A DNA stretch of 64,000 bases. Source: an uncultured Acidobacteriota bacterium (GTDB lineage: Bacteria; Acidobacteriota; B3-B38; Guanabaribacteriales; CAZYAF01). Location: positions 98,681 to 162,680 of the forward strand of contig CAZYAF010000005.1 of the NCBI GenBank assembly GCA_964645975.1, read 5' to 3'. The first letter of the stretch is position 1. Each line of letters opens with the position of its first letter. Under the pieces are notes generated by a model. That model made no database searches. It was not told the origin of the DNA and saw nothing but the letters and a program-made list of their open reading frames with translations. The position numbers were made by a program, and so were the translations under genes. Shown here piece by piece: positions 1 to 64,000 of this stretch.

Positions 1-218
1 CTTTGGATCGCAAATACCATGCCAGTAAAAGTAGCGGTAATCAATACAACCGGTAAAGATTTGATACCAATTTCCTCCATTTGAGTAAATATGAGCCTCA
101 GGCTGAAGGGTGGTCGGAAAATCCATATTACAGTGTCTTTGAATAAAAGAACAATTTCCCCTACCTCCGATAAGAAATTTTTTAACTTTTTGATAATAAT
201 CTCGAAGATTTCTTTCAT
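1..218 (-). CDS. mlaE: MlaE family ABC transporter permease (5' part; runs off window start)
   Basis: Manual translation from ATG at 218: MKEIFEIIIKK...IFRPPFSLRLIFTQMEEIGIKSLPVVLITATFTGMVFAIQ, matching the MlaE 'QM..IG..SLPVV.IT..FTGMV.A.Q' motif. Confidence 0.85.
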   Translation of the reverse strand, partial: MKEIFEIIIKKLKNFLSEVGEIVLLFKDTVIWIFRPPFSLRLIFTQMEEIGIKSLPVVLITATFTGMVFAIQ

Positions 219-243
219 TTTGATATGGTGCTCACAGAGTTTA

Positions 244-1602
244 TTACAATTCTTCAGTTTCTATGTATTCGCTTTTTGCTAAATCGAAAAAGCGGGTATA
301 TTTCTTCTGAAATGCCAGTTTAATTGTGCCCGTAGGTCCATTTCTATGTTTTGAAATGATAAATTCCGCCAATCCTTCATTTTCAGGGGTGGAATTATAT
401 TCCTCTTCTCTGTAGATGAAACAAACCAAATCTGCATCTTGTTCAATAGCTCCTGATTCGCGCAGGTCAGAAAGCTGTGGTCTACGGTCTGCTCTTACTT
501 CGGGAGCCCGACTAAGCTGGGAAAGTGCAATTAAGGGTATATTAAGCTCCTTTGCTAAGCCTTTTAAAGCTCTGGATATGGCTGAAATTTCCTGGTTGCG
601 ATTTTCAAATCTTTGTGGCATGGTCATAAGCTGCATATAATCAACGATAAGTAGACCTAATCCATATTCCTGTTTTAGCTTCCTGGCTTTGGCTCGCATT
701 TCAACTACGGATATACCAGGCATGTCATCAACGAATATTTTTGCATCCGAAAGTACGCCCATTGCCTCATATAATTTATGCCATTCTGCATCTTTTAAAA
801 AGCCGGAGCGCAGCTTTCGGCTGTCCACTTCTGCTCTGGAGCACAGCATTCTAATTACTAACTGCTCTTTGGACATCTCTAAGCTGAAGACGCCAACGGT
901 TTCATCAGTCTTAAGCCCAACATGTTGGGCAATATTGAGGCTGAGGCTGGTTTTGCCCATAGCAGGACGCGATGCTATTACTATATAATCGCCTGGTTGA
1001 AGCCCGCCGGTAAGTTCATTAAATTCAATAAAAGGTGTGGGAAGACCAGTTATTAATTCCTTCTGCTCATAAAGTTTATCAATATTTTTAATGGTGTCTT
1101 TTGCAATCTCTTTGAAACTAATGAATCCTCCAGTAACTTTTTCCTCAGCAATGGCAAAAATAGAACGCTCAGCATCGTTAATTATGACATCTGTATCTTC
1201 ATCTTGAGTATAGCATCGGGATATTACTTCATTGGAAGCAAAAATAAGCTGTCGAAGAACAGATTTTTCTTTTACAATACGAACATAATACTCAATATTT
1301 GTAGTTTTAGGAACGCCATCTATTAAAGATGCTAAATAAGCTGTGCCACCAATAGATTCCAAATATCCGCTCTTCTTGAGTTCTTCGCTTAAGGTCAAAG
1401 GGTCAATAGCTTTTGATTGCTCCCAAAGGGCTTCCATTTTTGCATATATTTTTCTATGGGTTTCTCGATAAAAATCATTTTCTTGCAGCATCTCGGCTGC
1501 TTCGTTGAAGGCTTTATTTTCTACTAAAATGGCTCCAAGCACCGATCGTTCTGCCTCAATGCTGTGAGGCACCACTTTTTCTAAGGTAATGTCATCTTTC
1601 AT
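244..1602 (-). CDS. dnaB: Replicative DNA helicase
   Basis: PHSIEAE N-terminus, Walker A SRPAMGKT, IVDYMQL, LSQLSR, DLRESGAIEQDAD, KHRNGPTG. Confidence 0.98.
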   Translation of the reverse strand: MKDDITLEKVVPHSIEAERSVLGAILVENKAFNEAAEMLQENDFYRETHRKIYAKMEALWEQSKAIDPLTLSEELKKSGYLESIGGTAYLASLIDGVPKTTNIEYYVRIVKEKSVLRQLIFASNEVISRCYTQDEDTDVIINDAERSIFAIAEEKVTGGFISFKEIAKDTIKNIDKLYEQKELITGLPTPFIEFNELTGGLQPGDYIVIASRPAMGKTSLSLNIAQHVGLKTDETVGVFSLEMSKEQLVIRMLCSRAEVDSRKLRSGFLKDAEWHKLYEAMGVLSDAKIFVDDMPGISVVEMRAKARKLKQEYGLGLLIVDYMQLMTMPQRFENRNQEISAISRALKGLAKELNIPLIALSQLSRAPEVRADRRPQLSDLRESGAIEQDADLVCFIYREEEYNSTPENEGLAEFIISKHRNGPTGTIKLAFQKKYTRFFDLAKSEYIETEEL

Positions 1603-1710
1603 GATAATATATTTTAATTCATATTTTAGTAATTTCAGTTACTTAATTAAATATTTAATTATTTGGCTAACTTTAATGCTTTTTTCTTTCGTGCGCCGTT
1701 AATAAATCCA

Positions 1711-1932
1711 TTAATTTTTGATTCTTCCTGTCCCTGATAATTCACCCAGCAATCTATCTGCCTCAGAAAGTAAAAGTACAAAATTTCCATTATAATTAAT
1801 AACAGGGGGTAATGAATTGGGCACAAAAGCCCAGTAACCTCGAGATGTTTTTTTACATTTTCCGGCTGTGGAATTCTCAACATCTTTTGGACTCAATATT
1901 TCTTGCCTTATCTTATTTACCTTTGATAACAA
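1711..1932 (-). pseudogene. Truncated Fic-family protein, N-terminal (Fic_N) fragment only
   Basis: GYWAFVPNSLPP...LLSEADRLLGELSG resembles the N-terminus of Fic/DOC proteins; stop after ~60 aa; no HPFxxGNGR motif downstream. Confidence 0.65.
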
Positions 1933-2184
1933 GTACTATTATTGCTGAACATCACGGCAAGTGGAATGAATATAATTCTTATTAACGGATATACCCAAAT
2001 CCGTAAATAGAATATTATTCATTTCTACCACTATTTCATAGCTTTTTGCTTTGTAAATTGTTAATTTATATAACTATCCCTAAGTAATACTCAATAATAA
2101 TCTTCATTATATAAAATAACTCTTCTTAAATTAGTAAAATTATACACTATATTTTGGGGTTACGCAAAGGAGATAATGCTAAGA

Positions 2185-2625
2185 TTATTCTCTAATAACT
2201 ACGAGGCTTATCTGAGTACTAACCTCGGGATGGAGTTTTATACTAACCTGATATTCACCTAATTTTTTGATTGATTCTAAAATTAATATCTTTCTTTTAT
2301 CTATTGAGAAGCCCTCTTTCTCCAGCAATTCTGCTATATCTGCAGTCGTCACTGAACCAAAAAGGATTTCCTCACCTGCTTTTTTACTTACGGTAACTGT
2401 TATGTTATTTAATTTTTCTGCTATTTTTTCGGCATGTATTTTTTCTTTTTCTTCTTTATTCTTCTGTAATTCTTCCTCCTGTTCAAAGCGCTTAATGTTA
2501 GCTGGAGTAGCTAAGATAGCTAATTTTTTCGGCAAAAGATAATTGCGTGCATATCCATCAGTCACATTCACAATACTTCCTCTCTCTCCCAGTCGTCCTA
2601 CTTTCTGGTTGAGTATTACTTTCAT
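2185..2625 (-). CDS. rplI: 50S ribosomal protein L9
   Basis: MKVIL...LG..G..V.V.DGYARNYLLP; LFGSVT. Confidence 0.98.
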   Translation of the reverse strand: MKVILNQKVGRLGERGSIVNVTDGYARNYLLPKKLAILATPANIKRFEQEEELQKNKEEKEKIHAEKIAEKLNNITVTVSKKAGEEILFGSVTTADIAELLEKEGFSIDKRKILILESIKKLGEYQVSIKLHPEVSTQISLVVIRE

Positions 2626-2847
2626 AATTAATCCTCCCTTTATCGATTCGCTTTAACAGTAATTTATAATATAATTTCGCCTGCTTTCCAGAAAAAATTA
2701 ACGGGCTTAATAGTTATAAAAGAAGGGCGGTATCTATAAAGCAAAAATTATTTTCACAACTCTATCAATATATTGTTATTGAGCCTTAACTACCGAGAAC
2801 CATTAAGCGAGTACCGTAAAAACTGCAACAGAATTTAAATTATAGGT

Positions 2848-3111
2848 TTAATCTGTGGTGTAAGGAAGAAGAGCAATATGTCTTGCACGCTTTATAGCTT
2901 TAGACAGCATTCTTTGATGTTTGCTGCAAACGCCTGATATTCTTTTAGGTAATATTTTGCCTCGCTCAGGAATATAGGGTAAAAGAATTTGCACGTTTTT
3001 ATAATCAATATAATTTATGTTGTTTTCACAAAATTTACAAAATTTTCTCCGCCTAAAGACATACCGCCTTCGTTCTCGATCTAATTTGCTACTTCTATTT
3101 CTATAAGCCAT
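2848..3111 (-). CDS. rpsR: 30S ribosomal protein S18
   Basis: [37 protein letters not shown]. Confidence 0.98.
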
Positions 3112-3123
3112 AGCATCTCTCCT

Positions 3124-3462
3124 TTAAGAAGCCTCAGTGGCTGGTTGTTCCTCTTGCTTATCAATCCTGATATTTTTTAAATCCAGCTTAACAGTAAGAT
3201 ACCGTATTATATTCTCACTAATCTTGAGTTTCCGTTCAAATCTCTGCACTATTCCTGGAGGGCCTTGATAAATAAAATGGACATAGAGGCCTTCTGTAAA
3301 TTTTTTCACTGAAAAGGCTAATTTTCTCATACCCCAATTATCAACTTTTTCAATGGTTCCCTTTTCATTAGTAATGTAGTTCTTAAGCTCCTCTAAAATC
3401 TTTACTCTTTCTTCATCGCTTGTAGTGGGAGCAATAATCAATAGAGTTTCATAGACTTTCAT
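3124..3462 (-). CDS. rpsF: 30S ribosomal protein S6
   Basis: YETLLI, WGMRKLAF, G.Y, IIRYL; upstream of rpsR. Confidence 0.97.
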   Translation of the reverse strand: MKVYETLLIIAPTTSDEERVKILEELKNYITNEKGTIEKVDNWGMRKLAFSVKKFTEGLYVHFIYQGPPGIVQRFERKLKISENIIRYLTVKLDLKNIRIDKQEEQPATEAS

Positions 3463-3467
3463 AAATA

Positions 3468-3512
3468 TTCCTCCTTATGGATAAAAGCCCTATTTTAAAA
3501 GAGCAAGGAGTT
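3468..3512 (-). promoter_or_regulatory. Putative S6:S18 ribosomal protein leader RNA (autogenous control)
   Basis: Minus strand aaCTCCTTgctc-ttttaaaata-gggc-ttttatcc-atAAGGAGgaat before the rpsF ATG: outer stem CTCCTT/AAGGAG sequesters the SD, inner gctc/gggc hairpin and CC bulge, as in the known S6:S18 motif. Confidence 0.7.
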
Positions 3513-3558
3513 ATTCCCCACAATTTTTGTCATTACATTATAACATATGTTCGCTTTA

Positions 3559-5526
3559 TTAAAATAAGGAAATAAGTATTAGAGAAAGCAAGGGAATAAA
3601 TTTAATCACTATACTCATCGAAGGTCCAGCTACTTCTTGTAATGGATTACCAATCAATCTTCCTACTAAATAAGCATTATAAAGAGATTCATCTTCCTTT
3701 TTGGGGGCTATCTTATCAATATAGAAGATGGTATTTTCCCAGGTAATACCTCCGTAACTCAGGAAAAAGGCTAATAATATTCCGGTAAAGATAACTCCTG
3801 CTAAAAATCCAGCTAATCCCTGCTGCAGACCAAATAATGGAGTGAAGCAAATTGGTGATCCAATAATAAGGAGTGCAGGAAGAATTACTTGTTTTAAAGA
3901 AGAAGAATGTGCTGATTTAATAAGATTTTTTAGAAAGGAGTCTTCTTCTCCTTGATTTTTCTCATCGGACGACTTCAACATTTTCATTCTATTTTCTAAT
4001 CCCTGCGTCACATTAACAACAGCAATGATGGCTAAGGAAGCTACTAAAAACGGAATAATAGCACCTGCAAAAGACCCAATGACTACTTCTACTCTGGTTA
4101 TGTCTATCAATTTAATCATTGCCAAATTTTTAAAGGCTCCAAAAAGCGTGTAGCCTGTTAATGCTGCAACGGTAATGGATAATCCCTTTCCAAAAGCGAT
4201 AGCAATATGACTGCTCGCTTTTAAATCTTTCCCAATAGAATTTTTACTCTTAATTTTTAATGTGTGTAACATATTGAGGCTTACCTGCCCTGCAGAGCCC
4301 CAGGCATTCATGGCTGAAGCCATTAGCAAAAAGGAACTTAAGGTAATTGCGCTCAAAGAAGTCCCGTAAAAACCATGAATACGATAGCTCAGGTAAATCG
4401 CTGCACTGATCAGCAATACTGGAAAAGCGGTGCTTTTCATCGCCGATGCAAGTCCAGTTATTATATTAGTGGCTGCTCCGGTTTTACTGGCTTCAGCTAT
4501 TCCCTTTACGGATTTTCCTATTGTGTAATATTTTGATATGAGCATAATAGCAAAACCAGTAATTACCCCAATAAGAATAGACCAAAAACACGTAAAGGGA
4601 AGTTCGAACTCTATTATCAGGTAATAAGAAATAACCATTAATAATATAAAAGCTATTATTGGTAATGCTAAATTATCTGGTTTCCACTTTTTTCTTGTGA
4701 TAATTTTCACTAAATAAGCTGCTATGAAAAATGAAATAAAACCTGCTGCCAGAATAAATAAAGGGAGAAGCAGCCAATTATTCCCATATCCCTGTTGAAA
4801 AATACTGAGTACTAAAGCAGCAGTTGTTGACGCAATAAGAGAATCGAAGAAGTCTGCCTCACGAGAACCGATTCCATTGAGGTGATATTTTAGATTAGTA
4901 AGGTAATTAAGCGCTTGAAGAAATTTACTATCCTTTTTTGTTTGTTCTTTATTAATTAATGCAATTTCACTTTCAGCTACTTCGCCCATGATACCTGCTG
5001 TTATCCTTTCGAAAAGAGCAAAAAAGCATACTCCTAATGCAAAGCTTATAATATGATATATATCGATTATTTCTTTCTGTAAGAGATAATAAGCACCAAA
5101 TAATACTAATAGTGTCACACTTGAAATTCGTAAAGCTGAAAGCATTCCACTTTTAAATAGTATCGCCGTGCTATTAGTCTCATCATTATTTACATAAAGA
5201 GCATGAGCTGCTTTTTCGCCTGAAAACAAAGAGGAATTTATACTCAATAGATTAATAAAAAGAGAAACAAGGGTCCCTACAAAAAATGCTATTCCATTTT
5301 TGAAATCCCATTGCCAGGTAATGAGCAGTGCTAAAATAATTGTAAAAACAAGCTCTAAAATATACTGCTTTTTTTGATAAGCTCTGGTTCCGTGGTTTAT
5401 TGACTTACTCAAAGCTTTAATGCTCTCATCCGTAGATTTGCTGCTTTTTATCAAAAAATAAAAAATAATCCCATTTATTATGGCTATCAGCGCTAATACT
5501 GGTAGGCTAAGAATTATTCCGTTCAT
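3559..5526 (-). CDS. Membrane pyrophosphatase (HppA-family) homologue, catalytic residues degenerate
   Basis: Many TM segments; KYYT, [45 protein letters not shown] are collinear with H+/Na+-PPases, but the [26 protein letters not shown] and [10 protein letters not shown] motifs are replaced; ATGA overlap with pth. Confidence 0.85.
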   Translation of the reverse strand: [655 protein letters not shown]

Positions 5527-6119
5527 TTTTCCTCCACTTGCAAATTATTATAGTTTTTTCGATTAAATATAGTCATAGCTTTGTTAGTTCCTTCAGTTAA
5601 TATTGTAATAATAGCTTTTGTTGCTCGATCTAAAATTTTTTCGACCAGAAGTAATTCTTCATCGGAGAAAGTTTGAAGTACATAATCAGTTAATGAAATA
5701 TCTAAAGTTTCTTCTGGACCTATTCCTAAACGTATTCTGATAAAATTACTGTCTTGTAAATTATTAATAATTGAAATGAGACCTTTATGTCCTGCTGGCC
5801 GCCCTCCTTTTTTTATTCGTAAGCTTCCTAATGGAATATCAACATCATCATGCAAGATGATTAAATCTTCTACGGAAGCTTGGTAATCGCTCAATACTTG
5901 TTTGATGGCAATACCGCTATTATTCATATAGGTTTGAGGCTTTACGAAAAGCACAGGAATATCGTTAATCTTGCTCTTCAGGTATAAATAAAAATGCTCC
6001 TCTTGCTCAATCTTTTGATTGATAGTGGAAGCTAAATAATCAAGTGCTAAGAAACCAAAATTATGTCGGCTCCATGCAAATCTTAATCCTGGATTCCCTA
6101 AACCAGCTAATATCCTCAA
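5523..6119 (-). CDS. pth: Peptidyl-tRNA hydrolase
   Basis: GLGNPG, RHNFGF, KPQTYMNNSG, HDDVD, GHKGL, RIRLGIG; TTG start. Confidence 0.97.
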   Translation of the reverse strand: MRILAGLGNPGLRFAWSRHNFGFLALDYLASTINQKIEQEEHFYLYLKSKINDIPVLFVKPQTYMNNSGIAIKQVLSDYQASVEDLIILHDDVDIPLGSLRIKKGGRPAGHKGLISIINNLQDSNFIRIRLGIGPEETLDISLTDYVLQTFSDEELLLVEKILDRATKAIITILTEGTNKAMTIFNRKNYNNLQVEEK

Positions 6120-6247
6120 TTGGAAAAATTTTTTCTTATATTAAAATGATAAAAAATGATATTTCACTACTTCTAATGGAAAATTTGATTTAGTGAGCTT
6201 AAGGAGATTGTGTTAAAGAAGCAGAAATGATGGCATCAAGCCACTTA

Positions 6248-6949
6248 TCAATCATTTTTATCTTGAGCTTCTTCCTTTTGCTCCCGCTCTTTCTCCACTT
6301 TTTTTTCTGCTTCCTTCTCTCCTTCTTTAACTTCTTCTTCTTCTTCTTCAATCTCTTCAGGTACTGCTTCCTCTACTACTTCTACTTTAGTTGGAGGTAC
6401 CACATTTGCAACTAACTGCTCTGGGTCACTAAGTACTTTAACATCTGCAGGTATTGTCAAGTCTTTTACTCGTAATATATCATGAATACCCAATTGCGAT
6501 ACATCTACTTTAATGAGCTCAGGAATTTTATCAGGAAGACATTCTATTTCAATTTCCCGGGTAGCGAAATTAAGGATTCCACCGAAGTCTTTTACTCCAG
6601 GAGCTTCTCCAATCGTAACAAGCCTCACAGAGGTTTTAATAGCAATATCTGCTGAGGTGAAGTAAAAATCAACATGCAAAAGAGTCTGTTTTACCGGCTC
6701 TAATTGAATGTCTTTTATCAAGGCAAGTCTGGGCTTTCCTTTATTGTCAATTTTTAATTTGATCATGCTGCTTTCTCTTTCAGTAGACCGTAATATTTCG
6801 CTCATTTCCTTCGTTTTTATCACGATAGGTAAGGCTTTTTCTTTTGGGCCATAGGCTACAGCTGGTATCAAGCCTTCTCGTCGTAAACGGGACGCTGACC
6901 CTTTACCTGTATTCTCTCTTGTCGTTGCATTTAAGATGTTTTCTTTCAT
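6248..6949 (-). CDS. rplY: 50S ribosomal protein L25 / general stress protein Ctc
   Basis: R...GKG.ASRLRREG.IPAV.YG, HVDF, acidic C-terminal tail; likely start ATG 6949 (ORF extends to 6976). Confidence 0.95.
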   Translation of the reverse strand: MKENILNATTRENTGKGSASRLRREGLIPAVAYGPKEKALPIVIKTKEMSEILRSTERESSMIKLKIDNKGKPRLALIKDIQLEPVKQTLLHVDFYFTSADIAIKTSVRLVTIGEAPGVKDFGGILNFATREIEIECLPDKIPELIKVDVSQLGIHDILRVKDLTIPADVKVLSDPEQLVANVVPPTKVEVVEEAVPEEIEEEEEEVKEGEKEAEKKVEKEREQKEEAQDKND

Positions 6950-6977
6950 AATGCTTACCTTTTGGTAAAATATCACA

Positions 6978-7919
6978 TTAGATAAATAAAGAACTTACAG
7001 AAGATTCTTCGTGAATTCTTTTTATTGCTTCTCCTAACAATTGTGCTACAGAAAGCTGGATAATTTTCTCTGATTTTTTTGCTTCTTCGGATAATGGTAT
7101 TGTATTAGTAACTAAAACCTTTTTTAAGCACGATTTTTCAATACGACTTATAGCTGGACCGGATAAAATTGGATGGCTTCCGCTTGCATAGACTTCTTTT
7201 GCACCATTATTAATTAATGCTTCGGCAGAATTAACCAGCGTTCCTGCTGTATCTATCATATCATCTATAATAAAAGCTGGCTTTCCTTTTACATCACCTA
7301 TCACATTCATTACCTCGGAGACATTTGCTTCCTCCCTTCTTTTATCAATAATAGCAAGGGAAGCTCTTAGACGCTTACCGAAAGCTCTTGCTCGTTCTAC
7401 TCCGCCTGCATCAGGTGAGACTAAGACTAAACCGCTTAATTTCATTTTAGTGATATAATCAATAAAAACTGGAGCAGCAAAAAGATGATCCACAGGGACA
7501 TCGAAGAAGCCTTGAATTTGGGGGGCATGGAGATCCATGGTTAACACCCTATCCGCTCGAGCGGCTGATATTAAATCTGCAACCAGCTTTGCGCTTATGG
7601 GCACTCGTGGCTTATGCTTTCTGTCCTGGCGAGCATATCCATAATAAGGCATTACAGCTGTAATTCTACGCGCGGAAGCTCTTTTAAAAGCGTCTATCAT
7701 GATGAGAAGCTCCATCAAATTAACATTCACTGGGGGACATGTGGGCTGTATTATGAACACGTCTTTTCCCCGAACATTTTCTAAAATTTGACAAAAAATC
7801 TCTCCATCGCTAAATTTGCAGAGCTTTATTTGCCCTAAAGTGAGCTTCAGATAATCACAAATACCTTCAGCTAAATCTCTATTTGCACTGCCCGTGAATA
7901 TAGCTATTTCGTTATGCAC
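6978..7919 (-). CDS. prs: Ribose-phosphate pyrophosphokinase
   Basis: [44 protein letters not shown]; likely GTG start at 7919 after GGAGG. Confidence 0.98.
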
Positions 7920-8007
7920 GCATCCTCCCACATTCTATATTAAATATTAATCTATCTCATCGGAGCTACTTCCTAAAGAAGCAATAGCAACAAATCCTAA
8001 AAATAGC

Positions 8008-8082
8008 TGGCTGGGGCGGGAGGATTCGAACCTCCGAATACGGGATCCAAAATCCCGTGTCTTACCGCTTGACGACGCCCCA
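8008..8082 (-). tRNA. tRNA-Gln(UUG)
   Basis: tggggcg...cggga-tt-TTG-ga-tcccg...ggttcgaatcc...cgccccagCCA; usual position between ispE and prs. Confidence 0.97.
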
Positions 8083-8173
8083 TTTTAAAAATAATTAATG
8101 TGTAAATAGATTTAAGTAATTTATTTTTTGCAAAAACTGAAATTATAATTGCAGCCAATTTTACGATTATCTT

Positions 8174-8461
8174 TTAAGATAGTTCTTCAGAGGTTTGCAT
8201 CTCCTCAGAAATTATATTTTCATATTTAATGAGAATAACATCCTCCATCGCCTTACGAGTTTCGCTGTTCAAAGGATGAGCTATGTCTCTAAATGTGCCA
8301 TCTTTCCTTTTTTTGCTCGGCATGGAGATGAACAATCCTTTATTGCCGTTTATTATTTTTATATCACTGATTATAAAGCAATTATCCAATACAATAGAGA
8401 CAAATGCTTTTAGTTTCTCATCATCTTTAACCGGGAATACTCTTACTTCTGTAATTTCCAT
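8174..8461 (-). CDS. spoVG: SpoVG family DNA/RNA-binding regulator
   Basis: MEITEVRV, LKAFVSI..D..F.I.DIKII.G..GLFISMPS.K..DG.FRDIAHP. Confidence 0.95.
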   Translation of the reverse strand: MEITEVRVFPVKDDEKLKAFVSIVLDNCFIISDIKIINGNKGLFISMPSKKRKDGTFRDIAHPLNSETRKAMEDVILIKYENIISEEMQTSEELS

Positions 8462-8563
8462 TTGCTATTGCGCTCCCCTCTTAATAAAGTTGTTAAGGTG
8501 AATGGATAGTTTAGAACTAATGAAAAAAAACAAAAAAGCTTACAATTCCCCCCTTTCTAAAAC

Positions 8564-9463
8564 TTATTTAAATATTAACTTTTTATATGCATTGGAGCTA
8601 ATAGTTTTGCTGCTAAACACATTATAGCCTTCATCTTTAAAATGGAAATATGCTTTTTCTGCAGAAACCTTATTATCAAAAATAGCAAAGACAGCTGGTC
8701 CGCTTCCTGACATTGAGCAAAACCTGCTGCCTATTTTTTCCATCTGAGTTTTTATTTCTGCAATCAAAGGTGCTTCTTCTATTACATCTTCAAAGTCGTT
8801 TCTTAATCCCTTGTCTACTTCCCCCTTGTAAAAGGCAAATTTCCTTAAAATAGTATTACTATTTCGTTTTTTTGTCAACTTTAAATTCCATTTTTTATAA
8901 GCATTTGCACTATTTATATGAATCAAGGGGCATGCTATTATTATATATTTCTCATTAATTTCCTTTAAAGCAAAGAGCTCATCTCCTCTACCAAGTCCTA
9001 ACGCCGTTCCCCCTAAAATAAAGAAAGGAACATCAGAACCGATTGCTGATGCCATAGTAATAAGGGACCTATCATCAAGTTTTAGATTCCATAATTTATT
9101 GAGTCCAAGTAAAACCGAAGCTGCATTACTACTTCCACCACCTAAACCAGCGGCTATTGGAATATTCTTTTCGATTCTTATATGAAGACCTTTTTTAATA
9201 CCGCTGAAAGACTTAATTTTTTGGGCCGCTTTAAATGCTAAATTATTTTCATTTAACGGCATATCTGGGTGCTTACTCTCAATTTCAATGCCCCTGGTTA
9301 TTTCCCTTATATAAATAGCGTCATGTAGGTCTATAGTTTGAAATATGGTTCGTAATTCATGATACTCATCTGAACGTATGCCTACAATCTCTAACCCTAC
9401 ATTTACTTTTGCATAAGAATTAATTCTTATTGATGAATATGTTATGACCTTTTCCCGTGGCAT
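8564..9463 (-). CDS. ispE: 4-diphosphocytidyl-2-C-methyl-D-erythritol kinase
   Basis: AKVN.GL, YHEL.T.FQ, KNIP.AAGLGGGSSNAA, GSDVPFF, MSGSG. Confidence 0.97.
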   Translation of the reverse strand: MPREKVITYSSIRINSYAKVNVGLEIVGIRSDEYHELRTIFQTIDLHDAIYIREITRGIEIESKHPDMPLNENNLAFKAAQKIKSFSGIKKGLHIRIEKNIPIAAGLGGGSSNAASVLLGLNKLWNLKLDDRSLITMASAIGSDVPFFILGGTALGLGRGDELFALKEINEKYIIIACPLIHINSANAYKKWNLKLTKKRNSNTILRKFAFYKGEVDKGLRNDFEDVIEEAPLIAEIKTQMEKIGSRFCSMSGSGPAVFAIFDNKVSAEKAYFHFKDEGYNVFSSKTISSNAYKKLIFK

Positions 9464-9481
9464 TATGGTATCTTTGTGTCT

Positions 9482-10339
9482 TTAAGATAATCTTTTAAGC
9501 AAAATGGCAGCTTGTCCTCTTAATGATTCTAAATTAGTCTCCCTGGCATCATGCCTGGGATAAAATTGGAAAGATTCTGCCTTTAACTCCTTCACATTAA
9601 ACTCAATATCTTTTGCTTTCAAAATAAGTTCAATGTCCTCCTTCGGTACTTTTAAGCTGATTTCTCTGGGAAATATAGTTTCTTCTTCAATTCTATAATC
9701 AGAATAATGAGCTCTTAAAATTTCTTGCTGGTTAGTAAGATCGAAAATACGTGTAATAAGGATGCTTTCGACCTTAGGATTAACATAATAGTGAATTTCT
9801 CTATTCAACTCTTTTTGTTGCTGTTTAATTATTATCAAATCATGTTTGCTATCCCATTTAATAGTTTCTTCCTGAGTATCAGTGGAATATAAATACTGAT
9901 TTAGTAAAATATCATTGAGATCTTGAGCTTCAATACGCAAGCCTAAAAGCTTAAAAAAATTCTCGGATGTAGGAGATGCTGTATAATACTGCTTTTCCTT
10001 TAGCAGATAAAAATTTACCTGCTTGTTATTTGAAACCATGAGCGCCTGGGCCACACCAAATGAGCTGGAAAACTCCATCCTAATAAGATTGGGATACTTA
10101 ATAAGAGCTAACTGTTTTAATGTGTACCATTTATTTGATACTTTCATCTTCAGCTTATAGCGTGCAGCAAAGGTAGATATTGTCGGTTTCTTTTCTTCAA
10201 GCTGTGAGATATAAAGCTCTGGATTTCTTTTTGCCAGTTCCCAAACCTCAGGATTAATCTCTGGTGGCAACTTGGAAGCAGCACAAGCAAGTATTAACAT
10301 AGTGAACAGGGTAGAAAAGATTAGCTTAATTTTTTTCAT
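9482..10339 (-). CDS. Lipoprotein, LolA/LolB-like fold (DUF4292-like)
   Basis: Lipobox ILAC; P..IRME....FG pattern and C-terminal Y.DY.....FP..I; occupies the lolB position between a TPR gene and ispE. Confidence 0.6.
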   Translation of the reverse strand: MKKIKLIFSTLFTMLILACAASKLPPEINPEVWELAKRNPELYISQLEEKKPTISTFAARYKLKMKVSNKWYTLKQLALIKYPNLIRMEFSSSFGVAQALMVSNNKQVNFYLLKEKQYYTASPTSENFFKLLGLRIEAQDLNDILLNQYLYSTDTQEETIKWDSKHDLIIIKQQQKELNREIHYYVNPKVESILITRIFDLTNQQEILRAHYSDYRIEEETIFPREISLKVPKEDIELILKAKDIEFNVKELKAESFQFYPRHDARETNLESLRGQAAILLKRLS

Positions 10340-10381
10340 CTTATCCTTTCATAGTTCGATTTTATGTATACTTCTTCTAAG

Positions 10382-12370
10382 CTACTGCTGAATCTTTTGT
10401 GCATTTTCTATTTTTTTCCTAATGAGCTGTTCATTTTCCGGCTTCAGGCCAAGAGCATCTTGCCAATGCTTTATAGCTTCGGATAACTCACCTAAGCGAT
10501 AATAGAGGTCACCAAGATGGTTACGGATCTCGGCTGATCTTGGTTCTTTTTTTGCGGCTAATTCCAAGTATTTTTTTGCATCATTGAGCTTATCGAGCTG
10601 ATAATAAGCCCAGCCAAGACTATCAAGGTATGAACCATTCGTGCTGTCAATCTCCAAAGCCCTTTTTATATAATCTATAGCCTCTATTAGCCTTATCCCC
10701 TTTTCTGCTAACATATAGCCTAAATAGTTAAGAGCTTTATCATGATCCGGATTCTTATTTATTATTTTTTCGAAAACTTCTTCTGCTAAGTCTGATCTAC
10801 CTGTTTTTTCATAGGTTGTACCTAAAGTGAAAGTAAGATCTTCATGTTCGGGAAAAACCTTCAGTGCTGCGAAAAGGGACTCCTCTGCTTTGGAATATTC
10901 CTTTGCATCCATATATATGGTGGCTATACCTAAATAGATTTGCGGAGTAGCATTTCCTTTCTCAATAATCTTGTTTAGTAGTGTTATTCCTTCTTCTATT
11001 TGGCTTCTATCTGCTAAAATCTCGCTCTTTATCATATGTAAGGTGTAATTATGCGGCTCCCGGGCAATTGCCTCATCGCATTTTCTTAAAGCTTCCTCGC
11101 TCTGGCCGGATTCATGGAGACTCATTATTAAAAGGTTGTTGAAATTGGCTGCTAATTGAGGGCTCAATTTTTCAGCACGACGAAGGTTTTCCGCTGCTTT
11201 ATGATATTCCCCTCTTTGAAAATGAATCCAACCTTTGTTTGCCAGAATTATGGAATGTTCTTCATTTCTTACAGCACTCTTCTTCTTATTTATTTCTTCA
11301 ACCAGGATATTATATGTCTCTATGGCCTTTTCATAATCTCGGCTCTCCCCATATACTTTTGCCAGATTATAGCGTGCAACAATATCTTCGGGATGTTTCT
11401 CTAAATGATGTAAAAAGATTTTTTCTGCTTGAGTATATTTTTTTAGTTTTTGATAGGTAAGGGCTAAATAATTCAAGGTTGTAGAATCATCGGGCTTTGC
11501 TTTTTGAACCTTTTTGAATTCAGCTTCAGCTTCCCGCCATTGCGAATTTTCGAAATAAGCCAATCCAAGCTGAGCGCTTATCTCAAGGTCGTTAGGTTTA
11601 AGCTGGAGGTACTGATTGTAAAGTTCTATTATTTTATTATAGTTTTTGAGATATCGATAAACACCTGCCATCAGGTTTATTGCATTGGAATCTGTGGGGT
11701 GCATTTCCTTGAGCTTATTTAGATACTCTAAGGCATCACTAAATTTCCCGAGATTAATATAGTTACGGGCGATGAATTGAAGACCCGCCGGGGAGTGTGG
11801 ATCATATTGTAAATGAAGAAAGAGGTAATCCAAAGATCGTTGATATTCTTTTTTAAAATTATACAATTTGCCCAGGGTTAGATAACTTTGCTCATCATCT
11901 TTTTCCAGGGTTACTACCTGTTCCAGTTCACTTATTGCCTGGTCCGCATAGTGCTCGTCAAAATTGCTGCTTATAAACAGGTGGAAATAAACATTCCCCA
12001 AAAGCCTGTGTGCGGTAGCATTATCTGCATCTATCCCAATGGCCTTTTTACAGTATTCGATGGCTTTTTCATCTTCTCCATTATAATAATAAGCTGAGGC
12101 AATAGCTGTATTAATGTCTGGTTGCTGTGGATCGTGTTCCAATGCCTTCAGATACTCCTTCACTGCCTCCTGATACTTTCCTTGAACTTCAAGGATATGC
12201 CCCAGGGAGAAGTGAAAATACTGTTCCGCCTTATTATTAACTGCAGTCGTAAAAGGCTTTTCATCACTATTGTAAACCTGAACTGCAACGTGAGTACTAG
12301 CAGTAAAGGAATACAACATGAAAAATACGGATAAAGCTAACCAGGATTTTTTAATTTTTTTGATTATCAT
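10382..12370 (-). CDS. Exported tetratricopeptide repeat protein
   Basis: Signal peptide; many TPRs; C-terminal ALNYLGYMLA...YLDSLGWAYY...HLGD, typical of the TPR gene upstream of lolB/ispE. Confidence 0.9.
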   Translation of the reverse strand: MIIKKIKKSWLALSVFFMLYSFTASTHVAVQVYNSDEKPFTTAVNNKAEQYFHFSLGHILEVQGKYQEAVKEYLKALEHDPQQPDINTAIASAYYYNGEDEKAIEYCKKAIGIDADNATAHRLLGNVYFHLFISSNFDEHYADQAISELEQVVTLEKDDEQSYLTLGKLYNFKKEYQRSLDYLFLHLQYDPHSPAGLQFIARNYINLGKFSDALEYLNKLKEMHPTDSNAINLMAGVYRYLKNYNKIIELYNQYLQLKPNDLEISAQLGLAYFENSQWREAEAEFKKVQKAKPDDSTTLNYLALTYQKLKKYTQAEKIFLHHLEKHPEDIVARYNLAKVYGESRDYEKAIETYNILVEEINKKKSAVRNEEHSIILANKGWIHFQRGEYHKAAENLRRAEKLSPQLAANFNNLLIMSLHESGQSEEALRKCDEAIAREPHNYTLHMIKSEILADRSQIEEGITLLNKIIEKGNATPQIYLGIATIYMDAKEYSKAEESLFAALKVFPEHEDLTFTLGTTYEKTGRSDLAEEVFEKIINKNPDHDKALNYLGYMLAEKGIRLIEAIDYIKRALEIDSTNGSYLDSLGWAYYQLDKLNDAKKYLELAAKKEPRSAEIRNHLGDLYYRLGELSEAIKHWQDALGLKPENEQLIRKKIENAQKIQQ

Positions 12371-12537
12371 TTGTAATTCGTTGTTATAGTAACAATTTCT
12401 GTCAAATATCTATCCCCCCTTATTATTATACCACTGCAAAAATATGTCAAAAGAAATTTAATTGACAATTTCATGTAATTTTTTTATTAATACATTACCA
12501 TACGATACTATAATAGCTTAATAATATAATAATTTTT

Positions 12538-12577
12538 TATATTTTTGCTTGACATCTGCAAAAATATAAGATATATT
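12538..12577 (+). promoter_or_regulatory. Sigma70 promoter with overlapping inverted-repeat operator
   Basis: TTGACA (12549-12554)-17 nt-TATATT (12572-12577); perfect 11-bp inverted repeat TATATTTTTGC-N9-GCAAAAATATA (12538-12568) spans the -35 box. Confidence 0.75.
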
Positions 12578-12603
12578 TATATTGAGGAAAAAAGGAGGCT
12601 TTT

Positions 12604-13764
12604 ATGGAAAGGGATGATTTTTATATTAAATTGGGAGAGAAGCTTAAGAAAGCACGAAAAAAGGTGGGTATGACACAGAAAGAAGTGGCAGAGCACGTCG
12701 GTTTTGAAAATTATCAAACTTTATTATCTATCGAAAAAGGAGAACGCCCAATACAAACATGGGAGCTTTTGAAAATAGCAAAAATTTATAATTATGATAT
12801 TAATTATTTTCTATATGATTCTTGGGATATATATGATACTTTAAAATTTGCATGGCGCAAAGCTATTGATTCGCCGCAGTTAAAAATATATGAAAGACAA
12901 TTTATTGATTATTGCCAAAGGTATTTTCTTCTTGAGAAAAAAATTGGCTTGGATAAGATAATTTCGGAATTTACGCCTTTAGATGAAAAAGAAAAGATCG
13001 GATTTAATTATAATCGGGCTAAAGAATTAGCTACCAAATATTGGCAGGATTATAAATTAGGTAATCGTCCAGCTTTAATTCTAAGTAAAATCTTAGAAGA
13101 AGACTTAGGGATAAAGATATTATATTTACCCTTAGATGACTATGGTTCTGGTGTTGCAACTATTGGTGATTTTGGACCTTCAATTCTAATTAATTCTTTA
13201 GAAGTACCTTGGAGACGGAATTTTGATTTAGCACATGAGTTTTTTCATCTTTTAACGTGGAATATATTTGACCCAGAGAAAATACATTGTAGTGATAATA
13301 AAGATGAGAAGAGCATAGAAGATAGTTACGCTGATTGTTTTGCATCTACTTTATTACTACCAAAAGATGCTATAATTGATGAACTTAGAAAAAAAGCTGA
13401 AAATAATACCTTATCTGATGTAGAAAGTATCAATATAGCACAAAAATTTGGTGTTTCTATAGATGCTCTTATATGGCGTTTAGTAAGTTTGGGATTATTA
13501 AGCAGTATTAGTGCAGAAGAAATTTTAGAAAATCCCGAATTACGAGAAAAAAGCAAGCAATTGAGATCATATGAAAAAGGCACAGAACCTAAATTTTCTG
13601 ATCGATATATTTCAATAGCTTTCTCTTGCTATAAAAAAGGTTATATTTCACGAAGAAAATTAGCAGAATATTTTGATATTGAATTGCCTGAATTATCTGA
13701 TTTTTTGGAAGATAAAGGTTATTTTGAAGAAGGTGATTACGAAATTGAAATCAATACTCCTTGA
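12604..13764 (+). CDS. XRE helix-turn-helix / ImmA-IrrE (M78) metallopeptidase fusion
   Basis: N-terminal LKKARKK.GMTQKEVA...IEKGER; RRNFDLAHEFFH (HExxH), E..AD.FA..LLLP, FGVS..AL. Confidence 0.92.
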   Translation: MERDDFYIKLGEKLKKARKKVGMTQKEVAEHVGFENYQTLLSIEKGERPIQTWELLKIAKIYNYDINYFLYDSWDIYDTLKFAWRKAIDSPQLKIYERQFIDYCQRYFLLEKKIGLDKIISEFTPLDEKEKIGFNYNRAKELATKYWQDYKLGNRPALILSKILEEDLGIKILYLPLDDYGSGVATIGDFGPSILINSLEVPWRRNFDLAHEFFHLLTWNIFDPEKIHCSDNKDEKSIEDSYADCFASTLLLPKDAIIDELRKKAENNTLSDVESINIAQKFGVSIDALIWRLVSLGLLSSISAEEILENPELREKSKQLRSYEKGTEPKFSDRYISIAFSCYKKGYISRRKLAEYFDIELPELSDFLEDKGYFEEGDYEIEINTP

Positions 13765-14309
13765 TGCAAATGTAGTAATTGAACTTCACAGTTTTGAGAT
13801 TTGGTATAAATTTATTTCAGTTAATAAAGTTCATGTACCATCTTCAATAGTTAGAGATCGTAGAGGTATAAATGAACCCGGTGAAGCTCATTGTGCTTTT
13901 CCAAAAAAAGGAGAATGAGTAGATTATGATTTAAGGAGTGATGTATCCCAAGGAAAAATAATTGAAGTCCAGTGTGATGCTTATGACACTAAAAGAGTTC
14001 AAGATAAATTAGATTCTATTAATGGGCCAACTATACATACAGGAGAATTAGAAGCAATAGCATTTTTATTAAGGGAAGAAAGGGACGATATAAAATTTTG
14101 TACGACAGATAAGCCTGCTATAAGATCATTTTGGTTTTTAAAGATGGAAAAAAAATTTAATTTCCTTGGAAACAGCTCTTAAGAAATGCGGTTTATATAG
14201 AGAATTAAAGGATCAATTTTCCGAAAAACGTTTTAAATCGTGGATGAGAGAAGCGGAGATTGAAAGGATCCACCACTTTAATTTATCGGATGACGATAAA
14301 AAAGACTAA
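13733..14309 (+). pseudogene. PIN-domain protein disrupted by a nonsense codon and a frameshift
   Basis: ILLDANVVIE..., in-frame TGA 13916-13918, then VDYDL...IHTGELEAIAFL...FCTTDKPAI; frame change near the A8 run 14148-14155 to LISLETALKKCG...FSEKRFKSW...DDDKKD* (TAA 14307-14309); overlaps the end of the XRE-ImmA gene. Confidence 0.75.
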
Positions 14310-14480
14310 TAATCGGATTACGAAAAAAGTAAGTCCCAAAAATCCTCAATTCAAATCCTCTATAATTAGCCTTTAAGTAATAAATTTGAACTTGCAATTA
14401 TGCAAGACAATAATTTAAAATGAATTTAGGCAGGAATACATTCTTCTGTTTATGATTTTTTTGCAATAGGAAAAATACGT

Positions 14481-17171
14481 ATGAGCAAGAGAGCTTTTTT
14501 AATAGATGGGTCTGCGCTGGCATATCGCTCATATTTCGCTTTCATTCGGCAGCCCTTATTAACCTCTCGAGGAGAAAATATTAGTGCTGCTTTTGGCTTT
14601 ACCAATACTTTGCTCCGCATTCTTCAGCAGGAAAACCCGGATTATCTGGCGGTAGCCTTCGATTCCGGCAAGCCGACATTTCGTCATCAAATCTATCCTC
14701 TATATAAAGCCACCAGGCAAAAGATGCCTGTCGAGATGAAGCAACAGCTCCCCCGCATCTACCAGATATTGGAGACATTCAAAATAAAGAAGTTTGAAAT
14801 AGAGGATTACGAAGCCGATGATGTCATTGGCTCACTGGCTAACCAGCTTGCCTCCCGCGGGATAGACACCTTCATCGTTACCGGGGATAAAGATTTTATG
14901 CAATTAGTACACGATAAGCTGAAAATATATGATTTAAAGGCAAGCAGCAAGGATAATGCAATCATTAATGAAAAAGATGTGGAGAAAAAATATGGTATCC
15001 CGCCGAACAAATTAGTGGATTTATTTGCCCTGATGGGTGATAAATCTGATAACATCCCCGGAGCTCGTGGTATAGGTGAGAAAACAGCTTTAAAACTTAT
15101 GCATCAGTTTGGCAGTTTAGATGAATTGCTGAACAATATAGATAAAGTGAAACCGGAACGAATAAAAAAAATAGTGCAGGAAAATACCGAGCAGATAGAG
15201 CTTTCTCGTCAGTTGGTGACTATTAATAAAGACATAGCTTTAGACGTCGAAAATGAATCACTAACGGTCGAATCATATGACAGGGAAGAAGTAATTCAGC
15301 TTTTCGTAGAACTCGAATTTGCCAAAATGTTAGAGCAGTTCATATCCGATGAAAAAAGCGATAAACACCACTATCACACAGTTAAATCATTGCAAGAATT
15401 AGATACCTTAATCAACACATTAAGAAAACAAAAGGGATTTGTTATTGACTTGGAGACAACTTCAATAAGTCCCATGAGAGCAGATATTGTGGGCATCTCA
15501 TTTTCTTTCAAAGAAAGAGAGGCTTTCTATATACCAATGGAGCTCGATGGAAGTGATTTAAACCCGGAAGAAGTTCTGAAACGATTGGGGCCCATATTAA
15601 CTAATGAGAAGATAAAAAAGTGGGGGCAGAATATCAAATATGACTTACTGGTGCTGAAAAGGAATGGAATTGAACTAAAGGGAATTGAGTTTGATACCAT
15701 GATAGCTTCTTACGTCCTTAATCCCTCACAGAGACAGCATAATCTCGATGCTCTCAGTCTGCAATATCTCAATTATAAAAAGATACCAACCTCAGATTTA
15801 ATAGGAAAAGGACGTAAACAGATAAGCATGAAAGAGGTGCCGCTGCAAAAAATATCTGCCTATGCATGCGAGGATGCTGATATCACCCTAAGGATAAAAA
15901 ATGTCTTAGAACCTCGGTTGACAGAAGCAAAGATTACTAAGCTGTTTGAAGATGTAGAAATACCTCTTATCCATGTCCTGGCAGAGATGGAGATGAATGG
16001 TGTTTACATTAATAAACAGATGTTGAAGCAGATGTCCCGGAGCTTAGAGAGTGAATTGATAGAGCTTGAAGAAAATATTTACACCTTAGCAGGGGAAAAG
16101 TTTAATATAAACTCACCCCAGCAGTTAGGAAACATCCTTTTTGAAAAATTAAGAATCCAGGATGCCATAGGAGTTAAAAAAGTAAAGAAGAGCAAGACGG
16201 GTTACTCCACCAATATAGCTGTGCTGGAATCTTATTCCTTTCATCCTATTATTCAGAATATCCTTCAATATCGGCAATTAACCAAGCTCAAATCAACCTA
16301 TGTGGACGCACTGCCAAAGCTCATAAATCCCCTTACTGGAAGAGTACATACCTCTTTCAATCAGACAGTCACAGCCACCGGAAGGTTAAGCTCCAGCGAC
16401 CCTAATCTACAAAATATACCAATTAAGTCGGAATTAGGCAGACAGATTCGCAAAGCATTTATCCCCTCGGAAGCTGGCTATAAAATACTATCTGCCGACT
16501 ACTCACAAATAGAACTTCGAATAGTTGCTCATATATCTGGCGATAAAACACTTATAGATTCTTTCCTGAGAGGAGAGGATATTCACCGGCGGACTGCATC
16601 TCTGATTCTGGAGGTTCCTCCGGAGAAAGTAACAAGAGAAATGCGGTCTCAGGCCAAGTCTATAAATTTCGGCATTATCTATGGAATGGGACCATTCAGG
16701 CTTGCCTCGGAGACAGGAATAACCATGACAGAAGCAAAGAAATTCATCGCGGCATACTTTGAAAAATATCCTAAAGTCTATGAATATATAAATAACACCA
16801 TAGAAAAAGCTAAGCTTCAGGGATATGTGACCACTATTTTGAATAGACGGCGATTGCTGCCGGAGATAAATTCAGAATATAATCAAGTACGCTCCAATGC
16901 AGAGAACATAGCAATAAATACGCCAATTCAGGGTTCTGCGGCTGACCTCATAAAAGTTGCCATGTTAAGGATTGCTGAGGAAATTCGAGAAAAAGGGCTT
17001 CGCACTAAAATGATACTTCAGGTACATGATGAACTGGTTTTCGAAATACCAGAAGGTGAATTAGAGGAGAGCACAGAACTGATTAAAAAGAACATGGAAG
17101 GTGTCTACCGCATGGTGGTGCCCATAAAGGTAGATGTAGGCATTGGGAGCAATTGGCTGGAAGCTCATTGA
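14481..17171 (+). CDS. polA: DNA polymerase I
   Basis: 5'-3' exo (LIDGS, EADD, GDKD), 3'-5' exo (DLETT), TGRLSSSDPNLQNIP, DYSQIELR, QVHDEL. Confidence 0.99.
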   Translation: MSKRAFLIDGSALAYRSYFAFIRQPLLTSRGENISAAFGFTNTLLRILQQENPDYLAVAFDSGKPTFRHQIYPLYKATRQKMPVEMKQQLPRIYQILETFKIKKFEIEDYEADDVIGSLANQLASRGIDTFIVTGDKDFMQLVHDKLKIYDLKASSKDNAIINEKDVEKKYGIPPNKLVDLFALMGDKSDNIPGARGIGEKTALKLMHQFGSLDELLNNIDKVKPERIKKIVQENTEQIELSRQLVTINKDIALDVENESLTVESYDREEVIQLFVELEFAKMLEQFISDEKSDKHHYHTVKSLQELDTLINTLRKQKGFVIDLETTSISPMRADIVGISFSFKEREAFYIPMELDGSDLNPEEVLKRLGPILTNEKIKKWGQNIKYDLLVLKRNGIELKGIEFDTMIASYVLNPSQRQHNLDALSLQYLNYKKIPTSDLIGKGRKQISMKEVPLQKISAYACEDADITLRIKNVLEPRLTEAKITKLFEDVEIPLIHVLAEMEMNGVYINKQMLKQMSRSLESELIELEENIYTLAGEKFNINSPQQLGNILFEKLRIQDAIGVKKVKKSKTGYSTNIAVLESYSFHPIIQNILQYRQLTKLKSTYVDALPKLINPLTGRVHTSFNQTVTATGRLSSSDPNLQNIPIKSELGRQIRKAFIPSEAGYKILSADYSQIELRIVAHISGDKTLIDSFLRGEDIHRRTASLILEVPPEKVTREMRSQAKSINFGIIYGMGPFRLASETGITMTEAKKFIAAYFEKYPKVYEYINNTIEKAKLQGYVTTILNRRRLLPEINSEYNQVRSNAENIAINTPIQGSAADLIKVAMLRIAEEIREKGLRTKMILQVHDELVFEIPEGELEESTELIKKNMEGVYRMVVPIKVDVGIGSNWLEAH

Positions 17172-17291
17172 TTTTTAGCTATAAAAAAGAGATGTCATAC
17201 TATATAATAGCTTAAGTTTTAATATAAACGAACCTAATTATTGTTAAAGTTTCTTAAACATTAAAACCACTATTTCAAAAGGGGTTCAAAG

Positions 17292-18188
17292 ATGCTGAGA
17301 TTTAAAAAGATACTTTTTCCTACAGATTTTTCACCGTGCGCAAACCATGCGTTGAAATACTCTCTGCTTTTAGCTGAAAAGTATCAAGCAGAACTCATAT
17401 TATTCCACGCCATTATTATGTTCATGGATGATCCCAATAATCCCGATTACCGCTTTCCCGATTTAACTGAAACATATAACCAGATAGAGAACGTGTGCAA
17501 CCAATGCTTCCAGGAAGTAATGGATGGAGACCACGAAGTTAAAACTGATAAGGTCATTGTCAGAGGTATCTCACCTCCGGACGAAATCTTAAGATATGCC
17601 GAGGAGAATGATATAAGCCTCATCGTAATGGGCACCTGTGGCAGATCAGCGCTCGGCCGTTTCTTTTTTGGCAGCACAGCAGAAAAAGTAGTCCGCCATT
17701 CTCACTGTCCAGTGCTTACCGTATTGGAAGAACCGACGGAATTTATTAAAATGGGAAAATATGATAAGATTCTATTGCCAACTGACTATTCCGATACTTC
17801 GAAGAAAGCAATTCCCTGGGCGGTATCATTAGCAGAAAACCATGATGCTGAGTTAATTCTTTTCCATGCTATTGAGGAGAATATACCGCCGCAATATTAT
17901 GCTGCAGGAATAACATCCATTTTCGAGCTGGACAGAGAGCTTAAGAAAAGAGCAAGCAAGGCATTAGACATTTTCATGGAAGAGATTAAAGGTAAAAAAT
18001 TAAAGACAAAAAAGGTTGTGGTAGAGGGTAAATCTGATGAAGAGATAGTGAAATACGCCAAAGAAAACAATATTGATTTGGTAGTTTTAGCTTCTCATGG
18101 CCACAGCGGCATAGAAAGGGTATTGTTAGGTAGTACAACAGAAAGGGTTATTCGAAAAGCTCCTTGTCCAGTTTTAACTATAAAATAA
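17292..18188 (+). CDS. Tandem-domain universal stress protein
   Basis: Two Usp domains: KILFPTDFS...LIVMG..G.......GSTAEKVVR...CPVL and KILLPTDYS...GSTTERVIR.APCPVL. Confidence 0.93.
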   Translation: MLRFKKILFPTDFSPCANHALKYSLLLAEKYQAELILFHAIIMFMDDPNNPDYRFPDLTETYNQIENVCNQCFQEVMDGDHEVKTDKVIVRGISPPDEILRYAEENDISLIVMGTCGRSALGRFFFGSTAEKVVRHSHCPVLTVLEEPTEFIKMGKYDKILLPTDYSDTSKKAIPWAVSLAENHDAELILFHAIEENIPPQYYAAGITSIFELDRELKKRASKALDIFMEEIKGKKLKTKKVVVEGKSDEEIVKYAKENNIDLVVLASHGHSGIERVLLGSTTERVIRKAPCPVLTIK

Positions 18189-18292
18189 AAGTTTTATTAC
18201 ATTTTAATTGATCAGCCACATAAACATAAGAAGACGAGTACGGTCCTCTAATGTAATCTTTATTTATCGTATTAAGAGCAGATACATTTAAT

Positions 18293-18613
18293 ATGTTAAA
18301 GGAGAGCAAAAAAGAATTACTTTGCACGCAAAAGGACAATGGAATAGTTATTAGCGTTTATGTCCAGCCTCGCGCAAGCCGATCAAAATTGGTGGGAATT
18401 ATAGAAGGAAGCCTAAAGATTGCCCTCACTGCACCGCCACTGGAAGGAAAGGCAAATGAGCAGCTCATTTCGCTACTATCTAAAAAGCTCGACACTAAAA
18501 AGACAGCTATTACATTATTGAGAGGAGAAAAAGCTCGGAACAAACAGGTCAAAATCGAAGGCTTAACCTGCAATGATTTACAGAATAAATTGAACATTTA
18601 TTTACATGAATAA
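18293..18613 (+). CDS. DUF167 (YggU/UPF0235) family protein
   Basis: VQPRASR, LKIALTAPP.EGKANEQLI, GEKARNK. Confidence 0.9.
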   Translation: MLKESKKELLCTQKDNGIVISVYVQPRASRSKLVGIIEGSLKIALTAPPLEGKANEQLISLLSKKLDTKKTAITLLRGEKARNKQVKIEGLTCNDLQNKLNIYLHE

Positions 18614-18645
18614 CATTAATAAATACAAAACCTTAAAGGAGGCAC

Positions 18646-19908
18646 ATGGATAAAATAAAAGCAGACTTAGTAATAGAAAAAGCCTCCCAGTTAATAACAT
18701 GCCAAGGCCCCGCACCAAAGGTGAGAGGAGCACTCTCTCAACTGGGGATAATAGATGATGGATGGTTAGCATGCTATAAAGACAAGATAGTCTTTATCGG
18801 TAATGAGAAGCAATTTGGTGAAATGGTTTCACCTTCAGAAGATTGTCGGGAGATAGATGCATCTGGTCGTATCGTGTTACCCGGCTGGATTGACCCGCAT
18901 ACTCATCTCATCTTCGCAGGTACGCGACATGAGGAGTTCGCTCAGAGGCTTAGAGGAGCCTCGTATCTTGAAATTGCCGCATCTGGTGGTGGAATAATGA
19001 GTACAGTTAAGAGCACGCGCAGAGCCAGCAACGCTGAGCTGGAGCGCATGGGGCTTTTACGATTGAATTCTATGCTACAGAGCGGAATTACTACCTGTGA
19101 AGTTAAAAGCGGTTACGGGCTTACGCTTGAAGACGAGATGAAAATGTTGGAAGTGGCAGCTATTCTCCAGGAAATGCAACCCATTGATCTCATCCCTACT
19201 TTTCTTGGTGCACACACAGTACCGGAAGAATACAAGGAACGAAGAAGAGAATATATCGACTTGATAATTGAAGAAATGCTTCCTCCAATAAAAAAGAAGC
19301 AGCTTGCAGAGTTTGCGGATGTTTTTTGTGAAAAAAGTGCTTTTACCGTGGATGAATCGCGAGAAATACTTACTTCTGCTGCCAATTTAGGATTTAAGCT
19401 CAAAATACATGCGGAACAGCTCTCCTATCAAGGAGGAGCAGAGCTTGCAGCGGAACTGGTAGCAGTTTCTGCGAGCCATCTTGATTTCATATCACCCAAT
19501 GGTATTACCACCATGGCAGAGAAAAAAATTGCAGCTGAAGTAATGCCAGCAGCAAACTTCTTTATGATGAGCCAAAAATATCCGCCCGTTCGTGAAATGA
19601 TCGATGCTGGTGTTCCCATTGCTTTAACCACTAATTTTAATCCGGGCTCGGCCATGAATGAATCAACCACCATAACAATGGCTTTAGCCGCTTTCCTTTT
19701 GAAAATGTTACCTGAAGAAGTTATCAATGCAGTTACTATTAATGCAGCCTACGCCATAGACCATCACCAAGAGATTGGCAGTTTAGAGGTTGGAAAACAA
19801 GCAGATATAGTGATTCATAATTGCTCACATTATCTTTACCTTTTTTATCACTGGGGTATCAATCATGCAATGAAAGTAATTAAAAAGGGGAAGGAAGTTA
19901 TTATTTAG
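18646..19908 (+). CDS. hutI: Imidazolonepropionase
   Basis: DPHTHLIFAG.R..EF, GGGIMSTV, EVKSGYGL, FLGAH, DVFCE, IHAEQL, FNPGS. Confidence 0.93.
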   Translation: MDKIKADLVIEKASQLITCQGPAPKVRGALSQLGIIDDGWLACYKDKIVFIGNEKQFGEMVSPSEDCREIDASGRIVLPGWIDPHTHLIFAGTRHEEFAQRLRGASYLEIAASGGGIMSTVKSTRRASNAELERMGLLRLNSMLQSGITTCEVKSGYGLTLEDEMKMLEVAAILQEMQPIDLIPTFLGAHTVPEEYKERRREYIDLIIEEMLPPIKKKQLAEFADVFCEKSAFTVDESREILTSAANLGFKLKIHAEQLSYQGGAELAAELVAVSASHLDFISPNGITTMAEKKIAAEVMPAANFFMMSQKYPPVREMIDAGVPIALTTNFNPGSAMNESTTITMALAAFLLKMLPEEVINAVTINAAYAIDHHQEIGSLEVGKQADIVIHNCSHYLYLFYHWGINHAMKVIKKGKEVII

Positions 19909-19975
19909 TTTTATAATGAGCTTGAATCTGTAATATGAGAATTGCAATACCTAATTTATTTTAAAGGAGTGAGAT

Positions 19976-20599
19976 ATGCTAAAAGAGCTATCCATTAGTG
20001 ACTTCATGCAGAAATTGAGTTCCTCAGATCCTACACCGGGTGGAGGAAGTGCCGCAGCTTTGGCAGCCTGGCAGGGCTCATCGTTAATCATAATGTTCTG
20101 TGGATTTAGTTTAGGAAAAGAGAAATTTAAGCAATATGAGGCGGTATTACAGAAGGCAGATAAAGAGGCACGCACGTTAGCCGAACAATTAAAAAAAGCA
20201 GTTGATGAAGACACAGAGGCCTTTGATCAGGTAATGAAGGCTTTTAGGTTGCCTAAGGAGACGGATCAGGAGAAAAGCGAAAGGAAGGCAGCCATACAAA
20301 AAGCCATGCGTCGAGCTGCAGAGGTTCCACTAACCGTCAGCAAAAACTGTTTATCGTTATTGAATATTTGCCAAGACATCGTTGATAAAGGAAATCCTAA
20401 CTCTATAACAGACTTGGGGGTAGGGTGTCTTTTAGCTCATTCCGCAATGGAGGGGGCTATATTAAACGTGAAGATAAACTTATCTTCTATCAAAGATGAA
20501 GATTATGTTAATAATCTGTCACAGCAGATTAGGAATTTGAAAGCTGAAGCAAATGCAATAAAATCTGACGTTTTAGCTAAGGTAGAAGAACTAATATAA
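19976..20599 (+). CDS. Formiminotetrahydrofolate cyclodeaminase / cyclohydrolase family protein
   Basis: PTPGGGSAAA, D.D.EAF, VPL, GNPNSITDLGVG, A.LNVKINL. Confidence 0.9.
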   Translation: MLKELSISDFMQKLSSSDPTPGGGSAAALAAWQGSSLIIMFCGFSLGKEKFKQYEAVLQKADKEARTLAEQLKKAVDEDTEAFDQVMKAFRLPKETDQEKSERKAAIQKAMRRAAEVPLTVSKNCLSLLNICQDIVDKGNPNSITDLGVGCLLAHSAMEGAILNVKINLSSIKDEDYVNNLSQQIRNLKAEANAIKSDVLAKVEELI

Positions 20600-20664
20600 A
20601 AATACCTTGCCAGAAGTTTGCTTTATGTAAAAGTTTAAAGCATTCAATTGCGCAAAATAATAAA

Positions 20665-22833
20665 TTAATTAATATATCCTAAAGCCTTTAACTTTTGCCT
20701 GAACTCCTGACTTAATTCTGGTGGTTTTATTTTTTCATTTTTTGATAGTGTTTTTGAAAGCCTTTCTGAGTCTTCCAATAATTTCATAAGCTGGTTGTGC
20801 ATTGATGAAGTGATTTCAGGAAGTTGCTTATGTATATCTTTCAGCTCAGCCGAATCATTTTGCAAATTATATAATTCCCTTTTTTGAGATTCTGTAAAAT
20901 ATATATATTTATAGGAGTTATCAATCAGGGCTTTTTTCTCTTCATAATAATGCATATATTCGCTAATGAGCGCTCTATCATAACAGTTTGTACCCAAGAT
21001 TAAGGGCATCAGGTTATCGCCATGAGCTGGTCCTTTATAATTGATTTTCAAGATATCCAGGATTGTCGGAAAAATATCAATAAGTCTAACTTGTTCTTTA
21101 ATAATTTTCTTATTTAATCCGCTTTTTTCATTAAAATTGAATATTAACGGCACATGAAGCAATTCATTAAAGAGCGTATGTCCATGCTGTACGAAACCAT
21201 GTTCCCAGAATTCTTCACCATGGTCGCTTGTCAGTATGATTATGGATGAGTCGAGAATATCAAGATCTTTCAACTTTTGTATTAGCTTTCCAATTTCATC
21301 ATCAACGAATTTGATTTCTGCATTATATAATAATTTCAAATAATTCTTATCTTCTAAATTTAAATTTAATGCTCCTGCTTTGATCCGATCAATGCTGTTC
21401 TTTAGATCTTCGTTTAAAAGCTTTCCCTGATAATTTAGATTTTTTTTGTATTTCTCTGGTGGAGAATAGGAATCGTGAGGATCAATATAATGAATCCATA
21501 AAAATATTTGATTTTTACCATGGTTTTCTAAAAATCTGTTAGCCTTGTTAGTAACTATATTGGCCGGAGTATAGAAAGAAGAGTACTTTCTTTCTTTATA
21601 AAACTTGAAACAGAATAGGCTGAGTGTACGTGCTTCAGTATTTGGCTCAAGGTCGAGATTTTCAAAATATGTAAATCCGTCAGCAAAGCCAAATTTTTTA
21701 TCGAGCCATAAATTTGTAACAATTGCACTTGTTAAGTAGCCATTTTCACTCAATATCTTTGCCATAGTGGGAATTGAAGGAATAATTCTTCCCCATCTTT
21801 TTTCACTTCCATTCCAAATTATTTCTCCTGCTTTATGAGTTGATGGATAGAGACCTGTCAGTATAGAAGCAACAGAAGGTGTTGTCCAAGGAGATTGGCT
21901 TATTGCTTTTTCGAAAAGGATTCCATCCACTGCAAGACTATCAATATTTGATGTCTTTATCAGATTATTTCCATAACAACTTAAAGAATCAGCTCTCAAG
22001 GTATCTATTGTAATTAGAATTATATTAGGCTTATTTTTATTTGTTTTTGCATAATCTTCTATGGATTTTGCGTCGGGTTTATCATAGCTAATTTTTATAA
22101 AAAGAGTAACTGCACCTAAAAACACAAATAATGAAAAAATAAATACTATTTTTTTCTTTACAGAAAAAGTATGGCCTTTTATAGTAGCTAAAGCAAACTG
22201 CGAGAGTAAAAATATGAATCCAAACAATAATAAAGAGCCGGCTAATAAAATAGCATTTATTAATATAAAAGTCTTAATATGAGAAAAAGTGTCATAAAGA
22301 TTGTTCAGATATATTCCGCCAATAATTAATACACTTGCTGAACATGTTAAAGCTGCATAAAACGGTAATAAAAGATTTTTTTTATCAAAATATTTTAGCC
22401 ATGTATATAAAGCTATTAGAAGAAGCGAAGATAGTGCTATTGTGCCTATATTTATTATTATATCCTCTGATAAACTTGTAGGTGTTAAGAACAATTTACT
22501 TATTATGAAAGGGAATAACCCATAAAATTTGATATAAAAATAAGAAATAAAAAAAATAAAAAAAGCGGAGAAGAAGGATTTTATGTTTAATTTGTCAATC
22601 CATTTTTGCCTAAACTTATACAAAATCAACAACGCTAAAGTTAATGTTAGTGCAAGAAATATGCTTACATAAGCGTAAACATAAAGTGATTGTAGGAAAG
22701 TATCAATGTTGAAATTAGATCCCCCTAATAGATATATTGAATACTCAGTCAAGCAAAAGATTACTCCTCCTATGATTACAAATACAATGCCTTTTAAAGA
22801 ATTTTTTATAAATTGTATAGTTTTCATCTGCAT
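20665..22833 (-). CDS. Membrane-anchored sulfatase-like hydrolase/transferase
   Basis: N-terminal TM region; PNIILITIDTLRAD, SPWTTPSVASILTGLYP, HYIDPH, TSDHGEEF, LKALGY. Confidence 0.88.
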   Translation of the reverse strand: MQMKTIQFIKNSLKGIVFVIIGGVIFCLTEYSIYLLGGSNFNIDTFLQSLYVYAYVSIFLALTLTLALLILYKFRQKWIDKLNIKSFFSAFFIFFISYFYIKFYGLFPFIISKLFLTPTSLSEDIIINIGTIALSSLLLIALYTWLKYFDKKNLLLPFYAALTCSASVLIIGGIYLNNLYDTFSHIKTFILINAILLAGSLLLFGFIFLLSQFALATIKGHTFSVKKKIVFIFSLFVFLGAVTLFIKISYDKPDAKSIEDYAKTNKNKPNIILITIDTLRADSLSCYGNNLIKTSNIDSLAVDGILFEKAISQSPWTTPSVASILTGLYPSTHKAGEIIWNGSEKRWGRIIPSIPTMAKILSENGYLTSAIVTNLWLDKKFGFADGFTYFENLDLEPNTEARTLSLFCFKFYKERKYSSFYTPANIVTNKANRFLENHGKNQIFLWIHYIDPHDSYSPPEKYKKNLNYQGKLLNEDLKNSIDRIKAGALNLNLEDKNYLKLLYNAEIKFVDDEIGKLIQKLKDLDILDSSIIILTSDHGEEFWEHGFVQHGHTLFNELLHVPLIFNFNEKSGLNKKIIKEQVRLIDIFPTILDILKINYKGPAHGDNLMPLILGTNCYDRALISEYMHYYEEKKALIDNSYKYIYFTESQKRELYNLQNDSAELKDIHKQLPEITSSMHNQLMKLLEDSERLSKTLSKNEKIKPPELSQEFRQKLKALGYIN

Positions 22834-23053
22834 AATTCTCCTCTACTTAGACTTTGAAAGATTCTCCTGAATATTATCATATTACTGTTTACTCAGTTCT
22901 GATAACTTACAGATGCTATATGGGTAAAAAATCTCGGACAAGGATATTTTGCGCTACTTTTGCTTCAAATTGCCTGTGAACATATCGACTTTATAGATGC
23001 ATATGATAAGCAGTCAAAAACTATAAAGCTTACCAAACAGGCATGAAGCTTTG

Positions 23054-23422
23054 CTAAAAGATAGGATTTTCATGCTTGGGTGTAAAGTGGCGTTTGAAGG
23101 TATAAACAGGAGTCACAACCTCGATATAATAATCCACCTCAATAGTTACATAGCTGGCATTTAGTTCTACTTTGATATTATCCCTCGTAATATTTAGCTC
23201 AAGTTCTCTGGCCTTGTCGATAAGATTCCTTTTAATAACATCTTCATAACCGGGTCTTCCTTTGGCCGCTCTGGCTTCTTTTTTTACTTCTTCAGTGAAC
23301 TTATACGATTTATGAAAGGTAGGGAAAAATTTTACCATCAGGTAGACTAAAAGGAATAAGATGATTATTACGATAATAGTCTGCAGAGCACCTTTACCTT
23401 TTTCGCTTCTTAAAGCAATCAT
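23054..23422 (-). CDS. DUF4845-like membrane-anchored protein with pilin-like N-terminus
   Basis: Basic N-terminus, G, hydrophobic helix, P; downstream of lepB as DUF4845 genes often are. Confidence 0.55.
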   Translation of the reverse strand: MIALRSEKGKGALQTIIVIIILFLLVYLMVKFFPTFHKSYKFTEEVKKEARAAKGRPGYEDVIKRNLIDKARELELNITRDNIKVELNASYVTIEVDYYIEVVTPVYTFKRHFTPKHENPIF

Positions 23423-23481
23423 CTAATGATTACCTCCATTTTTTTGATTCTAAATAGGAAAACATTATTAAAATAGTTTAA

Positions 23482-24168
23482 TTAGCGAATAAGTTTAAAA
23501 GTTCGGTCCCACCGTGTTTTGGTAAAAAAGTGCACAATAACATTGAATATATTTTTAATCCTATCAGATAAACGAGTACGCAGATAAGCACCTCTTTCTA
23601 TCTCAAAAGACCAATATATTATTATAGCTTTTCCTTTAATAAGGTTGCGAGGAACAAAGCCCCAGTATCTACTATCTCGGCTATTATCCCTGTTATCTCC
23701 TAATACAAAATAGCAATTATCTGGGACCTTAACGGGTCCATAATTCTCATTTCTGGACCTAAAGGAAGGATATTTATGAAATTTATAATCCTCTATTATT
23801 GGATTGTCATTAATATATACTTGTTTACCTCTTATTTGTACTTTTTCTCCTGGCAATCCGATAACCCGCTTTATAAAATCTCTGGTGGGGTCTTCAGGAT
23901 ATTTGAAGACAATTACATTGCCCCTCTTAATATCTTTTACCGGGAGTATCTTTTTTTCTAAGTTTGTGTAAGTAGGGGCAAAAGCAAATTTGTTGGCTAT
24001 TATATGATCACCTATGAGGAGATTATCCTCCATGGAGCCAGTGGGTATTTTAAAAGCCTGAAATACGAATGCATTAACAAATAAAGCCAATATTACCGCA
24101 ATAATTATTGTTTCAATATATTCGCGTATTACTGATTTTTTTATTTCCTTTTTTTCTTCTTCTCCCAT
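23482..24168 (-). CDS. lepB: Signal peptidase I (copy 2)
   Basis: IPTGSM (Ser), FIKRVIGLPG (Lys), GDNRDNSRDSRYWG. Confidence 0.96.
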   Translation of the reverse strand: MGEEEKKEIKKSVIREYIETIIIAVILALFVNAFVFQAFKIPTGSMEDNLLIGDHIIANKFAFAPTYTNLEKKILPVKDIKRGNVIVFKYPEDPTRDFIKRVIGLPGEKVQIRGKQVYINDNPIIEDYKFHKYPSFRSRNENYGPVKVPDNCYFVLGDNRDNSRDSRYWGFVPRNLIKGKAIIIYWSFEIERGAYLRTRLSDRIKNIFNVIVHFFTKTRWDRTFKLIR

Positions 24169-24435
24169 AGTGCAAAAGCCTCCCCTTAGCTTTATTTTCT
24201 AAGAATATGATTATATCATCAAATTCTTTTTTTATCCAGCCTCTTAGATATAAAATCATGATTTTATGAACAGCTATTTATGAGCCATCAATTATAGCAA
24301 GAAAAGCCTGTTATACAAAGCCTTATGCTCTATACAATTCAATGAAAAAAATAGAGTGTAGGAATTATAATATTATGAGGCAAGATAAGATCTGCGCTTT
24401 TTAAAACAATTTATGATTATACTATTTGCAATAAC

Positions 24436-25122
24436 TTAGCGAATAAGCTTAAATGTTCGATTCCAGCGAGTTCGGCTAAAAAAATGGATAATTATGTTAG
24501 CTATATTCTTTAATTTTTCATCTAAACCTTTGCGCAGATAAGCTCCCCTTTCTATTTCGAAAGACCACCAAATCAATAAACCTCTGCCTTTAACCAGACT
24601 GTGAGGAACCACTCCCCAGTAACGGCTGTCTCGACTGATATCCCGATTATCGCCCATAACAAAATAACAATTCGCAGGAACCATCACAGGCCCAAAGGTA
24701 TAATCCTTGCTGCTAAATGATGGGTATTTATGAATCTTATAATCTTCCACTAAGGGTTGATCATTTATATAAACCTGATTGCCTTTTATATGCAATTTCT
24801 CTCCGGGTAACCCGATAACTCGTTTGATCAAGGTTAAATTCAAATCCTCCGGACACTTTAATACTATTACATCACTCCTTTTAATTGTTTTAATAGGGAG
24901 CAATCGCTTCTCTAAAGACCAAGCAGTAGGGGCAAAAACAAATTTATTGGCTATTAAATGATCACCGATTAGTAGATTATCCTCCATTGAGCCGGTCGGG
25001 ATTTTATAATTTTGAAAAACAAAGGTATTTACAAAGAGAGCCAATATAACAGCAATAATAATAGTCTCGATATATTCACGTATTACTGACTTCTTTAGTC
25101 CCTTATTTTCTTTTTCTCCCAT
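24436..25122 (-). CDS. lepB: Signal peptidase I (copy 1)
   Basis: IPTGSM, LIKRVIGLPG, GDNRDISRDSRYWG; same length (228 aa) as its neighbour. Confidence 0.95.
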   Translation of the reverse strand: MGEKENKGLKKSVIREYIETIIIAVILALFVNTFVFQNYKIPTGSMEDNLLIGDHLIANKFVFAPTAWSLEKRLLPIKTIKRSDVIVLKCPEDLNLTLIKRVIGLPGEKLHIKGNQVYINDQPLVEDYKIHKYPSFSSKDYTFGPVMVPANCYFVMGDNRDISRDSRYWGVVPHSLVKGRGLLIWWSFEIERGAYLRKGLDEKLKNIANIIIHFFSRTRWNRTFKLIR

Positions 25123-25221
25123 AGCATATACGCCTTTTTAATTTGATTATTTACTTCAATAAAATAAAACCCTCTATTCCTATTTTATCATTCAACCTAT
25201 TTTTGGCAAGAATATCAAAAA

Positions 25222-27021
25222 TTATTGTTTAGATTTTAAAAGAGCCAGAAATGCTTCCTGAGGAATGTCAACCTTGCCAATACGTTTCATCCGTTTTTTG
25301 CCTTCTTTTTGCCTTTCCAGCAACTTTCTCTTTCGTGTGATATCTCCTCCGTAGCATTTTGCAATAACATTCTTGCGTATCGCTTTTATAGTTTCTCGGG
25401 CGATCACTTTCCTCCCTATTGCTGCCTGGAGAACTACCTCAAAGAGCTGCCGAGGAATAACCTCTTTCATCCTGGAAACAAGCTCCCGCCCTCTATTATA
25501 CGCTTTTTGCTTATGGATTACGAAGGATAAAGCATCTACCGGCTGTTGATTCACCAGTATATCCAGCTTAACCAGGTCAGCCGGTCGAAAACTTGAATAT
25601 TTATAATCCAATGAAGCATAACCACGAGATACAGATTTTAGCTTATCATAGAAATCAAAGATAATTTCATTGAGAGGGAGCTGGTAAATAATCAGAACCC
25701 TCCTTTGAGAAAGGTATTCAATCCTTTTCTGTTCACCCCTTCTTTCTTCAGCCAACTTCAATATCTGACCAATATAGGTATCATCCGTTATAATGGTAGC
25801 ATTGATATATGGTTCCTCAATGACCGCTATAGAGCCTTCTTCAGGAAATTTAGCCGGATTATCTACCTCAAACTCTTCTCCCGTTTTGGTTACTACTCGA
25901 TACCGCACTCCGGGAGCTGTGGAGATTAAATCAAGGCCAAACTCTCTTTCCAGACGCTGTTGAATGATTTCCATATGAAGAAGACCAAGGAAGCCGCAGC
26001 GAAAACCAAAGCCAAGAGCAGTCGACGACTCAGGTTCGAAAGTAAACGATGAATCGTTGAGCCTTAGTTTTTCTAATGCATCACGTAAAGCTTCAAATTG
26101 AGAGGTATTAGCGGGATATAATCCACAATAAACCATAGGCTTAACTTCTTTGAAACCGGGGAATGGCTTCGCTGTCGGTCTTTTATCTTCAGTTACTGTA
26201 TCGCCAATTTTTGTATCGCTTATCTCTTTTATACCTGCTGCCACCCAACCAACCTCTCCCACAGAAAGTTCCTCCACCGGTGTCATCTTTGGAGTGAAAA
26301 TTCCTACCTGACTCACCTCATAGCTGCGATTTGTTGACATGAGTCTAATACGATTCCCCGGAGTAATACTTCCATCCACTACCCTTACCAGAATGATTGC
26401 TCCTTGATAGGGATTAAACCAGGAATCAAAAATGAGTGCTTTCAACGGCTTTTCATAGGAGCCTTCAGGTGGCTTGATGCGTAAAATTATTGCCTCCATT
26501 ACATCCTTGACTCCCCATCCCTCTTTGGCGCTCACCTCAAGACACTCGCTGGAATCTAATCCGATGAAATTCTCCAGCTGCTCCTTTACTCGATCGACAT
26601 CGGCGGTTTGGAGATCAATTTTATTTATAACAGGAATAAGAGTAAGGTCGTGATCAACTGCCATATACGTATTAGCTAAGGTTTGTGCCTCAACTCCCTG
26701 AGCTGCATCTACTACCAAAAGAACTCCTTCGCATGCTGCTAAACTGCGGGAAACCTCATAATTAAAGTCAACATGGCCGGGTGTATCAATAAGATTTAAT
26801 ATATATTTCTCACCATCATTGGCAGTATAGTTGAGCCTTACAGAATGGGACTTGATGGTAATACCTCGCTCGCGCTCCAAATCCATATCATCGAGCACTT
26901 GATCCATCATTTCACGAGGAGATAATGCCCCGGTGAGCTCCAGCAAGCGGTCGGCCAGAGTCGATTTACCATGGTCAATATGTGCAATTATTGAAAAATT
27001 ACGTATATTTTGAGGTTTCAT
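25222..27021 (-). CDS. lepA: Elongation factor 4
   Basis: [50 protein letters not shown]; likely ATG 27021 overlapping the ROK stop. Confidence 0.99.
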
Positions 27022-27989
27022 TCGCCGATATATCCTGTGCATTTAGCTGCCAGTAAAGCAGCTCCAAGGAGCCCCGCATGCTCTCCCAATCGGGAAAGCT
27101 CGACGGTGACGGATTGGAAAGAACCTTTTATTGCTCTCTTCTCCAGTTCTTTTAAAGCCGAAGGCAAGATAAAGCCGAAGGCTTTCATTACTTTTCCCCC
27201 GAGCACAATAAGCTCTAAATTTAAAAGATTGACAACATTCGCCATAGCCAGCCCAAGGGTCTTCCCGGTTTCCTGCAATATTCGAATTGCAAGGGCATCT
27301 CCTTTGAGCGCTTCCTTATGGACTAATTCTGCACTCATGTGCTCCGAATTATAGGAATTCAGGCTGGAGCACTGACCTTGATCTATATATTGTATTGCAC
27401 GATTTGCTATGCCAGTACCGGATACGATGGTCTCCAGACAACCGAAATTTCCACAACCACATTTGATTCCATCAGGCTCCATAGTGATATGCCCCAATTC
27501 TCCCCCAAATCCCTTGGCTCCATGCCATATTTCACCTTTCAATATAAGGCCACTCCCTAATCCTGTGCCTATGGTAATAAATATAAGGTTCTCCACCTCT
27601 TTTCCCCAGCCAATGATTTTTTCTGCTAATGCTGCAGCATTGGCATCATTTTCAATGAAAAATGGAAGATTGACTTTACGCTCTATCTGTTTCTGGAGAT
27701 TCACTCCATTTAAAATCTGCAGATTAGGCGATTCTTCTAATGTATTAGTATTAAAATTGATAAATCCTGGAATGCCAAAACCTAAAGCTTCAATTTTATC
27801 CTGAGAAAATATAGTGAGTAACCGATTAATTAGATTACCTATTTGGTTGAAAAAAGATTCAAGATCGTCGTCATTAATTTTTTCTTCTAATAAATGCTTT
27901 ATCTCCCCACGTATATTTACAATAGCAGCTCTAATGTTGGTACCCCCGATATCCAATCCTAAAAACAATTTATCATTTTTTTTTGTCAT
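27018..27989 (-). CDS. ROK family sugar kinase (glucokinase-like)
   Basis: [38 protein letters not shown]. Confidence 0.92.
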
Positions 27990-28036
27990 TTTATATTTTA
28001 TTTAGTTATATTATAAATTTTCAAATTATTATTTCC

Positions 28037-29050
28037 TCATTTTAATATCAAATTTGGGTCTGCATCTAAATCAAGTGCAGAACGCTCTCCTTGCCTTAGT
28101 TTGAAATATCCCAGGGAAGCAATCATAGCTGCATTATCAGTAGAAAGTATTGGACTGGGATAGTAAAACTGTTTACCGGTATTTTCTGCTAACGATTTAA
28201 GCTCTTTTCTCAGCAGGCGATTACACGCCACACCACCGGAAATTGAAATAGACTTAACTTTACATTTTTTGAGCGCTGCTCTTATTTTTTTAATCAAAGT
28301 CTTAATAACAGTGTACTGAAAGCTGGCAGCAATATCGTAAATATTTTCTTCGCTTAAATCCTCAGCTTTTTTCATGTTTTTTTGTACATAGCGTACGACA
28401 GCAGTTTTGATACCGCTGAAGCTAAAATCAAGACTACCATCACTTATTTTTGCTATGGGAAAGCGAATAGCTTTAGAATTGCCTTTATCAGATATATCGT
28501 CAATAATTGGACCGCCAGGATAGCCGAGTTCAAGCAGCTTAGCTACTTTATCAAATGCTTCTCCAGCAGCATCATCCCGATGGCGTCCAACTACTTTATA
28601 AATACCCCATTCAGGCATGTAGAAAAGAGTTGTATGACCGCCAGATACTACCAGAGTCAAAGCAGGCAATTCTACATCCTGATGCTGCAAAAAAACCGAT
28701 TGAATATGGCCCTCAATATGATTTATTCCTATTAGCGGCTTCTTAAATGCATATGCCAAAGCTTTTGCGAAGGAGAGACCCACCAATAAAGAGCCTACAA
28801 GACCGGGACCATAGGTAACAGCGAATGCATCAACCTCATTTAATTTGACGCCCGCTTTTTTTAAAGCTAATTCTACTACTGGTTGTATATTCTGGATATG
28901 GTGTCGAGAAGCTAATTCAGGAACCACACCTCCATATTCTTTGTGCACATCTATCTGGGAAGATATAATACTGGAAAGTATTTTATTCCCATTTTCTACT
29001 ACAGCGGCTGCTGTTTCATCGCAAGATGTTTCTATTCCCAAAACAAGCAT
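28037..29050 (-). CDS. tsaD: tRNA N6-adenosine threonylcarbamoyltransferase
   Basis: LGIETSCDETA, GGVVPELASR.H, GPGL.GSL, NHIEGH, SGGHT, DDAAGEAFDK, TDNAAMI. Confidence 0.98.
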   Translation of the reverse strand: MLVLGIETSCDETAAAVVENGNKILSSIISSQIDVHKEYGGVVPELASRHHIQNIQPVVELALKKAGVKLNEVDAFAVTYGPGLVGSLLVGLSFAKALAYAFKKPLIGINHIEGHIQSVFLQHQDVELPALTLVVSGGHTTLFYMPEWGIYKVVGRHRDDAAGEAFDKVAKLLELGYPGGPIIDDISDKGNSKAIRFPIAKISDGSLDFSFSGIKTAVVRYVQKNMKKAEDLSEENIYDIAASFQYTVIKTLIKKIRAALKKCKVKSISISGGVACNRLLRKELKSLAENTGKQFYYPSPILSTDNAAMIASLGYFKLRQGERSALDLDADPNLILK

Positions 29051-29055
29051 AACGT

Positions 29056-30099
29056 TTAAGCATTAGCAGTAAAAAGTTTGTTAATTTCCTTCTTATAGTT
29101 ACCCTCAATTACCTTTTTTTCAGTAATGATTGCAGAAATATAGCTATGCGGTGTTACATCAAAGGCGGGATAAGCCACTTTAACTTTTGACGGAGCTATA
29201 AGCCTGTCTTGTACATAAATAACCTCTCGAGAATCCCTCTCCTCGATTGGAATATGTTCGCCGGAGGGACAGTTTGGATCAATGGTTGATAAAGGAGCAG
29301 CTATATAGAAGGGTATTTTGTGCTCTTTTGCTAAAACAGCTAAACTGTAAGTCCCTATTTTATTTGCTACATCACCATTGGCAGCTATGCGGTCGGCACC
29401 AACAATAACAAGATTAATCTCGCCGCTCTTCATAAAGTGTCCCGCCATGTTATCAGTTATCAGAGTTACAGGGATTCCTTCCTTCATGAGTTCCCAGGTG
29501 GTTAGCCGTGCTCCCTGTAGATAAGGCCTGGTCTCATCAGCAAAAACCTTAATCTTCTTTCCCTGCTGCCAGGCAGCTCTAACAACTCCAAGAGCTGTAC
29601 CAAATCCGGCAGTTGCCAGCGCTCCTGCATTGCAATGGGTAAGTATGGTGTCTCCACACCTGATAAAATGACTTCCATTTGATCCAATGCTTTCATTGAT
29701 CTTTAAATCTTCTTCATAAATGTTGAGAGCTTCCTCTTTCATGAGCTGCTTAATCTCTGCCAGGCTTTTATCCTCAATGCTTTCATATAGTTTTTTCATG
29801 CGTTCAATAGCCCAGAAGAGGTTTATTGCTGTAGGTCTCGTTTGAGCAAAAAGCTGACATATCTCATCAAATTTCTGGCGTCGTACTGCTTTATCTTCAT
29901 CTTCAAAGGCTTGTACACCTAAGGCAATACCCATGGCAGCAGCAACACCAATGGCTGGAGCTCCTCTGATTACCATATCTTTAATTGCAGAAGCCACCTC
30001 ATCACAACAACTATATGTTTCATAAACCTCCTCTGTTGGCAACCTTCTTTGGTCAAGCATGACAACGCAGCCATCTCGCCATTCAATGGTCTTAAACAC
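29056..30099 (-). CDS. mtnA: S-methyl-5-thioribose-1-phosphate isomerase
   Basis: [56 protein letters not shown]; GTG start. Confidence 0.97.
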
Positions 30100-30326
30100 C
30101 GCTCCTGCCTCCTATTAAACCACTTATTAACGTCATTATTCGAATATAATATTTATTAAATAGTTTATATTTCAAAAAGATATTATAACATAATGCCCTT
30201 TCATTCAAAGCACAATTTCCATGCAGCTTAAATTAGGTGAAATTATCTGTTAGGAGGATAATTATGCCTATATTAGTTCTGAATAAATTTCGTGAACTAA
30301 ATAAGTACTTAAAAAAGCTGATGGTA

Positions 30327-31280
30327 TTAAGAGGAAGAAGATGAATTAATCCTCTTTTTGAGGGAAATAATCTTCGGCTGATCAGGCTTTAAAGAAAGTG
30401 ATTTATTCACCAGCTCTAAGGCCCTGGAACTCTTACTTTGAAGATAATATATCCGTGCTAATTGGTTAAGTACATCTAAATCGTCAGGTTTCTCTATTCG
30501 AGCTCGTTCTAAATACTTTATAGCATCATCAAATCGCTTCAGTGCGCAAAGGCTGTGACCCATATGCCACAAGAATTCGTATTCTCTTGGATGCGTAACA
30601 AGTTGAGGCTCTAATAATGTAACAACTTTATTAAATTGCCCCTGCTGATAATAAATTTTTGCTAATAAGGAAACACCGGCAACAAAATCAGGCCGTTCTT
30701 TCAATATGCTCTCTAAAGTTTCAATTGCTTGCTTTATTTGACTGTTTCGCAGGTATTGCTGGGTCTTGATGTATTTATGTGCTGGAGATGTGAAAGGTGC
30801 GGTACCTTTCGTTATAATCCAGGGACTATTTTTTTCTTTTACTACCTCAAAAGCCTTTTCATCGCTCCAGGAAAGCAATTTATTATTATCATAAAGTTTT
30901 ATAATAAGCTCGTAGTTTCCTAAGTTAAGACCAGCTAAATCTATTGCTTGAATCAAAGGAAGGGTTCCTTCTTCCATAGTACCCATACCTAATTCAGCTA
31001 TAGATTGTGTTTGCTGGCGAATTAACTCACCCTTCTGCTTGATGTCATATTTTACCAGCAAATGCATCGGATTGAGCGAAACAGCCTGTACAGGAAAAAT
31101 AATCTGTGTATATACAATAAGCTTTTCGTCTGGTATAAAGCAGGAATTAAGAGCAGGATGAACCACAACATTAGAAAATTGGAATGGTTTTATATACTGC
31201 ATCGGGTTACCAGAAATATCTTCTAATGCATTTCCTAAAAGTACCGGATAAAAAAAAAGGATAATTATGCTTTTTTTCAT
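30327..31280 (-). CDS. C-terminal part (Ig-like + TPR) of the GWxTD protein, separated by a frameshift
   Basis: TPR repeats; overlaps the upstream ORF by 74 bp across a T9 run (plus-strand A 31250-31258). Confidence 0.7.
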   Translation of the reverse strand: MKKSIIILFFYPVLLGNALEDISGNPMQYIKPFQFSNVVVHPALNSCFIPDEKLIVYTQIIFPVQAVSLNPMHLLVKYDIKQKGELIRQQTQSIAELGMGTMEEGTLPLIQAIDLAGLNLGNYELIIKLYDNNKLLSWSDEKAFEVVKEKNSPWIITKGTAPFTSPAHKYIKTQQYLRNSQIKQAIETLESILKERPDFVAGVSLLAKIYYQQGQFNKVVTLLEPQLVTHPREYEFLWHMGHSLCALKRFDDAIKYLERARIEKPDDLDVLNQLARIYYLQSKSSRALELVNKSLSLKPDQPKIISLKKRINSSSSS

Positions 31281-32508
31281 TAAATATGTTCACATAGCCA
31301 ACAAGGGGAATAGCTCTTTTAGCTACATTATCTTTAATTAAGAGCGATATGAAATAATTACCAGGAATGAGAACTTTCCTCCCGAAAATATGGAGTGGTC
31401 TATTGCGGATTTTATTGAACTTTTCCTCATCCAAATCTATATCTACTTTGTGACTAATGGTATCAATTACTTCATCACTCTCATTCTTTATGTAACCTTC
31501 TATTGATAAATTTGAATAATACTTATCATTAAATTGCTCCATACCTAAATCTTCAGGTTGTATCCGGAAACCATAATCAATGAAGAAATCTCCGCTGGAG
31601 GCTTGCGACCAGTGGAATATTTTATTCAACGTAGTAGGTAAAAAGTTGTATTTTACCTCAACCATTGGACGGTTTGCCAGAATCCTCTCTGCATAACCAA
31701 TTGGTGCTTGATAATTTTTAGCATCCTCAATTTTAGCAAGTACCATCTCCGAAGCTAAGGGATTGGACTCCAGTCCTGCTCCTGCATAGCCTGGCTCGCT
31801 GGGTATAAGATTGAAACAAGCATGAGCCAATTCAGGATCAATTTCACGATATACATAATCATAGAGTTGTGCCATATTTTTTTTCATAATATCTGAAGTC
31901 ACGTGAAATAACCTCTGGATACCATGCATTGTAGGGGAATAAAGGCGGTATTCGCCCACACCTCGATCTTTAAAGAAAATGAGATAAAAGCTGGTAGGAA
32001 GCCCATATTTATCAACACTTATATAATGCCATAGCTCAGTAGGATATATATTAAAATCACCACTATGATCATGCTTAAAACGAGGTTCACCTAACAAAAT
32101 ATGTACTCTTCCTCGATCAGTCATCCATCCCGGCCTGGTGGTATCTCTACCATAGAATTTATTGGCATATTCGATCCTCTTATAATGCTCTTCTTTAAAT
32201 TCATTCTTGGGAGTACCCGGTGTTGGGTCGCGGGCTAACCAAAAATTAGTTATAAATTTACCTCTAAATTCATCCGATGGGAGTTGCCTAAAAATTGATT
32301 TCTCCTGGTCAGAGATAATATACACAACCTCTTCTTCAAGCCAGCGCTTATGCGTTTTGCTTAAAGGATGCAATTTATCCTTGGGAGAATCTTTCTTGTT
32401 TGCATTTGTACTTACATCATTACCTGTAAGATAGAATGAGAAATTCAGCAATAAAAAAGTAATAAGGAAAATCAAAATAAATTTCATGTGCTTCATAATA
32501 AGCTCCAT
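31207..32508 (-). CDS. GWxTD domain protein (N-terminal part; probably frameshifted)
   Basis: Signal peptide; WLEEEVVYII, FW..RDPTPGT..NEFKEEHY.RI.YAN, PGWMTDRGRVHILLGEP. Confidence 0.9.
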   Translation of the reverse strand: MELIMKHMKFILIFLITFLLLNFSFYLTGNDVSTNANKKDSPKDKLHPLSKTHKRWLEEEVVYIISDQEKSIFRQLPSDEFRGKFITNFWLARDPTPGTPKNEFKEEHYKRIEYANKFYGRDTTRPGWMTDRGRVHILLGEPRFKHDHSGDFNIYPTELWHYISVDKYGLPTSFYLIFFKDRGVGEYRLYSPTMHGIQRLFHVTSDIMKKNMAQLYDYVYREIDPELAHACFNLIPSEPGYAGAGLESNPLASEMVLAKIEDAKNYQAPIGYAERILANRPMVEVKYNFLPTTLNKIFHWSQASSGDFFIDYGFRIQPEDLGMEQFNDKYYSNLSIEGYIKNESDEVIDTISHKVDIDLDEEKFNKIRNRPLHIFGRKVLIPGNYFISLLIKDNVAKRAIPLVGYVNIFNEKKHNYPFFLSGTFRKCIRRYFW

Positions 32509-32562
32509 TTATGATGATCATGATAGGTTTGCCAATATACGTTTCTCTTACACATGGATTTT

Positions 32563-34140
32563 TCAGTTCTTTAGAATAAAAAGAATAGAACTTTCTGTCT
32601 GTTTTTTTGCCAAATTATCAATTATGGTCATTTTAAATTGATACTCTCCCGGAGGTTTTCCTTCGATTATGCATTGAAAATACAGCTCAAAACAGCCACC
32701 CTGCCCTTGCGTAGGTCTGCTCATTAATGAGATTTTCTGCAGCTTTTCAGAGTTACCCTGGAGATCAATAATCTCGAAATTCATGGTCGTTTGAGGTATC
32801 TTTGCCTCAGGGTGGAGCATAAGATTATACACCTTAAAGCAAAATTGTGCTGGTTGGTTTAATCTCAACTCGGGTAGGACAGCCGGTATAAATTCTTGAT
32901 TTTCTATGGTAAAGGGATAATTTACCGGAAGCCCTTGTCTTCTTGCTTCTGGCTTATTGGGGTCATATCCTCGAGACAAAATCCAATCCGTGTCGTTGTC
33001 CACAAATAGCGGTGAGGTCACGGCAAGCTCTTTACTCATGAAATCTGGCACATCAACTGAACATATTTTTGAGCCAATTTCTCCTGTATCATGTGACATA
33101 AGGAAAAGGGTACTTTGCCCTGTTTGTGCCTCATCGAACCTTCCAGCAGCCTTTTCTCCTCTTAAGCCGCCTATATCAATAGTCTGAATTATGCAATCAG
33201 AAGCAACAAACTCCTGCAGCATCTTTTCCATCCTTAACCTTATACCAGCATCACCAAAGCGTTTGTCACTATCTATGGTATGAAACTGCCCTCTGAGAAA
33301 AGCATCCGTATCCTTGTCCAGCTCTTTAAGAGTGCTTCCTGTTAGTATTTTGCCATCAAAGCCTTCGGAAAAATAGATTATGTTTTTCTTACCCCTGATT
33401 AAGTTGAGCGCTGCTCCCAATTTCTTAAGCTGGTTAATAAAGTTAGCTACATGTGATTTATAAGTTCTGGCATCTGTCTTTTTCATCGAAGCAAATAATG
33501 TAGCAAGGGTTGAGTTTAACTCTAATTGCAAATCAGATAATAGCTTGCCTCCATCAGACATAGTCGCCGATTCTAAAGTGTCCAACAAACTTTCAAAATT
33601 ATATCCATTTGGATCTGAAATGAGATGACCGGCTTTTATAAGACCTAAAGTGCTGATCACCTGCCTTAGTTGTCTTTTGTCGTTTGTAAAATTTACTAAA
33701 GGTTTAAAGCCTTGATAAGCTGAGAAGGTCCCAACGGCTATAAGGTCTGCAGAAAGAATTTGATTCTCTATGAAATTAAGGGCAGCCTTTCGTGCATTTA
33801 CAATTCCTTTGGCTGTAGCAAAGGTAAGATCGAAAAGAAGAAAAAAGTGTCTTCTATAAGCAGGAGAGCCGCGCTTAATTAAATCTACATGAAACTCATC
33901 ATGGACTACGTAATCAAAATGGCTTATCTCTTGTTGCTTACCCTTATCAAGAATGATAAAATCTTCCGCTTTAAGTCCTTCAACGAAGTTACCATCTTTA
34001 TCTACAACTGTAACCTGCAGGTTAACAAGATTTACTTTAGCTTTAAATTTATAAATCTGCTCTTTCTGCGCATACGTTGCCGAAGATATAAAAAGCATAA
34101 AAATTGCAATAAACGTTAATTTACCGTGCCGGCTTTTCAT
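32563..34140 (-). CDS. Acidobacterial-type VWA domain protein (apparent internal in-frame deletion)
   Basis: Signal peptide; VNLVNLQVTVVDKDG..V.GL..EDF, RRHFFLLFD, GKKNIIYFSEGF; jumps from HDTG directly to EIGS..VDVPDF. Confidence 0.8.
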   Translation of the reverse strand: MKSRHGKLTFIAIFMLFISSATYAQKEQIYKFKAKVNLVNLQVTVVDKDGNFVEGLKAEDFIILDKGKQQEISHFDYVVHDEFHVDLIKRGSPAYRRHFFLLFDLTFATAKGIVNARKAALNFIENQILSADLIAVGTFSAYQGFKPLVNFTNDKRQLRQVISTLGLIKAGHLISDPNGYNFESLLDTLESATMSDGGKLLSDLQLELNSTLATLFASMKKTDARTYKSHVANFINQLKKLGAALNLIRGKKNIIYFSEGFDGKILTGSTLKELDKDTDAFLRGQFHTIDSDKRFGDAGIRLRMEKMLQEFVASDCIIQTIDIGGLRGEKAAGRFDEAQTGQSTLFLMSHDTGEIGSKICSVDVPDFMSKELAVTSPLFVDNDTDWILSRGYDPNKPEARRQGLPVNYPFTIENQEFIPAVLPELRLNQPAQFCFKVYNLMLHPEAKIPQTTMNFEIIDLQGNSEKLQKISLMSRPTQGQGGCFELYFQCIIEGKPPGEYQFKMTIIDNLAKKQTESSILFILKN

Positions 34141-34170
34141 AAATATCCCTCCTAAATAATTTAATAAATC

Positions 34171-34785
34171 CTATTGCTGTTCAATATTATTTAAGAATTC
34201 TTTCGCAATCTCTGCATTAGGCGAATCCGGTGCTATTTCAATAAATTTAGCCAAATTTAATTTTGCCTTTTCCACGTCTCCCTTGTTCAAGTAAGCCAAC
34301 CCTAATTTGAAGTATGCATCAGCAAATTCTGCATTGAGCTCTATCGCACGAGCAAAAAATATTATAGCTTCATCTGTTTGCCCTATACTAAAATAGCTCT
34401 CACCAAAGTTATAGCACATTGCCGGATCTGTTATCTGATTTATATCCAGTTTTTGCGGAAAGGGTAAAGCTTTTTCATGGTCACCCTTTAATCTGTGAGC
34501 GTCAGCCAGGCTCAAATTAACATCAAAAGAATCCTGGTTATTCTTCCAGAATTCCTCATATGCAGCAATAGCCTTATCCATTTCATCCAGTGCTTTGTAG
34601 CAGTTACCAATATAAAGATTAACTTTATCAAGTTCCGGGTGTTCACTAAGAGCTTTTTCAAACTCCTTCAAGGCAGCAGCATAATCTTTCTGAGAATAAT
34701 AATCATTACCCTTCGCCAATATCTTCTTCATCTCTTTTGCTTCTTCCGGTGAAAGCACACTCTCTTCTGATTCTTTCAGTTTACA
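34171..34785 (-). pseudogene. TPR protein, 5'-truncated at the IS end
   Basis: TPR repeats ending IAPDSPNAEIAK; frame stays open (KLKESEESVLSPEE) up to the IS terminus at ~34788; no signal peptide or SD. Confidence 0.65.
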
Positions 34786-34787
34786 TA

Positions 34788-35320
34788 GGGTCTGCTGAAA
34801 AATGATTTAGTTTCTCTTTCTAGACAATTTATTTTTTAAAGCCGTGAGTTATTCTTTTTTGTGGCTATTATTTTATATCATTTGTCTTATCTCTTACGAT
34901 CTCTTGGCTGCTGTTTTCAGGTTCATTGCCAGTATGCCTGCTCTTATCCACATCTCTGAGCCGTTCTTAATGGAATATCGCACTCTATCCAACCCATAAT
35001 GTTGCTTACCGTTACCAAAGCTTCCTTCTATCCGGTTGCGCTCCTTCTGTTTGCGCTTGAACCAGCGCTCATCCTTATGCTCCAGCTTTGCCTTGCGCCC
35101 TAAGGGCTTGAAGCAAGGCCGAACTCCATATTCCTCCAACAGCCTGCGGTTATCTCGTGTTCCATACTTCCTGTCAGCGGTAAAATAAGGGGGCAGCTTG
35201 CCAAATCTTTCCTCATAGGCTTTAAGCTGCTGCTCGGCTAACTCAGCCTCGGAAAAGGCTTCATGCTGGAAATAATCTAAAAACAAAAACTTACCCACCT
35301 GCGCCCGTGCCCCTTTACCA
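34788..35320 (-). mobile_element. IS5-family remnant (3' part of transposase and one terminal inverted repeat)
   Basis: ORF 34894-35298 has ADRKYGTRDNR and ERNRIEGSFGNGKQHYGL (DDE C-terminal half); putative terminus GGGTCTGCTGAAAAA at 34788-34802; N-terminal half missing. Confidence 0.85.
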
Positions 35321-36078
35321 CCATTGTTCCCGGAACCGATGTTTACGACGATGTGCAGTTGACCTTTTATGCGTTATCAAATGATGCTCCGGATATCTAC
35401 TTCCGTTTCCGTGGTTATAACGAGTCAGACCTCTATCGAAAATATCAAGCTCTGGAATTTACCTTTAATAAACGGATGTCCAATCGCTGGCAGTTAACCG
35501 GATCAATAGTATTCAGCAAGGCTTATGGTAATGTCGGAGGATTCTATAATCAATCCTGGGGTTGGTCCGCAGCAGAGGACGATGCCAATGCATGGGTCAA
35601 TGCTGATGGAAGACTCAATATAGACCGACCATTCGCTATTAAGCTGATGGGTACTTATGAGCTGCCCAAAGGATTCCTGCTCAGCGGATTCTTCCGCCAT
35701 CAAAGCGGTCAGGCTCAGTTCAGACAGGGCTATATGGCACCTCCAGGAGATTGGTGTGCAGCTAATAATGCTCTGCAAGACTACTACTTCGTTAATATCG
35801 AACCACTGGGATACATCAGGAGAAGATCCGAGGATTATTTAGACCTGCGATTGGAGAAGCAATTCAATTTAAGCGGCAGAAAGAGACTGGGTGTCTATAT
35901 TGATGCCTTTAATGTGTTAGGCTGGGCTAATATAATCGCGGTAGAAGATGATGTTTACATCTGGTATCCGGCAGCAGAGAATACTACAGAAGGATCTAAA
36001 TCAATAGGTACTTAGGGAGACATTACCAACACGCAGGGAATTCGAGTTATCAAGTTCAGCTTCCGCTTTCTTTTTTAA
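35311..36078 (+). pseudogene. TonB-dependent receptor C-terminal fragment with premature amber stop
   Basis: RKYQALEFTFNKRMSNRWQL.GS, LDLRLEK.F, DAFNVL; TAG 36013-36015 followed in frame by GDITNTQGIRVIKFSFRFLF* (C-terminal Phe beta-signal); N-terminus absent. Confidence 0.8.
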
Positions 36079-36104
36079 TATACAAGATGCCTAAGCATAT
36101 ATAT

Positions 36105-36137
36105 AGGGAGGAGAAAAATCTCCTCCCTCTTTTTTTT
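36105..36137 (+). terminator. Rho-independent terminator
   Basis: AGGGAGGAGA-AAAA-TCTCCTCCCT followed by a T-tract. Confidence 0.85.
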
Positions 36138-36322
36138 CTGCGGATAGGTGACCTGCTTCATAATTGAGCTTAAAAGGTTTTTTTTGCTTATTGAAGAAAT
36201 AGCATAGATATTTTATAGGTGAATAGTTCTCTACTGTGCTGGGAATTTCAACTACTTAGAATTCCTCATCTGCCCTATTGTGTTACCCAATGAGGAGAAA
36301 CTTATTGCTTATAAATATAAAT

Positions 36323-36351
36323 GAGGCTCCATCAATGGAAGATGGAGCCTC
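36323..36351 (-). terminator. Hairpin terminator after the M24 peptidase
   Basis: GAGGCTCCATC-N7-GATGGAGCCTC, AT-rich tail on the minus strand. Confidence 0.65.
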
Positions 36352-36379
36352 TTATAATTTTTTCTATGCTGGCATTAAA

Positions 36380-37741
36380 TTAATGGATAATATGGAATTC
36401 TGTTTGCCTGCCGTCGATATAAAATACCCCATCGTGGGTGAAAACGGCATCCTGTTCCAGGGCGATGCGAATCTCCTGTCCATTCCATTCGGGTAGCTCG
36501 GTCTTGATATTGAGCTCAATGGCGTAGCAGGTATCGTAGAATAGGGGATAATCACCCTGACCCGGCACTCCTTCCTGGTTATCCCAGAGACCAATGGTTG
36601 GACCAGCAGCATGCCCATGAAAACCCAGAGGATGGGAATAGATGCTGGCTTTAATCCCCTCTTCCTTGGCTTTCTTCAACGATGCAAGCAGAATTTCATT
36701 GCCGGTTCTGCCCTCTTTGAATTCTCCGGTCAAAATATCCTGACAACGGTTGCCTATCTTAAAAGCTTTCTTTAATCCTTCAGGCACATCTGTCTCCCCC
36801 TGACGCAGCACATAAGCATGCTCCTGGGTGTCGGTATTGAGCCGTAGATATGTGATGCCGATATCACAGTGGAGCAAGTCTCCTCTATGAATGATACCTT
36901 CGCTTATATCTTCGAAAATAACACTCTTACCTTTCTCCTGTTCGCCTTCTTCCTTGGCTTTCATGCGCTGGATGGAAATTGAAGGATTAAACCAGGAAAG
37001 CAGCCCCAGATTCCGCATCTTCTGAGCTATCCACCACTGTACTTGCTGTGTGGTGGTAACTCCGGGAGTTATGACTTCGTTTGAAAAGGCTTCTTTTATG
37101 ATAGTGTGAGCAATGCGAACGATATGGTGATAGGTTTCCATTTCTTCCGGCACCCGGGTTTCCAGCCAGCCTACAGCTAATCTTTCAGCGGAATGGAGCC
37201 GAGCTGTGTATTCAGTACCTATAGCTTCAACCAGTTTCTTTTTGTGCGAGGCAGAGAGCCCATCACCGAAAGCGAAGAGGTCGGATTCATTTATGCCAAT
37301 TTTCTTTGGGTCTCGCTCCTTCACTACTTTTCCCAGGCACTTCCATTGGTCCATCTCCTTCGGATCCCAGACCACTTTGTAGAAATCACCAATTCCATAA
37401 CGACTTACGCTTAATCTCTCCAATCCTTCCTTTTCGCCTCTATCGTAAAATACCAGGATGGTAAGACGTCGGGCAGCGTAGCTGGTGGCAGTTGCTAAGC
37501 TGTAGTATACCGGGTCTTCATTATACTCCCGGCAAATGATTATCCACATGTCGAAACCTTCTCGTCTCATTAGCTTCGGCAGAAGTGTTTCTATTCTGAC
37601 CTTGGTCCAGTGGTTAATTACCTTGGCACGTTCCTTCAGCGACAGGATTGAAGGGTAATCATCCTCAGCTAAGGATACTGCGGAAGCTATTAAGAGAGAG
37701 AGGAGTATTATTGCTAATAATTTCTTATTTCTTATCATCAT
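36380..37741 (-). CDS. Exported M24 family (Xaa-Pro aminopeptidase-like) metallopeptidase
   Basis: Signal peptide; REYNEDPV, GDLLHCD.G...L.TD.Q, HPLG.HGH.AGP, IEL, LEQD. Confidence 0.88.
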   Translation of the reverse strand: MMIRNKKLLAIILLSLLIASAVSLAEDDYPSILSLKERAKVINHWTKVRIETLLPKLMRREGFDMWIIICREYNEDPVYYSLATATSYAARRLTILVFYDRGEKEGLERLSVSRYGIGDFYKVVWDPKEMDQWKCLGKVVKERDPKKIGINESDLFAFGDGLSASHKKKLVEAIGTEYTARLHSAERLAVGWLETRVPEEMETYHHIVRIAHTIIKEAFSNEVITPGVTTTQQVQWWIAQKMRNLGLLSWFNPSISIQRMKAKEEGEQEKGKSVIFEDISEGIIHRGDLLHCDIGITYLRLNTDTQEHAYVLRQGETDVPEGLKKAFKIGNRCQDILTGEFKEGRTGNEILLASLKKAKEEGIKASIYSHPLGFHGHAAGPTIGLWDNQEGVPGQGDYPLFYDTCYAIELNIKTELPEWNGQEIRIALEQDAVFTHDGVFYIDGRQTEFHIIH

Positions 37742-37936
37742 AACCCTCCGTTTATTAATACTATTATTATCTCATTTAGCATAACAAGATTCCCATGATT
37801 AAGTCAATAAGTTTAAGATAAGGAAGATGTCGTTTTCAACTTCACAAAGCTTGACAATATAGAAGCTTCTCTGATACTATTATTTTCTACAGTCACAATA
37901 TTATTGTATTAATATTTTTGTAAGGAGGGAACCTAA

Positions 37937-38746
37937 ATGGCATCGGCAGTAAATATCTTGGGACAATGTGTTTTCATTATACTTTACCTTTTTATCTTGT
38001 TTTATTTTTTACTGAACAGAAAAGCCTACAGCTTTGTTAGGGGAGTTTTTATTACGTCATGTTTGTTTATCATCATATCCAATATAATAATGATATTGGG
38101 ATATATGTTGGATATAGAAGCTATTAGAAATATTTTTTACTATGATGGACCTCTCGCATTTGTTCATCATTATTTGGGATCAATGGGTTATTTCTTATTA
38201 GCTTTTGGGATTACACTTCTTATTGATAAAGAACGGAAAAGCGAGGAACAGCCAGAATCAAGTTTTCCAGCTTTAGAGGGTAAAAGAAGAAATATCGGTA
38301 TTTCATTGCTGTTGTTTTTTATAACTTTAGGAATTTATGCTTTTTTTTGGATTTATAGAACAGTTAAAGATCTGAAGACTAATTTTGAATCTGATATCCC
38401 TTATACTCCCGGAAAAGCTGTGGGATTTCTATTTATCCCAGTTTTTAATATCTTTTGGGCTTTCTATCTTCTTTTTTCATTGGCTTTAAAAATAAAACGA
38501 ATTGAGGATAAACATTTTGGTAAAGTTGTAGGTTTTAATTTTCATCCGTTTTTAATCATAATATTATTTCTGATATTCTTTGCTACTTTGGCTATTCAGC
38601 AGTACGGAATTGATCAAACAAACATTACCCAGCTCTTACATCCTTTGATATTCTCCTTGACTTCTATTTGGTTTCTCTGGCTCACTCTTCAAGCGAAGTT
38701 GAATGCTTTTTTCGATTTTAGCAGGCAGAGCGAGCAAAATATGTAA
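37937..38746 (+). CDS. Membrane protein with DUF4234-like domain
   Basis: Multiple TM helices; LLLFFITLGIY..FW.Y, FLFIPVFNIFW, LQAKLN. Confidence 0.65.
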   Translation: MASAVNILGQCVFIILYLFILFYFLLNRKAYSFVRGVFITSCLFIIISNIIMILGYMLDIEAIRNIFYYDGPLAFVHHYLGSMGYFLLAFGITLLIDKERKSEEQPESSFPALEGKRRNIGISLLLFFITLGIYAFFWIYRTVKDLKTNFESDIPYTPGKAVGFLFIPVFNIFWAFYLLFSLALKIKRIEDKHFGKVVGFNFHPFLIIILFLIFFATLAIQQYGIDQTNITQLLHPLIFSLTSIWFLWLTLQAKLNAFFDFSRQSEQNM

Positions 38747-38909
38747 TTGTTTGATTATTTTCTAAAAGAGGATAAATCAATTCTGTGCCTGAAAATTTAA
38801 ACAGCACGTGAATCTCTGTAATATCTCAACAAAACAGTTTGTTGAAATTAACACTCATTATTGATGTTAAATGTGCTTAGAGTGCTGCAGAAGAATTAAT
38901 ACTATAATA

Positions 38910-40544
38910 TTACCACTTCTTCATGATTTCGCCGAAGCATTCCAGGCCGCTCCAGAGAACCCCGCCATAGCCATGACCGGGGCTGGTCCAGGCTCCCGAG
39001 AGATATAGGTTTTTAATTGGTGTTGCATGCGGTAGACGGTTAGGACCAGAATTGTTCAGTGTCTGGTCCCATCCATAAATGGCACCTCGATAATTGCCAG
39101 TGTAGCGAGCATGTGTTAAAGGAGTACCGATTTCCTTTAGCTCAATTGCTTTTGAAAGTCCCGGGAGAAGTACTTCTTCTGTTCTTTTTATTAAAATGTC
39201 AGCCATACGCTCTTTTTCAGCCTTATATTCTGCTTTTTTGCCTTTATGGTAGTCAGCTTCATATTTCTCCCAGTGTTTATATCCCTGGAGCACGATAATA
39301 TTGAGGGTGTTTTTTCCCTTCGGCGAATAGCCCTTATAAATATTATCGTAGAGCGTAACACCTAAACCGCTATTTTCTAAATCAGCATTAAGAATTGCTT
39401 TATACTCTCCTTCGATATCATACCCGGTGGCGTAAAATATCTCAGAATCTTTAATCCCCAGCTCTCCTATCAAATCCTTTTTTAATCCCAGAAACACCTG
39501 GAAAGCTGAGAGACTAACAGAATAGTTATCCATCCTGGCCAGATATTCTTTTAGATAATCATCTTCATGCATCATAATATTGAACGTATCGTAAGCATTG
39601 GCGTTTGAAACTACTACCTTCCCTTTATATTGTCTTCCATCAGCAGCTTCAACTCCATAAACAATATGATCCTTGATGAGTATCTTTTCCACTTTGGCAC
39701 TCAATTTTACCTCACCACCGTGGTCTATTATAAATTTCATCAGAGCATTGCTTATAGTTTGCGACCTTCCTTTAGGGTAATAGCCCCCTTCTTGCAGATA
39801 TCCTATGGTGGGCATGGCATAATAAAAACTGGCAAGCTTGGACGGTGGCAATCCAAAATAACCCCAGAGAGTGGAGATTATGGCTTTTAATTTCGGATTT
39901 TTTATTCTGGTGTCCATCATATCGCCCCAGGTGCTATTGTAGCATTTGAAGAGATAAGGAAAATCCACAGGAAAACGGCTCATATCAACCTGGCCACGAG
40001 GGCGCGACAATTTGCTTATATCATCGCCCACACCCTTCATATCCTGAAATAGTCCCTCAATACCAGCTTTCTCCTCTGGAAAATATCCTATAAGCATAGT
40101 GATATAACCCATTAAATCTTTCTGCGGCACACGATAATCGTAATCTGGATAAATTGCCCTATAGAGATTGGGATGAGGAACAAATTCAACATCCTTTATC
40201 TCTGGAAACCCAGGTATGAGGTTGTATATTCCCTCTCGTTCTCCGACCGTCGTGGAGTGCAAAGAAACATCGAAGGTATAACCACCCGGTCGCTGAAATG
40301 TTGTGGCGTATCCACCTGGTTTGAAGTGCTGCTCTAACACTAAAGGTTTAAATCCCTGTCTGGCAAAAGCAGCAGCACAGCTAAGTCCACCCAAACCAGA
40401 GCCAATGATCACAGCATCATAATCTGTTTTATCTGATTTATCTCGAGAACCAACTGGAAAACTGTTCCAATCAAGGGTTACCAAGGGGATACCTGCAAGC
40501 AAGGATTTTATAAAATCTCTTCTTTCCATTTTTTTATCAGACAT
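38910..40544 (-). CDS. FAD-dependent oxidoreductase, phytoene desaturase/retinol saturase family, with Tat-like signal
   Basis: ERRDFIK; IIGSGLGGL, EQH.KPGGY, TP.T..RYTGN..GAIYG, LYLSGAWT.PG.GYGG. Confidence 0.85.
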   Translation of the reverse strand: MSDKKMERRDFIKSLLAGIPLVTLDWNSFPVGSRDKSDKTDYDAVIIGSGLGGLSCAAAFARQGFKPLVLEQHFKPGGYATTFQRPGGYTFDVSLHSTTVGEREGIYNLIPGFPEIKDVEFVPHPNLYRAIYPDYDYRVPQKDLMGYITMLIGYFPEEKAGIEGLFQDMKGVGDDISKLSRPRGQVDMSRFPVDFPYLFKCYNSTWGDMMDTRIKNPKLKAIISTLWGYFGLPPSKLASFYYAMPTIGYLQEGGYYPKGRSQTISNALMKFIIDHGGEVKLSAKVEKILIKDHIVYGVEAADGRQYKGKVVVSNANAYDTFNIMMHEDDYLKEYLARMDNYSVSLSAFQVFLGLKKDLIGELGIKDSEIFYATGYDIEGEYKAILNADLENSGLGVTLYDNIYKGYSPKGKNTLNIIVLQGYKHWEKYEADYHKGKKAEYKAEKERMADILIKRTEEVLLPGLSKAIELKEIGTPLTHARYTGNYRGAIYGWDQTLNNSGPNRLPHATPIKNLYLSGAWTSPGHGYGGVLWSGLECFGEIMKKW

Positions 40545-41122
40545 TTTAGCTCTCCTTTTTAAACGATACTTTTTCTCTTTGCTAATACTATAAACGAATT
40601 TCTATCTTAAAGGTTCTCTTTATAACTATCTTAACAGACAAATAGAGCTATTTCTATAAGGAAAAATATCTTCTTATAAAAATAATCCAATTGTACATTT
40701 CAGAAAATTTTGAATAAAAAATACCCCTTCTACAAGAAGAGGTAAATCAAATTCAATTATTTTTGTAAATAAAATTAAGAAAAAATGGTGCAGAAGTTAG
40801 GATACCAAATTATTCATTTCTGCAACGTACTAAAATACAGGAAGATGCATTCTAACTATTCGAAGATACAATTTTTTTTATGGTGTTTCTTTTATTCTTA
40901 TTTTTTATATTTATTAGTTTGAAGTGACAATTAAATAGTCACAAATTAAGTTAAAATGCTTTTAGGTTTTTCAGAAGACTTCAGATTTATAAATGGAGCT
41001 TCCCTTTTCACTGTGATGAAAAATGTGCTCTATAATATTTTAACTTATTGGGATTTACACAAAAATATTGAATGACTTCGAATTTAAATATAAAGATAAA
41101 GGCACATAAGTTTATTATCTGC

Positions 41123-41548
41123 TCAGAGAAACACTTCCTCTTTTAAAGGGCTGGGACCTATCTTTTTTATTTCTTTAGTATATTCCTCGATTATTGCTGC
41201 AAATGCTGGTCCCTCAGAAGCAGCTATCCATTTTAGTTTGATCCTTTCTCCTTCTAAGCCAAGACTTTCGAAAACCTTTTTGACCAGTGCAAACCTTCTC
41301 CGTGCTAAATAATTTCCTCTATTATAATGACAATCACCAGGATGGCAACCGCCAATCATAACTGCATCTGCACCCTTTAAAAAGGATAGTAAAACAAAGA
41401 GGGGGTCAACTCTACCGGAGCACATAACCCTCACAGTCCTGAGAGAAGGTGGCATTTGTAATCTGCTTACTCCTGCTAAGTCTGCACCGGCATAGGAGCA
41501 CCAATTGCATAAAAACCCTAAAATCTTTGGAGTAAATTCTTCTTTCAT
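41123..41548 (-). CDS. mvhD: MvhD/FlpD 2Fe-2S hydrogenase delta-type subunit
   Basis: FLCNWCSYAGADLAG, VMCSGRVDP, GADAV..GGCHPGDCHY..GN, WIAASEG. Confidence 0.92.
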   Translation of the reverse strand: MKEEFTPKILGFLCNWCSYAGADLAGVSRLQMPPSLRTVRVMCSGRVDPLFVLLSFLKGADAVMIGGCHPGDCHYNRGNYLARRRFALVKKVFESLGLEGERIKLKWIAASEGPAFAAIIEEYTKEIKKIGPSPLKEEVFL

Positions 41549-41558
41549 TTTTTTTCCC

Positions 41559-42668
41559 TTATTCACCAATTTCTTTGAATTCTTCCCTTTCAAAGGTAGA
41601 GATTGGAATTGTTTGTTCTAAATTCTTTCCGGGAAGATAATCGTATACCTTCTGTACCGATTCACCTACCTTTGAGAATATAGTTGAAACAGGAATATCT
41701 GCAGGACAAACATCCGTACATTGACCGCACCCAACACAAGAAATGCTCATATGGATGAGCCGCCCAAGTTGGAAAAATATAGTGCCAGGAGGAACCCTGA
41801 ATCCTTTCTTCCTTTGAAGCTCTCTCTCATAATTAGGAGGTTTGTATTCCTGGGTTTCTGATTCAAAATGACATAAACCGCAATAGCAAATGGGGCAAAC
41901 TTTGCTACATACATGGCACCCTATACATCTCCCAAAGGTATTTATTAATCCGCTCATACCAAAATCTTCAACAGGAGTATTTTCGAAAAGTTTCTTCTTT
42001 TCCGCTGCTCTATTGTTGCGCATAACCTCAAATTCTTTTTCTTCCAACTCGAACTCTTCCCATTTTCCTTCTACGCCTTCAAGCATTTTTTCTGCTTTAT
42101 CACTTTGCAGAAACATCTCACATTTCTCATTGATATTTGTATTGCCAAGCAAAGGAATAATAATATCTGCATTATAGGGGACAAAGTGCTCACAGGCTTT
42201 ACAAGTAGCTCTTATATCGGCGGGAATCTCACCTTTTTTAACTGACTCCAAGTATTGCGGCAGCCTTTCTGGAAGATTATTGGTGCTCATCGCTTGTAAT
42301 GGAAGAACTCCCCCACAGGTAGTGCTAATAACTAAGAGATTTTCCAAGTGTGCCTGATGTCGTTTGGCTAATTCTATTAAAGCCCTCAATTCACAAGGTT
42401 TCACTAACACAGCTATAGGTTCTGGTGAAGGAGCCAATAAAGTATAGCGGGAAAGCATTTGAGCGGCATTTGCTGGCATAATGGGATAAAAGGGTAAAGC
42501 CTCTGTAAGCTCATCAGCATTGGTAAACATATGATAGGATACTGCTCCAGTGTCATTCATTTTTCTCAATGCAAAAACTGCTCTTATTTTTTTATTTTTC
42601 AGCAGAGAGCTCAAGAGTTCCCTAAGACCATTCTCAACACTTTCATTTATTGTTAAAACCTTAGACAT
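41559..42668 (-). CDS. FrhB/FdhB-like iron-sulfur subunit
   Basis: KPCELRALIELAK..Q, TCGG, CKAC, CIGCHVCSKVCPICYC..C, CVGCGQC.DVCP. Confidence 0.85.
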   Translation of the reverse strand: MSKVLTINESVENGLRELLSSLLKNKKIRAVFALRKMNDTGAVSYHMFTNADELTEALPFYPIMPANAAQMLSRYTLLAPSPEPIAVLVKPCELRALIELAKRHQAHLENLLVISTTCGGVLPLQAMSTNNLPERLPQYLESVKKGEIPADIRATCKACEHFVPYNADIIIPLLGNTNINEKCEMFLQSDKAEKMLEGVEGKWEEFELEEKEFEVMRNNRAAEKKKLFENTPVEDFGMSGLINTFGRCIGCHVCSKVCPICYCGLCHFESETQEYKPPNYERELQRKKGFRVPPGTIFFQLGRLIHMSISCVGCGQCTDVCPADIPVSTIFSKVGESVQKVYDYLPGKNLEQTIPISTFEREEFKEIGE

Positions 42669-42669
42669 T

Positions 42670-43806
42670 TTATTTCTCCTGCTTAACATAAGTTTCAACA
42701 TAGGGTTTAATAACATCTTGCAGCTCTTCTTCTTGATAAGCTACTAAAGGAATTGGCTCATCCTTGCTTCTACCCGGGATGTATTCGAAAACCTTCTGGG
42801 CATCTTCTCCCACCAGGCTGAAGATCTGGCTTATCGGAATGTCCATAGGGCAAGCATCCTCACATGTACCACAAGACACGCAGGAAAAGCTCATATGTGA
42901 CATTCTTCCCAGATGGAAGAGAAGTGTATCAGGAGGAAATCGAAGTCCGGATTTGCGCTCTGCTCTCATTAAATAATTTTCTGGTGAGAGTTTAAGAGCA
43001 TCCGAATCAAAATAGCACTGGCGGCAATAGCAAAGAGGACATACTCGCATACAATTATGGCAATTTATGCATTTGCTTAAAGTATCCAAAAGTTTGTCCG
43101 CCTTAAAGACCTTCGATTTTATCTCTTTGCGTTGTTCCTCTTTATTCCGCACTATCATCTGCATTCTTTCATTAACCTTCTCTTCCCAACTATCCAAATC
43201 CTGTGTAGGGGATATATTTAGTTTCTCTAATATCTTTCTGCCTTTAGGGGTCGCTGGGATGAGAAAAATATTATTTTCCTGTGCTCCTAATAATCCAATA
43301 TGTAAATCTGATGATAGCATACTAAAGCTGCTACATATCTTGCAAAGAGGCCTTACTGAATCGCTTTCCCATTCCTGAAGTGCCTGCTCAAAATCTGCAT
43401 CACCTTTAACTGGATCGGCAATATAATCCCCCAAAGGTACTACTCCGGGACAGTCCACGCTTATAAGAAAAATATTTTCCAAATCTATTTGTTCTAACTT
43501 AAATAGTTCAATGGCGGCATTTATTTCACAGGGACGCATGACCACAGCAATTTGCTCCTTTAAGCCTCCGCATCTGGTTAAACTATATAATGCTTTTGCT
43601 CCTTGCACCGGCATAACTGGAGGTAAAGGTGAAGCATTTTCTAAAAGTGATTTATCCTTCACTAAAACCCAAGCAAAAGAATCTCCTGCAGGTACTCTTA
43701 GGGGAATAAGGATGGCATTAAAACTACCACTATCTAAACCTCTTTTCAAGAAATTAAGGATAGATTTTTCCATACCATTCTGCGAATTAAGAATTGCTCC
43801 TTTCAT
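42670..43806 (-). CDS. FrhB/FdhB-like iron-sulfur subunit (paralog)
   Basis: RPCEI.A.IEL.K..Q, DCPG, CKIC, CINCHNCMRVCPLCYC..C, CVSCG.CEDACP. Confidence 0.85.
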   Translation of the reverse strand: MKGAILNSQNGMEKSILNFLKRGLDSGSFNAILIPLRVPAGDSFAWVLVKDKSLLENASPLPPVMPVQGAKALYSLTRCGGLKEQIAVVMRPCEINAAIELFKLEQIDLENIFLISVDCPGVVPLGDYIADPVKGDADFEQALQEWESDSVRPLCKICSSFSMLSSDLHIGLLGAQENNIFLIPATPKGRKILEKLNISPTQDLDSWEEKVNERMQMIVRNKEEQRKEIKSKVFKADKLLDTLSKCINCHNCMRVCPLCYCRQCYFDSDALKLSPENYLMRAERKSGLRFPPDTLLFHLGRMSHMSFSCVSCGTCEDACPMDIPISQIFSLVGEDAQKVFEYIPGRSKDEPIPLVAYQEEELQDVIKPYVETYVKQEK

Positions 43807-44228
43807 GTATCACTCCTTGTTCTCAGTGGATTGGGTCCGAGTTTTTTTATATGGTCATTAAATTCAGCTGCAGTATCGACGAACTTTCTTCCCTCACCGT
43901 GAGCAACAAATCTGAACCATATTCTTTCCTGTTCTAACCCTAAAGTATCAAGAATTGACTTTATTAATGCTACTCTTCTTCTTACTCTATAATTTCCATC
44001 ATTATAATGACAATCGCCAGGATAGCAGCCGCTTATGACCACTCCATCTGCTCCCTCTATGAGCGATCTTATAATATGAACTTGAGAAAGGGAGCCAGTA
44101 CAATTAACTCGAGAAATCATGACATTTTCTGGATATTGCATATGATATGCTGATGCAGTTTCTGCGCCGCCAGTGCCACACCAGCTGCAAAGAAAATAAA
44201 CAATTTTAGGCTCAAAATCTTCTTTCAT
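43803..44228 (-). CDS. MvhD-like 2Fe-2S subunit (divergent copy)
   Basis: FLCSWC, VNCTG, GADGV..SGCYPGDCHY.DGN; ATG 44228 after GAGGAGG. Confidence 0.85.
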   Translation of the reverse strand: MKEDFEPKIVYFLCSWCGTGGAETASAYHMQYPENVMISRVNCTGSLSQVHIIRSLIEGADGVVISGCYPGDCHYNDGNYRVRRRVALIKSILDTLGLEQERIWFRFVAHGEGRKFVDTAAEFNDHIKKLGPNPLRTRSDT

Positions 44229-44315
44229 TTTTCCTCCTCTTTTTAAATCATTCTTTACATCCTTATAACGGTAAGACTCAGAAATAAAAGACAATTTATA
44301 ATTAACTATGTTGCT

Positions 44316-47255
44316 TCAACCTAACAGAACATCGAGGGCAGAAATGGCTTGTGCACCCTTGAAGTCACGAAGCAAAGAGGCATTATTGGGACATATGGCT
44401 ACACAAGAACCACACGAATCACATAAGAAAGGACGAACCACAGCTACTTTTTTAATGCTATCTATATATCGAGCAGAGTAAGGACAAATATCTACACATA
44501 TCCCACATCCCATACAGAGCGATTCCTTTACTTCTGCTACATACATTGCATTAGGAGAAGGTATTCTCTTTTTCCCTAAAAAAGTAAGTGTTCTTCCAAC
44601 AGCATCCCGTGCAGTAAGGATGCACTCTTTAAAATTCCTGGGAGAATGGGCAAGTCCAATTGGGAAAACAGCATTGCTTGCAAGTTCAAATGGTTTGGTT
44701 AACTTTTTAGTTGCTTCTTCAAAAGGGTAAGCAGTAATGTCACTATCAAAAAAGCCATCTTTATCGAGTGGGTATCCCAACAGAGCAGACAATTGCTTAT
44801 TATTCTCACTATCTGGTATGATTGCCGTACTCAATGCTACCAAATCGACGGTCTCGCTGTATTTTTTATTTCCATTTGCAGTAACTATCTCAAGTTTACC
44901 ATCTTTTCTTTTTACTACAGGATAGCTCTCTGGATTAAATCGTACAAATTTCACTCCAGCATCTACTGCCTTTTGATAATAATCCGCTTTCCCATAATTA
45001 GTGATATCCCGATAGAAAATAGTTACTTCCGAGCCATTTTTCCGAAGTGACAACGCATTTTCTAATGCCTGGTTGCAACATACTCTCGAGCAGTAAGGAT
45101 ATTTTTTATCCCGAGAACCTACACATTGAATCATAGCTACCTGCTCAGCAAGTTTCTTTCCATTCATTCTTGCCATCAATTCAGCTTGGGTCATTACTCT
45201 ATCATCTTCTCCATAAAGAAAATCTTTTGGCTTGAATTCCTTCGCTCCGGTAGCAATGGCTATAACTCCTGCTTTTATTAACTGATCTCCTTCTTTGGAA
45301 TTCACAATGGCATGAAAATTTCCCGCATACCCTTCTACATTCTTTAAATTGGAACCCTTAAATATGGTGATATTCGGATGGGTTTCCACTTTTTCTATAA
45401 GTTTATTAATATAATTTTTTTCTTCTGTTTCAAGATATGCTAAGTTTCCACCTAACTTCTCCTCTCGTTCTATCAAGCTCACAGGAAAATCATTCTCTGC
45501 CATCTCAAAAGCAAACGTTAGTCCTGAGATACCACCGCCGATGACAATAACATCGGGTATGATCGTATCAGTTAAAGGAGGAGCTGCTTTTCCTACCCTG
45601 GCACTTTCTACTCCCGATTTTATAAGAGCTAATGCTTTTTTCAACATCTTTTCTTTATCGGTATGAACATTTATCACATCCTCTCTGAATCGGAGGAATT
45701 GAGAAAGCAAGGGATTTAAACCAGCCATCATAACTGCTTTTTGATATTTGAGAAGTTTTTGAAGTGGGGTGCATACTGCGAGAACTACCCTATTTACCCC
45801 TGATTTTTTTATTTTTTCTGCTGTCTCCTTTATCGTAGGAGGAGTACAACATGCAGGAATAATTTCGACATGGGATACACCCGATAAGCTACCAACTTTT
45901 TCCTCAAGAGCTTTCAAATCTATTTTCTCACTAAATTTACCGAAACAACTGCAGATAAAGACTCCTAATCGAACTCTCTCTTTACTTATATCACGAAGAG
46001 CTGGAGGAGTAGGAGGCTTGAAATTCTTGGGACCAAGGTATTTGAGAACTTCAGAAAGGGTAGCACAACCTTCCCATATTGTCTCCGGATTGCCTTTTGC
46101 TCCAGAGAATTCCCCCACCGCAAAAATTCCGTCAACATCTGTTTCTGAGCAGGAAAAAGGTTTGATATGGCAAAAACCATTTTCATCGGCCTTTACACCA
46201 CAAAGCTGCGAGAACTTGTGCATAAGGTTTGGTGGCTTTTGTCCTGTAACTAAAATAGCCAGCTCTACTTCTTTATTACGAATTTGCTCATCTTCTCTGA
46301 ATTCTATAACAGCTTTTTCTCCATCACTCTTGACCTTAACATTTTCGGTCCTCACTACTATTACGCCGTTATCTAAAGCTTTTTCATACCAGCGATAATG
46401 CCCCTTTCCGAATCCTTTATAATCTCTCAGAAAAACAGTAACCTCGGATTCTGGCATAATTTCCTTGATCTTAACCGCTCGATAAATTGCTGCAATACTC
46501 AGGTTATAGTTTTCGTATTCTGCGCCTGATTTGTTAAAATGTGGAGTAATAACAATGCCAAAGCTTTTCGGTATTTCTCCAGATGGCAATCTTACACTGT
46601 CCTTCACAAAATTTGTGAGCAGTGATCTTCCAGCAATTTCAGAATTTTTGATTACGTGAGAGGACTTCCCCCAGGAAAAATCCGTAAGGTCTTCCTCATC
46701 TGGCTCATCAAATTCAGGAGCTAAAATAATTGCTCCCACATCTGCTTCTATTATCTCCTCAGGCCTTTCAAGTTTTAGTGCTCCTGTTGGACAGATTTCT
46801 TCGCATTTTCCACATTCAGTGCAGTGTTCAGAATCGATTAAATATATATTTTCCCAAGCTGCTTCAGGATGCACCCATATCGCTTTCCGGTCTTCAACTT
46901 CCACGGGGCAGACTTCGATACATTTATCACATTCAGTACAGGCAAAATTATTTACTAATTGGTCTCTTTTTTTGAACTTTACTCTAAAATTCCCCACTTT
47001 ACCTGATATACTGAGAATATCTGCATTATAATAATCCTGCAAGCATCCAAGAGCTTTGAATAATCGCTGAGGCATATGACCACATATCCAGCAAAAATCT
47101 AAAGGTAATTGAGATAAAAGCTGATTTTTTTTCTCGTCTACATAGCTGCCTTGATTTAGAAAGATTACTTTATGACCAGCCTTGCATAAAGCATATGCAG
47201 TTCTATAGCCTCCCATATTAGTGCCATAAATAAGTACTGTGCTTTGATTTTCCAT
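44316..47255 (-). CDS. hdrA: HdrA-like flavoprotein / Fe-S protein with two flavin modules
   Basis: Ferredoxin insert (CTECDKC/CTECGKC), GVFICSC, VIGGGISG, QCVGSRD...YCSRVCC, C-terminal 2x CxxCxxCxxxCP. Confidence 0.85.
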   Translation of the reverse strand: MENQSTVLIYGTNMGGYRTAYALCKAGHKVIFLNQGSYVDEKKNQLLSQLPLDFCWICGHMPQRLFKALGCLQDYYNADILSISGKVGNFRVKFKKRDQLVNNFACTECDKCIEVCPVEVEDRKAIWVHPEAAWENIYLIDSEHCTECGKCEEICPTGALKLERPEEIIEADVGAIILAPEFDEPDEEDLTDFSWGKSSHVIKNSEIAGRSLLTNFVKDSVRLPSGEIPKSFGIVITPHFNKSGAEYENYNLSIAAIYRAVKIKEIMPESEVTVFLRDYKGFGKGHYRWYEKALDNGVIVVRTENVKVKSDGEKAVIEFREDEQIRNKEVELAILVTGQKPPNLMHKFSQLCGVKADENGFCHIKPFSCSETDVDGIFAVGEFSGAKGNPETIWEGCATLSEVLKYLGPKNFKPPTPPALRDISKERVRLGVFICSCFGKFSEKIDLKALEEKVGSLSGVSHVEIIPACCTPPTIKETAEKIKKSGVNRVVLAVCTPLQKLLKYQKAVMMAGLNPLLSQFLRFREDVINVHTDKEKMLKKALALIKSGVESARVGKAAPPLTDTIIPDVIVIGGGISGLTFAFEMAENDFPVSLIEREEKLGGNLAYLETEEKNYINKLIEKVETHPNITIFKGSNLKNVEGYAGNFHAIVNSKEGDQLIKAGVIAIATGAKEFKPKDFLYGEDDRVMTQAELMARMNGKKLAEQVAMIQCVGSRDKKYPYCSRVCCNQALENALSLRKNGSEVTIFYRDITNYGKADYYQKAVDAGVKFVRFNPESYPVVKRKDGKLEIVTANGNKKYSETVDLVALSTAIIPDSENNKQLSALLGYPLDKDGFFDSDITAYPFEEATKKLTKPFELASNAVFPIGLAHSPRNFKECILTARDAVGRTLTFLGKKRIPSPNAMYVAEVKESLCMGCGICVDICPYSARYIDSIKKVAVVRPFLCDSCGSCVAICPNNASLLRDFKGAQAISALDVLLG

Positions 47256-47888
47256 TTAAATCCTCTTTATTATTAAGTTTATTTAAAATAATGGACTAAC
47301 TTATCAAATGTTCATAAAATAAAGAAGCATCTATTGAAAAGACGACCGAAAATGGCAAATTGCCCCATATCTTATCAAAGAAGGAACAAATTTTCAAGAA
47401 TTTTTCTCTGGATTTTCCCAAAATATTGCATGATAATATGATTTCTCCAAAAGCAATGAGTTTTATTATGGTTAAATAAAAGCTGTGGGCAGCTTTCCCT
47501 GGTGGTAAAAACTTGTAAGTGGCAGCCATTTAAGGATAGTAGCATACCAACTATCCGGACCTAGTCTAAATTATCAGATTGTAAATAGGGAACAACTTTT
47601 ATATAGCCAGCAGAGAATTAGAGGAGAGATTTTATGATTTAGTTTTGAGATTTCATAAGCAACTTTGGCTTAATTAGCAAAAGCGGATGTTTTCAACACA
47701 CTATAATCTTATAATATTACCAAAGCTAAAAATCTTTTCCTGTTCAACAAGGGAAAAAATAATATACAATTTTTGCCTTTCTATTATCAATTTCCCCTAA
47801 AAATTAAAGAAGAGGATGATTTATGTATCTTAAATTTTTGGGAGCAGTTCTGATTAATTTTGAGTAAGTTAGGAAGGAATAATAGATA

Positions 47889-47976
47889 TGGTGCCGAAGG
47901 CGGGACTCGAACCCGCAAGGGAATAATCCCACTGCCCCCTCAAGACAGCGTGTATACCAAATTCCACCACTTCGGC
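47889..47976 (-). tRNA. tRNA-Leu(GAG)
   Basis: gccgaag...ctgtc-tt-GAG-gg-ggcag, long variable arm, ggttcgagtcc, cttcggcACCA; downstream of secG. Confidence 0.97.
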
Positions 47977-48009
47977 CCTTATATTAAAAAGAGCAAGCTT
48001 TTTTTATAT

Positions 48010-48387
48010 TTATTTTTGCTCGTTATTTTCTTCTGCTTTTTTTGTTTCTTTGGCTTTCTCGCCTGGCGGAGCCTTTTCCTCTTCCTTTTTTTCACCCTCT
48101 TTCTTGGGTGCCACTGTCTCTTCCTGAACTGTTTCCTCTGTCAATATTGGTTTTTCTGAACGAGTATATAGTATTGCCAAGGCAAGCGAAGTTATCATAA
48201 AAATTATAGCCATAGCAGTCGTTAAGCGACTAAGAAATGTCGTCGCTCCACGAGGACCAAAGGCAGTTTTACTCCCGGCGCCACCGAAAGCCCCTGCTAA
48301 ATCTGCTGATTCTCCACTCTGCATCAATACCATCAGAATAAGGACGATGCAAGCGATAACATGTAAAATCACAAAAAAAGTAATCAT
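48010..48387 (-). CDS. secG: Preprotein translocase subunit SecG
   Basis: VLMQSG..ADLAGAFGG.GS..AFG.RGA.TFLSRLT; two TM helices. Confidence 0.96.
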   Translation of the reverse strand: MITFFVILHVIACIVLILMVLMQSGESADLAGAFGGAGSKTAFGPRGATTFLSRLTTAMAIIFMITSLALAILYTRSEKPILTEETVQEETVAPKKEGEKKEEEKAPPGEKAKETKKAEENNEQK

Positions 48388-48493
48388 CTTACTCCCTTTT
48401 TCAAGAATATTCCATTCTCAAGCTTCATACTATGGTATCATTATTTTACTAAAAAACCATCACTTTTTGTATGACTTTTTTAATTCTCAATAA

Positions 48494-49255
48494 CTACTGT
48501 GATGATAATTTAAATTTAACTAAGGCGGCAAATGATGATGACTTAAGACTAGCACCACCCACCAGGGCACCGTCAATATCGGCCTCAGCCATTAAATCAT
48601 TAATATTATTCGGCTTAACACTGCCCCCGTATTGTATTCGTATCTGAAGACCGATTTTTCCGAAAAGAGAACTTAATTGCTGGCGAATATGAGAATGTAT
48701 TTCTTGAGCTTGTTGCGGAGTAGCATTAACTCCGGTACCAATAGCCCATATCGGTTCGTAAGCAATTATTATAAGCTCGGCTTGCCAGGGTTCCAAACCT
48801 TCTAATCCCTCATGAAGTTGTCTCTCAACAATAGCAAGAGTTTTTCCTTTTTTCCGCTCTTCCAGAGTTTCTCCTAAACACATTATTGGTGTCAAATTTG
48901 CTATCAAAGCAGCCTTGATCTTCCGATTTACCAGGCTGTTGTCCTCATAGAAATATTTGCGTCTCTCGGAATGTCCAATTATTACATAACTGCATCCTAT
49001 CTCAATCAGCATTAAGGGAGATATCTCTCCAGTAAAAGCCCCTTTTTCTTCCCAAAATATATTTTGAGCAGCAAGTTTAACATTGCTCCCTTTAATAAGC
49101 TTAGCTGCATCTGCTAAAGAGGTATAGGGTGGCGCTATAATAATATCTCGATCATCAATACCTTCTACCAAAGGAAGAAATTCTTTAATAAAATCCTTAG
49201 TTTCTGAGACAGTTTTGTTCATCTTCCAATTTCCAGCAATAATTGGTCTCCGCAT
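48494..49255 (-). CDS. tpiA: Triosephosphate isomerase
   Basis: IAGNWKMN, GAFTGEIS, IGHSERR, AYEPIWAIGTG, YGGSVKP, LVGGASL. Confidence 0.99.
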   Translation of the reverse strand: MRRPIIAGNWKMNKTVSETKDFIKEFLPLVEGIDDRDIIIAPPYTSLADAAKLIKGSNVKLAAQNIFWEEKGAFTGEISPLMLIEIGCSYVIIGHSERRKYFYEDNSLVNRKIKAALIANLTPIMCLGETLEERKKGKTLAIVERQLHEGLEGLEPWQAELIIIAYEPIWAIGTGVNATPQQAQEIHSHIRQQLSSLFGKIGLQIRIQYGGSVKPNNINDLMAEADIDGALVGGASLKSSSFAALVKFKLSSQ

Positions 49256-49281
49256 CTTTTGACTCCTTCTAATTCTCACCT

Positions 49282-50490
49282 TTATAAGTAAAGATGACTT
49301 AACCTATCACTAAGAGCTTCAATTGCAGGAAGACTCTTACCTGCCAGAAATTCTAATGAAGCTCCGCCGCCTGTGGAGATATGGCTAATCTTATCGGCCA
49401 CACCTGCCTGATGTACTGCAGCTACTGAATCTCCTCCCCCAATAATTGTTGTTCCTTTGCATTTTGCTATTTCCTGAGCAATTGCTTTAGTTCCTTTGGA
49501 AAAGGGCTCCATTTCAAAGACACCCATGGGTCCATTCCAGACTATTGTCTGTGATGTGCCTATAACTTTTGAGAAAGCTTCAACCGTGCTATCACCAATA
49601 TCCATCCCCACCCAATCCGCGGGAATTTCAGAGGCATAAATTTTTTTATAATGGGCATTGGATTCAAATTTTTCTGCCACAATAAAATCAGAGGGAAGTA
49701 TAAAATTGAGTTTCATTGCTTTTGCCTTCTGATAAATTGCTTTTGCAATGTCAAGCTTATCCTCTTCGACAAAGGAATTTCCAACTGAAGTACCTATTGC
49801 CTTCAAAAATGTAAAAGCCATAGCTCCACCGATGAGAAGATTGTCAACTCTATCGAGCAGATTTTCCAATAGTTCAATTTTAGTGGAAACTTTTGCGCCT
49901 CCCAGAATGGCAGTAAATGGTCTCTCAGGATTACTCAATGCAATCCCAAGATATTCTATCTCTTTGGCTAACAGAAAGCCTGCAGCTGATTTCTCCGTAT
50001 ACCTGGTTATTCCTACGGTTGAAGCATGAGCTCGATGTGCAGTTCCAAAGGCATCATTTATGTATATCTTTGCTAATAAAGCCAACTTGCGGGAAAATTC
50101 AGGGTCATTTTCAGTCTCCTCTTTATGAAAACGAAGATTCTCTAATAAAAGAATCTCACCATTAGCTAAATTCTCTGCTAACTGCTTAACTTCCTCGCCA
50201 ATGCAATCAGGCGCCATGATTACCTCATGGCTTATATGCTGAGAAAGACTCCTGGCAACGGGTTTGAGGCTCATTTCTGGTATTTTCTTCCCTTTTGGCC
50301 TTCCTAAATGTGATGCTAATATAATTTTAGCTCCCTGCTTACGTGCATATTGGATAGTTTCGAGGGAAGCAACTATTCGAGTTTCATCGGTAATCTGACC
50401 ATTTTCGTTCAGCGGGACATTGAGGTCTGCCCGAAGAAAAATTTGCTGACCTGCTATATCTAAATCGCTTATACTTAGTTTGCTAAACAT
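49282..50490 (-). CDS. pgk: Phosphoglycerate kinase
   Basis: R.DLNVP, SHLGRP, LLENLRF, DAFGTAHRAHAS, WNGPMGVFE, STGGGASLE. Confidence 0.99.
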   Translation of the reverse strand: MFSKLSISDLDIAGQQIFLRADLNVPLNENGQITDETRIVASLETIQYARKQGAKIILASHLGRPKGKKIPEMSLKPVARSLSQHISHEVIMAPDCIGEEVKQLAENLANGEILLLENLRFHKEETENDPEFSRKLALLAKIYINDAFGTAHRAHASTVGITRYTEKSAAGFLLAKEIEYLGIALSNPERPFTAILGGAKVSTKIELLENLLDRVDNLLIGGAMAFTFLKAIGTSVGNSFVEEDKLDIAKAIYQKAKAMKLNFILPSDFIVAEKFESNAHYKKIYASEIPADWVGMDIGDSTVEAFSKVIGTSQTIVWNGPMGVFEMEPFSKGTKAIAQEIAKCKGTTIIGGGDSVAAVHQAGVADKISHISTGGGASLEFLAGKSLPAIEALSDRLSHLYL

Positions 50491-50510
50491 GGTTATTATT
50501 AACCTTAATA

Positions 50511-51509
50511 TCAGCTATATATATATTTAATTAAATCCTTTATTCGAGCAGAATAACCCCATTCGTTATCATACCAGGCCAGAATTTTAGCAACATTCCC
50601 TTCTATTACTCGTGTAAAGGGAAGGTCTACAATAGCAGAGTGTGGATTTCCATTGAGATCAATAGATACAATATCTTCTTCGCTTACCGCAAGATATCCT
50701 TTAAGCTCTCCCTGGGCAGCTTTTTTGAAAGCCTCGTTTATCTCTTCCGCAGTAGCATTTTTCTCCATATTGACGACTAAATCTACTATGGAAACGTTCG
50801 CAGTAGGTACTCGCATGGCTATGCCATCAAGTTTTCCTCTCAGTTGAGGTAAAACCACACCAGTGGCCTTAGCTGCACCTGTTGTAGTAGGTATTATGGA
50901 AAGGCCAGCTGTTCGCGCTCGTCTAAAATCCTTATGTGGCAAATCAAGAATCCGTTGGTCACTGGTATAGGAATGCACAGTGGTCATCCATCCTGACTTG
51001 AAGCCAAAAATGTCAAGTATCACTTTAGCAACGGGAGCAAGACAGTTTGTTGTGCAGGAGGCGTTGGATATTATACGATGATTATCGCGATCCAGGTCTT
51101 TTTCATTAACACCCAGCACTATAGTAATGTCAGGCTCCTTGGCTGGAGCACTTATAACGACTTTTTCTGCACCTGCATTAAGATGCTTGCTGGCAGATGC
51201 TCGATCGCGAAAAAGTCCGGTAGATTCCACTACTAATTGTACTCCTAAATCCTTCCAGGGAAGATTTGCTGGATCGCGTTCGGAGAGCACTTTTATTTTC
51301 TTATCATTTATTACCATGTACTCCCCTTCAAACCTGACTTCCCCATCATAAATACCATGAACAGAATCATATTTAAATAAATGCGCTAAGGTAGCAGCAT
51401 TGGTAATATCATTTATTGCTACAAAATCAAGGTCATTATCATTTATGGCTATTCTTAGAAAATTCCTCCCAATTCGCCCGAAACCATTTATGCCTATTTT
51501 TATTGCCAT
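50511..51509 (-). CDS. gap: Type I glyceraldehyde-3-phosphate dehydrogenase
   Basis: GINGFGRIGR, SNASCTTNCLAP, WYDNEWGYS. Confidence 0.99.
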   Translation of the reverse strand: MAIKIGINGFGRIGRNFLRIAINDNDLDFVAINDITNAATLAHLFKYDSVHGIYDGEVRFEGEYMVINDKKIKVLSERDPANLPWKDLGVQLVVESTGLFRDRASASKHLNAGAEKVVISAPAKEPDITIVLGVNEKDLDRDNHRIISNASCTTNCLAPVAKVILDIFGFKSGWMTTVHSYTSDQRILDLPHKDFRRARTAGLSIIPTTTGAAKATGVVLPQLRGKLDGIAMRVPTANVSIVDLVVNMEKNATAEEINEAFKKAAQGELKGYLAVSEEDIVSIDLNGNPHSAIVDLPFTRVIEGNVAKILAWYDNEWGYSARIKDLIKYIYS

Positions 51510-51773
51510 TTTATCTTCCCCTTCCTTATTAAAGGTAATGTATTTGCGATAGCGTGTAAATAATAGTAAAATACTAAAGCAAAGTCAAACTGTTTTTATA
51601 TTTATCTCACTTATCCTTTTTTTACTTTCAGAGATGCTTTAGCTGTAATAAAATAATCTGAAATATAGTATAAAAATCTACAAAAATACTATTTATCGGA
51701 TATAATATTTATCGCATGAAGTAATGGTAAAAAAGCACATAAAAAATATTATTATAGTACTAAACAAAAAAAA

Positions 51774-52238
51774 ATGGCAAAACCAGGAGAAAAAACAGTA
51801 GTAGTAAACAGGCGAGCTCGCCATGATTATGAGATCACCGAGATATATGAAGCGGGAATCAGTTTGACCGGTCCGGAAGTGAAGTCTCTGCGCGCCGGAA
51901 AAGTGAGCCTGACTGAAAGTTATGCCAAGGTCATTAAAGCGGAGGTATGGCTTATGGACTGCCGCATAACGCCCTATACACATTCCCGTTTAGTCGAACA
52001 GGATCCGGTCAGGCCGCGGCGGCTGCTCCTGCATAAGAAGGAGATCAAAAGGCTCATCGGCAAAACCACGGAACGGGGCTTTACCCTCATCCCCCTGCGT
52101 ATCTATTTCAAGAGAGGATGGGCAAAAGTTGAGTTCGGTTTAGCCAAAGGGAAGAAACTCATAGATAAAAGAGAAAAGATCAAACGGAAAATCATGGAGC
52201 GCGAATCCCGTGCCGCTATGAAACAAAGAGAACGGTAA
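51774..52238 (+). CDS. smpB: SsrA-binding protein
   Basis: NRRARHDY, EAGISL.G.EVKSLR, R.R.LLLHKKEI, LIPL, GKK..DKRE. Confidence 0.98.
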   Translation: MAKPGEKTVVVNRRARHDYEITEIYEAGISLTGPEVKSLRAGKVSLTESYAKVIKAEVWLMDCRITPYTHSRLVEQDPVRPRRLLLHKKEIKRLIGKTTERGFTLIPLRIYFKRGWAKVEFGLAKGKKLIDKREKIKRKIMERESRAAMKQRER

Positions 52239-52456
52239 CGATATACCTCCTTACTTAATCTGGTAATCCACATCCCATTTTTCTCAATCCTTAAAGTATG
52301 CAATTTATAAATTTTCATCTCTGTAATGCCATCCAATTTATTTTAGCATAAATCTTCATTACTCCTCTTCCTCCTGCTTGATTAACTTAGAATTCAATTA
52401 AAGTACTCAACAAATATTTCAATAAAAATAAGGATGCGAATTCTCAATAACAAAAA

Positions 52457-52486
52457 TTGTCAATAAAAGTGACAAATTTTGTCACT
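52457..52486. promoter_or_regulatory. Overlapping palindromes, candidate enhancer (UAS) for a sigma54 activator
   Basis: TTGTCA-N7-TGACAA (52457-52475) and AGTGACAAA-T-TTTGTCACT (52468-52486), ~130-155 bp upstream of the -24 element. Confidence 0.55.
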
Positions 52487-52613
52487 AAGACCTATAATTT
52501 AATCACTATTCAGATAAGAAAATGATTAATCATTTAACACACATGTTATTTAAGGTGCTTATTATTAGTGTATTAGGAAAAAAATGTTAGCAAAGCAATT
52601 ATTATATTAGTAA

Positions 52614-52628
52614 TGGCATATTATTTGC
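52614..52628 (+). promoter_or_regulatory. Sigma54 (-24/-12) promoter
   Basis: TGGCAT-ATTAT-TTGC has the exact GG-N10-GC spacing, ~95 bp before the ATG at 52722. Confidence 0.7.
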
Positions 52629-52721
52629 GTAATTTAATGAGCAAATGTTAGAAAATGCTATTTTTTATTTTTTAATATATTTTAATGCTTACTAATTTAT
52701 ATTTAAGGAGGGGTAAAATTT

Positions 52722-54755
52722 ATGCTTTCTCAATATTTTAAAGCTGGATATTTAGTGTGCATCTGTTCTTTATTGGTACTAATGATAGCCAGCGACCAGG
52801 TGCTTTCTCCTCGTTTCGTAGACCTTGATAAAGCTGAGGAGAACATCAGGATTCTGGGCGATGATGCTGGTGATGGTTCTGGCAGGAGCGTTTCCAGCGG
52901 TGATATCAACGGCGATGGATATGCTGATGTCATCATTGGCGCACCTTATGCTAATCCAGCAGGTGGATATGAAGCCGGTGAGACCTATGTCATCTTCGGC
53001 AGCGCTACTCCACCAGCAACCATTGACCTCAACTTAAGTCCAGCCGATATGACCATCTACGGCGATGATGCTTCTGAACATTCTGGCTATGCAGTTTCCA
53101 GCGGTGATATAAACGGAGACGGCTATGATGATGTCATCATCGGTAATCCTTTTGCTGATCCAACAGGTGGTGCTAATGCAGGAGCGACCTATATCATCTT
53201 AGGTAGCTCTTTACCAGCAAAAGAAATAAATCTTTATACAATTCCCAGTCCAGCTGATATGATTATTTATGGTGATGATGCTGGTGATGCTTCTGGCTGG
53301 GCAGTTTCCAGCGGCGATATCAATGGTGATGGATACGATGATGTCATCATCGGTGCACATTCAGTTAATGATAGAGGCGGCACTTATGTTATCTTCGGAA
53401 GCGCTTCTCCTTTGCCTGTAATAAACATTAACAATACAGAAGCCGATATGAGCATCTACGGCCATGCTTATTATGATTATTTTGGCATAGCAGTTTCCAG
53501 CGGCGATATCAACGGCGATGGTTTTGATGATGTCATCATCGGTGCTTCTAAATCTTATTTATTTAGCTGGAATCCTATTGGCGAGACCTATGTCATTTTT
53601 GGCAGCGCTGCACCGCCAGCCACCATAGACCTCAACAGCGTTTCAGCCGATATGACCATCTACGGCGATTATGCTCCTGATCAATTTGGCTGTTCCGTTT
53701 CCAGCGGTGATATCAACGGCGATGGATATGCTGATGTCATCATTGGCGCTCGTTTTGCTAATCCAGCAGGTGGATATGAAGCCGGGGAGACCTATGTTAT
53801 CTTCGGCAGTACTGCACCGCCAGCCAGCATAGACCTCAACAGCATTTCAGCCGATATGACCATCTACGGTGATGATGCTGGTGATAAGTCTGGCTATTCC
53901 GTTTCCAGCGGTGATATAAACGGCGATGGCTATGCTGATGTCATCATCGGTGCTTCTGGTGCTGATCCAGCAGGAGGAAGATTTGCCGGGGAGACCTATA
54001 TTATCTTAGGCAGCGCTGCACCGCCAGCCACAGTAGACCTCAACAGCACCTCTGCCGATATGACTATCTCTGGAGATGATGCTGGTGATGGTTCTGGCTG
54101 GGCAGTTTCCAGCGGAGATATCAATGGCAATGGGTATGCAGATGTCATCATAGGTGCTATAGGGGCTGATCCAGGAGGCGAACTTTCTGCCGGGGAGACC
54201 TATGTCATCTTAGGTAGTGGATTGCCCATAGAGTGTAATTTCACAGATACTGACATATCTGATTGGGAAAAGGTAGGCACTGGAAGAGCTGTTGTGAGAG
54301 ATGGACAGCTCATTCTTCGCCGCACCAGCAGCCGTTACCGTTTATTCCCAAAAGGAGCTCTTGCCAGTAAATACGATATAGAAACTCAGTTAATACGAAA
54401 AGGAGGAAGAGCTTCTCGGGTAAGCAGCTCCATTTTCTTTAGCTATCTGGATAAAAGGAATTACTGGGAGCTCAAAATGCTGCTACTACCCGAAGGCAAG
54501 AGAGTTGCCGGCAAATGGATACTGCGGCATAAGAAAAATGGCTTTTTGGTAGAGAAGCAGGTGATTAAGGACGATATATATCGCAATCAACAGTATCAAG
54601 TAAAGATAGAGGTAAGGACAGACCAGATAAGGGTGCTGGTTGATGGGGTGGAGAAGTTTAATATAAAACCTGACGAAAAACCTGGATGGGGCAAGGTTGC
54701 GCTGGGCAGCGCCGGTTCTGGCCAATCCCTCTTCGATGATTTGAAAATCTATTGA
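52722..54755 (+). CDS. Secreted 7x FG-GAP (integrin-alpha-like beta-propeller) protein with C-terminal ConA/DUF1080-like domain, copy 1
   Basis: Signal peptide; seven G.xVSSGDINGDG.DDVIIG....G.TYVIFGS repeats with DxNGDG Ca-binding loops; C-terminal ...DGVEK...GKVAL...FDDLKIY. Confidence 0.9.
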   Translation: MLSQYFKAGYLVCICSLLVLMIASDQVLSPRFVDLDKAEENIRILGDDAGDGSGRSVSSGDINGDGYADVIIGAPYANPAGGYEAGETYVIFGSATPPATIDLNLSPADMTIYGDDASEHSGYAVSSGDINGDGYDDVIIGNPFADPTGGANAGATYIILGSSLPAKEINLYTIPSPADMIIYGDDAGDASGWAVSSGDINGDGYDDVIIGAHSVNDRGGTYVIFGSASPLPVININNTEADMSIYGHAYYDYFGIAVSSGDINGDGFDDVIIGASKSYLFSWNPIGETYVIFGSAAPPATIDLNSVSADMTIYGDYAPDQFGCSVSSGDINGDGYADVIIGARFANPAGGYEAGETYVIFGSTAPPASIDLNSISADMTIYGDDAGDKSGYSVSSGDINGDGYADVIIGASGADPAGGRFAGETYIILGSAAPPATVDLNSTSADMTISGDDAGDGSGWAVSSGDINGNGYADVIIGAIGADPGGELSAGETYVILGSGLPIECNFTDTDISDWEKVGTGRAVVRDGQLILRRTSSRYRLFPKGALASKYDIETQLIRKGGRASRVSSSIFFSYLDKRNYWELKMLLLPEGKRVAGKWILRHKKNGFLVEKQVIKDDIYRNQQYQVKIEVRTDQIRVLVDGVEKFNIKPDEKPGWGKVALGSAGSGQSLFDDLKIY

Positions 54756-54798
54756 TAAAATTTAATAGTTAACTGTATAATATTTCTACATCAGATTC

Positions 54799-54832
54799 AA
54801 AAGGGACAATCCAATAGGTTGTCCCTTTTTTT
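54799..54832 (+). terminator. Rho-independent terminator
   Basis: AAAAGGGACAA...TTGTCCCTTTTTTT. Confidence 0.85.
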
Positions 54833-55052
54833 GCAAAGCTTGAGAAAGGATTGTATCCCTTCATTATTATTAGCAAATTATTTTCTTGATAATTTTGAGA
54901 TTATTTAGTATAATATATTTGTTAATAATTCCCTTGCCTCCATTTCTTTTAAAAAAAGTAGAAAATAAATCTAATTTTAAAAAGACATTGAATAATAGAA
55001 ATAACAATTTTTTTTAAGGCTTTAATTCTTTATTTAGTATTAAGGATTAACT

Positions 55053-57104
55053 ATGTATAAACATCATTTTAAGATTATTATCATAATTTTCTTTTGCTTC
55101 TTAGCCACCTTGCTTGTTGTAATTGGCCAGGCGCTTTCCCCTCGTTCTATAGATTTGCATAAAGGAGAAGAGAACATCAGGATTTTAGGCGATGATTCTT
55201 ATGATTATTCTGGCTGTTGCGTTTCCAGCGGTGATATCAACGGCGATGGCTATGCTGATGTCATCATTGGCGCTCCCTCTGCTTATCCACCTGGAGGAAA
55301 AGAGGCTGGTAAAACTTTCGTTATCTTTGGCAGCGCTGAACCTATAACTAATGTAGACCTCAGCAGCACCTCAGCCGATATGACCATCTATGGGGATGAT
55401 CGCTATGATAACTCTGGCCGGTCAGTTTCCAGCGGAGATGTCAACGACGATGGTTTTGATGATGTCATCATCGGTGCCCGTTATGCTGATCCAGCAGGTG
55501 GTAATGAAGCTGGCGAGACTTATGTCATCTTCGGCAGTGCTGCACCACCAGCCACAGTAGACCTCAACAGTGTTTCTGCCGATATGACCATCTATGGCGA
55601 TGATGCTGGCGACTGGTCTGGTTATTCCGTTTCCAGCGGCGATGTCAACGGCGATGGCTATGCTGATGTCATCATTGGTGCTCCTTGGGCTGATCATCCT
55701 TCCAGAATTTATTCCTTTAAAGTGGGTACGACATATGTCATCTTTGGCAGCGCTGCACCACCCACTACCGTAGACCTAAACAGCACCTCAGCCGATATGA
55801 CCATCTATGGTGATGATGATGATGATAGGTCTGGTTATTCCGTTTCCAGTGGCGATATCAACGGCGATGGCTATGATGATGTCATCATTGGTGCTTATTT
55901 TGCTAGTCCAAAAGGAGGTGGTAATGCTGGACAGACCTATGTCATCTTTGGCTGTAACGAACCACCAGCTACCATAGATCTCGATAGCGTTTCTGCCGAT
56001 ATGACCATCTATGCAGACGATGGCGGTGATGAGTCCGGTCGGTCAGTCTCCAGCGGCGATATCAACGGTGATGGCTTTGATGATGTCATCATCGGCGCTT
56101 ATAATGCTGATCAACCAGGCAATCCTTATGCAGGAGAAACCTATGTTATCTTCGGCAGCGCTGCACCACCAGCAACCGTTGACCTCGACAGCGTTTCAGC
56201 CGATATGACCATTTTAGGAGATTATATTTATGATTGGTCTGGCAGGTCCGTTTCCAGCGGTGATATCAACGGTGATGGTTTTGATGATGTCATCATCGGT
56301 GCACCTGATGCTGGTTCAGAGGGCAGCAATGGTGCTGGAAAGACCTATGTCATCTTCGGCAGCTCTGCACCACCAGCCGCCATTGACCTCGACAGCGTTT
56401 CAGCCGATATAACCATCTACGGCGATGATGGTGAAAGCCATTCTGGCTGGTCCGTTTCCAGCGGCGATATCAACGGTGATGGCTGTGCAGATGTCATCAT
56501 CGGTGCTCCTACTGCTGATCCAGCAGGCGGATCAAAAGCAGGGGAGACCTATGTCATTTTAGGTAGTGGGTTGCCCATTGAGTGTGATTTCACAGGTACG
56601 GATATATCCGATTGGGAAAAGGTAGGGCCTGGAAGAGCCATTGTGAGAGATGGACAGCTTATTCTTCGGCGCACCAGCAGCCGGTTCCGTTTATTCCCAA
56701 AAGGAGCTCTTGCCAGTAAATGCGATATAGAAACTCAATTAATACGAAAAGGAGGAAGAGCTTCTCGGGTAAGCAGCTCCATCTTCTTTAGCTATCTGGA
56801 TAAGAGGAATTACTGGGAGCTCAAAATGCTGCTCCTGCCTGTGGGAAAGAGAATTAAAGGTAAGTGGATACTGCGTCACAAGAAAAATGGCTTTTGGGTA
56901 GAGAAACAGGTGATTAAGGACGATATATATCGAACCCAACAATATCAGATTAAGATAGAGGTAAGGACAGACCAGATAAGAGTATTAGTCGATGGCGTGG
57001 AGAAGTTTAATATAACACCTGGTGAAAAACCTGCCTGGGGAAAGATTGCGCTGAGCAGCGCCGGTCCGGGCCAATCCTTCTTCGATGATCTGAAAATATA
57101 TTAA
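55053..57104 (+). CDS. Secreted 7x FG-GAP propeller protein, copy 2
   Basis: Same architecture, seven repeats; C-terminal domain nearly identical to copy 1. Confidence 0.9.
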   Translation: MYKHHFKIIIIIFFCFLATLLVVIGQALSPRSIDLHKGEENIRILGDDSYDYSGCCVSSGDINGDGYADVIIGAPSAYPPGGKEAGKTFVIFGSAEPITNVDLSSTSADMTIYGDDRYDNSGRSVSSGDVNDDGFDDVIIGARYADPAGGNEAGETYVIFGSAAPPATVDLNSVSADMTIYGDDAGDWSGYSVSSGDVNGDGYADVIIGAPWADHPSRIYSFKVGTTYVIFGSAAPPTTVDLNSTSADMTIYGDDDDDRSGYSVSSGDINGDGYDDVIIGAYFASPKGGGNAGQTYVIFGCNEPPATIDLDSVSADMTIYADDGGDESGRSVSSGDINGDGFDDVIIGAYNADQPGNPYAGETYVIFGSAAPPATVDLDSVSADMTILGDYIYDWSGRSVSSGDINGDGFDDVIIGAPDAGSEGSNGAGKTYVIFGSSAPPAAIDLDSVSADITIYGDDGESHSGWSVSSGDINGDGCADVIIGAPTADPAGGSKAGETYVILGSGLPIECDFTGTDISDWEKVGPGRAIVRDGQLILRRTSSRFRLFPKGALASKCDIETQLIRKGGRASRVSSSIFFSYLDKRNYWELKMLLLPVGKRIKGKWILRHKKNGFWVEKQVIKDDIYRTQQYQIKIEVRTDQIRVLVDGVEKFNITPGEKPAWGKIALSSAGPGQSFFDDLKIY

Positions 57105-57548
57105 CCAGAGCGAAGAAAAAGTAACCTGAAAACCTGAGATTTTCTTTAGTATTATGCTGGGATAGTGCGACTTGGATAAAACCTGAGCAAATCTGCTTTA
57201 TTAAAGGTTTCTGTAAGACACCTTTTTTGTCACAAATTTATATTTAGTTAGCTATCACTTTCTGTATGCTTTTTTACATAGCATGGTAAGTTTTTTATCC
57301 AACAGCATTCTATTTGGAAACGAAATTGTTTTCGAGTTGATAAATTAACTATAAACTGGTATAATTTAATTTTAGAAAATCCTCTTCACGATATCCATCA
57401 GTCACTTAAGCTTATTAATAACAGCCAATATTTTGAGCTTCATTTTATGTTAAATACTGGCTATAAAATAAATTATAGCTTCATTTTTTCCCAAAAAATC
57501 GAAATGTCATTATTATATTTTTTTTCCTATTATAAGGATTAACAAACA

Positions 57549-59588
57549 ATGGTTAGCTTAAGTATAAAGCCTCTATTAATATTCTTTTTTTGTTTTTTTA
57601 TGATATTTATGGTTGCCAGTGGGCAGCCGCCTTCTACCCGGGTGATAGATGTGGATAAAGGCGAGGAAAGCGTCAGGATTATGGGTATATACGGCGGAAG
57701 CGGTAGTTCAGTTGCTGGAAAAGATATTAACGGTGATGGCTTTGATGATATTATCATTGGCGCGCCATGGGCTCCTGCTCCCAATGGTCGACTTAAGGGA
57801 GCTGCTTATATAATTTTTGGTAATAGTTTTCCTAAGATCATCAAAGATTTAAGCATCCAATCACCTAATATGACCATTTATGGTGAGCATGGTTTTGACG
57901 CTTTTGGCTGGGCTGTATCCAGCGGTGATATTAACGGAGATGGGTATTATGATGTCATTATTGGAGCACGCGATGACGATCCAGCATTAGGCAGAGCTGA
58001 TGCAGGCTCGACCTATGTGATCTTCGGCAGTGCTTATCCGCGCAGAAAAATAGACCTACAGTTTAAATCGGCAGATATGACCATCTATGGTGAGAGCTAT
58101 AAGGATATGTCTGGGCAGGCAAATTCCACCGGTGACATCAATGGGGATGGGTATGATGATATAATCATCGGTGCTTACTTGGCTTCTCCAGGGGGCCGCA
58201 TAAATGCAGGGAAAAGCCACATTATTTTCGGAGGGCCGGCACCATCAGAAGTCATTGATTTAAATTCTCAACCAGCCGATATGAGCATTTACGGCGATGA
58301 TGATTATGACCAATCTGGCTATTCCGTTTCCAGCGGTGATATTAACGCCGATGGTTATGATGATGTTATTATTGGCGCTCGGGGAGCTTCTCCAGACCTT
58401 CGTATCCACGCTGGTGAAACCTATGTCATCTTTGGCAGCACAACGCCTCCCACCTCAATAGACCTGGATTCCCAATCAGCTGATATGACCATCTACGGCG
58501 ATGATGATGATGACCAATCTGGCTTTTCCGTTTCCAGCGGTGATATCAATGGCGATGGATACGATGACATTATCATCGGTGCCCATTTGGCTGATCCTGC
58601 TGGTGGTGATAAAGCAGGAGCTACCTATGTTATCTTCGGCAGCGATTCCCTTCCAACAAGCATAGACTTAAACACCGAATCAGCGGATATGGTCATCTAC
58701 GGCGATGATGAAGGGGATCACAATGGCCATGCAGTTTCCAGCGGTGATATCAATACTGATGGCTATGATGATATTGTAATCGGAGCATGGGGAGCAGACA
58801 CACCCGGTGGTACCGATGCAGGAAAGACCTATATTATCTTTGGCAGCGCATCACCCCCGACAACTATAGACTTAAATTCGGAATCTGCCGACATCACTGT
58901 CCATGGTGACAATGCGGAAGATTTATCTGGCACATCAGTTGCAAGTGGCGATATAGATAATGATGGTTTTGCTGATGTCATCATTGGTGCTTCGTACGCC
59001 AAACCTGGTGGCCGTACTTACGCTGGTGAGACATATGTGATCTTAGGAAGTGGGCTTCCTATAAATTGTGATTTCTCAGATGTAAAGGTAAAGGACTGGC
59101 AGCAAATAGGAACAGGTAGAGCACTCTTGAGAAATGAGCAGCTCATCCTGCGAGATGCCAGCTTGTTTTACCGTATATTTCCACCGGGTGCTGTGAGTAA
59201 TGAGTGCGATATAGAAGTGAAAATGCAGCGCAACGGAGGAATAGATTATAGGGTAAGCAGCTCCATCCTTTTCAGCCATAAAAATAAGAAGAACTGCTGG
59301 GAGCTCAGGATGCTGCTTTTGCCAGTTGGGTCGAGAGTTGCCGGGAAATGGATACTGCTGCACAAAAAAGATGGTGTTATTGTGCAGCGGGAGGTTGTGA
59401 ATGATGACATCTCCAGGCGTCAGCAATATTTGATCCAGATTGAGGTGAGGGAGAGCCAGATAAGAGTGGTGGTAGATGGTGTGGAGAAAATAAACATAAC
59501 ACCCGATGAAAAACCCATCTGGGGCAAAATTGGCCTGGGCATCAGAGGAGAAGGAGCATGCTTCTTCGATGATCTGATAATCAACTAA
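57549..59588 (+). CDS. Secreted 7x FG-GAP propeller protein, copy 3 (more diverged)
   Basis: Same architecture, seven repeats; C-terminal FDDLIIN. Confidence 0.9.
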   Translation: MVSLSIKPLLIFFFCFFMIFMVASGQPPSTRVIDVDKGEESVRIMGIYGGSGSSVAGKDINGDGFDDIIIGAPWAPAPNGRLKGAAYIIFGNSFPKIIKDLSIQSPNMTIYGEHGFDAFGWAVSSGDINGDGYYDVIIGARDDDPALGRADAGSTYVIFGSAYPRRKIDLQFKSADMTIYGESYKDMSGQANSTGDINGDGYDDIIIGAYLASPGGRINAGKSHIIFGGPAPSEVIDLNSQPADMSIYGDDDYDQSGYSVSSGDINADGYDDVIIGARGASPDLRIHAGETYVIFGSTTPPTSIDLDSQSADMTIYGDDDDDQSGFSVSSGDINGDGYDDIIIGAHLADPAGGDKAGATYVIFGSDSLPTSIDLNTESADMVIYGDDEGDHNGHAVSSGDINTDGYDDIVIGAWGADTPGGTDAGKTYIIFGSASPPTTIDLNSESADITVHGDNAEDLSGTSVASGDIDNDGFADVIIGASYAKPGGRTYAGETYVILGSGLPINCDFSDVKVKDWQQIGTGRALLRNEQLILRDASLFYRIFPPGAVSNECDIEVKMQRNGGIDYRVSSSILFSHKNKKNCWELRMLLLPVGSRVAGKWILLHKKDGVIVQREVVNDDISRRQQYLIQIEVRESQIRVVVDGVEKINITPDEKPIWGKIGLGIRGEGACFFDDLIIN

Positions 59589-59625
59589 ATAGCAGCTACA
59601 TATTTTATTATTTCTTTCATTTAGA

Positions 59626-60759
59626 TTATTTGGCTAATTCTTTATAGAGCTTGAGGGTGTGGAAGGCGGTTAGAGACCAGGAGAAGTGCTTGGTCATCTC
59701 CTTGCTTAATTGAATGAGCAATTCTCTTAAGGATTCATCAGAGAGCAAACGCTCCATTGCGCTGGCAAAAAGCTCAGGATTGGGTTCATCCAATAAGACG
59801 GCAGCCTTGCCAACCACCTCAGGAACTGAGGAGGTGCGAAGGGCAACGATGGGCAGACCCGACGCCATGGCTTCTACCAGAGGGAGGCCAAAGCCTTCGT
59901 AGAGGGAAGGAAAAGCAAAAAGACGAGCCTGCTGGTAGAGAGCTCGAAGCTCTATTCGATTGAGATATCCGGTTATAAGCACTCTTTCCCGAAGCCTGTC
60001 ATCTTCCAGTTCACCATCAAACTCCTCACAGCCCCATCCCCGCTCACCAGCGATAACCAGTTGAAGCCTGGGATAGCCCCGGTCAATAAGCTGTCTAAAA
60101 GCGCGCAGGAGCAGAGGAAGATTCTTGCGCGGCTCGATAATCCCCACGAAAAGAATGAAGTCTTCTGCTAAGGGAAATTTATTTCTTATCGCTCGAATTT
60201 CCGCCTCTTCGGCTTTATCCCAGAAGAGCTCCTCAACTCCCAGGGGGATGACACGGATTTTTTCTCTTGGGATATTCAGCATTTCTTGAATGTCCTTAGC
60301 TGTATGGTGCGAAACCGCTATGATAGCATCGGCTTCTTGTGCATGATCCTTCACCAGTCGAGGATAGTCCCGGCGAACCTCCGCTTTGGTAAGTTCCGGG
60401 TAACGAAGAAAGAAGAAGTCGTGGATGGTTACGATTTTTTTGCTCCCTTTCAAGGGGAGGAGCAATGGCGAGGGGGAGTGGCTGATGTCGCACTTTCCCA
60501 ACAGCCAATTAGCCGGTGGAAACCTGAGGTTATGCCAGAGATAATTGAGCATCCTCACCGGTATACGGCAGTCTTTTACGAAGAAGTTGTCTGGCAAGTC
60601 AAATATATCCTGTGAGAATCTATCTTTCCAGGAGCTGGTAAATAATACGTATTTATTATCTCTGTCAATCTGAGTCAGATTGACAATTAAATTTTTGAGA
60701 TAAACGCCGACACCGGTACCTTTTCTGAGTAAAGGTCTTATATCTATGGCTATTCTCAT
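59626..60759 (-). CDS. Glycosyltransferase family 4 (GT-B)
   Basis: MRIAID.R, TGVG.Y, TIHD, EPRKNL, FPSLYEGFGLP.VEAMASG.P. Confidence 0.93.
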   Translation of the reverse strand: MRIAIDIRPLLRKGTGVGVYLKNLIVNLTQIDRDNKYVLFTSSWKDRFSQDIFDLPDNFFVKDCRIPVRMLNYLWHNLRFPPANWLLGKCDISHSPSPLLLPLKGSKKIVTIHDFFFLRYPELTKAEVRRDYPRLVKDHAQEADAIIAVSHHTAKDIQEMLNIPREKIRVIPLGVEELFWDKAEEAEIRAIRNKFPLAEDFILFVGIIEPRKNLPLLLRAFRQLIDRGYPRLQLVIAGERGWGCEEFDGELEDDRLRERVLITGYLNRIELRALYQQARLFAFPSLYEGFGLPLVEAMASGLPIVALRTSSVPEVVGKAAVLLDEPNPELFASAMERLLSDESLRELLIQLSKEMTKHFSWSLTAFHTLKLYKELAK

Positions 60760-60955
60760 AAAATAATCTTTCAATAATCAGACTAATATACCATATATTC
60801 GGGTGAAAAATTAAATATAAAATAGCTATTTTTTTCTTCATGGAAATAAAGATAAAGAGATAAATCAATATTTGCTAAAAAAATATTTGCTTAATAGAAT
60901 TATTTTTTTTAAAATGATACATATTTTAATCGCTCATTTTAACGGGTCTTTTTTT

Positions 60956-62566
60956 ATGAGAATTTCAGCAAAAGGCGTTTTTTTTCTTATATTCCTCTTA
61001 TTAACAGTAGGAGCAGAATTATCCATTCTGCCAGCTTCGGGACAATCTTCCCAGGAAAAATATTCTTGTTTCAAGAGAGAGCACGAAATTAATATCGATG
61101 GTAACCTCGCTGACTGGGCATCGCTCAATCCAATCCAACTGCGATGGAAGTGGCAGGTTAAAGGTACTGATTGGAAGGGCCCTGAGGATTTATCCGCTCT
61201 CTGCTGGTTGACCTGGGATGAGGAGAAATTATATTTTGCCTTTGATATTTGGGACGATTTCACTCAATCGTTACTTCCCACACAGAAACCGTGGCAGGGT
61301 GAAGGAGTCCTCCTCACATTGAAATTTCCAAAAAAAGAAAATAAATCGAATATTAGAAACAGGGATTTCAACTCCCTCTTTTTAGCTTTTGCCCTCTCTG
61401 AAGAAAGGGGGATTGGAGTAAAAATAATTGATTCAGGCCGGGGCTTTTACCTTCAAGATTTAATAGAACTGGAATTAATAGTGATTAAGAAAAAATCTGG
61501 TGAAGGCACTCTTTATGAAGGAGCAGTGCCCTGGGCTTCATTATTGCCAAAGGGTTGTGAAAAACCAGACACAATCAAAGCAAATATAATTATTAACGAC
61601 ATTGATAAATCACCTGCCAAAAAGAAATCGCTTCATTGGGCTCTTTCACCCGAAGAGGAGCCGAATGTATTGAGTTATAAACCGGTCAAGCTCCTTACCA
61701 GAGAATCAGCTCTGAGCGTTTCTGAAGTTGCAGATACACCTACCAGATACTACCGAAAAGTCCCCCTGGTACTGCTTAATGTTACTGTTATGGATCAAAA
61801 CAATAACTACATTTTGGACCTTGAAAAGGATGAATTCATGATATATGAGGATGCTGAGCTGCAAGAAATAGCATATTTCGATCGTACCGAAAGACCAATA
61901 ACAATGGCGATATTACTTGACACCAGCGGCTCTATGGTAGAAAAATTGGAAACCGCCCAGAAAGCAGCGGTAAAATTTGTTGAGTCCTCTCTCTGTCTCC
62001 AGGATCAGGCATTAGTTATGGAATTTAATTCCAAACCTACAGTGCTGCAAGACTTTACTAACGATGTTGAAGTAATCTCGCAAGCCATTAAAAAAACTAA
62101 ATCCTTTGGGGGAACTGCCCTCTATGATGCTCTTTATCTCACCATGGAACGACTCAGATTTTTAAAGGAAACCAAAGCTATTGTGCTTTTATCAGATGGA
62201 AGAGATGAGGCCTATATTGGACCCGGTCCAGGCAGCAGGCGCACCTTAGCTGATGTGGTAAATCTGGCCAAAAAGACTGACGCCATAATATATAGTATAG
62301 GACTGGGTTATAGCGATGCCAAAGCAAGTTATGTACTCCAAAGGTTAGCAGATTACTCTGGCGGAAGGTGTTACTTTCCCAGGGAAGCCTCAGATTTGAA
62401 TTCTGTTTATTCTAAAGTTGGAGAAGACCTGAGAAGTCAATATATCATAGGTTATTACCCGAAAGACCTGCGTTTTGATGGCCGTTGGCGAACTATTAGA
62501 ATTGATATGAAGAATAAAAATCTCATTGCGAAAACAAGAAAAGGATATTATGCACATAAGAAATAA
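60956..62566 (+). CDS. Exported CBM9/DOMON-like sugar-binding domain fused to VWA domain
   Basis: Signal peptide; IDG.L.DW, DLSA...TWDEE.LYF...DD, YE..VPW; MIDAS LDTSGSM, GGTALYDA, LSDG, QY.IGY.P; start uncertain (ORF from 60872). Confidence 0.8.
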   Translation: MRISAKGVFFLIFLLLTVGAELSILPASGQSSQEKYSCFKREHEINIDGNLADWASLNPIQLRWKWQVKGTDWKGPEDLSALCWLTWDEEKLYFAFDIWDDFTQSLLPTQKPWQGEGVLLTLKFPKKENKSNIRNRDFNSLFLAFALSEERGIGVKIIDSGRGFYLQDLIELELIVIKKKSGEGTLYEGAVPWASLLPKGCEKPDTIKANIIINDIDKSPAKKKSLHWALSPEEEPNVLSYKPVKLLTRESALSVSEVADTPTRYYRKVPLVLLNVTVMDQNNNYILDLEKDEFMIYEDAELQEIAYFDRTERPITMAILLDTSGSMVEKLETAQKAAVKFVESSLCLQDQALVMEFNSKPTVLQDFTNDVEVISQAIKKTKSFGGTALYDALYLTMERLRFLKETKAIVLLSDGRDEAYIGPGPGSRRTLADVVNLAKKTDAIIYSIGLGYSDAKASYVLQRLADYSGGRCYFPREASDLNSVYSKVGEDLRSQYIIGYYPKDLRFDGRWRTIRIDMKNKNLIAKTRKGYYAHKK

Positions 62567-62656
62567 CTTCTACCTTATTTTATAAAGATCATTTCCTGTA
62601 AATATCACGATTTATTACACAAATAAAATTATAATTATTTAAATATAGAGCACATA

Positions 62657-63661
62657 ATGAAGAGAGATAAAATATTTGTTGTTATTTTTTCACTCATATG
62701 TATTACTTCAGTTTTCTCTTATGGTAATTACTGTAAAGGAGCACCTATGGAAGGAATAAAAAATAATAACTCTTTCAAGGTTGCAATTGTTCTCCAGCCT
62801 TATACTGGACATCGAAGAGGACCGGAACTTTCTCCCGGCCCCGAGGTTATCTACAAAGAGCTGGTAAAATTATTGGGTGAAATGAGAATCGAGCACGGGA
62901 TGAAAGAGGAAGTAAAGCTCACTTCTGAAGAAGAGAAAGATTATGGTGCTTGGCATCGTCTGGGATTGGCCGACGGTCATCTGGGAAAAATAATAGCCCG
63001 TTTAAAAAGAGAAGGAGAATTTCCCTTAGGCCTTTTAGCGAATTGTAACAGCCTCATGGGAATGTTAGCTGGCTTGCAGCATTCGGGTCCCACTCGTCGT
63101 CCCCTTAGCGTAGGTCTCATCTGGTTAGATGCTCATGCAGATTTCAATACACCCGAAACAACCTTGAGTGGAATGTTAGGCGGCATGCCTGTAGCCTGTG
63201 CTGCCGGAAGGTGTCTTTTTAGACTGCGTTTTAAAGCAGGCCTCGATCCGGCTATTGCAACGAGTAATATCATCATGATGGCCGTGCGTGATGTCGATCC
63301 TTTAGAGCAGGAGTTGATTGATGACTCCAATATCACAATGATTTCAACAGAAGATTTGATAAAGCGTAGCAAAAAGTTGAAAAAAACAATTGCTAATTTA
63401 TCTCAACGAGTGGATGTAATCTATATACATATTGACCTCGATGTCTTAGACCCAACAGAAATTCCCGGAGCAAACCTCACTGCCCCTAATGGCCCTACAG
63501 CGGATCAATTGGCTGAATCCTTAAAACTAATGATGGGTTATGAGAAGGTAGGAGCTTTAGGCATAGCTTCCTTTCCCATTGAAGAAGAAGGACGCAAAAC
63601 AAGTTTGAAATCTACCTTAAAGGTTATTCAAGGAGCTTTAGCAGGCCTTAAATCCCGTTAA
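62657..63661 (+). CDS. Arginase/ureohydrolase family protein with N-terminal signal-like helix
   Basis: WLDAHADFNTP, SGMLGGMP, HIDLDVLD. Confidence 0.85.
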   Translation: MKRDKIFVVIFSLICITSVFSYGNYCKGAPMEGIKNNNSFKVAIVLQPYTGHRRGPELSPGPEVIYKELVKLLGEMRIEHGMKEEVKLTSEEEKDYGAWHRLGLADGHLGKIIARLKREGEFPLGLLANCNSLMGMLAGLQHSGPTRRPLSVGLIWLDAHADFNTPETTLSGMLGGMPVACAAGRCLFRLRFKAGLDPAIATSNIIMMAVRDVDPLEQELIDDSNITMISTEDLIKRSKKLKKTIANLSQRVDVIYIHIDLDVLDPTEIPGANLTAPNGPTADQLAESLKLMMGYEKVGALGIASFPIEEEGRKTSLKSTLKVIQGALAGLKSR

Positions 63662-63674
63662 TTTATACCATTTA

Positions 63675-64000
63675 TTAGCTAAGAAGTTTTTTACGAATTC
63701 CCTGTGGATCGAAGGCATTCATAGCCTTGAGCTCTAAAAGTGAAGGTTGTGGATTAATACATAATTTGGAAGAGTACTTTACTTTAAAACCGGTATTTTC
63801 TAAAACCTCTTCCTCTTGAACTCCCGGGTTTAAAGCAATCAATTCTAACTTTCCATTCTTTAGAGAAAATATTCCTAAATTACTAATTATTTTTGTATTC
63901 TGATTGATTGCTGCCGGTGTGGAGGTAATAAAGTCAACATATTCCACAAATATTTTTTTTGAATGATTAGGGAGAAAAAATATTATTTTTTTGCACAATT
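63675..64000 (-). CDS. CoA-transferase beta subunit (glutaconate/3-oxoadipate type), 3' part
   Basis: H....FVE.VDFITS, IISNLGIF, L..LNPGV..EEV.ENTGF, P...EL......DP.G.R; runs off the window end. Confidence 0.8.
   Translation of the reverse strand, partial: LCKKIIFFLPNHSKKIFVEYVDFITSTPAAINQNTKIISNLGIFSLKNGKLELIALNPGVQEEEVLENTGFKVKYSSKLCINPQPSLLELKAMNAFDPQGIRKKLLS

Follow-up and report, generated by a model that had tools for sequence, protein, structure and literature searches.

A gene lying between pth and rpsF in the 64,000-nucleotide stretch of DNA analysed here (the window, part of genome G000 of an uncultured Acidobacteriota bacterium) codes for a full-length homologue of the membrane pyrophosphatases (M-PPases) that has the fold of this family. 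Its product, named P0001, is probably (we put the probability at about 0.78) a non-catalytic membrane protein with the complete 16-helix M-PPase fold, that is, a pseudoenzyme maintained by selection and descended from the hppA gene of the pth-rpsF position. This suggests that the membrane scaffold of the pump has a second job.

The gene, its fold and the lost hydrolytic centre

The listing of open reading frames (ORFs) and their translations showed P0001 to be encoded by an uninterrupted ORF of 655 aa with an ATG start (3559..5526, minus strand, as are all the genes and motifs mentioned below). Directly upstream, and in the same orientation, is pth, which codes for peptidyl-tRNA hydrolase (5523..6119; PF01195, E 6.6e-56). 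The sequence and the ORF coordinates place the ATG of the P0001 gene over the TGA stop codon of pth in an ATGA overlap (5523..5526), and a GGAGG is present a few bases upstream of that ATG. Farther upstream lie rplY/ctc (ribosomal protein L25/TL5; 6248..6976; PF01386 and PF14693) and prs (ribose-phosphate pyrophosphokinase; 6978..7931; PF13793 and PF14572). Downstream, an intergenic spacer of 96 bases, with an AAGGAGG ahead of the next gene, separates the P0001 gene from rpsF (ribosomal protein S6; 3124..3462; PF01250), beyond which are found rpsR (ribosomal protein S18; 2848..3111; PF01084), rplI (ribosomal protein L9; 2185..2625; PF01281 and PF03948) and dnaB (replicative helicase; 244..1602; PF00772 and PF03796). 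A scan for promoters and terminators gave no signal (24 promoter-like and 5 terminator-like sites, versus 28.6 and 5.0 expected), and the sole Rfam match in positions 1-12000 was a tRNA (8011-8082), leader RNAs being absent. A library labelled as metatranscriptomic (X8), which probably derives from DNA and is not taken here as a sign of transcription, contained contigs with 100% identity to positions 3723-3909, 5136-5316 and 5393-5543.

Two other studies (X5 and X6) yielded pieces of the contig, at least 99% identical to it, in their runs, and a strain about 95% identical (X7) showed no insertions or deletions across positions 3100-6200. The gene is therefore real, and an assembly artefact is excluded. 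The first-pass annotation of this DNA had described an intact 655-aa ORF, coupled to pth by an ATGA overlap and coding for an M-PPase homologue; the ORF, Pfam and phmmer results all agreed with this, the strand being the minus one.

P0001 matched the H_PPase family (PF03030) with an E-value of 3e-88 and 297.5 bits, the cut-off being 29.7, and a phmmer search of the PDB gave an E-value of 1.2e-41 to the Vigna H+-PPase; the protein thus belongs to the family by homology. Twelve NCBIfam M-PPase equivalog models also matched it, none of them above its cut-off (the best, NF001960, scored 332.5 versus a cut-off of 546), which places P0001 outside the functional M-PPases (EC 7.2.3.1 / 7.1.3.1) that these models describe. 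The AF2 model (pLDDT 87.3, pTM 0.90) contained 17 long helices, 16 of which were read as the transmembrane set, and the predicted structure corresponds to the 16-helix, two-ring fold of the family. In agreement with this, Foldseek returned TMq values of 0.87-0.91 to most of the listed TmPPase, VrPPase and PaPPase chains. When conservation relative to the canonical consensus was calculated helix by helix, TM10 and TM15 were the best kept, while TM11 was essentially unrecognisable (9% identity).

The state of the hydrolytic centre was assessed by scoring 18 positions of this centre and of the funnel against the canonical enzyme encoded in the same genome (P0124, the product of an hppA gene on contig C27). 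Across 45 canonical sequences most of them do not vary at all, and R175, N457 and K659 vary very little. In P0001 only K193 and K447 are identical; the other 16 are replaced, three of them by an Asp to Glu change. The substitutions were concordant in a HMMER alignment to VrPPase and in two MAFFT alignments, which reproduced every catalytic motif change claimed in the first-pass annotation and restored no catalytic Asp. In the former substrate-binding motif of TM5 (residues 172-194, a 23-residue segment; 4945..5013), the 22-letter canonical sequence is replaced by a different one of the same length, R174 being kept while K5.58, D5.61 and D5.65 have become E182, E185 and A189. The former DNVGDNVGD motif of TM6 now reads TNLKYHLNG (D6.35, D6.39 and D6.43 replaced by T210, Y214 and G218) in a segment, residues 200-230 (4837..4929), that also holds part of the ion gate and keeps D225, D228 and S229. 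The DAYGPI.DNAGG motif of TM11 (residues 407-422, 16 residues; 4261..4308) has been replaced by a 12-letter sequence with N407 for D11.50 and Q414 for D11.57. In TM12 (former GNTTAA.GKG motif; residues 434-451; 4174..4227) GNTT has become SHIA, with H440 in place of the Asn, and K447 is kept. The GGAWDNAKK motif of TM15 (residues 591-604, 14 residues; 3715..3756) reads GITWENTIF, with E597 for D15.61, I600 for K15.64 and F601 for the next Lys. Finally, the ten-letter motif of TM16 is replaced by another ten letters, with R623, N627, Q630 and E631 standing for D16.31, D16.35, K16.38 and D16.39, in a segment (residues 616-642; 3601..3681) that retains the gate Lys, K642.

The Mg-PPi-binding cage of M-PPases is described as formed by D5.61, D5.65, D6.35, D6.39, D6.43, D11.57, D15.61, D16.31, D16.35, D16.39, K5.58, K15.64 and K16.38, and the Asp pair D6.43/D16.39 as activating the nucleophilic water (PMC6882861). 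P0001 lacks this Asp/Lys/Asn cage, and the activating pair corresponds to G218/E631 in P0001 and to G227/E640 in P0004. Close relatives at 95, 78 and 55% identity carry the same substituted motifs. Having lost the cage, P0001 would be unable to bind Mg-PPi or to activate the nucleophilic water; we therefore propose that it would neither hydrolyse PPi nor carry out PPi-driven pumping.

Retention, age and descent of the gene

Dead, uninterrupted copies were present between pth and rpsF in all four genomes of the class in which the locus is assembled (G000, G002, G003 and G004), which represent three families; relatives in this class are named Candidatus Aminicenantes by NCBI. Copies from different families share 27-28% identity, indicating that the loss of the catalytic residues is old. 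The proteins of the three dead lineages are 655, 624-629 and 564 aa long, and the features surviving in them also differ. The dN/dS ratio between the copies of G002 and G003 (NG86) was 0.31 (bootstrap range 0.24-0.40, the highest of 300 resamples being 0.49); this value describes one pair from genus g2, a genus other than that of the window and one whose copy is more degenerate. The neighbouring genes and the canonical copy gave values of 0.13-0.23. Between the window and the X7 strain, codons 6-159 of the ORF contained 24 listed differences, 14 synonymous and 10 nonsynonymous, a partial codon count that draws on 40 of the 148 differences across positions 3100-6200. A search of genome and metagenome contigs for DNA of close relatives of P0001, with the clade alignment, P0003 and P0123 as queries, found none. 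P0001 thus combines clear homology and the loss of essential catalytic residues with long retention under purifying selection, the latter according to the codon test in g2. The earlier suggestion that the pseudoenzyme has been maintained and has not decayed recently is supported by the dead orthologs at the same position in the four genomes, by their low identity and by the dN/dS ratio.

The first-pass annotation had also called for a second, canonical hppA to be sought. Such a gene, fully canonical (900 bits, all motifs intact), was found on contig C27 of G000. Canonical hppA copies were also detected in G003 and G004; none was found in G002 (93% complete), so the co-occurrence of dead and canonical copies is incomplete. 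No soluble PPase of family I or family II was found in G000 (96% complete). The sole working-type PPase found in this genome is therefore the second hppA on C27, predicted to be active from its sequence.

To place the dead gene within the phylum, a profile of the dead proteins was searched against 401 phylum genomes, and the 26 loci with the highest scores among those outside the class were examined. At 21 of these Acidobacteriota loci hppA was flanked by both pth and rpsF, at one by rpsF only, and at four by neither. The motifs were intact in all 26; as regards dead copies elsewhere in the phylum, this applies to the matches listed, beside which there were 332 further profile matches. Split profile matches in G011, G012, G015, G059 and G086 had the appearance of half-decayed copies, and were rejected as such since they proved to be ordinary long-type canonical hppA genes (828-899 bits). 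The dead-protein profile gave 383-436 bits for the listed canonical copies at the pth-rpsF position, versus 285-312 bits for the second canonical copies of the class, and the TGxATNII motif, which the dead proteins have in common with most canonical copies at that position, is absent from these second copies. A quick tree did not resolve the dead lineages, whose branches measured 6-10 changes per site versus a median end branch of 0.2, and an AU test did not reject their joining to the second canonical copies of the class (p 0.59). The tree being uninformative on origin, the case for an origin in situ is made by synteny, the profile scores and a single motif. Judged from these sequence comparisons, the dead gene is most likely the positional descendant of the canonical enzyme located between pth and rpsF. 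Its ancestor would be the canonical hppA, probably of the Na+ type, that stands at this position in Acidobacteriota. The PPi work in this class would have passed to a second hppA, from another subfamily, and the copy within the operon would have lost its Mg-PPi cage.

Ion gate, dimer interface and possible roles

The first-pass annotation had stated that the ion gate was kept. The gate residues R174, D225, D228 and K642 are indeed present in P0001 and invariant in four close relatives, and correspond to the ionic gate R5.50 / D6.50 / E6.53(57) / K16.50 of the family, with Glu replaced by Asp at position 6.53 (D228). In the G004 lineage the gate reads R/E/E/K. In the g2 lineage it is lost, the four positions reading Y/G/A/I, so the statement holds for the clade of the window and for one other family but not for the third lineage. 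A profile search of related protein clusters found 23 of the 146 full-length cluster representatives to be strongly degenerate (at most 9 of the 18 catalytic residues), and 12 of these 23 keep an R-D/E-D/E-K gate. Retention of the gate without catalysis is thus recurrent.

In M-PPases the dimer interface is made up of helices 10, 13 and 15 (PMC10897367, PMC6882861). The best-conserved stretch across all dead lineages, according to the alignments and the per-helix conservation, is an 18-residue segment (residues 349-366; 4429..4482) where TM10 begins. This segment lies inside the modelled dimer interface and also occurs in the canonical copies that other members of the phylum have between pth and rpsF. 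The alignment also showed the structural segment that the first-pass annotation had given as GAATNII/MKST (an eight-letter stretch and MKST) to be retained in P0001. At 74 modelled interface positions, P0001 matched the canonical consensus in 58% of cases, versus 27% elsewhere (Fisher p 1.8e-7), and in 52% versus 27% when the TM10 motif was taken out (p 2e-4), figures to be read with the caution that positions within one helix are not independent and that the list comes from a model possibly more confident where the sequence is conserved. Four canonical control sequences showed no interface enrichment. For the g2 lineage the values were 36% and 28%, a difference that is not significant (p 0.17). 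Since this lineage has lost the gate and shows no significant enrichment at the interface, yet is under purifying selection, the gate and the canonical interface cannot by themselves explain why the gene is retained.

A heterodimer model of P0001 with the canonical enzyme of G000 obtained a score of 0.82, the best of three controls scoring 0.00, although this may reflect memory of solved homodimers; the model passes a mark that 58 of 80 solved complexes and 2 of 110 mismatched pairs also attain. At least 96% of contacts were concordant between runs, and the pLDDT of the partner was at least 77. Because M-PPase homodimers have already been solved, the model indicates likeness to these homodimers, not binding. 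At the interface, P0001 shares only 32% identity with its canonical paralogue but 58% with the general consensus, a pattern that a retained self-interface explains at least as well as heterodimerisation does.

We infer any dimerisation, ion binding or physiological role of P0001 from these observations; the channel, sensor and regulatory partner suggested in the first-pass annotation are candidate examples of such a role. In the lineage of the window, selection would have kept the ORF, the fold, a near-canonical TM10/13/15 dimer interface and a mid-membrane cation gate. Our tentative proposal, for which the odds are somewhat worse than even, is that P0001 dimerises via the canonical interface, its partner being a further copy of itself or the active paralogue, and serves as a non-hydrolysing cation-binding subunit that would modulate ion flow or the activity of its partner. 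It seems rather unlikely that the dead copy specifically partners the active hppA product, in an obligate or regulatory role, within a naturally occurring asymmetric heterodimer formed by a hydrolysing subunit and a non-hydrolysing one bearing gate and interface. A little less doubtful is that P0001 forms homodimers that conduct or sense cations independently of PPi, in which the gate and channel of the former pump would move ions or report their level, unconnected with the active paralogue. The gate (R174/D225/D228/S229/K642), invariant in the clade of the window and present as R/E/E/K in G004, fits this explanation, as do the gates kept in about half of the strongly degenerate clusters and an interface nearer to the general consensus than to its own paralogue, as for a retained self-interface. 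However, the g2 copies remain under purifying selection with all four gate residues gone, an open leak would be costly, so that some other gating would need to be proposed, and literature searches found no solved or assayed PPi-independent M-PPase channel.

A functionless relic, its frame held open only through indirect selection (polarity on the essential rpsF-rpsR-rplI-dnaB genes, or toxicity of a misfolded membrane protein) while the sequence otherwise drifts, is improbable. The long stem branches would suit it, as would a between-family identity far below that of the neighbouring genes (40-74%), the unlike lengths and surviving features of the three lineages, and a dN/dS above that of the neighbours and the canonical copy. 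Nevertheless, this ratio is well under 1, none of the 300 bootstraps exceeding 0.49, and a clean deletion would lift both costs, yet a full-length gene stands in all four assembled loci, in three families. Moreover, conservation is patterned, TM10, TM15 and the interface being kept and TM11 erased, and the 96-base spacer and the ribosome-binding site that rpsF has of its own imply that there is no translational coupling to protect. It is more improbable still, to the point of being hardly credible, that P0001 is an enzyme or pump with a rebuilt active site, acting for example on another phosphoanhydride or with a different metal chemistry. In the four-member clade of the window, conservation does not differ significantly between the substituted motif regions and the remainder of the protein (53% versus 47% invariant; p 0.20, giving no sign of fresh constraint at the old active site), the TM16 region reaching 74%, and four acidic residues, E182, E185, E597 and E631, occupy former catalytic positions. 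Against this stand the small number of identical positions (two of 18), the conversion of the nucleophile-activating Asp pair to Gly and Glu, and the loss of all three Asp of DNVGDNVGD and of both Lys of AKK. Further, the replacement residues at the 18 positions follow no pattern consistently common to the three dead lineages, which argues against a single new active site.

Known relatives and significance

M-PPases are studied as the simplest of the primary ion pumps and, in protists, as targets for drugs. Among characterized members, P0001 most resembles the K+-dependent Na+-M-PPase of Thermotoga maritima, TmPPase (PDB 4AV3, 5LZQ and 8B21; NF001960-type), with which it shares the PF03030 family and NF001960 as best match, the 16-helix two-ring fold (TMq about 0.9 for the model), an acidic gate residue of the Na+ type at position 6.53 (D228) together with D6.50, S6.54 and K16.50, and a dimer interface that the model places on TM10/13/15; the canonical pth-rpsF copies of the phylum still show an ancestry of the GNTTAA (K+-dependent) type. 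Unlike TmPPase, P0001 lacks the hydrolytic centre, falls short of the equivalog score and has a TM11 reduced to 9% identity, and neither PPi hydrolysis nor PPi-driven pumping would be expected of it on the basis of its sequence. Its gene occupies the same slot, rplY-pth-[hppA]-rpsF-rpsR, as the canonical hppA of the phylum, with a TM10 motif of the TGxATNII type in common, and the protein shares fold and gate residues with these canonical copies and with P0124. These differ from P0001 in keeping the catalytic residues in every motif compared, with PF03030 scores of 795-900 bits versus 297.5. P0124 is 24-26% identical to P0001 and falls in another subfamily clade (100% SH-aLRT in the quick tree). 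The coexistence of a dead and an active paralogue in a family that works as dimers recalls the AdoMetDC prozyme of Trypanosoma brucei (PMC5201418), which may serve as a model, by analogy, for the heterodimer. The two cases have neither family nor fold nor cell compartment in common, so the analogy is one of mechanism only, and the present case is known from genes and models.

Literature searches, with subscription papers and supplementary files outside their scope, found no paper describing dead M-PPases or M-PPase pseudoenzymes; no mention of 'inactive' or 'paralog' was found in a 2024 review, nor anything on a P0001-type protein in the literature on Aminicenantes and pyrophosphatase. New here are the canonical hppA at the same pth-rpsF slot in 21 of 26 loci, the dead copies in four of four class genomes, the second hppA, the dN/dS ratio, the fold and the interface match.

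The coupling mechanism of M-PPases and the communication between their subunits are still debated (PMC9408878, PMC10897367), proposals including a half-of-the-sites model (PMC10897367) and coupling through 'different subunits', or Mechanism III (PMC9408878). A natural subunit with fold, gate and interface but no hydrolytic centre would be a ready tool for this debate, and would also be evidence of PPi-independent use of the scaffold. If the heterodimer were true, nature would have carried out the experiment called for by the half-of-the-sites model (PMC10897367) and Mechanism III (PMC9408878), and hydrolysis and ion handling would be divisible between subunits. More broadly, the gate-intact dead M-PPases found in 12 of 23 degenerate clusters would, if this is true, make up an unrecognised class of PPi-independent membrane proteins, repeatedly derived from pumps. 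Two of the dead relatives are named 'sodium/proton-translocating pyrophosphatase' by NCBI, so a PPi-driven pump that does not exist would be entered in metabolic reconstructions of these sediment bacteria. For evolution, the gene would provide a clean case of an enzyme turning into a non-enzyme in place, within a conserved ribosomal-protein operon, once a second copy was available.

Catalytic and gate residues of the pth–rpsF homologue

The gene for the membrane pyrophosphatase (M-PPase) homologue P0001 occupies window positions 3559–5526 on the minus strand, as an uninterrupted ORF of 655 codons with an ATG start. This ATG and the TGA of the upstream pth gene form an ATGA overlap, with GGAGG just 5′ of it. 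The gene order on the minus strand, with neighbours assigned by Pfam, is ispE-like GHMP kinase, spoVG, a tRNA gene, prs, rplY, pth, the P0001 ORF, rpsF, rpsR, rplI and dnaB; the tRNA gene lies within this same-strand run at 8011–8082 (Rfam RF00005, 63.5 bits). Since contig pieces at least 99% identical were present in sequencing runs from two other studies (X5 and X6), the ORF is not an assembly artefact. Contigs 100% identical to positions 3723–3909, 5136–5316 and 5393–5543, and to rpsF, also occurred in X8, a library labelled metatranscriptomic from the same sample as the DNA run X5; it is flagged as probably DNA and is therefore uninformative on expression.

P0001 matched PF03030 (H_PPase) with an E-value of 3e-88 (297.5 bits), and solved M-PPases matched it at up to E 1.2e-41. 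It also matched 12 NCBIfam M-PPase equivalog models, in each case far under the curated cut-off (the best was NF001960, 332.5 versus 546). The first-pass annotation had described a protein with substituted catalytic motifs and a retained ion gate. Each of the listed substitutions was reproduced by HMMER alignment to the Vigna radiata enzyme and by two independent MAFFT alignments, and the gate residues R174, D225, D228 and K642 were present, with S229 adjoining. With the genome's own canonical enzyme as reference, P0001 was identical at two of the 18 hydrolytic-centre and funnel positions (K193 and K447), and had Glu for Asp at three more; most of these positions were invariant in 45 canonical sequences and three nearly so. 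The Asp pair D6.43/D16.39, said to activate the nucleophilic water (residue roles from the portion of PMC6882861 consulted), was replaced by G218 and E631. Judged from these residues, P0001 cannot have the Mg-PPi site of the M-PPase family.

An AlphaFold2 model of P0001, based on a 52-row alignment, had a mean pLDDT of 87.3 and a pTM of 0.90. DSSP assigned 17 long helices, 16 of which were read as the transmembrane set, and Foldseek query TM-scores against most of the listed TmPPase, VrPPase and PaPPase chains were 0.87–0.91. The model thus indicates that the M-PPase fold is kept.

Selection, dead relatives and origin

The first-pass annotation had proposed that the gene is maintained, and dN/dS agreed with this: between G002 and G003, two genomes of one genus (g2) outside the window's own clade, the dead gene gave 0.31 by NG86 (bootstrap 0.24–0.40, maximum 0.49 in 300 resamples). 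Stop-to-stop frames in the same pair gave 0.33 (NG86) and 0.49 (YN00). Values for pth, rpsF, rpsR and rplY were 0.13–0.23 (NG86), while canonical hppA gave 0.15 in a different pair, G001 versus G003. Further, a ∼95% identical strain from a marsh metagenome (X7) showed no indels across 3100–6200. Among 40 listed differences of 148, 24 fell in ORF codons 6–159 (14 synonymous, 10 not) and 16 in pth (seven synonymous, nine not). Sequence comparison thus argues that the P0001 protein is kept by selection.

In the collection used, the class and the order of the window's organism are made up of one identical set of five species genomes, from three families. An intact M-PPase-like gene of 564–655 codons was found between pth and rpsF in all four with an assembled pth locus (G000, which is the window genome, G002, G003 and G004); the fifth, G001, is 80% complete and had no pth match, and is therefore uninformative on this slot. 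Among 5.8 billion proteins, a word-indexed search returned three close relatives of P0001 (P0002–P0004; 95, 78 and 55% identity) carrying the same substituted motifs, the next matches being canonical and at most 29% identical. The dead copies of the other families were 27–28% identical to P0001 and more eroded still (PF03030, 128–259 bits). That of G004 (L011, contig C10, 844–2538, minus strand), of only 564 aa, has lost the bulk of its cytoplasmic loop sequence in the TM5–TM6 stretch and in the region of TM11–12, and its gate reads R/E/E/K. NCBI names the dead copies of G003 and G004 (P0122 and P0123, from Candidatus Aminicenantes or Acidobacteriota bacteria) ‘sodium/proton-translocating pyrophosphatase’, and JGI names P0002 and P0003 ‘K(+)-stimulated pyrophosphate-energized sodium pump’; both names claim more than the sequences allow.

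The second, canonical hppA that the first-pass annotation had suggested looking for is present in the window genome. Its product P0124 (contig C27, 673 aa, PF03030 900 bits) has intact catalytic motifs. An adjoining PF03618 gene (kinase/pyrophosphorylase family, to which pyruvate-phosphate-dikinase regulatory proteins belong) and the hppA gene itself lie at 607–1440 and 1483–3504 on the minus strand of C27 (locus L001). Orthologues with 66–68% identity occur in G001, G003 and G004, and none was found in G002 (93% complete). Neither family I (PF00719) nor family II (PF02833) soluble PPases were found in the window genome (96% complete), and the membrane enzyme on C27 may be the sole PPase of this organism.

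With a profile built on six dead proteins, 401 genomes of the phylum were searched, and the 26 top-scoring loci from outside the class (L017–L042) were examined. The hit lay between pth and rpsF in 21 of them, adjoined rpsF alone in one and neither gene in four; the catalytic motifs were intact in all 26. With a working enzyme, the arrangement rplY-pth-hppA-rpsF-rpsR is thus widespread across the phylum, these loci covering nine families; in the window's class the dead gene takes the hppA slot. The dead-clade profile scored the listed canonical copies at the pth–rpsF position at 383–436 bits, versus 285–312 bits for the class's second canonical copies. The TM10 motif TGxATNII occurred in the dead copies as well as in most of the canonical ones at the pth–rpsF position, and was not found in the second copies. 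In a quick tree the second copies belonged to a clade (100% SH-aLRT) separate from the canonical pth–rpsF copies. The dead lineages stood on branches of 6–10 changes per site, and their grouping with the second copies was not rejected by an AU test (p 0.59); the tree adds nothing on the origin of the dead gene. Position and similarity make decay in situ of the ancestral operon copy the best reading, and the evolutionary path of the gene is unusually clear. It is in itself unusual for an ion pump to be encoded in a translation-gene cluster, and we have not seen a canonical hppA described within rplY-pth-hppA-rpsF-rpsR.

Degenerate M-PPases in the wider family

When 1.84 billion cluster representatives were searched in full by HMMER, 8497 matches to the dead-clade profile were obtained at E ≤0.001. 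The best 150 were the representative of the window's clade and 149 others (P0126–P0274), 146 of them full-length. All 18 catalytic positions were kept in 81 of the 146, 15–17 in 21, 10–14 in 21 and at most nine in 23, counts that are rough since the profile favours degenerate proteins and a single large MAFFT alignment was used. The window's class contributes two of the 23 strongly degenerate representatives, and 12 of the 23 keep the R-D/E-D/E-K gate. In a plain search with P0001, 113 of 116 full-length hits keep all 18 positions. It seems that M-PPases have become dead or half-dead on many occasions. Two M-PPases in this set with canonical-level PF03030 scores, P0128 (967 aa) and P0146 (957 aa), are extended at the N-terminus by ∼300 residues that contain PDZ domains (PF13180, PF17820, PF00595).

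The family and the pseudoenzyme concept are both known. In the openly accessible main texts searched, no paper was found tying M-PPases to a pseudoenzyme or catalytically dead state, and neither ‘inactive’ nor ‘paralog’ occurs in a 2024 review; within the literature searched, the dead state is undescribed for M-PPases.

Dimer interface and possible role

Across the three dead lineages the best-kept helices were TM10 (35% identical) and TM15 (18%), while TM11 was erased (4–9%). The dimer interface of solved M-PPases is formed by helices 10, 13 and 15, according to the portions of PMC10897367 and PMC6882861 consulted. The first-pass annotation had raised pairing with an active PPase, and full-length P0001 was modelled with residues 349–673 of P0124. 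The complex passed, scoring 0.82 versus 0.00 for the best of three controls, at a mark reached by 58 of 80 solved complexes and two of 110 mismatched pairs; contact agreement between runs was at least 96% and partner pLDDT at least 77. The predicted contacts involve the TM9–10 linker and TM10, the end of TM12 and TM13, TM15 and the start of TM16. Because M-PPase homodimers have been solved, the pass may stem from structures memorised by the predictor, and indicates likeness to those homodimers, not binding.

P0001 matched the canonical consensus at 58% of the 74 modelled interface positions versus 27% elsewhere (p 1.8e-7), and at 52% versus 27% with the TM10 motif removed (p 2e-4). The corresponding values were 53 and 26% for P0004, and 41 and 25% for the G004 copy (p 0.005); four canonical controls showed no enrichment, and that of the g2 copies (36 and 28%) was not significant. 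Against its own canonical paralogue, the P0001 interface showed an identity of only 32%, so a retained self-interface is no worse an explanation of these data than a heterodimer. In the g2 lineage the gate, too, is gone along with much of the interface signal, yet the copies are still constrained, a warning that neither feature by itself tells everything.

We tentatively propose, at odds of roughly one in three, that P0001 is a non-hydrolysing subunit that uses the canonical interface to pair either with a second copy of itself or with the active enzyme. P0001 would then still dimerise and, in the window's lineage, a cation would still be bound at the gate. Models exist in which the two M-PPase subunits take different roles in a cycle (from the portions of PMC9408878 and PMC10897367 consulted), and pairing of P0001 with an active enzyme would fit such unequal roles.
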